From positions 128,526,001 through 128,590,000 of the forward strand of contig OZ024741.1 in NCBI GenBank assembly GCA_964016885.1: a DNA stretch of 64,000 nucleotides. The letters are read 5' to 3'. Source of the DNA: Eledone cirrhosa (taxonomy: Eukaryota). Below the pieces are notes generated by a model. That model worked only from the letters and a program-made list of their open reading frames with translations, searched no databases and was not told the origin of the DNA. Below are positions 1-64,000 of the stretch, piece by piece; the first letter of the stretch is position 1; each line of letters begins with the position of its first letter. The position numbers and the translations under genes are program-made.

Positions 1-143
1 AAGAAATTATGTACTTTTACAGGTACATTTATACAATTGTCTACCTATTTCCCTAGCTATCTAGCTGTTATTTGTAAAACCCCCGCCGTCACGTCTTGTA
101 AGGTCCCACTTCTTCTGCACCCTTGTGGCAAATAAAGAGGTCA

Positions 144-184
<41 letters not shown>

Positions 185-185
185 A

Positions 186-390
186 CTCTTCGTACTCCTG
201 GAGATGAGGGTTGCACATTTTTTCGGGGGTATGTGTTACCCATATGAAATGTCTCCCCCTTTTGGGGAAAATCGATTAATTTTTAAATTGCATTTGTGAT
301 AGTATTTTATACGTTTTTATTGTATGTAAACTTCCCCCTTTGTATTTGTCCCCTTCTTTTGTGCCCCTGTGGCTAATAAAGAAACATATC
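186..390 (+). mobile_element. 3' UTR fragment of Tx1/L1-type LINE ending in (TCTA)n
   Basis: Reverse complement of 24865-25065, the 3' end of the zf-RVT LINE; ends gctaataaagaaacatatctatct. A shorter related end lies at ~70-145. Confidence 0.7.
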
Positions 391-541
391 TATCTATCTA
401 TCTAGTCCCCTACTTATCTATCTATATATATATATCCTTCTCTCTCTTTATCTCTATCTCTATCTAGCTATACTTTATGCTTATCTATCTTTCCAACTAT
501 CCATCCATCCATCCATCTATCTACTTCTCTCTCTCATTCTT

Positions 542-574
<33 letters not shown>

Positions 575-597
575 TTATCTATCTAACTATATGTTTG

Positions 598-773
<176 letters not shown>

Positions 774-872
774 ATGCGAGAGATAGGTAGATAGATCGAT
801 AGATAGACAGGTGGAAAGATAGATAGCATAAAGTATAGATAGATAGAGATAAAGATAAAGAAAGGGGGAGAA

Positions 873-963
<91 letters not shown>

Positions 964-1118
964 GAGGTAGGGACTAGATAGATATCTATCTATCTATATC
1001 TCTGTATATCGATCTCTCTCTGTCTTTCTCTCCATCTCTATCTATCTATACTTCATGCTCTCTACCTAAATAATTTGATTCATTTCGTTTCCCATTTTTT
1101 CTCTGTCTCATGCCATAC

Positions 1119-1212
<94 letters not shown>

Positions 1213-2045
1213 CTATCTATCCTCTTTCTCCTCCAGACACATCGTCACCAATGCATTCCTTTTGTTACAGGAAATGCACTGATACACATGCAACCTAGTT
1301 TACATGCATGCATACAACCAGCTAGCTATGCACATACATGCATATATACATACATATTTGCCCACAAGCATCCATGCATACACATACACACATACACATT
1401 CATTCTTCAGCAACACTCATATATACACACAGCTTCAATATTTCGCTAACATATGCACTCATATAGAAACATACTCTGCTTGACACACTAACATACTAAC
1501 ATACATGTGCATCTTGGAATAGACACATAATTTCCAGCTATGCATACACATGCACCTACAAACCTGAGCTAATAATTTTGCTTTATGCTTGTCCATTGAA
1601 TCTTTTCTGGTTTGTCTTCTCTTTTTATCGCTTCTTCTTCTTCTTCTTCTTCTTCTTCTTCTTCTTCTTCTTCTTCTTCTCCTCCTCCTCCTCCTCCTCC
1701 TCCTCCTCCTCCTTTCTTCTTCTCGTTTATGAGTGGATCTGAGATTGTTGTCGTTCGCCTGATTAAGACAAGTGATCAGTTTCTAGGACCCACCATGAAA
1801 AGGTCGACAAACATAGACCTCATCTAATCCTATGATGACAACATCTCCTCGTTCATTTGTGGATCTCCTGGCAACTGTACATCTCAATCGTTCATGTACA
1901 ACTCACAAACGGAACATTTCAATGATTGGTTGCAAAGCTCAAACGAAATTCGACTGGAATGCTTTTTCGTTTTTTATCGTTCTCAAAACCCCAGTCACGT
2001 ATCAATCATGTTCTGTCAGAGCATCACTACCTCTCATTAATTAGA

Positions 2046-2264
2046 GGGCGGTGGATTGGCAGTATCAGTAGAGGGTCGGACAACATACTTTGTGACATAC
2101 AGTAACGGCCCTTTACGTTCTGAGTTCAAATCCCGCCGAGGTTAGTTTTGCTTTTCATCCTTACAGGGTCGATAAAATAAAGTACCAGTAATGCACTGGA
2201 GTCGATTCAATCTACTTTCCCCCTCCCCAAAATTAACTTTGTACCGAAATCAGAAACCATTAAT
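2046..2264 (+). mobile_element. tRNA-derived SINE, family 1
   Basis: A-box-like tggcagtatcagtag, B-box gagttcaaatccc, conserved body tttcatccttacagggtcgataaaataaagtaccag; more than 15 copies in the window. Confidence 0.85.
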
Positions 2265-2379
2265 TAGAACCCACCAGTTTTTGCTTTGTATGTAAATGAC
2301 CTTTATCAGTCAATGTCCATAAGCATAAATACGGTAAGCTTTTAGCTTATTTTTGTCTTTGGATCCCAGCAGATTTAAT

Positions 2380-2420
2380 CCTTCTGAAGACGGTTAACGA
2401 GCCAGAAACGGCCGTTAGGG
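2380..2420 (+). ncRNA. Minimal type I hammerhead ribozyme (PLE-type)
   Basis: cctt-CTGAAGA-c-ggtt(aacg)agcc-a-GAAA-cggccg-TT-aggg: stems I and II pair, palindromic stem III; ~150 nt tail then (TA)n. Confidence 0.65.
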
Positions 2421-2768
2421 TGCTCTCCCTTGGTTGCGCCATTTCTAATATTCATAGCAAGGCTGTAAAAATGTTTATTTAAATGAACATTTTGTATATG
2501 ATTCAATATACAACCCTACTCACGTATAAATCATACTATGTTAGAGAATCACTACCTTTCATTCATTAATATATATATATATATATATATATAAACACAT
2601 ACATATATATATATATTTTTCAATCTAGCTAACTTGGTCATTTGCAATACGAACACATGTATACTTGTATCAGTGTTTATCCCTATCATATATTCATTTG
2701 TATTACACGGCTCAGAAATATTCCTTTCTTTGAGCTAATTAATTGTAAAAGACTATTTGAGTTTATAA

Positions 2769-2855
<87 letters not shown>

Positions 2856-2915
2856 CATACATACATACATACATACATACATACATACATACATACATAC
2901 ATACATACATACATA

Positions 2916-4890
2916 ACATACGAAATAAGTGAGGATACCCTTGAGACTGTGATAGGAAAACTCCAAGATAAGAAAACACCAGGAAGAGACATGATTGTCG
3001 GCTACTGGTACAAAAAACTAATATTCTATCGGAGGTATCTTACTGACCTCTACCAACAAGTTCTTAAGGGAGATACACTTATACCAGAATGGTTGACATT
3101 AGCACAAACATTATTGGTCCCCAAGAACACAGACAACCACTTGGCAAAAAACTACAGACACATTGCAGGCCAGAACCTGATGTATAAGATGTATACAGCC
3201 TGCCTGAACCTATTCCTCCAAGATCACTGTGAAAATAATAACATCATCACAGATAAACAAGCAGCTGGAAAGAAAAGGGTTTGGGGATGTGCTGAACAAC
3301 TCCTAATCAACAAAACTGCGATGTCGGAGGTGCGACAACTTAGGAGGAATATGACGACAGTCTGGCTGGACTACAGGAAAGCTTTCGATTCTGTTCCCCA
3401 CTCTTGCATGATAGAGGCCCTCCAACTTGCTAAAGTCCCAGACATTATTGTCAGAGCCATAGAGAGACTGTCTTCTTCTTGGGCTACTATCCTAAAGTTA
3501 AAAACAGAGAAGGAGGACTCTATTTTCACTGATAAAATAAAATATCGCAGGGGTATATTTCAGGGGGACAGTCTCTTTGTGATATTATTCATCCTGTCAT
3601 TAAACCCCTTGTGATTTCATCCCAAGAAATGTGGAGGATACATCATTGGCTCACAGGAGGACAGAAATACGAACCTAACCCACAATTTCTTTGTGGATGA
3701 TCTGAAACTCTATGCCAAGAACATGGATGGGATGAAGAAAAATATTATATAAATGATCTGGTTACAATGTTCTCAAAGGATATAGAGATGGAGTTTGGCC
3801 AAGATAAATGCTTATATATGACTGTAAAGCGGGGAAAAACAACAACCCAATCTAGCAACATTGTCATCAATGGCCTAACTGTTTCACCGATATCTGATGA
3901 GGACTGCTACAGATATCTGGGGATAGATGAGAACATATCCTATAATGGTATCTGTAATAAAGAACGCGTAACCAGGGAATACTACACCCGATTAAGAAAG
4001 AGCTGGTCATCGGAACTCTCTGCGCAAAACAAAACAGTGGCTCACAATGTGTTTGCTGTGCCTGTCCTAACACCAACGTTTGGAATACTCAATTGGACGA
4101 TAGACGAAATCCGAGCAGTTGATGTTAGAACTCGAAAAATACTAAACAACACCAGAAACTTCCACATCAACAGTGACATAGACCGCCTTTACTTGAAACG
4201 TAAGCAGAGAGGCAGAGGCCTAACATCAGTCCAGACAACATTTGAATGTCGCATCATATCCCTCCGACAACATCTACAAACCTCGAAGCAAGTCTATCAG
4301 CATGAAATAGATAAGATCATGAGAGTTGGGAAGGAACTCCTCGAGAGATATTACCTGTGTGATAATAAAAAAACTCACACCCAGGGAAGTCGCTCAGCAG
4401 TATCGCAGTGAATCCATGGATGAAAAACTGCATGCTTAGCAGCAAAAAATCATGCATGGATATGTTGCCAGGAAGCTCCAGAGTGAGAGTAATATAGATA
4501 AGGAAAGTAGTCTATATTGGACCAACAACTGCTATATTGGCTCCCACTTTGAAGGATAAGCTTTTGAAATCCAAGAGCAGGAAATCAACACGAAATACCT
4601 GATTCACAAAAGAGATAGGGATGCAGGCAAAACACCTAGATGTGCAGACAAACAAGTGCAGACTCTGCAGAACTAACATCGAGGATATCACCCATGTCAT
4701 CAGCAGCTGTCCAAAGATGTCATCGCGGTACTATCTACCTATGAGGCATGATGTAGTGGCCAAAACACAGTACAATGCAATCCGTAGAAAAGATAACCCC
4801 GATAATAAACACATTAAAAGCTACAACAATGTGGAAGACACCCATGTACATAATATGAAAGAGTACTGGTGGAATGTTCCACACAACTAG
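2916..4890 (+). pseudogene. Truncated, frameshifted R4/Dong-like (RLE-clade) non-LTR retrotransposon ORF
   Basis: RT motifs [31 protein letters not shown] (~3690), YRYLGI, GRGL; then CCHC knuckle CRLC..HVISSC and RHD motif. Split over ORFs 2949-3614, 3767-4411 and 4621-4890; starts right after (CATA)n. Confidence 0.9.
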
Positions 4891-5208
4891 TTAGGAAATT
4901 ACAAGTACAATCCATTAATGGAACAGTAAAAATATGTAAAACATTCCAAACATTTTGCATCTAATAACTGCATATACACATGAACAGATACAAAGCATAT
5001 ACACAAGCACACATACAACTCAAAACATCCACATCCACACATACAATAACATCCATATCTACACAAGCATGCATGCAGGCATGCATACATAATCTACCTA
5101 GTTGATGTTGTTGAAATTCCAATGAGAGTCTTGTGTTTATGTTAGAAACCGACTCTCTCTCTATTGGTAAAAATGTGTGAAATTATAAAACCAGAAGAAC
5201 ATACATAC

Positions 5209-5210
<2 letters not shown>
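4891..5210 (+). repeat. ~320 bp repeat ending in (CATA)n; second copy at 63630-63940
   Basis: Near-identical text ggaaattacaagta...aaaccagaagaacatacatac at both loci, each adjacent to R4-like LINE sequence. Confidence 0.8.
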
Positions 5211-5268
<58 letters not shown>

Positions 5269-5367
5269 ATACCCATCTTTTTCCGTTCAGTGCGTTTATA
5301 CGTCTCGTTATTATTAGACTATTTTATTTAGTCAAAGTTACGGCGAGATTTTCTAAATCAATATATA

Positions 5368-5444
5368 CAGGGTGTCCCCAAAAAGTGTATACACATATTT
5401 ATTAGAATGATATTGAAATGTGATTACATTTTTTGGACACCCTG
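5368..5444. mobile_element. Tc1/mariner-type MITE
   Basis: TIR cagggtgtcc/ggacaccctg flanked by TA; related copies at 22540, 42761 and 44071. Confidence 0.8.
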
Positions 5445-5497
5445 TATGTATGTATACACACACCCACATACACACACACACATATATATACACACAT

Positions 5498-5546
<49 letters not shown>

Positions 5547-5830
5547 AATATATATATACATACACACACACACACACACACATATATATACACGCACGTC
5601 AGTATTTCGCCCTATTTTTGACGTCCTATTTTCATTGTTATTTGGGAATAACAATGAAATGTCTAATACAATGCAGGGAACTCTGTTCGTATGACGGAGG
5701 GTCTTTTTGTGGGAAGTTATTCTGCTGATGCATATATCATTTGCAAATATAAATTGCCACATAAACACGTTAGTGCATACATGCATATGGCATATGTGTG
5801 TGTGTGGAAATACATGATACCTATTTGTAT

Positions 5831-5908
<78 letters not shown>

Positions 5909-6104
5909 GCACGCACACATGTCTCTCTATTTTCCCCGTCTGTTTTATGTTATATGTTACAAGATATTAGGGTCTTGTAGTCTCCATAACATTATCGTTT
6001 AAGGGTACGCTCGGATACGTTTTTTTCGCACCAACTTTCATTGAGCGGTTATGTTGCATCGTGGTCACAATTATTGTATATCGATCTAAATTTCCGTTAT
6101 ATGT

Positions 6105-7135
<1,031 letters not shown>

Positions 7136-7231
7136 TAACATGAATATAACAACTTCACAGTTAAAGAACTAATAAATGTTTGTCCTTTAACTACGAAATT
7201 GTTACATTCATGTTACTTATTATATTATATA

Positions 7232-8316
7232 CTAGCTGAATGACCCGGCGTTGCCCGGGTTACTGCTGTTCTTATTCAGATTAGTAAACAATAAATTTGA
7301 AGATATATTTTTTTTCTCATAAATATTCCAAAATCTCTATATTTTATAATAAAAATATCAAAATTGTAATGATAATAGAATTTAGAAATGAAAATCTGTC
7401 TATCTTGAAACACCTCAGGGTAAACAATATTCATTGTGTAATTTTTTGTTGGTGTCCAAATGAATAAATTGTTGCTGCTTCCATCCCGTGAGCAACCAAC
7501 ATATACGTGTATATATACATAAGCATATGTATATATACAACCAACATAGAGTTAACATGTAGTAGAGAGATCAAGCCCAACTACCTTGAGGGACTGAGCC
7601 TGAGATTTGTTAATTGACACATACACTCACACAAACATACACTTATAAAAACACACACACAGACATACATTCATACAAACACACAGTTTCACCCACCAAC
7701 AGACACGCATCCACTCACACAAACATACATTTATAAAAAAAAAAACACAGACATACATTCATACAAACACACACAGTTTCACCCAGGAACAGACACAAAC
7801 TTATAAAAAACACACGCATACATACATTCATACAAACACACGCAGTCCCCCCCCCACACACACACACTCTCTCACATACACTCACACGCATATACTTGTC
7901 AGTCATCACATGGGTAGAAGTGTATGTGTGTATTTAATTCTCTGTGTATCTGATTAAATATTTACATGAAGATATGTGTGTATGTAACTTACTAAGGCCT
8001 AACGTACGTAACGAACGCGCAAACACACACACACTCACAGACACATACGCACGCATGTACAAAATGTGACGTCGTCGTCGTAGTGTTATAAAATATCCGT
8101 TTATTATAGTTGACTATAATATATTATTTTAGATAAAATGTTATATTGTTTTGATCCAAATGAAAATAAAAATTACATGTTGTTAATCCCCGGATCTAAT
8201 ACTATTACTTTGTAAAATTTAATTTGATTTGATTTGGTCGAGCGGTTTGAGAGTGCATGATGAAAAGACAGACGAACAGACAAACAGATAGACAGAGGAT
8301 TTTATATATAGAGAGA
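7232..8316 (-). mobile_element. Non-autonomous Helitron with helicase C-terminal remnant
   Basis: Minus strand begins TC (TCTCTCTATATATAAA), ends with hairpin acccgggcaacgccgggt then CTAG, and sits between A and T. 7405-7620 translates to SINKSQAQSLKVVGLDL and YVGCSR..NIVYPEVF (PIF1-like motifs V/VI). Confidence 0.9.
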
Positions 8317-8454
8317 TATAAAGACTCCTGGAATTACCATCATTGTACCCACAGAAACACTATGACAATTGATTCACTTGACGAGTCAAAATCCATTGCA
8401 TGTTGACATTGTCTTCGATTTCCCCTAACAAAATCTCATCACTACTATATATTT

Positions 8455-8516
<62 letters not shown>

Positions 8517-9194
8517 CATATATATATAATATATTTAGAAACACACAGATACATGCGGACACACACATATACATGAATGCATCCGCACCCAACCGTGAGT
8601 TAAGGATGCCAACTTCACCGATGTTGCTCAATGAATGACTGGGACAGACCAATCCGGTTGAACTAGACTGAACCAGTATCAGAGTTAAAAATACATTATG
8701 AAGAGAGAAGAAACATTTAGATATAATTAGTAATAAAATGTATCATACCTAAACTGCTCCTAGATTCCTCGACTACGTAGTTTCGTGGCATAAACAAAAA
8801 CAATACATCATAAAGATATAGAGTCCTTGCGAGGTCTGCCGACTTATCAAGAGGATACCTCATTTTACTAGTCTCAAGAACGCGTCTACACGACGTGAGA
8901 AAGAATCCCAAGAGATAGTCACGCGATATAATGGTCGAGAAACAGAGCTAAGCCTCTTATAACACCGAAGAAAATACCACGGAGGCGGAGGGGGTATTTA
9001 TATCGAAGCCGCAGAAGAGGTGGTGAAGGAGGCGAGAAGTATGAGTAATGGAAGCTTTCCAGCAGTCCCCACACTTCAAAGATTGCTCGATATACATATA
9101 TATCCCTTTACGATCGACTTTCGTCAAATCGGACCGAGAAAACAATGTTTCCGTTGGTCTTTCCAATTGCTAATACTATCTATCGGTCGCAACT

Positions 9195-9322
9195 CCAGGT
9201 AGAAGGAGCAACGTGAAATAAAGTGTCTTGCTCGAGGACATAACGCATCGCCTGGTCCAGGAATCGAACTCACAACCTTTCGATTGCGAATCCAATTCTC
9301 TAACCGCTGAGCCACACGCCTT
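9195..9322 (-). mobile_element. tRNA-derived SINE head (family 2-like)
   Basis: Minus strand gtggctcagcggttag...gagttcgattcc (A/B boxes) followed by tcctcgagcaagacactttatttcacgttgctcc. Confidence 0.75.
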
Positions 9323-9850
<528 letters not shown>

Positions 9851-10098
9851 TTTGATTTCGCATCAATTTTAGTCATTTATCTCCACCTCTCACCTTTAAA
9901 TATTTTCCTCGTTATACAACTTATCTATTATTTATATAGAATCTTCCTAACCGCTATTATTTATATAGAATCTTCCTAACCGATCCTGCCTGCCATTAAA
10001 ATGTGTATTATGGATTTTATTTTTTTTTCAAAGTAGTTTTCGTTATTTGCTAATTAGGCGATTCTGTTTGAATTCGAGAAAGTATATTCACATACATG

Positions 10099-10143
<45 letters not shown>

Positions 10144-11293
10144 TTATGTATATATAAAAGACAAACGCAGTGATGTAATTACAAAGTCTTATTAGTTTCG
10201 CGCTTGTTGGAAAAGAAAAAAAAATGTTATTTCTAAACGCATCGGACGTTAGTTCTTCATCAGTTGGGAAAAGTTTGGGCAAAGATGAAATTGGAAAGTG
10301 TAAGTAAAAGATAAACAAAACATGGGTGAGGTGCGCAGGTAAGTAGTCAGGTGTGCTGAGGTGGTGACAGGCTTCCGGGTCTATCATGGGTGCTGATATA
10401 AGTGTGTGTGAACGTGGTGCATTTTGTGTGTATGTATGTGTGTGTGTGTATGCATGTGTGCGCGTGCGTGTTGTTTTCATTTGTAGTTAGTTTGTTTGTG
10501 TCTTTGTATGTGCAGGCGCATGTGTGTGTTGCGCGTGTGTAGGGGTATATGTGTCCGGATGGTGTGTATGTTGCTAGTGTATGTGTCTGGAGGTATTGTC
10601 AGTATGTATGCGCGTGTTTGTGTGTGTGTATATGTGTATATAGATACACATGATTAGATGTATATATATATGTGTGTGTTTGTGTGTGTGTAAGTGTTTA
10701 TGTGTATGTGCATTTATATTTGTGTGTGTGTGTGTGTGTGTTTATGTGTGTATATATGTGTGTGTGTGTGTGTGTGTATGTACGTATGTATATGTGTATA
10801 TGTGTGTGTATGTATGTGTATATGTGTGTGTATGTGTGTGTGTAGATGGTGGGTGTTGTAGCTTGTTTGAAGTATTGTGGAAAATGTAAAAAAAACACTT
10901 TTAGTGGAATACCACAAGCAAATATTAAATTAATGATAACGAAGATATCACATATGAATGTATATTACACACACACACATATATATACATACATACATAT
11001 ATATACATATATATAGATATATACATATATATAGATATATACATATATATAGATATATACATATATATAGATATATACATATATATATATATACATACAT
11101 ATATATATACATATTTATACATATATATAGAGATATACATACATATACATATATATATATATACATATCCATACATATATGTATACATATATATACATAT
11201 ATATATACATATACATATATATACATATTTATACATATATATATATATATATATATGTGTGTGTATACACTCACACACACACGCACAAATATA

Positions 11294-11354
<61 letters not shown>

Positions 11355-12247
11355 GTGTGTGTGTGTGTGTGTATATACATATATATATGTATATACACAC
11401 ACACACACACACAAATATATATATATGTATATATACACACACACACACACACAAATATATATTTATATAGTATATATGCTTATACATATTTGGTATATAA
11501 TATCAATTAAACGTGACACATAATATTTATAGATAAAATAAAATATTTTTCAAGGTTATCTTATCACCTGCTCTACCTACTATTTCAGTATTTATGCCAT
11601 ACCACCGTTATCCAGACACACGCTAATGAGTGTCTGTCTGTCTGTCTGTCTGTATGTATGTATGTATGTATCTATGTATATGTGTGTGTATCTATGTATA
11701 TACATATTCTTATGTATATATACACATATATGTTTTGTTGTATATAAATGTGTGTTTAAATATGTATGTATACATAATACACACACACACACGTATATGT
11801 ATATATGTAACGGTTAAGACTTTTGTGATATACTTAAATTCAAATATTTAATTTATACTACACATATATACAAAATAGGGAGCACACAGGACAGAGCCAA
11901 TGGACAAACCCCCCCCCCCCCCCAAAAAAAAAAAACAGAAAGACGAACAGTCCCATTTCCTCAGTCAACCCCTGTAAATCACAACGGTTTCAGTGCATTA
12001 CAGTTGATATTAATCATCCCAGTACACTTTGGGACACAACAAACGAGGCAGAGTCAAGTTATGCTTTTAGGTAAATTACACAAATATAGAGTGCGCAAGG
12101 TCATAGTAAAAAGAGAAAAATATAGAAAGGAGAGAAATAGTAAAACAAAAGAGAATAAGGACTGTAGTCCAACTTGCAGACGAAGAAGAAAGACATTGGG
12201 GCGTAGAAAAGGTACGAAGGGAGAATAGAGGAAAAGACACACACACA

Positions 12248-12310
<63 letters not shown>

Positions 12311-12319
12311 GTATAGATA

Positions 12320-12499
12320 TAATTGTTTCTACTTTAGGCACAAGGCCAGCAATTCACCAGTGCATTACTGGTACTTTATTTTATCGACCCCGTAAGGATG
12401 AAAGGCAAAGTCAACCTCGGCGAGATTTGAACTCAGATCGTAAAGGGACGTAACTATGCTGGAAAGCATGGCGTCCGACCCTCTACTGATACTGCCAAT
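12320..12499 (-). mobile_element. SINE family 1
   Basis: Reverse complement of the 2046/31444 type. Confidence 0.85.
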
Positions 12500-12838
12500 A
12501 TATATAATAAAATAAAACAAGGATGAGTGGTTACTCCTTCATTACGTTTATTGGTTGGTGACGCACGTTTCGCCACTGATCAGCTCAAGGTTCGATCTGT
12601 ATCAATCTAGCCCGATTAGATCGAACCTTGATCGAGATCGGTGGCGAAACGCGCGTCACCAACCAATAAAACGTAACGAAGGAGTAACCACTCGTCTTTG
12701 TTTTATTCTATTATACTCTACTCTGTCAAGCTCTACACCTCGATACAAACGTGAACCTAAACATCGAGTGCTCACCCGGGTGAACTTACAGTAACTCCAC
12801 TCCCTGGAGTGATATATATACAGTAACTTACACTCCCT

Positions 12839-12840
<2 letters not shown>
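12497..12840. mobile_element. Palindromic PLE-like pLTR element, family D
   Basis: Inverted arms ~12497-12612 and 12617-12716 with hammerhead 3' half ggc-GAAA-cgcgcg-TC-acc, then a tail; flanked by TA repeats; homologous to 23131-23365. Confidence 0.75.
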
Positions 12841-12872
<32 letters not shown>

Positions 12873-13553
12873 CATACTACATGTGTTTGCTTGCGCATCC
12901 GTTCGTGCACCACCCTCTACAACACAGGAACACTTCTACGCCCATGCACATACAGCTGCACATGCTTGCACAATCACACGGTGGCGGCCGGGGCCCGCTC
13001 GCGTGTGCAAACGTTTGACCTCACACGCATACACAACCAGCCTACACTACTAATACTCACTAACTCCCCACTATTATGGCCACAACACCTGTAGCTAACA
13101 CCCCACCGCCTCTACGTACGAGCGCCCGTGTGCGCGGACTTGCGTGTGTGTGTGCGTGTGTGTGTGCTCGAGCCCGTGCATGTGTCTGCACTTACGCATG
13201 CAGCCACACATCGTTCGCCAGCAACCACACATCTCGGCCTAACACACATGCTGGCATATATATATATATATAAATAAATATATATCTATCTATATATATA
13301 TATATATAATCATATATATATATCTATATATATAATTTTTCGTTTCTGAATTTGTTTAGCAAGATTCTTTATCTGAAATCGTGTGTTGAAACCGATATTG
13401 TTATACTTTGGGAGGGTCATGTTGCCAATAAGAAACACACGCACCAGTTGCTTTCACTTCAATTTAATTTAATATATATTTATAAATTTACAAATTTATA
13501 AATTTCTGGTTGGTTGGTTGGTTCCACAACCAGATAGTTGTTTATATATATAT

Positions 13554-13598
13554 AGTCATAGTTCTTTCGTCACACACTCTGTGACCTCTTCAGTGACT
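13554..13598 (-). ncRNA. Minimal hammerhead ribozyme (family F, left arm)
   Basis: Reverse complement of 13767-13811. Confidence 0.7.
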
Positions 13599-13766
13599 GG
13601 GGATTTCTTTCTTCGTTTCTGTGCCTTTCCTTTCTTCTATCCTACGCCATTTTGTTTGTGTGTGGGTTGCGTGCTCAGTTTGCGCATGCGCCACATCCGG
13701 GTGTCTGTGTGTGTTTGTGTTCATTTTTCTATTTTAACGAAGAAAGAAACGAAGAAAGAAATCCCC

Positions 13767-13811
13767 AGTCACTGAAGAGGTCACAGAGTGTGTGACGAAA
13801 GAACTATGACT
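13767..13811 (+). ncRNA. Minimal hammerhead ribozyme (family F)
   Basis: agtca-CTGAAGA-g-gtcaca(gagtg)tgtgac-GAAA-gaac-TA-tgact. Confidence 0.7.
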
Positions 13812-13970
13812 ATATATATATAAACAACTATCTGGTTGTGGAACCAACCAACCAACCAGAAATTTATAAATTTGTAAATTTATAAATATATATTAAATTA
13901 AATTGAAGTGAAAGCAACTGGTGCGTGTGTTTCTTATTGGCAACATGACCCTCCCAAAGTATAACAATAT

Positions 13971-15232
<1,262 letters not shown>

Positions 15233-15444
15233 CATGCTCAGAGGTGGGTGAGGTTCTATTACTAAAATGAAAGGCAAAGAAATGGTCTAACCTGCACCCT
15301 TCCGAACCCATAACACAAGCTAGAACGAATTTAAAGAGCTTGCTAGAATCCCGAGACACATATAATTCAATATGCAAAATCAGAACTGATGACTGCATAG
15401 AAGTTAACTGTAGAATCTGAATACACCTGTTCATATATGTTTGT

Positions 15445-15830
15445 TCATACCAATAGCAAGACACGAGTTGTCGCAAATAGATTTGAAACTTTGCAATTTT
15501 CGAAGACATAGCTTCTAGCCTGTAAATAATTCTTTACGAGAGTACTTTCAGATAAATAATTGAACTCTTTTGATACGAACCCGACCAAAACCGACTCTGG
15601 TTCTATTAAACGAAACCATAATAACCATTTAAAGGGTTCCTTTGTCAATTTAAATCTGTCAGCATAATTTTATATAAGAACCATATGTTAAATTACTCTA
15701 GTAATGAAATAATTAATATATTTTATGTATTCTTGTATTTCATTACCAATACAGTCGTGGAGCTGGAGCCAGATTTAAATAACTATCAAACAAATACAAT
15801 GGTGTTTTATTATGAGGTTGTTTTTATATA
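15445..15830 (+). repeat. ~380 bp unclassified dispersed duplicate of 20884-21265
   Basis: Colinear text ccaatagcaagacacgagttgtcg...ttatgaggttgttt at both loci. Confidence 0.85.
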
Positions 15831-16096
15831 AGAACCATATGTTAACCATATTGGTCAACATAACTCGGCTCGGCCTGCAGCTCCGTGGAGAGCTTTAGAT
15901 GATTTGACTAGTACAATGGATATAACTCCAATGAATATAATACAAAAAATTATGGAAGACAGGAAAAAATCGATGTAGTTTTGATATGAATATCTCATCG
16001 AAAGAAAACGAATTTTGTTTTTGTGGAGAAGTGGTGTCTTATTACATGTCGTTGAGTATTCAAAAACTGACAGAGTCAGATATATAAGGATTAATA

Positions 16097-16283
16097 ATTA
16101 TTTCCCATTTTGGCACAAGGCCAGCAATTACCCAGTGCATTACTGGTACTTTATGTTATCGATCTCGTAAGGATGAAAGGCAAAGTTAACCTCGGCGGGA
16201 TTTGAACTCAGAATGGCAAAGGCCGTAACTCTATGCGGCAAAGCATGGCACCGACCCTCTACCGATACTGCCAATCCACCGCC
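16097..16283 (-). mobile_element. SINE family 1
   Basis: Full head and body on the minus strand. Confidence 0.85.
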
Positions 16284-16824
16284 ATATAAGGCTTAATAAT
16301 AAAAACGAATAAGACAAGGTGTAGTATAAGAATTTACAGCAGAATGGATTTATTTTGTCGTGGCTAAATCAATGGAGTTGCATAACTGATATCGATTCGT
16401 CAGTTTATCAATAAAATATGTGTCTATTTTACCCTTTGAAATGACCGTAAAACAACTAAACTTTGACTTCCATATATTTGTGTATGTCTTTATCGCAGGA
16501 GGGATATTACCCAAGCATTTCTCTATATTGCATAGGATATGAAGAATAGCTGAAATAATCTGTCTAATTTGCATGAAGTGCATGGTTTTCGACGTAATTA
16601 AATAAATAATATATATATGCATACTAGAACACTGCATATATTTGAGTATTTTAAGGTCAATTTAATGTTTGTATAACTGGCGTTTATTTTTAATTAGAAA
16701 CATTCGCTGAGAACAAAATAAAGTGTGAATGCTAAACACTTTTAACTATTCCTATCAAAACAGAAAAGCGTGAGACTGTTCTTATACATTTCAGACATTT
16801 TTTGGTCTTCACACACATACATAC

Positions 16825-16896
<72 letters not shown>

Positions 16897-16901
<5 letters not shown>

Positions 16902-17030
16902 AAAGGTAAACAGAAATAACAACACAATCAGTACAGTATATGGAAGGGATATATTTAGGTTAACGCTTGATATAGCAGGAAGAGGGTCTTAACTTTTCGG
17001 ACGGTAGTCCTTGATCAGAAAAAAGAATGA
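16897..17030 (-). mobile_element. PLE-like 3' end, family G, with degenerate hammerhead
   Basis: Minus strand ctgatca-aggac(tacc)gtcc-gaaa; tail matches 41905-42028 and 46665-46750; runs into (CA)n. Confidence 0.6.
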
Positions 17031-17197
17031 GAAATAAGATAGATTGAGGGGACAGGCGGGTTGGAACTGGAAAAAATGTCTTTAGATAAAAATAACAGGT
17101 CCATTCATGTTGACACCTCTTGCAAAACTGTTGGTGCTGGCGTTTTGTATATGATTTATTTTTTAGAAAAGTGGATGATGGAGCGCATCTACCTGAA

Positions 17198-17230
<33 letters not shown>

Positions 17231-17322
17231 CGTGTGTGAGTCCTGGGTTCAATCGGGAGTAACCACAGTAAGTAAGGTACTCAATACATTAGTAGAGTAT
17301 ATACAACATTTAATATAGAAAT

Positions 17323-17373
17323 GGCTTCTACAGGATTAGAACTGTTTCATTCGAAGGAAATCATCAGGAAGCC
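17323..17373 (-). ncRNA. Type I hammerhead ribozyme, family B (intact core)
   Basis: Minus strand ggcttc-CTGATGA-t-ttc(cttc)gaa-t-GAAA-cag(ttctaatc)ctg-TA-gaagcc; element spans ~17240-17375. Confidence 0.85.
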
Positions 17374-17399
17374 TATATGAATCAGAATGGATGCAGTAA

Positions 17400-17575
17400 A
17401 AACCACTTAGACCATTACTCACCAAAGTACTCGATACTTGGGGTAGTAGAGTGGTTAATATGAAGGATTCGGGACACCGACGGCTGAGCTCCTGCCGTTT
17501 GAGCAGCTAGATCCGAACGCACTTTGGTTGTTGAAACGGCAAGAGCTCAGCCGTCGGGATCCCGAATCCTTCATA
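17400..17575. mobile_element. Palindromic family A variant
   Basis: Inverted arms atatgaaggattcggga...tcccgaatccttcatat with GAAA-cggc..gccg-TC. Confidence 0.7.
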
Positions 17576-18356
17576 TATATACACACACATATATATACAT
17601 ATATATGTGTGTGTATGTGTGTGTGTGTGTGTGCGCATGTGTGTGTATAAGGCTTCTTTCGGACATGATCAACCATGGGTTTGTAGCTGGAATGTTACTT
17701 TCCTAGGCATAAGCCCGGGCAAAGTGTTTTCTGGAAGACTCCATGCTGTTCTCCTATCACGACGCCACCGATGTTGTCCAAGAGGAAGGCAGATGCCTAT
17801 ATAACATGGCACGAGCGTCATCTTAATTCTTTTTTTTTTCCAGCTGAGTGGAATGAAGCAACGTAAACTATTGTCATACACACATACACATATATCCCCA
17901 CACACACCCGCACACACACACACATGTATATATATATATGTGTGTGTGTGTGTAAATATATACATGTATAAACTACTGCTGTAAAAATTATATATATATG
18001 TGTGGGGGGGGGGGGGGAATTGACAGGAGGCCAAATATGTTGAATTTCCTTAATCTTTTATTCCTGCAAACATTATGCACATTTCAGTGGCCAGTTTGCG
18101 TAAGCACCCGGTGACCTCATCAGGTGTAAATTGCGTAATAGATGTATACCAACGGTATGATGGTAAACTTTAAGGAAACAAGCAAAGAAAAGACAGAGAG
18201 GAAAAAGTTTGTGTTTATGTTTTTGACCCAGAGACGGTCGAAGTAGCATACTGCCACCTTGCTCCCCCTTATTACGTCATGGTTAACATTGTAGAATGAC
18301 CAAATCTACCCAGTGGCAAACCACCAAATTTAAGCGTATATATATATATCTATACG

Positions 18357-18426
<70 letters not shown>

Positions 18427-18427
<1 letters not shown>

Positions 18428-18623
18428 CGAAGGAAGTGTGGTAATGAACCAGATGGACCATAACGCACCAGAGTACTCAATACTTAGGGTAGTAGAGTGG
18501 GTAATAGGAAAATGTTTCACCCCGACGGCAGAGCTCAAGCCGTTTCGACGGCTATTTCTGGACTCTGCGTCCAGAAATAGCCGTCGAAACGGCTTGAGCT
18601 CTGCCGTCGGGGTTAAACATTTT

Positions 18624-18627
<4 letters not shown>
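18427..18627. mobile_element. Palindromic PLE-like element, family A
   Basis: Near-perfect inverted arms 18505-18562 and 18569-18627 plus a ~78 nt tail, inside (TA)n; contains GAAA-cggc(ttgagctct)gccg-TC. Confidence 0.85.
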
Positions 18628-18684
<57 letters not shown>

Positions 18685-19016
18685 CAGTTGTAACTTGCAA
18701 CGTAGCCACGAACAAGGACATATATTCTCTTGACCTTCCTTCCCTTGATCCAACGGAATATCCAGGATGTGATAAGTGGAAGGAGAGAGGGCTATACCAG
18801 CAATGGGAGGATACTTTCTCAGAACGCTCTGACGACTTTGCCAAATTGACCGAGACATTGGCAAATATTCTATTTACAACATAACTTGACTAACGAACTG
18901 AAAAGAACTCAATACTTGCAGTAGACAAACATTTGTTATGACTATTAGCTGAGGTCACATTTATTGATGTATATTTTAAGTTGGAGAATCACATTGAAAC
19001 GTTGTATGTCTATTTA

Positions 19017-19567
19017 GATGGGTGGAGGCGGGTGGACTAGTTGTAAAGGGGGTGGATTTACGATCATAATGTCATGGGTTTCATTACTGGACTGGATTGT
19101 ATGTTGTATTCTTGAGCAAAACACTTCATTTCACCTTACTCCAGGATACTCAGCTGAAAGTGAAATGAGTACCAACAGTAACTGGGAGGTTTTTACCCTG
19201 CGTTGGACTGGTGTTCTGTCCAGAGGTGACTCTTGTACGCTCAGACGCTTCACGCCACGGAAACGGGGGGTAAGCACCGGCATGTTGAGCCTTCGTGCTC
19301 CAGACAGACTTTAACCCTCAGATAGACTTGGTGTCCAGTCCAGGGAAGGGGGAATCTTGTACTTTTAGTCGCTTCACGCCACGGAAACCCGGATAAGAAC
19401 CAGCCTATTGAGCCTCCGGGCTCCAGACAGACTTTAACCCTGAGATAGACAGGTGTCCAGTCCAGGAGAGGGGGGAATCTTGTACTTTTAGTCGCTTCAC
19501 ACCAGGGAAACCGGGATAAGAACTGGCCTGATAAGCTCCTGAGCTCAAGACAGACTTTAGACTTAGA
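19017..19567 (+). mobile_element. SINE family 2 with triplicated ~120 bp 3' region
   Basis: Homologous to 22720-22993; unit gcttcacgccacggaaacc...cagacagacttta occurs three times. Confidence 0.8.
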
Positions 19568-20024
19568 CAAGAAAAGCCGTATAATACGAATATGGAATAA
19601 ACAAATTAGTCTCGACAAATAAAATTAATCATTTGCGTATCTGATACTTGAACGAAAAAATAAGCTTTAGTCACAAATCTATATAACAATGACTGTTATG
19701 CCAAAATATCTCATATGTAAATATATATGATTTACTTGTCAAGAGTGAATGAGATAAATTGCTTATTCCACATTTACACTGCACAGCTTTCCTCATTGCC
19801 CGTGTTTGCGTGGACGTGTGTCAGTGTGTGTGTATGTTTGTTTGTGTTTGTGTGTATGTGTATATGTATATGTGTGTGGGGGGGGGGGGCAGAGTACAAA
19901 GTTAATAAATACATCGATAATACATTTCTCTGCAGCAGAGACTATTGAGAGTGCTCAATAACCACACAATTGAATAACTGAAGAACTTTATTTAATTATT
20001 AAATGAAATAATATATGATAATGA

Positions 20025-20640
20025 ATTCTAATTTAGGCTCAAGGCCAGCAATTTGTGGAGAAAGGGAAGTCGATAAAATCGATCACAGTCATTGATTGGG
20101 AGTGATTTATTTTATCAATCTCAGTCATATGAACGGCAACATTGACCTCGGTGGGATTTGACCCCGCTACGAAGTACTTTTGTCCAGCGTTCAAACGAGT
20201 CTGTCAGAAATAATTATTCGAATAATTGTTTCTAATTTAGGAACAAAGCCCACAAATTTCAGGGTGGGGGGGGGTCGATAAAATCAACCCCAGTGCATTA
20301 CTATCACTTTATTTTATTGGCCCCGTAAGGATGAAAGGCGAAGCTAACCTCGGTGGGATTTAACCTCACCGTAACCAAATACTACAAAGCATTTTGTCCA
20401 GTGCACTAACGAGTCTGTCAGAAATAATTATTTGAATAATGGTTTCTGATTTAGGCATAAGGCCAGAAATTTTGGGGGAGGGGAAAGTCGATTAAATCGA
20501 CCCCAGTGTGTTACTTGTACTTTATTTTATCGACCCCGTAAGGATGAAAGGCAAAGCTAACCTGGAATTTAACCTCACCGTAACCAAATACATAGCATTT
20601 TGTCCACTGCACTAACGAGTCCGTCAGAAATAATTATTTG
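20025..20640 (-). mobile_element. Three tandem partial SINE family 1 copies
   Basis: ~200 bp unit ending gagtctgtcagaaataattatt repeated three times. Confidence 0.75.
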
Positions 20641-20883
20641 AATAATAGCACGAGTTTCTATATATAGAATAGCTTACTGTCAACAATAGAATCCAAATGA
20701 AATTAAGCAATACATAGAGAAAAACATAATACGTATACATTACTAGGGACATAGGCCTTTGTTTCTGTAGTACTTTCTTGTAAAAAATAGCCCACGCGTT
20801 TTAGGTGCCTTCAAGCGGAAAGTAAAAGTCTTATTTATTATATTTGTTTTTCCGAATACACCTGTTTATTTATATTCGTCCAT

Positions 20884-21265
20884 GCCAATAGCAAGACACG
20901 AGTTGTCGTAAATAGATTTGAAACTTTACAATTTTTCGAAGACATAGCCTCTAGACTGTAAATGATTCTTTACGAGAGTAGTTTCAGATAAATAATTTAA
21001 CTCTTTTGATACCAACCAGGCTAAAACTGACTCTGGTTCTATTAAACGAAACCACACCACTCATTTTAAATGGTTCCTTTGTCAATTTAAATCATTCAGC
21101 ATAATTTTATATAAGGACCCTATGCTAAATTACTATCTTAGTAATTAAATAATTAACATATTTTATGTATTCTTGTATTCCATTACCAATACAGTCGTGG
21201 AGCTGGGGCCAGATTTAAATAATTATCAAACAAATACAATGGGGGTGTCATTATGAGGTTGTTTC
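20884..21265 (+). repeat. Second copy of the unclassified 380 bp repeat
   Basis: See 15445-15830. Confidence 0.85.
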
Positions 21266-21422
21266 TACGAAATAACATTTCGATTTTGTTTATGATAACT
21301 GTTGCCTTCGGGTGCATTAGGAAATATAGACCTCTGGCTGATGACGTGTACCGAACGTGTGTGGTAGAAACACAGGCCTGTGTTCCAGAGTAATGTACAC
21401 ATATTTCGTGTGTTCGTGTATG

Positions 21423-21487
<65 letters not shown>

Positions 21488-21589
21488 CAAGCGATTAGCG
21501 AACTCTAGACTCACCTGATCAACGAAACAATTGTCAGTACTTTAAATAAAGCCCTTATTGTACAGCCAACCATGTTACTCTTCATTCTT

Positions 21590-21624
<35 letters not shown>

Positions 21625-21835
21625 CGTTTCTGAATTTGTTTAGCAAGATTCTTTATCTGAAATCGTGTGTTGAAACCGATATTGTTATACTTTGGGAGGG
21701 TCATGTTGCCAATAAGAAACACACGCACCAGTTGCTTTCACTTCAATTTATTATAATAAATTTATAATAAATTTAAAGATTTATAAATTTCTGGTTGGTT
21801 GGTTGGTTCCACAACCAGATAGTTGTTTATATATT

Positions 21836-21878
21836 GTCATAGTTCTTTCGTCACACACTCTGTGACCTCTTCAGTGAC
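21836..21878 (-). ncRNA. Minimal hammerhead ribozyme in PLE 3' UTR
   Basis: Minus strand gtca-CTGAAGA-ggtcacagagtgtgtgac-GAAA-gaac-TA-tgac, ~200 nt after the GIY-YIG stop. Confidence 0.75.
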
Positions 21879-22079
21879 TAGGGATTCCTTTCTTTGTTTC
21901 TGTGCCTCTCCTTTGTTCTGTCCTACGCCATTTTGTTTCCGTGTGTGTGTTGTGTGCTCAGTCTGCGCATGCGCCACATCCGGGTGTCTGTGTGTGTTTA
22001 TGTTCATTTATTTATTTGTTTATTTACATGTTACTGGTTGGTTGTTTGTTCTATGTGCGTGTGTGTTTTCATTTTGTCC

Positions 22080-22397
22080 TTAATTGTAAGTTGTGATGTT
22101 GCTGTTCCACTCATATTTTCTATTTAATTTTGGTTGTAATTCTTTTATGTTTATTGCCTCTGTAATTTGTCTAAACATTGCGTCTTTTCTGTGTGTAGAT
22201 TCTATTTTTATTTCTATGTTCTCTAATTTACCCTTGTGTTCTATTTTAGCATGTTGGTAGAGTACAGATAATTCTTTACTATCTTGAAGGTCTCGCCAGT
22301 GTTCATTTATCCGTTCCCCTACACTACGAGCTGTCTCACCTATGTACACTATATTTTTGTCTCTACATTGTCCTTCAGTACATCTTATGCTATACAC
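22080..22397 (-). pseudogene. PLE GIY-YIG endonuclease domain fragment
   Basis: YSIRC..C...YIGETARSVGERINEH..HAKIEH..EAINIKELQPKLNR matches the PLE GIY-YIG signature. Confidence 0.9.
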
Positions 22398-22539
22398 TAC
22401 ATTTCTAGTTTTACAGTTAATATGGGGGCTTATTTTACAGGTTATACATTTCTTATCTATACATGAGCGTCTTTGAAAAGGGTATGTCTTGCTAACAAGT
22501 GTTTTTACGGAGGTACCTATATATATATATATATATATA

Positions 22540-22628
22540 CAGGGTGTCCCACCAAAATGTATACATATTCTAATAAAAATTGCCTGTATAGGTAATCAAA
22601 GTGTGTATACATTTTGGGGGACACCCTG
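22540..22628. mobile_element. Tc1/mariner-type MITE
   Basis: TIR cagggtgtccc/gggacaccctg with TA flanks. Confidence 0.8.
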
Positions 22629-22649
22629 TATATATATATACATATATAT

Positions 22650-22717
<68 letters not shown>

Positions 22718-22719
22718 TG

Positions 22720-22993
22720 GAGGCACGTGGCCTAGTGGTAAGGGTGTTGGACTTACGATCATAATGTGGTGGGTTCCATTCCTGGGTTGTGTGTTCTGTT
22801 CTTGAGCAAAACACTTCATTTCACGTTGCTCCAGTATACTCGGCTGAAAATGAGTACCAGCAATAACTGGAGGTTTAACCCTGCGATGGACTGGCGTCCT
22901 GTCTAGGGGGGAGTCTTGTACTCTCAGGCCATGAAACCGGGATAAGCACCGGCCAAATGAGCCTTCTTGGCTTAAGACAGACTTTAGACTTAG
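22720..22993 (+). mobile_element. tRNA-derived SINE family 2, full length
   Basis: A box tggcctagtggtaa, B-box-like ggttccattcc, core aaatgagtaccag, tail gaaaccgggataagc...gactttagactta. Confidence 0.8.
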
Positions 22994-23130
22994 ATATATA
23001 TATACATATATATATATATAACAAAGAAAGTGTGGTACCAAACCAGGTGGACCATAACGCAGCAGAGTACTCGATACTTAGGGTAGCAGAGTGGGTAATA
23101 GGAAAGACCCCTTATAATGTCAATTATAAG

Positions 23131-23217
23131 GGGTCTGACGAGCCGTGGATTACAGAGTCGGGCTAAATCGATACAGATCGAACCATGAGCTGATCAGTGG
23201 CGAAATGCGCGTCACCT
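23131..23217 (+). ncRNA. Hammerhead ribozyme with extended stem II, family D
   Basis: gggt-CTGACGA-gccgtggatta...tgatcagtggc-GAAA-tgcgcg-TC-acct; element continues to ~23365 then (TA)n. Confidence 0.75.
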
Positions 23218-23384
23218 ACCAATAAACTTAATGAAAGTGTAACCACGTCCTTATTTTATTTTATAATACACTTTGTCTAGCTCTACACCTCGACACAGAA
23301 GTGAACCTAAGCGTCGTGTGCTCACCCGGGTGAACCTACAGTAATTCCACGTTACACTCTCTGGATATATATATATATATATAT

Positions 23385-23450
<66 letters not shown>

Positions 23451-23689
23451 ATATGTGAATGATGGTTTTAAGCGGTGTCATCTATACGTGAATATTAATG
23501 AAGTTATCAGTTTTGAAGGGAACAATAGTGCAAGAAGAACAGCGTTTCACGTAGAATATATTGATATCTCATGAGAATAACAAGGTCTCAGACGAGACAA
23601 CGAGCCACGTCTTCTCTGAAAGGGGAGGGGGTTGGGGGACGTAGCCTATCCAGAACTGAGTTCACCTATGTGTTTTCCTTCCTTTTTCA

Positions 23690-24473
23690 CGATGATGATG
23701 ATGATGATGATGATGGTGATGGTGATGATGGTGATAATGATGGTGGTGGTGGTGGTAGTGGTGGTGATGATGGTGGTGATGGTGAGGATAACCATGATGA
23801 TAATGCCAATGATAATGACGACGACGACAATGGCGATGATGATGATGATGCTGATGATGATACTAATGCTGATGGTGTTGTTGTTGGTGGTGGTGGTGAT
23901 GGTGGTAATGGTAGTGGTGGTGATGGTGATGGTGGTGGTGGTGGTGGTGGTGATAACCATGATGATGATGCTGATGATGATGATGACGACGATGATGATG
24001 ATAATGATGATGTTGATGGTGTTGGTGTTGGTGTTGGTGGTGATGATGATAATGATGATGTTGATGGTGTTGGTGTTGGTGGTGATGATGATAATGATGA
24101 TGTTGATGGTGTTGGTGTTGGTGGTGATGATGATAATGATGATGTTGATGGTGTTGGTGTTGGTGGTGATGATGATAATGATGATGTTGATGGTGTTGGT
24201 GTTGGTGGTGATGATGATAATGATGATGTTGATGGTGTTGGTGTTGGTGGTGATGATGATAATGATGATGTTGATGGCGTTGGTGTCGGTGGTGATGATG
24301 ATAATGATGATGTTGATGGCGTTGGTGTCGGTGGTGATGATGATGATGGTGATGTTGATGGTGTTGGTGTCGGTGGTGATGATGATAATGATGATGTTGA
24401 TGGCGTTGGTGTCGGTGGTGATGATGATGATGGTGATGGTGTTGGTGATGATGATGAGGATGATGATGATGAT
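23690..24473. repeat. GAT/GGT low-complexity tract with 42 bp minisatellite
   Basis: Unit gatgatgataatgatgatgttgatggtgttggtgttggtggt about 10 times from ~23995. Confidence 0.9.
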
Positions 24474-24864
24474 ATATGTAATGATGAAAAAAGAAAAATC
24501 TCAAACAATTTAATTTCAGAATTAATTACTTCAGTAATGAATGAGTTTACATTGGTAAAACACTTATAGAAGGCCCTGGAAACAAATTAGAAGCAACATA
24601 GAAGAAAAAGACACGTGTGCTTGTGTGTAGCAGGAATATTCATTAATTTAGAAGGAGAGCATTTCGTTGAACATTTGTCGTTTAAAATTTAAGTTAGTGA
24701 AATGGCAGTGATGTAAGAGTGTTGTATAGAAGGTTTTGCTGTGTTTGTTTTGGCTCTCTGTGTTCTGAATTCAAACCAGGAAGATAGAGTTTACAGGAGG
24801 AGAGTGGGGGTGGGGGGGAGAGTAGATAGATAGTTAGGATAGATAGAGTGAGATAGATTGATAG

Positions 24865-25578
24865 GTTTCTTTATTAGCCACAGGGGCACAAAAGAAAGGG
24901 ACAAATACAAAGGGGGAAGTTTACATACAATAAAAACGTGTAAAATGCTATCACAAATGTAATTTAAAAATTAATCGATTTTCCCCAATAGGGGGAGACA
25001 TTTCATATGGGTAACACATACGCCTGAAAAAATGTGCAACCCTCATCTCCAGGAGTACGAAGAGTTTGTATCCCTTTCCTCTCTTCCTCTTTTTCCTCAA
25101 CCTACAGGCTGATATAGAGAAAAGGCCCATTCACTCGGGCCATTCTCGCCACTTTCACCCACCTTTCATAAAACTTGCTGGGGTACAGCACCTCTCTCTG
25201 ATTCTTCTTCCAAAGTGGTATTTGAAAAACAGAATCAGTTGTTGGCCGGAAAGAAAGGTGTCTAACCGCAGCCCTTTTAACCTCGTCCACCATACAACCT
25301 CTTTCGCCATAGCTATCACACAAAGGAAAACCGCCTCTCCTTCATTTTTGAAGGAGGGTGGCGGTTTGATCATGACAATGGAATCGGTGGTCAACCGGAT
25401 TGGTCCCACCCGCGACAATAGTCGTTCTACATAGCCCCACAGGTCGGTAAAGCCCGGGCAGTGTATGAATGCGTGCGCGACGGTTTCTTCGTCTCGCACG
25501 CATCTCGGACAGATCTTTTTCGAAGGGTCCCTGCCCGGGCGCCCATGTCTGTAGAGCTTGTCTCGAACTGGTAGAGTG
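24865..25578 (-). mobile_element. Tx1/L1-type LINE 3' fragment (zf-RVT region)
   Basis: CPRCVRDEETVAHAFIHCP CCHC motif; (GATA)n on both sides. Confidence 0.85.
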
Positions 25579-25698
25579 AGATAGATAGATAGATATGTTT
25601 CTATTTAAAGAAGGGGATAAATACCAGGGGGGGGGGGGTACACAAAAGAACGAGTAAAAAAAATAAATAACAAATATAAGATTAACAATAAAGTCCTC

Positions 25699-25730
<32 letters not shown>

Positions 25731-26695
25731 ATGACTTTCGCCTTTCATCCCTCAGTGTCGATAAATAAAGTACCAGTTCAGTACTGGGTCGGGTCTTCTT
25801 TCTGATTCCCAGCTGGCTTGTCTGGACATCTTTTTCTCAAGTCAGTCTATTAAATGATCACGTCCCTCAGTGTTCGTTCACGAAATATCAACCTATATCT
25901 CTTTAGTCCAGTTATGGGCAAATTGCGGTTCGTTTGACTTTCTCAATGGCACGGCCTAATTTCAAAACTCTCTTGAATGTTTAGTAGTGAGGCCCGCCTT
26001 ATGATGAGCCATACCCTATGTGACCCACTGAGCGAAAAAGGTTGCATATGCCTGCTCTAGTCAATCTATGTTCTGGTAGTCACGGTTAGATTATGCTTTA
26101 CTGATAAGGTTAAATGAGAGCGAAACATGTCCAAAGTTGTCACCCTATTACTGAAGGTCAGACTCATTCCACACCGTGTTCTATACATAATCAATTTAAT
26201 TAATGAAATTTTCCTAAAAAACAAACAAACTCGTCTGTTTTATATATTAATTCAAAACGTCTATAATAGCCTTTCCCAGCTGTCTTTGTTTCATTTGTGT
26301 GTTATATTCTGTCTAATTCATTAGTTCAAAATTACCTGTAGGACTGTGTTTGCTCTAATTCTCTTATCTCCTTTTCTTTATCTAACATGACCTTAATGCT
26401 TTTAATTAATTTTCTTCTCTTTAAACTTCACTTGTCACGTTGTCATAAACCGAATCTAACATCCATTTCTCTATTAAATTCGTGTACTGTCTGCAGGTCT
26501 ATTTCCAGTTGATTATCACCCATAGAGTACAATTTGAGGTCATTCATATACATTAAATCGACACCCCCACACCATTACCACTAACAACAACAACACCAAA
26601 AGATTTGCTGGCTTTTTGCCTAACCTAACAATCATTATTAGGAGACAGGAATTTTATTTGGAATGCAAATTTGAACTGTGTAACAGTTAGATATA

Positions 26696-26975
26696 GGAAC
26701 CTGTGTAAAAGTCTCTCCACATGAATCCGTGTAAAATCCCTTCCACGAGTAGCCGTTAAAAAGCCCCTCAACAGGGAGCTGTGTAAAAGCGCTTCTATAG
26801 AGAGCCGTGAAAAAGTTCCTCCATGAGGACTCGTTTAAAAGTCCTTTCATAAGGACCCGTGTAAAAATCCTTCTATAGGAACCTATGTATAATCCCTTCT
26901 ACAGGAAGCCGTGAAAACGTCACTTCATAAGGACCCGTGTAAAATTCCCCCCGCGTTGACCCATGTAAAGGACCC
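26696..26975. repeat. Diverged 26 bp tandem array (~11 units)
   Basis: Consensus approximately ggacccgtgtaaaaatccttctatag with constant period. Confidence 0.85.
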
Positions 26976-27679
26976 ACCAATCTAATTAGAACGTCCTAAA
27001 ATATCTGAGATATATCGAATGGACCACCCATTTAAACTAATGTAGAAAAGTAATCGAATCAAATAAAATAGGCCAAAAAGGGATCAATAAAATAGGTACC
27101 AGCCTTGAAAAAACAATACAAGGGTTGATATGATTAACTGAAGGTGGTACTCCAACATGGCTGCAGTCTAATGACTGAAACTAGTAACAGAATAAAGGAA
27201 TAAAGGAATAAAAGAATATAATGAAGAACATTTCAGCAGACGACACCGGAAAATTTAGAAGGGAAAATATAACATTGAAACATAAATAGAAAGAAAGAAT
27301 AAAGCAAAGAACCAAAAGAGAACAAAAATTGAATAAAAAGGAAATAAAATAATTCAAGAATGAAAGAAAAAGAAATCGGCATGAAAAGAAAAAAAAGAAA
27401 GAAATTGGTAAAAAAAGAATAAAATATGGAATGAAAATATGGAGTGAAGGAACGGGGAAAAAAATATATCAACGTATCTTTCCCTTTTTGAAGACGATAA
27501 GGTATGATTTGAAAGAAATTTGGTTGCTATTTCTAGCAGGTCTAGCAACCGCGAAGAGGTTCCCGGTAGTTGGTGGGAGATCGTGAAAGAGAGGGAAGAG
27601 TAAGAGTAATTAAATCAACAAGAAGTTTAGGAGGAGAAAGAAAGGCAAAAATACGAAGAGGCAGTAAAAGATAGATAAA

Positions 27680-28590
27680 TTTCTTTATTAGCCACAAGGG
27701 CACAAAAGAAGGGGACAAATACAAATGGGGAGTTTACATACAGGTATATGAAAATAAAACTATTAATAAAATAACAAATAACAATTGAAATCCCCAATAG
27801 GGGGGAGGCGTTACACAGGGGTTGTACACACGCCGAAAAAATGTACAAACCTCATCTCCAGGAGCACCAAGAGTGAGTACTCCCTTCCTCTCTTCCTCTT
27901 TTTCTTCAACCTACAGGCTTATATAGAGAGAAGGCCCAACCACTCGGGCCATCTTTGCCACATTCACCCACCTTTTATAAAATTTGCTGGGGTACAGCAC
28001 CTCTCTCTCCATCCTGATTCTTCTTCCAAATTGATATTTGAAAAAGCGAATCAGTTGCTCGCCGGAGAGAAAGGTGTCTGACCTCAGCCCTTTTAACCTC
28101 GTCCACCATATAACCTCTTTCACCATAGCCATAACACATAGGAAAACCGCCTCTCCCTCGTTTTTGAAGGAGGGTGGCAGTTTGATCATTACAATGGACT
28201 CGGTAGTCAACTGGATTGGTCCCACCCGCGACAATAGTCGTTCTACATAGCCCCAAAGGTCGGTAACGCCTGGGCAGTGTACAAATGCGTGCGCGACGTT
28301 TTCCTCGTCGCGCACGCACCTCGGACAGATCTTTTTTGAAGGGTCCCTGTCGTGCGCCCATGTCTGTAGAGCTTGTCTCGAACTGGTAGAGCTCCTCGGT
28401 AGCACTGCCAGGCCAGGGACATTTGGAAGTTGTCCATTGGTCCCGGGCGGAAGATCCTACCGAACAGACTGGCCAGTTCGTCCTCCTCTACGCCTAGAGT
28501 TTCTCCGAGCGCGTCGTCGCACTTGCTGCCGACCAACCCTCTATAGAATGTCGAAGTGGAGTCTCCACTGATCGCCGGGTCCGGCATCCG
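27680..28590 (-). mobile_element. Tx1/L1-type LINE 3' fragment
   Basis: LAWQCYRGALPVRDKL then (frameshift) CPRCVRDEENVAHAFVHCP; same family as 24865-25578. Confidence 0.85.
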
Positions 28591-28826
28591 ACTCTCTACC
28601 GATACTGCCAATCCACCGTTAGGCACAAGGACAAACAATTTTATTGTATTGACACCAGTGCGTTACTGGTACTATATTTTATCGACCTCGTAAGGATAAA
28701 AGGCAAAGCTTATTTCCGTGGTATTTGAACGCAGAATGTAAGGGACGTAACTATATGCTGCAAAGCATGTTGTACGACATCCTACCGACTGCCAATCCAT
28801 CACCCTTATATATATATATATATATG

Positions 28827-29357
28827 AACGAAGAAAGAAAGACCCCCTTCGGTCACAATGGGATTTGCACCTAGATAGTTCCCCTCCGAGGCACAAGTCC
28901 GGTTATTTATGGAAAACCAGTTGTCGTCCATGCATACCAGTCTCCACTCTCCAAGCCACCAATGTTGTCCCAGGGAATGGCAATGGCTTATACAGCTTGG
29001 CACCAGTGACGTCGCAACTCATTTCTACAGCAGAGTCAACTGGCGCAACATGAAATAATTGTTTCTACTTTTGGCACAAGGCCAGCAATTATCCCAGTGC
29101 ATTACTGGTACTTTATTTTATCGACGCCGTAAGGATGAAAGGCAAAGTTAAACTCGGCGGGATTTGAACTCAGATCGTAAAGGGACGTAACGCTATGCTA
29201 CAAAGCATGGCGTCCGACCCTCTACCGATACTGCTAATCCACCGTCCTATGAAATAATGTGTCTTGCTCAAGGACACAACGCATCACCCGGTCCGAGAAT
29301 CGAATTCACAACCTCCCAATTGTAAGCCCAACGCTCTAACCATGAGCCTTCACTTCC
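28827..29357 (-). mobile_element. tRNA-derived SINE interrupted by a family 1 SINE (29056-29246)
   Basis: Head and core resemble family 2; the nested SINE is flanked by direct repeat tgaaataat. Confidence 0.7.
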
Positions 29358-29375
29358 CTATATATAAGAACGAAA

Positions 29376-29563
29376 TAATTGTTTCTACTTTAGGCACAAA
29401 GCCAGCAAAAACCCAGTACATTACTGGTACTTTATTTTATCGACCCCGTAAGGATGAAAGGCAAAGTCAACCTCGGCGGGATTTGAACTCAGATCGTAAA
29501 GGGACTTAACTATGCTGGAAAGCATGGCGTCCGACCCTCTACCGATACTGCCAATTCAGCGCC
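29376..29563 (-). mobile_element. SINE family 1
   Basis: Full head and body. Confidence 0.85.
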
Positions 29564-29769
29564 CGAAATAATAGAAGAAAATCATAGTGGAAAAAGGGAT
29601 TGGAAAGGGAAACGAAAAAAGACAATCACTGTTAGAGAGAGAGGGGGAGAGAGAGAGAGAGGGAGAGAGAAAGAGGTGGGAGGAAGGGAAAGAGTGATAA
29701 GGGATACAGTAAAATAATAGGCGTTGGAGTAAAACGTAGATTTATGACCGATGGGGAGTAGTAGCAGTG

Positions 29770-29821
<52 letters not shown>

Positions 29822-30042
29822 GCACGTGGGTCGTCCTGTTTGGGTCGTTCCTCCTCCCCCCCCTGCTCCTCCTTCTCCTCCTACTCCTCCTCCCTCTATT
29901 CCTTTACACTTTCATGTTTACCAATGCCAGTAGATCTGCACCCCAACTCTATCTATATGCTTTCTTTTTACTTCTCTTCTGCCTCCCTCTCTCGTTTATC
30001 CAGTTTATATATATATATATAATATATACATACATATATATA

Positions 30043-30191
30043 GGTGGACCATAACGCACCAGAGTACTCAATACTTTGGGTAGTAGAGTGGGTAATAGGA
30101 CAATGTTCAAGACCCCAACGGCAGAGGTCAAGCCGTTTCGACGGCTCCAAACGGTTTCAGCTCTGCCGTCGGGGTCTTGAACATTTTCCTA
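30043..30191. mobile_element. Palindromic family A element
   Basis: Same arm/tail layout as 18427, in (TA)n. Confidence 0.8.
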
Positions 30192-30244
30192 TATATATAT
30201 AGATATATATAGAGAGAGAGACAGAGACAGATAGAGATAGAGAG

Positions 30245-30282
<38 letters not shown>

Positions 30283-30411
30283 TGAGAGAGAATATGATGT
30301 GTGTGTGTGCCACCGCTTATGTATATTTATTTGCTTTTCTACCTTTTTTCTTTACCTCATTCCCCTATCTTTCTCTCTATACACTCTTCCTGAGAAACAC
30401 ACACGCATACA

Positions 30412-30467
<56 letters not shown>

Positions 30468-30474
30468 CATACAT

Positions 30475-30711
30475 AGTAAGGAAGTAAGGTACTCAATACA
30501 TAGCAGAGTATAGATATTTAATATAGAAATGGCTTTTACAAGACTAGAACTGTTTCATTCGGGAGAAATCATCAGGAAGCCCTGATAATTTCTCCCGAAT
30601 GAAACGGCTTGAGCTCTGCCATCGGGGTCTTGACTCTTTTCCTATTACCCACTCCACTACCCAAAGTATCGAGTACTCTGGTGCGTTATGGTCCACCTGG
30701 TTCTTTACATA

Positions 30712-30712
<1 letters not shown>
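30475..30712. mobile_element. Family B (minus) / family A (plus) chimeric element
   Basis: Family B hammerhead at 30531-30581 on minus, then ctgataatttctcccgaatGAAACggcttgagctctgcc running into family A arm and tail. Confidence 0.8.
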
Positions 30713-30750
<38 letters not shown>

Positions 30751-30772
30751 CATATATATATGTATATATATG

Positions 30773-30886
<114 letters not shown>

Positions 30887-30986
30887 TGTGTATATATATA
30901 TACATATACACATATAAAGAGAGGCTCATACACACACATACACATATTAAGAGAGGCTCACACATATACACATATAAAGAGAGGCT

Positions 30987-31040
<54 letters not shown>

Positions 31041-31067
31041 CAGTATTTATATATATATATATACACA

Positions 31068-31117
<50 letters not shown>

Positions 31118-31136
31118 TATATATATAATATATATA

Positions 31137-31229
<93 letters not shown>

Positions 31230-31443
31230 TAAAGGTATAGAAATATATATATATATATATAACCGACGGTCTTCCTCTTCTGTCGTTATCCCTATCACCG
31301 TTTATCCACTGCTATTCTACAATCCTTTCTTTCTTTCTCTCACTCTTTCCCTCCTTCTGACTTCTTTCTCTCTTTTTCTCTACATTTATCTATCTACTAC
31401 CATTTCCCCGCCACCAACACCACCAATATTACCTCTCTATCTA

Positions 31444-31632
31444 GGTGGATTGGCAGTATCGGTAGAGGGTCGGACGCCATGCTTTGACGCATAGAGTTAC
31501 GGCCCTTGCCATTCTGAGTTCAAATCCCGCCGAGGTTAACTTTGCCTTTCATCCTTACGGGGTCGATAAAATAAAGTACCAGTAATACACTGGGTAATTG
31601 CTGGCCTTGTGCCTAAAGTAGAAACAATTATT
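31444..31632 (+). mobile_element. SINE family 1
   Basis: A/B boxes and conserved body; similar copy at 33536-33702. Confidence 0.85.
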
Positions 31633-31746
31633 ATCACTCTGTCTCTCCCGCTCTCTCTCTCTTTCTCTTTCTCTTTCATTGTAAAGTCTATTCTTTCCCC
31701 GCCGTCATTTACTTTCTCGCTCTTTTCTTTTTTCTCTTTTCCATAT

Positions 31747-31782
<36 letters not shown>

Positions 31783-32219
31783 AACAAAAAAAGAGTCGCA
31801 CGCATAGATACGCGTACGCATGCACATACATGCATGCATGTACACACACACTCACACACACACAGAAAGAAATACTCATATATACACACAGGGTGACATG
31901 CACACACACGCACACACACACACACAGAAAGAAATACACTCATATATACACACAGGGTGATACGCACACACACACACGCACACACACACACACACACACA
32001 GAGAAAGAAATACACTCATATATACACACAGGCTGATACGCACACACACACACACACAGAACGAAATACACTCATATATATACACAGGGTGACACGCACG
32101 CACACACACATACGCACAGAGAAAGAGGGTCTTAATGCACACACACATACACAGAAAGGTAGAGATTCACACATGTACACACACACAATTTGACACGCAC
32201 ACACACACGTACGCACATG

Positions 32220-32822
32220 TGAGAGGCTCACACACTCACATATACACATATAAAGAGTGGCTCATACACACACATACACATATTAAGAGAGGCTCACACA
32301 TATACACATATAAAGAGAGGCTCACACACACACATATACACATATAACGAGAGGCTCACACACACACATATACACATATAAAGAGAGGCTCACACACACA
32401 CATATACACATATAAAGAGAGGCTCACACACACATATACACATATAAAGAGAGGCTCACACACATATACACATATAAAGAGAGGCTCACACACATATACA
32501 CATATAAAGAGAGACTCACAAACACACATATACACATATAAAGAGAGGCTCACACACACACACACATATACACATATAAAGAGAGGCTCACACACACACA
32601 TATACACATATAAAGAGAGGCTCACACACACACATATACACATATAACGAGAGGCTCACACACACATATACACATATAATAAGAGGCTCACACACACATA
32701 TACACATATAATAAGAGGCTCACACACACATATACACATATAATGAGAGGCTCACACACACATATACACATATAATAAGAGGCTCACACACACATATACA
32801 CATACAATGAGAGGCTCACACA
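32220..32822. repeat. ~30 bp minisatellite (ca)n-tatacacatataaagagaggct
   Basis: About 20 units; three more at ~30905-30995. Confidence 0.9.
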
Positions 32823-33400
32823 CACAAACAAGCACAGAGAAAGAGAAAGACTTACATACACACACTTTCCTTATCTTTTTCTCACTCATCCCTTAACACC
32901 GTTTTACCCCACCACATTGCTGGTACACACTTTCTCTCTCTCTCACTCTCTCACTCTCTCTCTCTTTCTCTCTTTACACTCTCTCCCTCTCTTCTCGCTA
33001 TCTCTTTACACTCTCTCACTCTCTCTCTTTACTCTATATATCTCTCTTTACTCTATATATCTCTCTTTACGCTCAATATATCTCTCTTTACTCGCTATAT
33101 CACTCTCTTTACTCTCTCTCTTTACTCTCTCTTTACTCTCTCTTTACTCTCTCTCTTTACTTTCTCTCTCTTTACTCTCTCTCTCTCTCTTTACTTTCTC
33201 TCTCCTTACTCCCTCTCTCTCTCTTTACTTTCTCTCTCTCTACACACTCTCCCGCCTTACTCTCACTCTCTCTTTCTTTCTCTATCCCCCTTTCCTTGTA
33301 CAGCTACTCATTCTCATTTGTTCCTCCTTTTCATCCCCGTTTCCCCGTCTTTTTTACATCAATACAAGAAAATAAAAAAATAAAAACGCACGCACACACA

Positions 33401-33453
<53 letters not shown>

Positions 33454-34194
33454 ATACTTTTTCTCTCTCTTACACACTCCCTTCTCTCTTTAATTCTTTC
33501 TTTAACACCGCTTTTCCCATATATATCCTAAGTCAGAGGGTCGGACGCCATGCTTTGACGCATAGAGTTACGGCCCTTGCCATTCTGAGTTCAAATCCTG
33601 CCAAGGTTAACTTTGCCTTTCATCCTTACGGGGTCGATGAAATAAAGTACCAGTAATACACTGGGTGTGTGCTGGCCTTGTGACAAAAGTAGAAACAATT
33701 ATTTTCTCCATCTCTCTTAGTCTCTCTCTTTCTCTCTCTTCCTTCCTTTCTCTCTCTTTCTTTTATTCTCTCTTTCCTTCCTCCATTTTCTATCTAACTA
33801 TCTTTCTGTGTATAAGTGTGTATATCTATCTCCCCCTCTACTCCCCTCTACCCCCTCCCTATCTCCCTCATATTTTGTTTATCTATCATATATCTACTGT
33901 CAATAGCACCCAGACCAACACCAGAATAACTTTTTTTTAAATACCGGATGGTCACGGTTGGAATGCAATTTGATTATAGATTTGGCTAAACATGTCTGAC
34001 CTTGGGTTAAACAACAGCAACACGACCCCGCTTCTCTTATCTTTATTTACTTCCTCTATCTCTACCAATATACAAACATATTTGCTCTCTCTTGCTGTCT
34101 CTTTCACACTCTCACATTCTCTTTCTAACTATCTGTCTCTATAACTATTTTCCTCTATCTTTCTTCCTTATCTGTCTATCTATCTATCTATCTT

Positions 34195-35160
34195 CTTTTA
34201 GTACCACTTCAGAAGGAGGGTGAGAGTGGAGAGAGAGGTGCTGCACCCCAGTAAATTCGCAGAAAGGTGGGTGAGTCTGGCGAAAATGGCCCGAGTGAAT
34301 GTATATAAACCTGTTGGTTGGTGAAGACAAACAGAGGGAAGACGGGAACACCTACAACACGTGTTCCTGGTGTTGAGGGGTGTAAAACAATCCCGCAATA
34401 ACGCCCCCCCTCCCCCTATTGGGGACTTCGATTGTTTTATTTTGTATATAGTTTATTGTTATTCATTATTGTTAAAGATTTTATGTAAAACCCCCGCCGT
34501 CACGTCTTGTAATGTCCCATTTTTGTACGACCCTGTGGCAAATAAAGAAATCTATCTAAGGGAGCACCCCCTCTCTGTGCTCCTGAGGAGAAGAGTTGCA
34601 CACTTTTTTCGGGGGTGTGTGCGACCCCCCCAAATAAAGAAATCTATCTAAGGGAGCACCCCCTCTCTGTGCTCCTGAGGAGAAGAGTTGCACACTTTTT
34701 TCGGGGGGGGGGGGGGGGTGCGACCTCCCTATTGAGGATTTTGTTATAAAATTTATTTTTGTTATATTTTATATTTTATTTTTTATATCGTGTTATTGCC
34801 TCCTCCTTAGTGAGGACGCCTTTTTATGTAAACTGCCCCCATTGTACTTGTCCCACTTTTTGATGCCCTGGTGGCAAATAAAAAGAAAGTTATCTATCTA
34901 CCTCTCTTTCTATCTATCTATCTATCTTGTGTACAAGGGCCTTCTCTGTATATAAACCTGTAGGTTGAGGAAGACAAAAAGAGGGAAGACAGGAACACCT
35001 ACAAAACGTGCTCCTGGTGTTGAGGGTTTTTCTATCTACGGGGTGTAAAACAAACCCGCAGTAACGTTCCCCACTATTGGGGATTTCGATTGTTATTTTA
35101 TTTTATACGTCTTGTAATGTCCCATTTTTGTACGCCCTTGTTGCAAATAAAGAAATATAT
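34195..35160 (+). mobile_element. Cluster of 4 tandem Tx1/L1-type LINE 3' ends
   Basis: First fragment encodes YHFRRRVRVEREVLHPSKFAERWV; each ends caaataaa(aa)gaaa followed by tctatct-like sequence. Confidence 0.8.
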
Positions 35161-35364
35161 CTATTTATCAATCAATCAATCTACAAACCTACCTATCTAT
35201 CTATCTATCTACATACCTATCTATCTATCTATCTATCTATCTACCTATCTATCTACCTATCTATCTATCTATCAAAGAAATCTTTCTATCTTTCTATTTC
35301 TTTCATTCTTGCCCCCTTTTAAAATGTCTTCTACTTTCTTATCCCCCTTTCGTCCCCTTCTCTT

Positions 35365-35760
35365 TTAACCCTTTCCTTGCCATATTTCTAATGAAGCCAC
35401 TACCTATAATTTATATAATTCTGAAAATAATCAAGATTTTAGCAGGATTTAGTAACATAGCTAACCTCATTGAGTTGCTGTTTGGAACATAACTTAACAA
35501 AGAAAGATTCTTACATAAATTATGAGGGAAGGTTTTTAGATAAATATAAACCATTTAACCCTTTCGTTACCACAGTTCTAATGAAGACAAGTGCCTAAAA
35601 TTTTCAAAAAGTTTTCATTAAGAAATCAAGAATTTGGAAAAATTTAGTAATATAACTAACTTTCTCATAATTAAATTGGTGTTTGGAACATAACTTAATA
35701 AAGGTACTTACATAAAATTATGATGGGAGGCTTTTAGATAGATATAAACACTTAATATTT
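35365..35760 (+). repeat. Two tandem ~190 bp units starting ttaacccttt (possible piggyBac-type MITE end)
   Basis: TTAA-CCC start at ~35365 and ~35556 with colinear downstream text; no matching right TIR seen. Confidence 0.45.
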
Positions 35761-35816
35761 CTTACAGCCTTCTGTAAATTCTCTCACTTTTTCCCATTCT
35801 CTCAAAACTCTCGTTT

Positions 35817-35911
<95 letters not shown>

Positions 35912-36162
35912 ACTTTCTCTATAAGCCCTCTCTCACTCTCTCTCTCTCTCTCTCTCTTTCTCTCGCGATCGCTTTTTACTCTTCACCTCGCTGCCCCCCT
36001 CCTTTATCTCTCTGTCTCTCACCCATTACTCCCACGCTCTCTTTACTCTCTCGCTCTTTCGCCCCTTCTTAACTCAATTTCTCTGCCTCTTTACTCCCAT
36101 TTTCACTCGCTCTTCTTATTTTCTTATTTTCCATACATTCCCACTACACAACCACTACTTCT

Positions 36163-36228
<66 letters not shown>

Positions 36229-36233
36229 TCTCG

Positions 36234-36289
<56 letters not shown>

Positions 36290-36300
36290 ATATATATATA

Positions 36301-36534
36301 AAAGTTTATCCCGGGTTCAAATGGGGGTAAACCACAGTAAGTAAGGTACTCAATACATAGCAGAGTATGAATATTTAATTTTAAAATGTCTTCTACATGA
36401 CTAAACCTGTTTCATTCGGGAGAAATCATCAGGAAGCCCTGACAAATCATCAGGGCGTCCTGATGATTTCTCCCGAATGAAACAGTTCTAGTCTCCTGTA
36501 GAAGCCATTTCTATATTAAATATTCATACTCTGC

Positions 36535-36537
<3 letters not shown>
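36301..36537. mobile_element. Palindromic family B element with a hammerhead on each strand
   Basis: Minus core ~36388-36438; plus core 36454-36506 ggcgtc-CTGATGA-tttctcccgaat-GAAA-cag..ctg-TA-gaagcc. Confidence 0.85.
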
Positions 36538-36600
<63 letters not shown>

Positions 36601-36757
36601 CTTTTACCTGTTCCAGCCATGCGGCTGAGGCCATGCTGGGGCACCACCCTTTATATTATAGTTGAGACAGTAAACAAAAAAACAAACAACGTGGAAGCGA
36701 AGAGGCAGTACAAATGTTAATATTAGTTTCACGCTTGAGAGTGGGGGGTGGGGGATA

Positions 36758-36795
<38 letters not shown>

Positions 36796-36830
36796 CGAAC
36801 TGCCTCTTTGTTTTGTTCCCGTTCCATTTT

Positions 36831-36914
<84 letters not shown>

Positions 36915-37000
36915 TATGTACACGTACATACATTATGTATATATATTTAAGTAACAGCCGTACTAAGAGTGGGAAATGAAATTTCGTTTCATTTTTTTCC

Positions 37001-37040
<40 letters not shown>

Positions 37041-37042
<2 letters not shown>

Positions 37043-37320
37043 ATGAGTTTATAAGAGCCCGCTTGGATTATATACAAGTTTCTACATAACCTGAACATTA
37101 TTTATCACAAATTGTAGAAATCTTATAACGAAACGATCGTCTGGAAGGAAAGAGATATTTAATTATGTCACATATAAAATAATACAACCAGCTGTCCACG
37201 AAATACTGATTAGTTAGCACCCCAAACACACAATTGGGAGAATACTTAGGTATATCGTAATATTTGTTGAGTGAGATGGAGTTGGTCGGAGTATCGCTTA
37301 AGGCTTTCTCTGTTAATGTA

Positions 37321-37325
<5 letters not shown>
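37041..37325 (+). mobile_element. PLE-like 3' end truncated at the hammerhead core
   Basis: (TA)n then TGATGA-gtttataaga...tcttataac-GAAA-cgatcg-TC; tail; (TA)n. Confidence 0.6.
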
Positions 37326-37358
<33 letters not shown>

Positions 37359-37855
37359 TCACTCTGTCTCTCCCTGTAATATCTCTCTTATCTATTAATT
37401 TATCACTCTTTACACTCGCTCGCACTTTCTTCACTTTCTCTTTCTCTTTCCCGCTATTTATTTACTCTCACCCAGATTTCCCTCTCTGTATCTTTCTCTC
37501 TATTTCCACCTTCACTTTCTTTCTATGTCTCACCTCTCCACCCCCTTTTCTCTCTCTCCTCTTTCCCTCTTTGTCTCTCACTCACTAACTGTCTCTACAC
37601 TCTCTCATCTCTCCATCTCTGTATCTCTATCACAGCTTTTCATTCACAACTCTTTCACCTTCCTTCCTTCTTTCCTTCCTCCCCTGTCTTTCACCCACTT
37701 GTTACACCACTTCCAACACGACCTGACACTCCTATTCTTTCTCCAGAACCTCACTGCAACTCCGTCAGTCTCTCAACTAACAGAAATCTGTGGGACGGGG
37801 AAGCCGGCTATCAGGCCGCTTTCTTATACGGCTGCAAATTGCTTTCCATATCACC

Positions 37856-37891
<36 letters not shown>

Positions 37892-38463
37892 AACTCATTA
37901 CGCCCCCCTCTCTCGCTAACTGATTACGCCCCCTCTCTCGCTAACTCATTACGCCCCCCTCTCACGCTAACTCATTACGCCCCCCCCCCCCCCTATATAT
38001 CTCTCGCTAACTCATTACCCCCTCCCCTCTCTCCTTTATTGCACACTTCATCCTTTTCTCTCAGAATGTGTGTGTGTGTAGCTATGTAACTATTTGTTTA
38101 TAGGAATGTATGTGTACGCATATATATATATATATATATGCGTACACACGTGTGTATATAAATATATGCGTACACATATGTGTACACATATATATATATA
38201 TATACACACACGCGCGCACAAACACACAGGTGTGTGTGTGTGTGTGTGTGCGTATGTATATAAGCGTGTATATAATTATGGGGGATTTCCCGATGATTTC
38301 ATATGAATGAAACAGTTCTAGTCCTGTCGAAGTCATTTCTATATATATAAAAAAAAATATGCGTATACTCTAACAAACGTATTGAGTACCTTTTCTTAAC
38401 TGATCTCTTTCCCGATCTCCATCATAACTCCACCCTTTATATATATATATATATATATATATA

Positions 38464-38776
<313 letters not shown>

Positions 38777-38917
38777 GTGAGGGAAGGATTGACCCCCGAC
38801 CACGTCACCAAGCGGTTTCGGCTGGTGTTTTCAGCAAGCCTCCAGTCTCCCCCATGCATTGAGTACTTCCGTACTTCCATGATTAGTGGTCTCCCCGGTC
38901 TCAGCAGCGCAGATTCT

Positions 38918-40018
38918 ATACAAACATGCATACATACATACATACATACATACATACAAACATGCATACATACATACATACGTACATACATACATACATG
39001 CATACATACATACGTACATACATACATACATGCATACATGCATACATGCATACATACATACATACATACATACATACATACATACATACATACATACATA
39101 CATACATACATACATACATACATGCATACGTACATACATACAAACATGCATACATACATACATACATACGTACATACATACATACATACATACATACATA
39201 CATACATACAAACATACATACATACATACATACATACAAACATGCATACATACATACATACATATATGCATACATACATACATACATACATACATACATA
39301 CATACATACATACATACATGCATACATACATGCATACATACATACATACATACATACATACATACAAACATACATGCATACATGCATACATACATACATA
39401 CATACATACATACATACAAACATACATGCATACATGCATACATACATACATACATACATACATACATACAAACATACATACATACATACATACATACATA
39501 CATACATACAAACATACATACATACAAACATACATGCATACATACATACAAACATGCATACATACGTACATACATACGTACATACATACATACGTACATG
39601 CATACATACATGCATACATGCATACATGCATACATACATACATACATACATACATACATACATGCATACATGCATACATACATACATACATACATACATA
39701 CATACATACATACATACGTACATACAAGCATACATATATGCATACATACATACATACGTACATACATACGTACATGCATACATACATGCATACATACATA
39801 CATACATACATACATACATACATACATACATACATACATACATGCATACATATATGCATACATACATACATACATACAAACATACATACATACATACATA
39901 CATACGTACATGCATACATACATACATACATACATACATACATACATACATGCATACATACATACATACATACATACATACAAACATACATACATACATA
40001 CATACATACATACATACA

Positions 40019-40051
<33 letters not shown>

Positions 40052-40066
40052 GCATACATACATACA

Positions 40067-40099
<33 letters not shown>

Positions 40100-40110
40100 G
40101 CATATACATA
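38918..40110. repeat. ~1.2 kb degenerate (CATA)n array
   Basis: cata with catg/cgta/caaa variants. Confidence 0.95.
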
Positions 40111-40237
40111 TATATTGGATATTAAGTTAACAGCTTCAACGCACGTTTTTCACAATGGAAAGTAGTCTAAGTTGGGCATATAAGCCCCTGGAGATTAAGT
40201 CCTTTTATGATAAACTTATACGATACATACAAAGATA

Positions 40238-40282
<45 letters not shown>

Positions 40283-40348
40283 GTAAATATATATGTGTGT
40301 GTGTGTATGTGTGTGTGTTTGTATCTGTGTGTGTGTGTGCATGCATAC

Positions 40349-40412
<64 letters not shown>

Positions 40413-40420
40413 GTATATAT

Positions 40421-40459
<39 letters not shown>

Positions 40460-40549
40460 TATATATATATACATGCATACATATATGCATATACATACGC
40501 ACACACACATACACACACATATATATATATACATATACAAACATACCTA

Positions 40550-40597
<48 letters not shown>

Positions 40598-40644
40598 TCT
40601 CTCTCTCTCCTCTCTCTCTCACTCTCTCTCTCTCTCTCTCTCTC

Positions 40645-40690
<46 letters not shown>

Positions 40691-40768
40691 AGAGAGAAGG
40701 GGCGTACAGGCAGGCATGCATATATCTGAATATATCTAAATATATAGATATGTGTGTGTGTGTGTGTC

Positions 40769-40837
<69 letters not shown>

Positions 40838-40838
40838 G

Positions 40839-40874
<36 letters not shown>

Positions 40875-41073
40875 GAGAATAAGAAAGTGAAGGGAAGATT
40901 AAGTGAGTGGGATGGTGGAAAAGAGAGAGAGCGAGTGACAATATATAATATACCATATATACCTGTACATTGAAGTACTTCCACTAAAATAAAGTGAATG
41001 AAATAAAGTATTTTGCACTCAGTTGAACTCGAAAGTATTGAGTCATTTGTTTGTGAGACAGTAGCCCCGAAAT

Positions 41074-41109
<36 letters not shown>

Positions 41110-41152
41110 AACACATATACATATACACATACATACACACACAGACACACGT

Positions 41153-41200
<48 letters not shown>

Positions 41201-41686
41201 CGAAGGAAGTGTGTTAAGGAACCAGATGGACCATAACGCACCAGAGTACTCAATACTTAGGGTAGTAGAGTGGGTAATAGGAAAATGTTTAACCCCGACG
41301 GCAGAGCTCAAGCCGTTTGGTCGGGGTTTAAACATTTTCCTATACAGTCAATGATAAACATTGAGGATCAAATGAATTAACTGTGAAGATATAAAAGATA
41401 CAGAAGCGAAAACCAATCAAACAGTGAGTGTGTTCTGTTATTATTTTTTTTCCATCCTTACCGGGTCGATAAAATAAAGTACCAGTAATGAACTGGGTAA
41501 TTTCTGGCCTTGTGCCAAAAGTAGAAATAATTATTTCTGGCAATATGACCCTCCCCAAGTATAACAATATTTGTTTCGACACACGATTTCATATCAAAAA
41601 CCTCGCAAAACAAAACAAATATATATATAATATATATGTGTGTGCCTGTGTATGTGCGTGTGTGTCTCTCTCTCTCTCCCCGTTTT

Positions 41687-41780
<94 letters not shown>

Positions 41781-41904
41781 GTATGTGTGTGTGTATATGT
41801 ATATATATATAATACGAATGTGTTTTTTCTCCTTTTTTCCCCTCATTTTTCGCTGTTCCTTCTTCTTATCACTCTTTACTGTCTATTTATCTTCTATTTC
41901 TAAA

Positions 41905-42028
41905 TCTATCTTCTGATAAAGGACTAGTGTCCGAAACGTTCACTCTCTTCCCGCTGTTTCAAGCGTTAACCTAATATATTTCTCCCATGTACAGTGCCGT
42001 TTGTTTTGTTATTTCTGTTTACCTTTTA
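41905..42028 (+). mobile_element. Family G PLE-like 3' end with degenerate hammerhead
   Basis: ctgataa-aggac(tagt)gtcc-GAAA-cgtt; tail runs into (CA)n. Confidence 0.6.
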
Positions 42029-42127
42029 CACACACACACACACACACATATATATACTACTTATATCTTTTCTGGCCTTAATAATCACACACACACAGAC
42101 ACACACAGACACACACCCACACATGCA

Positions 42128-42211
<84 letters not shown>

Positions 42212-42322
42212 ATAAAGAGGGTGTGGAGCATAACGCACCAGAGTACTCAATAGGCTAGTAGAGTGGGTAATAGGAAAAAGAGTCAGGACCCGGATTACAA
42301 ACTATTGTTTGTAAAATTGAAT

Positions 42323-43460
42323 AAGGGCCAGCAATATTGGGGAAAGTAATAGTCGATTATATTAACCTCAGTATTTAACTAGTACTTTATTTTATCGACC
42401 CCGGAAGAAGGAAAGGCAAGTTGACCTCGGCAGGATTTGAACTCAAAATGTAAGGAGCCGGTACAAATATTGCCAAGAATTTGTCCGACGCTCTCACGAT
42501 ACTGCTGACCCATTACCCCCTAGTTGTTTCTATAGTTGGCATAAGCCAGCAATTTGAAGGGAAGTGGAGAAAGTCGAATAAATTGACCCCAATGAGTTAA
42601 CTGGTACTTTATTTTAGCGGCACCATAAAGATGAATCACAAAACTAACCTCGGCGTTATTTGAACTCAGAACGTAAAGGGCCGTAACTATATGCATCAAA
42701 GCATGGTGTCCGACCCTCTACCGATACCGCCAATAATGATAATATGTATATGTATATATAGAGGGTGTCCTAGAAAATGTATACATAGTTTGATTACCTG
42801 TACAGGCAATATTTATTAGAATGGTGTTGAAGTATGTATACATTTTTTTAGGACACACTGTATATATATTATACATATTGTTATTATTGGCTGAATCGAA
42901 TCTTCGAAGTCACTGTCATTTTTTTTTCCAGAAAATAAATTTTACAGTCTATGTCCACATATTGAGTACTCATTTATTTTATACCTGAATGTTTTGTACA
43001 TTTAATTGTTTCTACTTTTGGCACAAGGCCAGCAATTATCCTAGTGTATTACTGGTACTTTATTTTATCGACCCCGAAAGGCAAAGTTAACCTCGACGGG
43101 ATTTGAACTCAGAATGGCAAGGGCCGTAACTCTATGCGTCAAAGCATGGTGTCCGACCCTCTACCGATACTGCCAATCCACTTAATGCCCTGTATATATG
43201 TATAGACCCGTAACTGCTAGTAGAGTCAGGGTGGCGATGTAGTGACCTTCGACATGTCTTGGGCTCTGCTGGAGCCAATCCTTCCAAAGGAGTTGTAGAG
43301 TTATAGAGAGGGAGCGAGAAAGCGATATAGAGGAAGAATTAACCCTAGTTTTAAACTGGTACTTTTTTTACTGACCTCGAATGAATGGAAGGCAAAGTTG
43401 ACCACCGGTGGGATTTGAACTGAGAGAGCAGACAGCTGGAACAAATATCGCAAAGAATTA
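42323..43460 (-). mobile_element. Cluster of SINE family 1 copies plus Tc1-type MITE (42761-42860)
   Basis: Copies at ~42323, 42522, 43003 and 43340. Confidence 0.75.
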
Positions 43461-43497
43461 GATCTGACATTCTAAAAACTGCGCCCCCCCCCCTCCC

Positions 43498-43534
<37 letters not shown>

Positions 43535-43541
43535 TCTCCCC

Positions 43542-43576
<35 letters not shown>

Positions 43577-43717
43577 GAGAGAGTGAGAGATAGATATATA
43601 TAGATATATGTATGTGTGTGTGTTTTTGTGTTTTTGTGTTTCCTTTACTTTCTAAACACTCGTTATTGGTAACCACACCGCCTTGTCCCTTTCAATTGAC
43701 ATACATACACACACACG

Positions 43718-43769
<52 letters not shown>

Positions 43770-43958
43770 GGGAGAGAGCGAGAGAGAGAGAGAGAGTGGG
43801 GTGATTCTACATGACTAGAACTGGTCACCCCACCCCCACCCCCACCCCCCGATACTCATCGGGAATCTACCTATTAAATTGTTTATAGATTCTTTATTAT
43901 GGCTAAGTGATGATTGTTGTTACCCAAGAGTTTGACCTGTGTACCCACAAGATCATCT

Positions 43959-44060
<102 letters not shown>

Positions 44061-44070
44061 ATCATACACA

Positions 44071-44161
44071 CAGGTTGTCTAAAAAAATATATACACTGAT
44101 TACATGTACAGGCAATATTTATTAGAATACTGTTGAAGTGGGTATACATTTTTGGGACACC

Positions 44162-44164
<3 letters not shown>
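44071..44164. mobile_element. Tc1/mariner-type MITE
   Basis: caggttgtct...ggacaccctg; same family as 5368. Confidence 0.7.
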
Positions 44165-44195
<31 letters not shown>

Positions 44196-44352
44196 CGAAG
44201 GAGGTGTGGTAAGGAACCAGATGGACCATAACTGCTAGTCCAGAAATAAGCCGTCGATACGGCTTGAGCTCTGCCGTCGGGCTTAAACATTTTCCTATAT
44301 ATATATATATATATTGTTATACTTTGGGAGGGTCATGTTGCCAATATATATC

Positions 44353-44430
<78 letters not shown>

Positions 44431-44475
44431 GGCTTCTGCGGGACTAGAACTGTTTCATTCGGGAGAAATCATCAG

Positions 44476-44526
44476 GGCTTCCTGATGATTTCTCCCGAAT
44501 GAAATAGTTCTAGTCCTGTAGAAGCC
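44476..44526 (+). ncRNA. Hammerhead ribozyme, family B, in palindrome 44428-44610
   Basis: ggcttc-CTGATGA-tttctcccgaat-GAAA-tag..ctg-TA-gaagcc. Confidence 0.8.
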
Positions 44527-44674
44527 ATTTCTATATTAAATATTTATACTCTGCTATGTATTGAGTACCTTACTTACTGTGGTTACCCCCGATTGAAATC
44601 GGGATAAATTTATATGTATATATATATATATACAAAATATTAACAAATGGAAACTATATTTATAAAACCATATT

Positions 44675-44740
44675 TATTTCATTATACATATTTCAAGGGC
44701 CACCAAGGCAAACTATGGTGCGCTTTCATCAGATAAAATA
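44675..44740 (-). ncRNA. Hammerhead ribozyme, family C, in palindrome 44630-44915
   Basis: Minus strand tattttat-CTGATGA-aagcgcacca..tggtggccctt-GAAA-tatgta-TA-atgaaata. Confidence 0.75.
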
Positions 44741-44911
44741 TAGTTTGTCTTGGTGGCCCTTGAAATATGTATAATGAAATAAATATGGTTTTATAAATAT
44801 AGTTTCCATTTGTTAATATATTGTATATTTACTCCAATAATTTTTTGAGTGCTTTATATCAGTTATAAAAATATTTTGCTTGTTGTATCCCAACAAATTA
44901 AATATAACCTC

Positions 44912-44953
<42 letters not shown>

Positions 44954-45742
44954 TATAGAAGTCATATATAAGTATATATATACACATACACACACTTAAG
45001 TCAGCGTGCCTGATATTGTTGATTTTGTTGTGGTCAACCCCCTGCCGGTTCCTCCCCACCTTACTCTGCTACCGCCGCCACCTTCTAGATCTGGGGGTAG
45101 TGATAGTGGTGGTGGGAGGAGTGAAGGAGGGGGGGGTGTTAGTAGTGGTGGACGAATGGTGGTGTTGGTGGTTGTTATACTACTGCTGCTGTTAATCGTA
45201 ACGTTGCCACCACCGTAACCAACTCCACCACCACCACCACCGCCACCACCGCCGCCGCCGCCACCACCGTAATCCCGACCGTGCTTCTATCACTCACTAT
45301 CACTACTACACCCTCCCAACCACCACCACCACCACCACCACCACCACAACTATCGCTGCTGCTGCTGCTGCTGTTGCTGCAGTTGTTGTTATTGTTGTTG
45401 TAGTTGCTGTATTCAGGCCGACAGAAACCGAATTTTCTCATTTCAGAGTCGGCGGCCAACGTCGTCGTATGTAAAGTTAAATCGTGGAATACAGCGCTGT
45501 TGTTTCTGTTTGGAGTGGTGTAGCTTGCTGTAGTGTTTGCTGGGGTTTGCTCTACTGTCTTCTCTGCTCTGCTGTGGCGTAGTGCTGCTGTTGTTGCTGT
45601 TGTTGCTGTTGTTGCTGTTGTTGCTGTTGTTGCTGTTGCTAATATTTGTAAACAATAACAGCTCCAACAGGAAGGAACGAAGAAACGACTGATTGAAGGA
45701 TAAAATAGAAATAAGTAACTGACAAAATTAAGAGAGAGTGAG

Positions 45743-45800
<58 letters not shown>

Positions 45801-46512
45801 AAGAGATAGCAAGAGAGAGAGAGCTAGATAGATATAGATAGAGAGAGAGAGAGAAGAGAGAGATAGATAGATAGATAGAGAGAGAGAGAGTACAAAATAC
45901 AGTAAGAATCCAAATAATGAAATAGATAAAGAGTAAAACGAGTGAGGAAGGAATACAGAGAGAGAGAGGGACAGAGAGAGAGAGAGAGAGAGAGAGAAGG
46001 GAGGGAGAGAGAGAGAGAATAAACCAAGCAAACACACACACATACACACCACACACACACACGTACACACACACTTATATATTTATATATTATTTATATA
46101 TATAAACAGAAGAGAATCAGGCATGTACCAAACCTTATTGTGGATCTGGGAACATCTATTACCAACATGATCGTCTCTCAAAGACTCTTCTTATTTCTTT
46201 CTTTCTCTTCCTTTTCTTCTTTCCTTTCTCTTTCCTTCTCATCTTCTTTCTCTCTCCCTCTCTTACTGGTTATCTCCACAAGTCATGGATACACAGCAGG
46301 TAAATAATATTATTTTCATTGTTATTATCACTGTATTATATTACACACACACACACACTAATATCATGTGTATGTATATATATATATATGTATGTGTGTG
46401 TGTGCGTGTGTGTGTGTGTGCGTGTGTGTGTGTGTGCGTGTGTGTGTGTGTGTGTGTGCGTGTGTGCGTGTGTGTGCGTGTGTGTGTGTGCGTGTGTGTG
46501 TGTGTGTGTGCG

Positions 46513-46550
<38 letters not shown>

Positions 46551-46558
46551 CGCGTGTG

Positions 46559-46616
<58 letters not shown>

Positions 46617-46772
46617 CGTGTGTGCGTGTGTGTGCGTGTGTGCGTGTGTGTGTGTGTGTGTGTATAAATGTAAAAGGTAAACAGAAATAACAACGCAATC
46701 GCTACAATATATGGATGGGTTATATTAGATTAACGCTTGATATAGCAGGAATATATATATATATGATTAATT

Positions 46773-46826
<54 letters not shown>

Positions 46827-46983
46827 AATTAATCATCTTTTAAAAAGGTAATATTTGAAGCTCTAGTTAAACTTTAATTAGTTACCTACCTAGCTATGTG
46901 TGATTACACACTTTACAAATTATCCCGTCATTGTTTCATGTGTTTATTTTAAATATATATATATGTGTCAATCAATTTCTAGT

Positions 46984-47072
<89 letters not shown>

Positions 47073-47239
47073 CATATATGTATATATCTGTATATGTATA
47101 TATATCATATATATATATATATGTGTGTGCGTGTGTATGTAGATATATATATATACATATATATACATGCACAAACACGCACACACACGCACACACACAC
47201 ACATTTATATATATATATATAGAACATATATATATATTT

Positions 47240-47299
<60 letters not shown>

Positions 47300-47573
47300 T
47301 ATTGTATATATATATATGTATTATTGTATATATATATATATATATATATATACTCTTTTAATCTTTTACCTGTTCCATGCTATATATATATATAATGTGT
47401 GTTTGTATGTATACAAATGATGAATCAAAACATATCAAATATGTTAAGAATTTTGTTTTTCTCAATAAATAAGCTCAATAGATTCTATCTAGAGCCAAAA
47501 TAATCAAATTAAAAAATATATGGCTCTTTTTCTCTCTATATATAAACATATAGCTTTTAATTTGGTTATATTT

Positions 47574-47606
<33 letters not shown>

Positions 47607-47676
47607 GGGGGTTCCACTATCATGATTTCTTGCGAACGAAAACAGTTCGAGTCCTGAAGAAGTCATTTCTATTATA

Positions 47677-47719
<43 letters not shown>

Positions 47720-47723
<4 letters not shown>

Positions 47724-47910
47724 AACGAGTAGGACCCCGACGGCTGAGCTCAAGCCGTTTCACACGTTTCTGAGTCCAGAATTAGCCGTCGAAACGGCTT
47801 GAGCTCAGCCGTCGGGGTCCTACTCGTTCCTATTACCCACTCTACTACCCTAAGTATTGAGTACTTTGGTGCGTTATGGTCCACCTGGTTCCTTACCACA
47901 TTCCCTTCGT
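47720..47910. mobile_element. Palindromic family A element (tail on the right)
   Basis: Arms aggaacgagtaggaccccgacggc / gccgtcggggtcctactcgttcct; tail ends ccttcgtt(TA)n. Confidence 0.85.
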
Positions 47911-47926
47911 TATATATATAATATAT

Positions 47927-48062
<136 letters not shown>

Positions 48063-48380
48063 CCAAACTCACGTATCTGTGTTTGTGCGTGTGTAAAAAT
48101 CTGTATATAGTATGTTTCTAATCCCATGTGATAACCTACGTAATGTTTACGACACATCTGAGCGTGTCTGTTTATGTTTATATATATAACATAACCCAAC
48201 TGGAGCTAACAATTTAAGCATGTTGATAGTTACATGTATAGATTTTATATAGTGCATGTGTATATAAATATACCATATAGGTGTATTTTACTACTTTAAT
48301 ATATTTATATATGTATGTCTGTATAAATACATGCATATAAGTAGCTTATTGTATTACACGCACACATATCATATAAGACT

Positions 48381-48431
<51 letters not shown>

Positions 48432-48480
48432 CTGTTTGTGAATACAAATACATATATATATGTATATGTATATATATATG

Positions 48481-48528
<48 letters not shown>

Positions 48529-48628
48529 TGTATGTATGTATGTATGTATGTATGTATGTATGTATGTATGTATGTATGTATGTATGTATGTATCTGTGTG
48601 TGTATTTGTGTGTGTATGTGTGTGTAAT

Positions 48629-48687
<59 letters not shown>

Positions 48688-48824
48688 TGTATACATACAT
48701 ACAAATGGTAATCATTGCTTTGGAAGTAAAGTGGTATATATAACATTCAACCTGGTGGTATAAGTTTATATATAAGAAATATATACACACACACGTGTAC
48801 ATAGGCACGAACACACACACACAT

Positions 48825-48899
<75 letters not shown>

Positions 48900-48900
48900 T

Positions 48901-48936
<36 letters not shown>

Positions 48937-49249
48937 GTGTTTACGTTTACTGAAGCTTAGTACTTTGAATATTAAAACATTAACTGAAATTGCCACTGAA
49001 TGTAAATTACATATCCTGAGTAGAAAAGAGGTAGTGACTTCGAAGTTTCAGCATAGTTCTCTCATCGGTCTACACAAACCTATATGGGGTCATGTATAAA
49101 TGTATGCATGCTTTGTGTGTGTTATATGAAACGTGGTTGTTGTTTACATACAAATAACCTTGTTTGACAGAGGTATATATATATACCTCTTTCATATATA
49201 TACCTCACATATATATATATATATATATATATACCTCTTTCATATACAC

Positions 49250-49339
<90 letters not shown>

Positions 49340-49435
49340 ATATATACCTCATATATATATATATATATATATATTATATTATATATATATATATTATATA
49401 TATATATATATATTATATTCCTCTTTCATATATAC

Positions 49436-49499
<64 letters not shown>

Positions 49500-49644
49500 A
49501 ACAAGTAAGACTCCTGGGGTCTTACTTGTTCCTATTACCCACTCTACTACTCTAAGTATTGAGTACTTTGGTGCGTTATGGTCCACCTGGTTCCTTACCA
49601 CATTTCCTTCGTTATATATATATATATTTAATATATATGTATAT

Positions 49645-49818
49645 ATATTTAATATAGAACTGTTTCATTCGGGAGAAATCATCAGGGCTTCCTGATGATT
49701 TCTCCCGAATAAAACAGTTCTAGTGCTGTAGAAGCCATTTCTATTTTAAATATTTATTCTCTGCTTTGTATTGAGTACCTTACTTGCTGTGGTTACCTCC
49801 GATTGAAACCTGGATAAA

Positions 49819-49820
<2 letters not shown>
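49645..49820. mobile_element. Palindromic family B element, core mutated GAAA to AAAA
   Basis: Hammerhead at 49686-49736; further B copies at 38284, 47615, 50620-50812, 52797 and 56645-56810. Confidence 0.8.
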
Positions 49821-49869
<49 letters not shown>

Positions 49870-50015
49870 CGAAAGAAATGTGGTAAGGAACCAGGTGGAC
49901 CATAACGCACCAAATTACTCAATACTTAGGGTAGTAGAGTGGGTAATAGGAACCAGTAAGACCCCGACGGCTGAGCTCAATCCGTTTCGACGGCTAATTC
50001 TGAATTACTGGTTCC

Positions 50016-50047
<32 letters not shown>

Positions 50048-50349
50048 TATGGGGAGGGGGAGATGTGTGTAGATACATTTGTGGCTGTACGACGGTCGTG
50101 AAGTGGTTGGTATTAGGAAGGGTATCCAGCCGCAGAGACCGTGACAAGACTAAGATATTAGGAAGTCACATCTCACGCCTTTGGCTTCAAATCGTGACAA
50201 TACACCAACTTAAACGAACATATTTATTACCTACAAATATATACACATGTATACACACACATACATATATATATATTATATATATATATATATTATACAT
50301 ATATATATATTATATATATATATATATTATACATATGTATATATTATAT

Positions 50350-50421
<72 letters not shown>

Positions 50422-50464
50422 ATATAATATATACAATATATATATAATATTGTATATAATATAT

Positions 50465-50495
<31 letters not shown>

Positions 50496-50521
50496 CATAT
50501 ATATATTGTATATAATATATA

Positions 50522-50560
<39 letters not shown>

Positions 50561-50581
50561 TTATTAACTATGTCTTTTATT

Positions 50582-50622
<41 letters not shown>

Positions 50623-50809
50623 TTAATATAGATGAGTTTCTACAGGACTAGAACTGTTTCATTCTATAGAAATCATCAGGAATTAAACATCAAAGAATGA
50701 AACAGTTCTAGTCCTGTAGAATCTCATATATATTAAAACTTTTAGACTCTGCTATGTATTGAGTACCTTACTTACTGTGGTTACCTCCGATTCAACCCGG
50801 AATAACTTA

Positions 50810-50884
<75 letters not shown>

Positions 50885-51074
50885 GTAGGAGGTGAGTTTT
50901 ATTGTAGTACAATAAAGCAATGCAGATATCGAATAAGAAGCACTCTACAGTTTGTAGGACTGGAGTATACATAGTATATAAGATCAAAAGATGGTTAGAA
51001 GAGTTCATGTATTTTATGTTGATTTAAAACTGCACTATTCACAAGTGTTCTTTAACCTTCATATCATGTCTTCC

Positions 51075-51141
51075 TATTTTATCTGATGAAAACACGTTAT
51101 TGCATGATGATATTTGTTTTTGAAATGCGCATAATAAAATA
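51075..51141 (+). ncRNA. Hammerhead ribozyme, family C variant (intact)
   Basis: tattttat-CTGATGA-aaaca...tgttttt-GAAA-tgcgca-TA-ataaaata: perfect 8 bp stem I, palindromic stem III. Confidence 0.85.
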
Positions 51142-51169
51142 CATGGAACTCTTTTAACCATCTTTTGAT

Positions 51170-51229
<60 letters not shown>

Positions 51230-51442
51230 TATATAGATATATAGATATATAGATATATATAATATATAGATATATAATATGTATATGTGTGTGTGTGAGC
51301 ATATTTGTATATAGACATTTATACATGTGTATACAATACACACACACATACATATATATATACACATATATATACACATATATATATACACATATGTATG
51401 CATATTTATATATATATGTATGCATATATATATATGTATACA

Positions 51443-51473
<31 letters not shown>

Positions 51474-51474
51474 C

Positions 51475-51505
<31 letters not shown>

Positions 51506-51510
51506 CGTAC

Positions 51511-51661
<151 letters not shown>

Positions 51662-51701
51662 GTACATATGTATATATATATATATATATATATACACGTA
51701 C

Positions 51702-51732
<31 letters not shown>

Positions 51733-51849
51733 CATACATATGTATACAATATATATATATATATACATATGTTTCAATCTTTATATATCTACATATGTAT
51801 ACAATATTTAGATATATATGTATGTATGGATATTTATATAGATAATATC

Positions 51850-51891
<42 letters not shown>

Positions 51892-51929
51892 TACATATAT
51901 ACACACACATATATATATATATATACATG

Positions 51930-52374
51930 TAAAGTTATATTTAAAATTGTTGGGTTACAACTAGTAAATATTTATAACTGATATAAAAGCACTCGACAAA
52001 TACTTGGAGTATATTTACAATATTAAATAAATGGAAAACTATATTTATAAAACCATATTTATTTCATTATATATATTTCGGGGATATCATATTAACAATA
52101 TGCTATGCCTTCATCAGACAAAATACAATATAAACAGTTTTATAGATAAATATATTCGACATACCGTAATAAACATCAACTTCATTTGAAGAGGTTTAAA
52201 ACCTCTTCAAATGAAATTGATGTTTATTACGGTATGTCGAATATATTTATCTATAAAACTGTTTATATTGTATTTTGTCTGATGAAGGCATAGCATATTG
52301 TTAATATGATATCCCCGAAATATATATAATGAAATAAATATGGTTTTATAAATATAGTTTTCCATTTATTTAAT

Positions 52375-52385
<11 letters not shown>
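51930..52385. mobile_element. Palindromic family C element with two hammerheads
   Basis: ~180 bp near-perfect arms centred at ~52199; cores at 52060-52125 (-) and 52271-52336 (+). Confidence 0.85.
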
Positions 52386-52433
<48 letters not shown>

Positions 52434-52494
52434 TATATACATATATACATATATATATGTATATATATATATATATATACATATATACATATAT

Positions 52495-52620
<126 letters not shown>

Positions 52621-52878
52621 ATATATTTGTATATATATATATATATATATATGCTTGTCTGTGATAAACAGGCGAAACTACAGAGTAACAAGACTCACTA
52701 TTTAGCCCAAATAACATTAATATAAAAACACTACTTCGGTATAATATATACTTTGTGCGTTGGGAGATCATAGATATCTTTTTAGATGTAAACATGACTG
52801 ATGATTTCATACGGATGAAACAGTTTTTGTCCTGTAGAAGTTATTTCTATATGTAATAAAGATATGTATGTATGTGAT

Positions 52879-52963
<85 letters not shown>

Positions 52964-53149
52964 TATATATATATAAATATGTATATATAAATATATATAT
53001 ATATAAATATGTATATATATATATATACTCTTAATCTTATACCTGCTTCAGCCATCCGGCTGAGGCCATACCCGGGGACCGGCCTTATATATATATGTAC
53101 ATAAAATGTATATGTATATATATATATATATACACACACATACACAGAT

Positions 53150-53236
<87 letters not shown>

Positions 53237-53273
53237 TATATATACTATATATATATATATTATATACACACAG

Positions 53274-53304
<31 letters not shown>

Positions 53305-53702
53305 CACATATATAGTGTATTGTGGATATGAATAACACATCGTAAAATCCGTTTTCGTGGTAAAGTGTGACCTCATAACATGTTGATACGGAGAACTACA
53401 GTCACGTATTTAGGTTGAACAATGAAAACAAAAGATATGAGATTCTGTGCTTTTTAAATCTATTGTTTTACGATCGTTTCAAAGGGTGAAATGAATTAAT
53501 CGATAGTAGTTATGTAACTCCATATCATTAGTCTCGCTATATATATATATATATAATATGTATATATATAAGTATTTATTTATTTATATTCAATATAATC
53601 AATATATATACATATGTATATATATATATATATTACACACAGACTATATACATATTATAAACAAACTATATAAGTGTGTGTGTATATATAAACATATATG
53701 CA

Positions 53703-53752
<50 letters not shown>

Positions 53753-53811
53753 CATATATATATATACATATATATATATACACATATATAGATACACATA
53801 TATATATATAC

Positions 53812-53855
<44 letters not shown>

Positions 53856-53878
53856 ATATATATATATATATATATGTA

Positions 53879-53927
<49 letters not shown>

Positions 53928-54384
53928 TTTATTTGTTTAGGAATATTTTGATATAAATCTGTCAGATGACCAGATCGAAACTGGATATAGGTCTACATCA
54001 TTGATTAAGTCTTAGAGCCGATCATCTGCGAAACATGCGTGACGTCCGTTCATAGATGTATTGTACCCTATTTTAGAAGCTATTACTATTATTAATCGAC
54101 TGAATTTACAGTTATTTTCTGTGTTGGGGATTCCTACACACACACACACACACACACACATTCACTCATATATGTGTATGTAATATATATGTCTATGTAT
54201 ATATATATAATATAAATATATATATCATGTATATATATATATATATATTATATATATATATATATCATGTATATATATATATTTCTTATATATATTATAT
54301 ATATCATGTATATATATATATTTCTTATATATATTATATATATCATGTATACGTATATATATTATATATACATATATATATATA

Positions 54385-54437
<53 letters not shown>

Positions 54438-54611
54438 TATATATATATAAGCAAAAGGGATATTCAATTTGTTGGTAATTCAACAAATATAAATGTTTAC
54501 AACTGATTCAGAGCACTCGACAGATTTTCTAGAGTATAATATTTAACTTGAACCGTTAAGGTATTTTTCTTGGTTATGTCAAAATTTATAAAACTTATAA
54601 AACAAACTTCG

Positions 54612-54672
54612 TATTTTATCTGATGAAAGCGTACCAAAGTCTTGGTACCCTTGAAATATATATAATAGAATA
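54612..54672 (+). ncRNA. Hammerhead ribozyme, family C
   Basis: tattttat-CTGATGA-aagcgtacca(aagtct)tggtaccctt-GAAA-tatata-TA-atagaata. Confidence 0.8.
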
Positions 54673-54729
54673 AATATGGTTTCCATATATTTAATATCAT
54701 TGTATATATATATATATATTTCTTATATA

Positions 54730-54770
<41 letters not shown>

Positions 54771-55306
54771 GTGTGTGTGTGTGTGTGTGTCTGTGTGTGT
54801 ATTTCAAACTCCTTACTCCATTTCGACATTCAGCCAGTCCAAACACAAAACCTAGTTCTTAGCGGACTGCTAACCCTAACCCTTAAACCCGAAGCCATCG
54901 CTAATTTAGAATCAAATTTCCACAAAACCTTTCACCCTATCCTTATCATGTACGTTACAAATGTAAACATTGGGTGAAGCTTACTTAAAAGTATATCTAA
55001 AAATTAGGGTGTTTATTATTGACATGAACTTCTCCCTATATTTTGTTTTCTTTGATTATTTTTTTTACTGGTTTCAGGCCATTATGCTGTGGTCATGCTG
55101 GGGCAGGCATGGATTTAGTCGGTCATATCGACCTCAGTACATATTTTTAATGGTTTTACTTATTTTTATTTATATTTAAGTCTGGTACTTATTTTATCCA
55201 TCTCTCTTTGTGCGATCCTCTATGTTACGGGACATTAACACCAGATATAAGCACAAACGAAAATATAAATGTACACTCACACACACTTTAAATATTATAT
55301 ATATAC

Positions 55307-55338
<32 letters not shown>

Positions 55339-55453
55339 GTATATATGTATATTTATATATATATGTATATATATATATATGTATATATATATGTATTTAT
55401 ATATATATATATTTATATTTATATATATATTTATATTTATATATATTTATATT

Positions 55454-55518
<65 letters not shown>

Positions 55519-55605
55519 ATATAAATATATATATATATATTTATATTTATATATATATAAATATATATATATATAAATATATTTATATATATATAAATAT
55601 ATTTA

Positions 55606-55638
<33 letters not shown>

Positions 55639-55757
55639 ATATAAATATATTTATATATATATATATTGATATTTATATATATATAAATATATTTATATAT
55701 ATATATAAATATATTTATATATATATAAATATATTTATATTTATATATATATATATG

Positions 55758-55789
<32 letters not shown>

Positions 55790-56064
55790 TGTATGTATGT
55801 ATATTTATATCCATGGGGAAGTCCTGTATTTTCAGTTGCATAACGCCGATAAACCACAATAAGTAACGTTCTGATGTGCTAACGGGCTTAGCTCACACAC
55901 ATATATATACATATGTGCGTGTGTGAGTGTGTGTGTGTGTGACCTAAGCCCGTTAGCACACACACACACATATATGTTTATATATATATATATATGCATA
56001 CATATATATACACACACACACAGAAGCATGCATATAAATACATGCATATATATACATATGCATA

Positions 56065-56140
<76 letters not shown>

Positions 56141-56289
56141 GAGCGAGCGAGGGAGAGAGAGAGAGAGAGAGCGATATATATATGTTTATATATATATATG
56201 TATTATATAATATATACATATATATAAATCTTGTTTTTAAATGTATTGCCTTCTCTATATAGTTTTTGCATCATATATATATATATATT

Positions 56290-56320
<31 letters not shown>

Positions 56321-56354
56321 ATGTATATATATATATATGTACATGTATATATAT

Positions 56355-56400
<46 letters not shown>

Positions 56401-56576
56401 GTGTACGTGTATATATACATATTATGTTATACATATTATTATTGTATATATGATAAAGATATGTATAAATACATAGCTTTCTTTATATATATATACATAT
56501 ATACATATATACATATATATACATAAGTATACATATATACACATATTTGCATACAATATACATACATACACACACA

Positions 56577-56632
<56 letters not shown>

Positions 56633-56910
56633 TTTTATTACACAAATGACTTCTACAGAACTAGAAATGTTTCATTCTTAAGAAAACGAAAACGCCAGAA
56701 AGTCCTGATGATTTCTTACGAATGGAACAGTTCTAGTCTTGTAGAAGTCATTTCTATAACAAAATGAATATACACCTATATTCTACTAACGTATTGAGTA
56801 CCTTTTTTAACAGTCGTCGCCTCCTGATTTACATTGAGATGTTACATAATATATATATATATTTGTGTGCACATGTGTGTGTGCGTACGTGTGTTTGTTT
56901 GTGTGTGTAT

Positions 56911-56976
<66 letters not shown>

Positions 56977-57309
56977 ATCATAAGGACCCGGTGTCCCAGT
57001 TGATACTAATTTGTCCCAGAATGTCCCGGGTGTTTAATGAAAAGTCAGGATTACACAGGTTATGAACGAAAAAAAAATCTTCAAATCTACATAAAATCCC
57101 TATTGATGTTGACAGAATATTTTTCAATGAAACTCTTTTATTTGTCTAAGTTACAAACCGGCGAATTGACAGTCGTTAGAACATCGGATAGAATGTTTTA
57201 CCGTAATTGCTCCGGCTCTCTACTGTCTGCCCTAGAAACGCCGTATGTCAATAGGCCGTCCCTGCGACTTTGTCGGGAGTTACGGGATCATACATACGTG
57301 ACATGTATC

Positions 57310-57506
57310 CAGACCTGTCAACTCTCCCCGTCCGACGGGGAAATTTGTAATAGCCTTTGGGGCTGGGTGAGAGATGTCTTCTCTAGTGAAAATGAGTATA
57401 GGTTTTATTATGTAAAATTTCCCCCATTTTGCTTTATTTCTTCTCGTTTTGGGACACTTTTTTTCATGGTACTCCCCGTTTGGGTTTTTAGATGTTGGCA
57501 GGTCTA
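57310..57506. mobile_element. hAT-type MITE
   Basis: TIR cagacctgtcaac/gttggcaggtcta; 8 bp TSD catgtatc/tatgtatc. Confidence 0.75.
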
Positions 57507-57680
57507 TATGTATCTGTCTTCAACAAAACTGTGACGGTCGTTTTCAATAATAAAGCGTTCTAAATCTACTTGGAAATTCTATTACTGTCAGTCATTGGAA
57601 TGAGGTTTACTGGGTGGGGAGGGGGTTAAAGATCATATTTTAGATAGATTTCTTTTTAAATACTGATTTGATATATAACG

Positions 57681-58081
57681 GATTCTGATTTAGGTAAAAC
57701 AAAGACCAAAGGATTTGGGGGTGGGGGAAGGAGGTAAAGGTGGATTAAATCCACCCCAATACGTTATTGGGTACTTATTTCATCGATCCTGTAAGCAGTG
57801 CCGGATTTACCATTGTTCTTAGGTCTGCTTAAGCACAGGGCCCCGTTCACCAGAGAGGGGAGGGGCGTCTTCCTGTCAACAATTTCTTTTACCTCCTTCA
57901 GGGCCCAAATAAGGGGCCTCATAACTTAACTAGCACAGGGCCTCATTTGATCCTAAATCTGGCACTGCTTGTAAGGATGAAAGGCAAAGTTAACCTCGGC
58001 GGCATTTGAACGTAAAGAGCCGTAACTATATGCAGCAACGCATGTTGTCCGACGCTCTACCGATACTTCCAAGCCACCGCC
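57681..58081 (-). mobile_element. SINE family 1 interrupted by a MITE
   Basis: Body resumes at gtaaggatgaaaggc after the insertion. Confidence 0.8.
57796..57967. mobile_element. hAT-type MITE
   Basis: TIR cagtgccggattta/taaatctggcactg; 8 bp TSD cctgtaag/cttgtaag. Confidence 0.85.
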
Positions 58082-58409
58082 TTTGATTTAATACATAATG
58101 TTAACTTTAATTTTCAATTTTTGCAACTTTTGCAAAATTTAAGAAATTCATAGTTAGTTGCCAGTAAAATTAGTTATCGTGATGATAGTCTATAAGGTTT
58201 TTAGTGTAATAAAGTACTTCGATGGTTAAATTGAATTTTAAAAAAATCTTAGTGTTTTTGAAATGTTGAATTTTTCAATGTTATCTAATTTTTGTAGAAT
58301 ATTGGTAAATATCGGTGTCTGATATTGTCTATATATACAATTATCATACATAGGTATGGTAATTGTATGTATAGTTTAAAGGCTTTAAAATTATGGTAAA
58401 TCTATATAC

Positions 58410-58463
<54 letters not shown>

Positions 58464-58533
58464 ATGTATATGTGTGTATATATATATATATACATGATAT
58501 ATTCATATATATACTCATGTACACACACACACA

Positions 58534-58648
<115 letters not shown>

Positions 58649-58872
58649 TATATACACATACATTTGCAAATACTAAATCTTAAATCACACATACGTGCAT
58701 CATTTTACTCACTTGCGCACAATAATTCAGCAAACTATAGAAAGGTATACACATACACACATACTTACCTTCAGATACACACACATACATTTCACACACA
58801 AGTAGCTGTATATACAAACAGGAACACGTGTTCGCTGTATCATATGACGCCTATATTATACACATACATTCA

Positions 58873-59258
58873 TACATGGTGGCTGCCAACTCGTTTTCGA
58901 GTACGGCCACTACTTTATATCCATGTAGGAGAACCCCTACCGATGCGCTGAACGAGTGTGACTTTTTAGTCCGGCCAGCAGCTTGAAAACTCTGGTACAA
59001 ACACTACACTTGTGACAATTATTGACACATAGTGCTGGGCCCATGGTACCATGTGACGACAAGTGCAGAGAGATCTCCAGATATAAAGCAATGCCTGTGC
59101 CGTGAAGCTTTTATAGTGATCAAAGGCACTGCACAAAGCCAGTCCCACTCTCTTAACCAAGATGATATTTACCAAAAAGAAGAACAAGTCAACATCATTG
59201 GATACCATCATACATGATGGCTGCCCCCTCGTTATCGAGTATGGCCATTGCACGAGGA
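58873..59258 (-). mobile_element. RTE-like LINE 3' end remnants
   Basis: Minus strand [19 protein letters not shown] zinc-finger remnant; terminal motif tggcc(g/a)tactcga(a/t)aacgag..ggcagcca occurs twice. Confidence 0.55.
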
Positions 59259-59317
59259 GAAAAAAAAAAAAATTAATCAATAAATAAAAAAATAAAAAAA
59301 AATATATATATATATAT

Positions 59318-59630
<313 letters not shown>

Positions 59631-59789
59631 CACACATACATACACATATACACACACATACATTAATAACAATAATAATAATAATAATAATAATAACAAC
59701 AATAATAATAACGACAACAACAATGATAATATACATATACATATATATACACATACACGCACACACAAGCATATCTATACACACACACA

Positions 59790-60645
59790 TTTACACGATA
59801 GCAACTAACAGCGCTGCGATCGAATGTGGCTTTTTAGCCCAGCCAATGATCTAAAATGTCTTGCACAGAGTCGGCAACCAAAACACTCACTGGGAATAGT
59901 CGGCTGTGGTTGGAGTTCGTGTACTTTTGCATGTCGCTTGAGCCCTCCTGCTGATTTACATTCTCTACCACATATTTGGCAAGCATGATGAGTAGTATCT
60001 CCAACAGCAGCCTGGTAGTCAACCACTGGTCTTACTTTATGACTGCGAAGATGACTTTCGAGTCCAGCTTTGCTTAGGCAGAGTCTCGCACAGACGCTGC
60101 ATGTCAGCACCATAGGAGAACCCTCGCCGTCTGGAAATGCAACAGCAATGCCCTTCCTCACATCCCGCTTTACTTTCTCGTATGCGATTCGAGATGCCTC
60201 AAAGGCAACTTTTCCCTCATATACAGTCTTTCTCCATTTATTACGATCAGCAGCAATATTTTCCCATGTATCAGCAGAGATGTTAGCGTCTTTCAGAGAG
60301 GCTTTCAAGGAATCCTTATACCTCTTTTTTGGTTTATGTGGCGGTCGTTTTCCTTTAACCAACTATCCATAAAAGAGTTGTTTTGGTATTCTAGAATCCT
60401 TCATCCTGGCAAGGTGACCACTCCAACGGAGTCGTTGCTTAAGCACAAGAGCTTCTATACTGTCACACATAGAGCTTTCCAAAATTTCGACATCACTGAT
60501 GTGGTCCCTCCAGTGAACGCCATGGATCCGTCTGAGACACATCTGATGGAAACGCTCCAATTGCTTAAGGTGGTGTCGATATGTGACCCAGGTCTCGCAG
60601 GCATAAAGAAGACAAGAGAGCACACATGCCCTGTACACCGTTACC
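59790..60645 (-). pseudogene. RTE-clade LINE C-terminus with three C2H2 zinc fingers
   Basis: YRACVLSCLLYACETW...LRWSGHLARM..RIPKQLFYG*..GKRP..KPKKRYKD; one in-frame stop at 60363. Confidence 0.9.
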
Positions 60646-61101
60646 ACATACACCATACATACATACATACATATAGAGAGAGAGGGGGAGAGGGAGAGAG
60701 AGAGAGAATATAACGTACAGATGTACGCTTAGAAACCAAAATAGCGAGGTTATTATGAACCAGCGAGGAACCTGGCGTGGTCACTCGATCTGGTCAAATA
60801 GCAGTTAAATCTTCCTCAAAAACCTCTTGTCGTCATATACCATATACAATGGAACATCGGTTCACAAACGCCTCTCATCACGAACAAATCGGACCAGTCT
60901 ACGAACAATTGTTCCGAACATAAAACGTCTCGGCTCACGAACGGTGAACAAGCTTGGAGTACGGGCGGGAAAGCATTACATCCTGTGTAAATTAGTTACT
61001 ATGGTGATATCTACCTGTCTTTCACACTCAGTCTCTCTCTCAACGTTTCATGCATATATATATATATATTTATATACGCACCCACATTAACTTACTCGGC
61101 G

Positions 61102-61320
61102 TTGCATTGGATCTACCCACCTCATTTTACTATCCCCCTCCATAAACTTAACGAATCACTACTATACACCAACATACATTCTAACGACGCTAGAAATATT
61201 ATTAGTAATCTAACAGGAAACATCTTCAAAATATTTAACCTTTCGACTAATTATGAAATATTCAACACTTCGGCACAATATTACAATGGCGCCCTTGCCA
61301 GAAGAGTTTTAAAAAGAAAT
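61102..61320 (+). pseudogene. Degenerate PLE reverse transcriptase thumb fragment
   Basis: LLYTNIHSND..II..L..NI...LS.N.EIFN.SA.YYNGALAR resembles the PLE pattern LYI..SNHP..I...LS....F.....Y..AL. Confidence 0.6.
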
Positions 61321-61389
61321 CCCCCATCCACGCATACCATCTACAACCCCTAATGTCTTTCGGTTTGGACTATATATATATATATATAT

Positions 61390-61752
61390 AATATAAAACG
61401 AAAAATCAGTGATGCGTCTGAACTCAATTTATTGTGTGTTACAATTGTTTCGCCGGCAGACAGCTCGAGACGCGATCATTGTGTGGATCTGTCTGATTCT
61501 GGATCTGCAGGTTCGACGGACACGTCTAATGATTTCGGAGACGTGTCCGTCGAACCTGCAGATCCAGAATCAGACAGATCCACACAATGATCGCGTCTCG
61601 AGCTGTCCGCCGGCGAAACAATTGTAACACACAATAAATTGAGTTCAGACGCATCACTGATTTTTCGTTTTATATTATATCATACTCTGCTCTGTAAGAG
61701 CATAGAGTGCTCAACCGGCATACCGCCTATGGAAGCACCTTAGCTACCATCA
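61390..61752. mobile_element. Palindromic PLE-like element, family E
   Basis: ~137 bp near-perfect arms (61390-61526, 61538-61676) with GAAA-caattg-TA, then a tail. Confidence 0.8.
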
Positions 61753-61765
61753 TACACACACACAA

Positions 61766-61895
<130 letters not shown>

Positions 61896-62234
61896 TTATA
61901 TAGTAGATGCATGTGTTATTGTAGTGGCAAACCATTCCCGAACAAAATCTATCCTCTATTCTCTATTTGTGTTCCTGTTATACAAAATGGTTGACAAATT
62001 CAGCTCTTGATAGAAGAAATCAGCCACAGGCGTTGCACCTCAATTCCTGCTGGACTTTTGCAGACACTGCACTTAGGGCCCCCTTATGGAATGAACGCTT
62101 CAAAGCATCATGGCCCACTCGTCTTTTCTTAAAGACATTACATTCGTACTTGCTGATCATTCTCTACTATGTACGGCATTCAGTTCTCCCTATCAATCTT
62201 CAGAACTTTAAGATTCTCGGTTATGACATTCCTA

Positions 62235-62970
62235 AACCTGTACCCACTCTGTTCTCCATCTACTTCGCCATGCTACTGGCATATGCCTTCCAAGACTTTG
62301 TATCTTGTATACTTGTGATGTAGAACCACTGGCAAAGTCTTTAATCTAAGCACTCTTGTCAGGGAGTTCTTTATACTGATGATGCATATATTGTGACAAA
62401 CACTGCAGAGGACATGCAGTTGATATTGAATAACTTATTCGATGCATGCACTGCGTGTGGGTTAAATATAAGCATAAAAAGACTGAGAGGAAAAAAGACT
62501 TGAGATGGTGGGAAAGCTTTGTGTCGCTCAGAAGTATAGTTAGTAGAGGATGTTTGAAAATAAAATTACAGGATTGCGAAAGCGAGTCATGCCTTCTGGA
62601 AGCCTAAGAAGCCTGTCTGATCAGATCGGAGTATCGTGCAAAAAAAACAAATCTCTGTGTATTAGGGCCTGTGTTCTTAAAGTCCTGCTACAACGGATGC
62701 GAAAACGTGGATAACTTCTATCAGGCAACAAGGAAAAATATCAACGGCATTGTAGCCGACGCATCCTGAACATCAAGTGGTCCTCTTACCACACCTAAAG
62801 GTGCTGTACTTGAGAAAAGCCGGGAGCACCAGTTTTGAGAGGAAAAGTATTATGAACCAAATGCGTTTGAGTGGGTCATGTGGGTCATAGTGGAAGGACG
62901 GAAGGCTGCCTAAACTGTTATATTTAAGAGCTGGACCGGAGGAAAGAGCCACACCATATACCATAAACCA
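62235..62970 (+). pseudogene. Heavily decayed RTE RT fragment
   Basis: PTLFSIYFAMLL..AF, a Y(T)DDA catalytic-motif remnant at ~62372, and a later GRLPKLL-like motif. Confidence 0.65.
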
Positions 62971-63166
62971 AAGCAAACATACATACATACATACATACAT
63001 ACATACATACATACATACATACATACATGCATGCATGCATGCATGCCATGGCATGCATACATACATGACATACATACATACCATACATACAATACATACA
63101 TGACATGCATGCATGCATGCAATGCATGCATGCATGCATACATGCATACATACATACATACATACA

Positions 63167-63195
<29 letters not shown>

Positions 63196-63197
<2 letters not shown>

Positions 63198-63612
63198 TGT
63201 AGTTTGGGGACCACGCATTGAAAACGTGTTCTGTTGTGGAGATCAGCTGCCCACTTGATGTAAAACGTTGTCAGAAAAAATACAGGAGAAGGAGGACATC
63301 TACGGACCATTGATGAGGAGTTTACAAATCCAGTATCCAAGAGACACCTTTAGCTTCATACCCATCATTATTGGTGCTTACGGGTTATATACCAACCCGC
63401 TTGGACCAAAGTATGACTGAAACTTGGATTTGCGGACAAAAAGCGCAGCTCCCTAATTCATAGTCTACAAATGGCTGCGATAGCTGGCACCTTCAAAATT
63501 TGCAAAACATTCTTGCGATTCAAGGGATGACAATTTCTTTTCTTTTACAAACCTTGCCACCAGGAAGGTGGCCGGTCAAAAAAAATATACTCGAAATTAA
63601 GAGAAAGAGAAA
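63196..63612 (+). mobile_element. R4/Dong-like LINE 3' end (restriction-like endonuclease domain)
   Basis: With frameshifts reads IVVWD..KTCSVVEISCPLD.NV..K..EKEDIYGPL...FIPIIIGAYG; (CATA)n on both sides. Confidence 0.8.
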
Positions 63613-63629
63613 ACATACATACATACATA

Positions 63630-63940
63630 AGGAAAATTACAAGTATAATCCATTAATGGAACAGTAAAAATATGTAAAACATTTCAAAAAATGTTGCATC
63701 TAATAACTGCATATACACATGTACAGATGCAAAGCATATACACATGCACACATACAACTCAAAACATCCACACCCCACACATACAATAACATCCATATCT
63801 ACACATGCATACATACATATCTACCTAGTTGATGTTGTGTAAATTCCAATGAGAGAGTCTTGTGTCTATGTTAGAAACCGACTCTCTCTCTCTATTGGTA
63901 AAACTTTGTGAAATTATAAAAACCAGAAGAACATACATAC
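63630..63940 (+). repeat. Second copy of the 4891-5210 repeat
   Basis: Colinear; ends in (CATA)n. Confidence 0.8.
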
Positions 63941-64000
63941 GTACATACGTACATACGTACATACATACATACATACATACATACATACATACATACATAC

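What the first reader, a model, noticed from the sequence alone, without database searches (positions are those of the whole stretch)
30531..30712. Chimeric ribozyme: family B 5' half fused to family A 3' half exactly at GAAAC
Seen: ctgataatttctcccgaat (B) + GAAAC + ggcttgagctctgcc..gggg (A), followed by the A tail. The junction is the catalytic-core sequence both families share. Inference: template switching or annealing by microhomology at the ribozyme core, a route for shuffling ribozyme modules.
Basis: partly seen in the sequence, partly recalled or inferred. Interest (0 to 1): 0.7.

Follow-up and report, generated by a model that had tools for sequence, protein, structure and literature searches.

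The report
Two transposon ends fused at GAAAC
The junction is real, but it is likely an ordinary accident: one Penelope-like transposon fragment probably landed beside another in a TA repeat and was joined to it through five shared bases, leaving a single hybrid hammerhead look-alike that is predicted not to fold or cut.

Summary
Observation confirmed. Family B sequence runs to GAAAC (30601-30605) and family A sequence starts there, with exactly five shared bases; the join is unique in the window. The context changes its meaning. The B '5' half' is the short arm of a 25-bp foldback whose long arm lies on the minus strand, so it lacks its own helix I strand. The hybrid has A at core position 8, a mismatch in helix III and a predicted hammerhead-fold share of 1e-9 or less. 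A and B look like Penelope-like pseudo-LTR fragments in (TA)n. All 16 other two-armed A or B elements have one tail-bearing arm; this locus has two, one per family, which points to two insertions fused together. B and A often sit side by side (5 of 9 B loci), and a 5-nt microhomology join also occurs away from the core (49.65 kb). Most likely an A cDNA attached its end to a resident B arm; a later deletion is the main rival. No sign of spread or of module shuffling. Genome and reads were not available. Interest 0.2.

The parts
30426..30475 (.). Left (TA)n-type target tract
30479..30581 (-). Family B long (tail-bearing) arm; tail ends about 35 nt short of the longest B copies
   Evidence: 95% identical over 103 nt to the B copy at 44476; end points; alignment
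30531..30581 (-). Type I hammerhead-shaped motif of B inside the long arm (intact core, GUA site between 30537 and 30536, first pair of helix I mismatched)
   Evidence: 12 of 13 model pairs possible; structure model counted on 8 B copies
30552..30605 (.). Foldback hairpin, 25 bp with one mismatch and a 4-nt loop (30577-30580); same apex as the B elements at 44.47 and 49.68 kb
30581..30605 (+). Family B short arm: core 5' half (CTGATAA, position 8 changed to A) and helix II; lacks the native helix I 5' strand
   Evidence: 24 of 25 identical to the long arm and to three other B arms; starts at -20 like the short arms at 44 and 49 kb
30601..30605 (+). 5-nt microhomology GAAAC (hammerhead G12-A13-A14-A15.1-C15.2)
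30601..30709 (+). Family A long (tail-bearing) arm: helix III (30604-30622, mismatch at 15.2/16.2), predicted cleavage position 30623/30624, tail ending about 17 nt short of full-length copies
   Evidence: 90% identical over 108 columns to the A copy at 47.8 kb
30713..31261 (.). Right (TA)n tract
30042..30192 (.). Separate neighbouring family A foldback element; closest A copy (91%) but a different variant block, so not the source of the focal arm

Best explanation
The locus is a B foldback and a tail-bearing A arm joined through five shared bases inside one (TA)n tract, and it likely arose when an A copy inserted just right of a resident B element and attached its unfinished cDNA end to the GAAAC in B's short arm. 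Shown by sequence: the three segments, the 5-nt overlap, the standard B apex, two tails, the damaged core. Inferred: (1) A and B are Penelope-like pseudo-LTR fragments moved by a GIY-YIG/RT protein; (2) B inserted first as an ordinary head-to-head foldback; (3) an A RNA was reverse-transcribed from a nick in the TA tract to the right, starting in its tail; (4) synthesis stopped at GAAAC, where other A arms also end; (5) the cDNA end annealed to GAAAC in B's short arm and the rest of that arm (roughly 25-55 nt by comparison with other short arms) was lost; (6) the two G-to-A changes came later. The product is predicted to be catalytically dead and shows no sign of having been copied.
For: One-tail rule: 11 of 11 other two-armed A elements and 5 of 5 two-armed B elements carry the tail on one arm only; 10 of 11 A short arms stop at the same site (+42), the other at +29. 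The focal A arm runs to +105 and the B arm to +77, so both are primary arms. Both arms of an ordinary element share the same variant block (read by eye), so mixed templates in one event are not the norm. B and A are often neighbours: 5 of 9 other B loci lie within 130 nt of an A; null means 0.9 (uniform) and 1.5 (TA tracts), P 0.0005 and 0.003. The B apex is identical to that at 44 and 49 kb. Five of 23 other A arms begin within -3 to +1 of the core G, one exactly at it. A lone tail-bearing A arm attached to another repeat exists at 42.2 kb. The same head-to-head hammerhead-plus-tail layout belongs to a family that follows a GIY-YIG frame in this window. A 5' junction formed by microhomology annealing is described for a Penelope insertion (PMC3846280, passages); one-sided tails and inverted 5'-truncated copies are standard (PMC8557442, passages).
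Against: The order of events cannot be read from the sequence: private changes are similar on both sides (B 4 in about 128 nt, A about 3 in 108 nt after setting aside ragged ends and one variable block). No target-site duplication can be seen in (TA)n. The excess of A ends at the core is only about twice a uniform share (hand estimate, not significant), and such ends could also come from later deletions at hairpin tips. The 130-nt adjacency cut-off was chosen after seeing the data. No autonomous parent of A or B is in the window. A later deletion gives the same final sequence.
Confidence: 0.5

Rival explanations
1. B and A inserted separately as complete foldbacks in the same TA tract, and a later repair deletion of roughly 120-250 bp joined the GAAAC of B's short arm to the GAAAC of A's long arm.
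For: Explains two tails and the standard B apex equally well. The starting layout is common (5 of 9; 49.5-50.0 kb is A-B-A). A 21-nt deletion at a 5-nt microhomology is seen in the B short arm at 49.65 kb. Microhomology-mediated deletions disable many Penelope copies (PMC3846280, passages).
Against: Needs a further event and a larger loss. With 13 shared words of 5 nt or more and long TA runs available, GAAAC is one option among several, whereas A arms do end there naturally.
Confidence: 0.26
2. One insertion event used two RNAs: reverse transcriptase switched from an A RNA to a B RNA at GAAAC, or an A cDNA annealed to the self-primed extension of a B cDNA.
For: Exact microhomology at the core; A ends occur there; a Penelope protein nicks and extends both target strands in vitro and is predicted to be a dimer (PMC11167929, main text); multi-segment apexes at 36.4, 47.8, 50.7 and 56.7 kb show repeated jumps at arm junctions.
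Against: Second arms never carry a tail in 16 of 16 other elements, yet the A arm does. Arms of ordinary elements match in variant. A single hybrid cDNA that then self-primed would give an A-type left arm and the native B helix I strand on the plus strand; neither is seen.
Confidence: 0.15
3. The junction is a library or assembly chimera formed at a short overlap next to a hairpin and long TA runs.
For: Single copy, palindrome and microsatellites on both sides; complex Penelope structures trouble assemblies (PMC8557442, passage).
Against: The hairpin arms differ at one base and share their apex with other genomic copies, so it is not a perfect read foldback; both halves carry private changes.
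Confidence: 0.05
4. The B-A hybrid is a member of a third, recombinant family with many copies.
For: Helix I could be partly rebuilt by chance: 8 of 10 positions pair in register between the apex and the A strand (2% of shuffles do as well).
Against: One copy in the window. Its partner arm is pure B, whereas arms of one element match. The pairing strand comes from the antisense apex, not from a B RNA end.
Confidence: 0.04

Closest known systems
Penelope-like element pseudo-LTR insertions with an inverted 5'-truncated copy and a one-sided tail (PMC8557442, PMC3846280, PMC11167929)
   Same: Head-to-head inverted arms with a palindrome at the junction, a tail on one arm only, (TA)n or AT-rich targets, hammerhead motif in the repeat, microhomology at 5' junctions and in deletions.
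   Different: No RT or GIY-YIG frame is attached to A or B in the window; this locus joins arms of two families and has two tails.
Hammerhead motifs of PLE pseudo-LTRs (Cervera and De la Pena 2014, PMC4209133)
   Same: Type I layout; mostly single truncated copies; pairs on opposite strands within 100-700 bp are reported there.
   Different: B has a full 4-bp helix III and a U-U mismatch at the base of helix II (as in axolotl HHR_Amex2, PMC7229834) rather than the minimal form; the hybrid lacks a matched helix I and the C3-G8 pair.
Non-LTR retrozymes (PMC7229834; bioRxiv 10.64898/2026.07.22.740005)
   Same: Short non-coding animal repeats with type I hammerheads, linked to PLE pseudo-LTRs.
   Different: Retrozymes are head-to-tail tandem arrays; A and B occur as dispersed head-to-head pairs or single arms.
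Microhomology-mediated 5' attachment of LINE-1 and Alu cDNAs (Zingler 2005, seen only as cited in PMC3846280) and chimeric retrocopies such as U6-L1 (recalled, no call)
   Same: A cDNA end joined to another sequence through a few shared bases.
   Different: Those chimeras are recurrent classes with many loci; here there is one locus.

Membership tests
Functional type I hammerhead ribozyme (the hybrid) | Core C3-U4-G5-A6-N7-G8-A9 with a C3-G8 pair (or a compensating U3-A8) | tested here: not met
   30582-30588 reads CTGATAA: C3 with A8. Breaking this pair abolishes cleavage in a PLE hammerhead (PMC11167929); U3-A8 is the tolerated variant (PMC4209133).
Functional type I hammerhead ribozyme (the hybrid) | G12-A13-A14 and an NUH site with A15.1-U16.1 | tested here: met
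   GAAA at 30601-30604, TC at 30622-30623.
Functional type I hammerhead ribozyme (the hybrid) | Helix III paired next to the core | tested here: not met
   C15.2 faces A16.2; three further pairs form.
Functional type I hammerhead ribozyme (the hybrid) | Continuous helix I of 4 bp or more at the cleavage site | tested here: not met
   2 bp, a 2x2 mismatch, then 6 bp; not reported by the structure-aware scan that found 11 other motifs.
Functional type I hammerhead ribozyme (the hybrid) | Hammerhead fold accessible in the RNA | tested here: not met
   Predicted share 1e-9 without and 9e-30 with the foldback arm, against 1e-3 to 2e-2 for 4 of 5 B copies and 2e-8 for the fifth. Energy model only, no tertiary contacts.
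Functional type I hammerhead ribozyme (the hybrid) | Self-cleavage in vitro | not testable with these tools
   Needs a transcription assay.
Type I hammerhead (family B itself) | Intact core with three helices | tested here: met
   Copies at 17323, 36390 and 44476 pass the scan; 92% of model cells pair versus 32-48% for slid controls.
Type I hammerhead (family B itself) | Covariation in the helices or an Rfam hammerhead match | tested here: inconclusive
   One pair with a two-sided change; 54 of 500 shuffles pair as well. No Rfam hammerhead match.
Type I hammerhead (family A itself) | CUGANGA half upstream of GAAA | tested here: inconclusive
   Absent from 14 of 14 other A core sites, but all arms are 5'-truncated at -20 or later, so a full-length parent may have it.
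Penelope-like element | RT plus GIY-YIG frame between pseudo-LTRs | not testable with these tools
   None attached to A or B in the window; the host genome could not be searched. A sister family (D) does follow a GIY-YIG frame.
Penelope-like element | Inverted 5'-truncated copy at the 5' end and a tail on one side | tested here: met
   16 of 16 other two-armed A and B elements.
Penelope-like element | AT-rich or (TA)n target | tested here: met
   Focal flanks and most other A and B copies abut (TA)n.
Non-LTR retrozyme | Head-to-tail tandem units each with a hammerhead | tested here: not met
   No tandem A or B units among the copies listed.

The most novel reading that the evidence does not exclude
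Penelope-like elements that pile into the same TA tracts join recurrently at the invariant GAAAC, so hammerhead halves from different families are swapped genome-wide and some hybrids with a workable helix I spread as new families; family A, which lacks the CUGAUGA half in every other copy here, might even borrow it from B.
Probability: 0.08. Interest if true: 0.6.

Novelty: new member of a known kind. Interest (0 to 1): 0.2.

Why it matters
As it stands, little: one fused pair of transposon fragments of a kind already described for Penelope-like elements. It would matter if a genome-wide count showed inter-family joins concentrated at GAAAC and copied onward, because that would offer a DNA-level route to the high hammerhead variability noted in PLEs (PMC4209133). 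The surrounding copies are the more useful resource: their fixed apexes and end points record steps of PLE insertion (self-priming, second-end joining) that are still unresolved.

Tried and rejected
Rfam: 0 matches at gathering score in the whole window; E-value scans of the focal locus and of an intact B copy returned hairpin families only, so Rfam says nothing either way. One search's hybrid fold used pair coordinates shifted by one; those rows were dropped and redone (its B rows are valid). A large composite reading (30042 A arms + captured DNA + focal A arm as one insertion) was rejected because the focal arm carries a variant block like the 42 kb copy, not like the 30042 arms. A permuted hammerhead in A (core downstream of the cleavage site) was looked for by eye and not seen. 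Dating the halves by private changes gave no difference. A single hybrid cDNA followed by self-priming was rejected because it predicts an A-type left arm. Searches for a published inter-family hammerhead join in PLEs gave no such report in listings or in the passages read; the library lacks most subscription papers, the Terminon paper (PMC5850863) was not held, and no supplements were read, so prior description is not excluded.

Full report
1. Observation. The window shows B-type sequence up to 30605 and A-type sequence from 30601, sharing exactly GAAAC. Among 32 core-like sites listed on both strands (about 5 of them chance matches), this is the only one with a B left side and an A right side; a 25-nt junction probe matches exactly once in the window. 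A random B-A join would share five or more bases 0.5% of the time.

2. Anatomy. Read left to right: a (TA)n tract, a B arm on the minus strand with its tail (30479-30581), a 4-nt loop, a short B arm on the plus strand (30581-30605), an A arm with its tail (30601-30709), and another (TA)n tract. The two B arms make a 25-bp hairpin with one mismatch. The apex is the same as in the B elements at 44.47 and 49.68 kb, and the short arm starts at the same base as theirs.

3. What A and B are. Twelve other A loci and nine other B loci were mapped. Most are head-to-head pairs in (TA)n. In 11 of 11 two-armed A elements and 5 of 5 two-armed B elements only one arm carries the tail; 10 of 11 A short arms stop at the same site. 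This is the layout described for Penelope-like elements: an inverted 5'-truncated copy, a tail on one side and a liking for TA repeats (PMC8557442, passages; PMC3846280, passages; PMC11167929, parts 1-2 of 4). A sister family in the window with the same layout follows a GIY-YIG frame whose one longer relative found is an octopus protein. That A and B are PLE-derived is an inference from layout; no parent frame was seen. B folds as a type I hammerhead with a GUA site; pairing beats slid controls (92% versus 32-48%) but covariation is not significant, and Rfam recognises none of these motifs. A shows only the 3' half: 14 of 14 other A core sites have no CTGA-N-GA within 70 nt upstream.

4. Is the hybrid a ribozyme? 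It fails four of five sequence and folding tests. Position 8 is A while position 3 is C; breaking that pair abolishes cleavage in a PLE hammerhead. Helix III has a mismatch next to the core. Helix I is 2 bp, a 2x2 loop and 6 bp, built from the antisense apex. The hammerhead-shaped fold has a predicted share of 1e-9 without the left arm and 9e-30 with it, against 1e-3 to 2e-2 for four of five B copies. Before the two G-to-A changes the foldback and the unmatched helix I would already have been there (inference; not computed). In its favour, 8 of 10 helix I positions pair in register, which 2% of shuffles match.

5. How it formed. The deciding feature is two tails, one per family, where all 16 other two-armed elements have one. 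That points to the primary arms of two insertions. The needed neighbourhood is common: 5 of 9 other B loci lie within 130 nt of an A (null means 0.9 and 1.5; P 0.0005 and 0.003; cut-off chosen after looking). I favour an A insertion beside a resident B whose cDNA stopped at GAAAC and annealed to the same word in B's short arm (0.5): it needs one event and a small loss, other A arms end there (5 of 23 within -3 to +1, one exactly; a weak excess), and microhomology 5' attachment is described for Penelope. A later deletion between two intact neighbours gives the same sequence (0.26); a 21-nt deletion at a 5-nt microhomology in the B arm at 49.65 kb shows such joins occur away from the core. A switch between two RNAs in one event (0.15) fits a protein that extends both target strands but not the tail on the second arm. 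Private changes do not separate the ages of the halves.

6. Is the core special? B and A share 13 words of 5 nt or more in the same orientation, and an 11-nt block in the tails of other copies. No reciprocal join and no second copy are in the window, and the partner arm is pure B, which argues against a recombinant family (0.04). An artefact (0.05) cannot be excluded without reads.

7. Literature. Six searches gave no report of inter-family hammerhead joins in PLEs in the listings or the passages read. Seen: PMC11167929 parts 1-2 of 4; PMC4209133 parts 1-2 of 4; PMC8557442, PMC3846280 and PMC7229834 passages; bioRxiv 10.64898/2026.07.22.740005 part 1 of 5 and passages. PMC5850863 was not held; no supplements were read. 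Hammerhead numbering and the U6-L1 comparison rest on my own knowledge.

8. Verdict. A real, single, microhomology-joined fusion of two Penelope-like fragments; a new instance of known junction types, predicted inactive, with no evidence of module shuffling. Interest 0.2. The novel reading, recurrent core-guided swapping that seeds new families, has probability about 0.08 and would deserve 0.6. The host genome and reads, which would settle it, were not available; viral and metagenome collections stayed unchecked.

Noticed in passing
window 23116/23130 and 49507/49516 (also about 42290): Four A arms in two elements begin at the base predicted to follow hammerhead cleavage (+23), and the 42 kb arm within 2 nt of it, while 0 of 16 B arms begin at B's cleavage site. 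This may record cleaved A RNA used as template in vivo; PMC11167929 found no such ends for its element. Only two or three independent events.
   Followed up: partly
window 30576-30581, 36433-36438, 44476-44481, 49686-49691, 17368-17373: Every long arm of the GGCTTC-type B group (5 of 5) starts exactly at the first base of helix I, and three elements share an identical apex in which the tail-bearing arm keeps that strand. This fits self-priming of the first cDNA at a fixed RNA boundary; in Drosophila virilis Penelope an intron ends at the same position (PMC4209133).
   Followed up: partly
all A elements, e.g. window 18425-18628, 47719-47913: No A arm extends 5' of position -20; the hairpin tip at 18.56 kb may be the natural loop of a long helix II that triggers self-priming before the CUGANGA half is copied.
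   Followed up: partly
window 21660-22517 (-) and 13340-13970: Penelope-like remnant: GIY-YIG frame (Pfam E 1.4e-4; 56% identical to an Octopus bimaculoides protein) followed by a repeat with a minimal hammerhead at 21836-21878. The same repeat forms a head-to-head pair at 13.4-14.0 kb, with solo tail pieces at 41.5 and 44.3 kb.
   Followed up: partly
window 44625-44831, 51075-51141, 51944-52386, 54612-54672: A third AT-rich hammerhead family (C) with an 8-bp helix I and variable long helix II, also in head-to-head pairs.
   Followed up: no
window 44190-44830 and 49497-50016: Chains of different hammerhead-bearing fragments in one TA-rich stretch (A, D tail, B, C; and A, B, A), suggesting that existing insertions attract new ones.
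   Followed up: partly
window 36433-36465: B element with a double foldback at its apex (four short segments), a sign of repeated jumps during joining.
   Followed up: no
window 2380-2420 (+): An isolated type I hammerhead-shaped motif just upstream of a broken non-LTR reverse transcriptase frame (2985-3614, Pfam RVT_1).
   Followed up: no
window 30572-30581 with 30624-30633: The antisense apex of B pairs with the A strand after the cleavage site at 8 of 10 positions (about 1-2% of shuffles do as well); probably chance, since it was noticed after the fact.
   Followed up: yes
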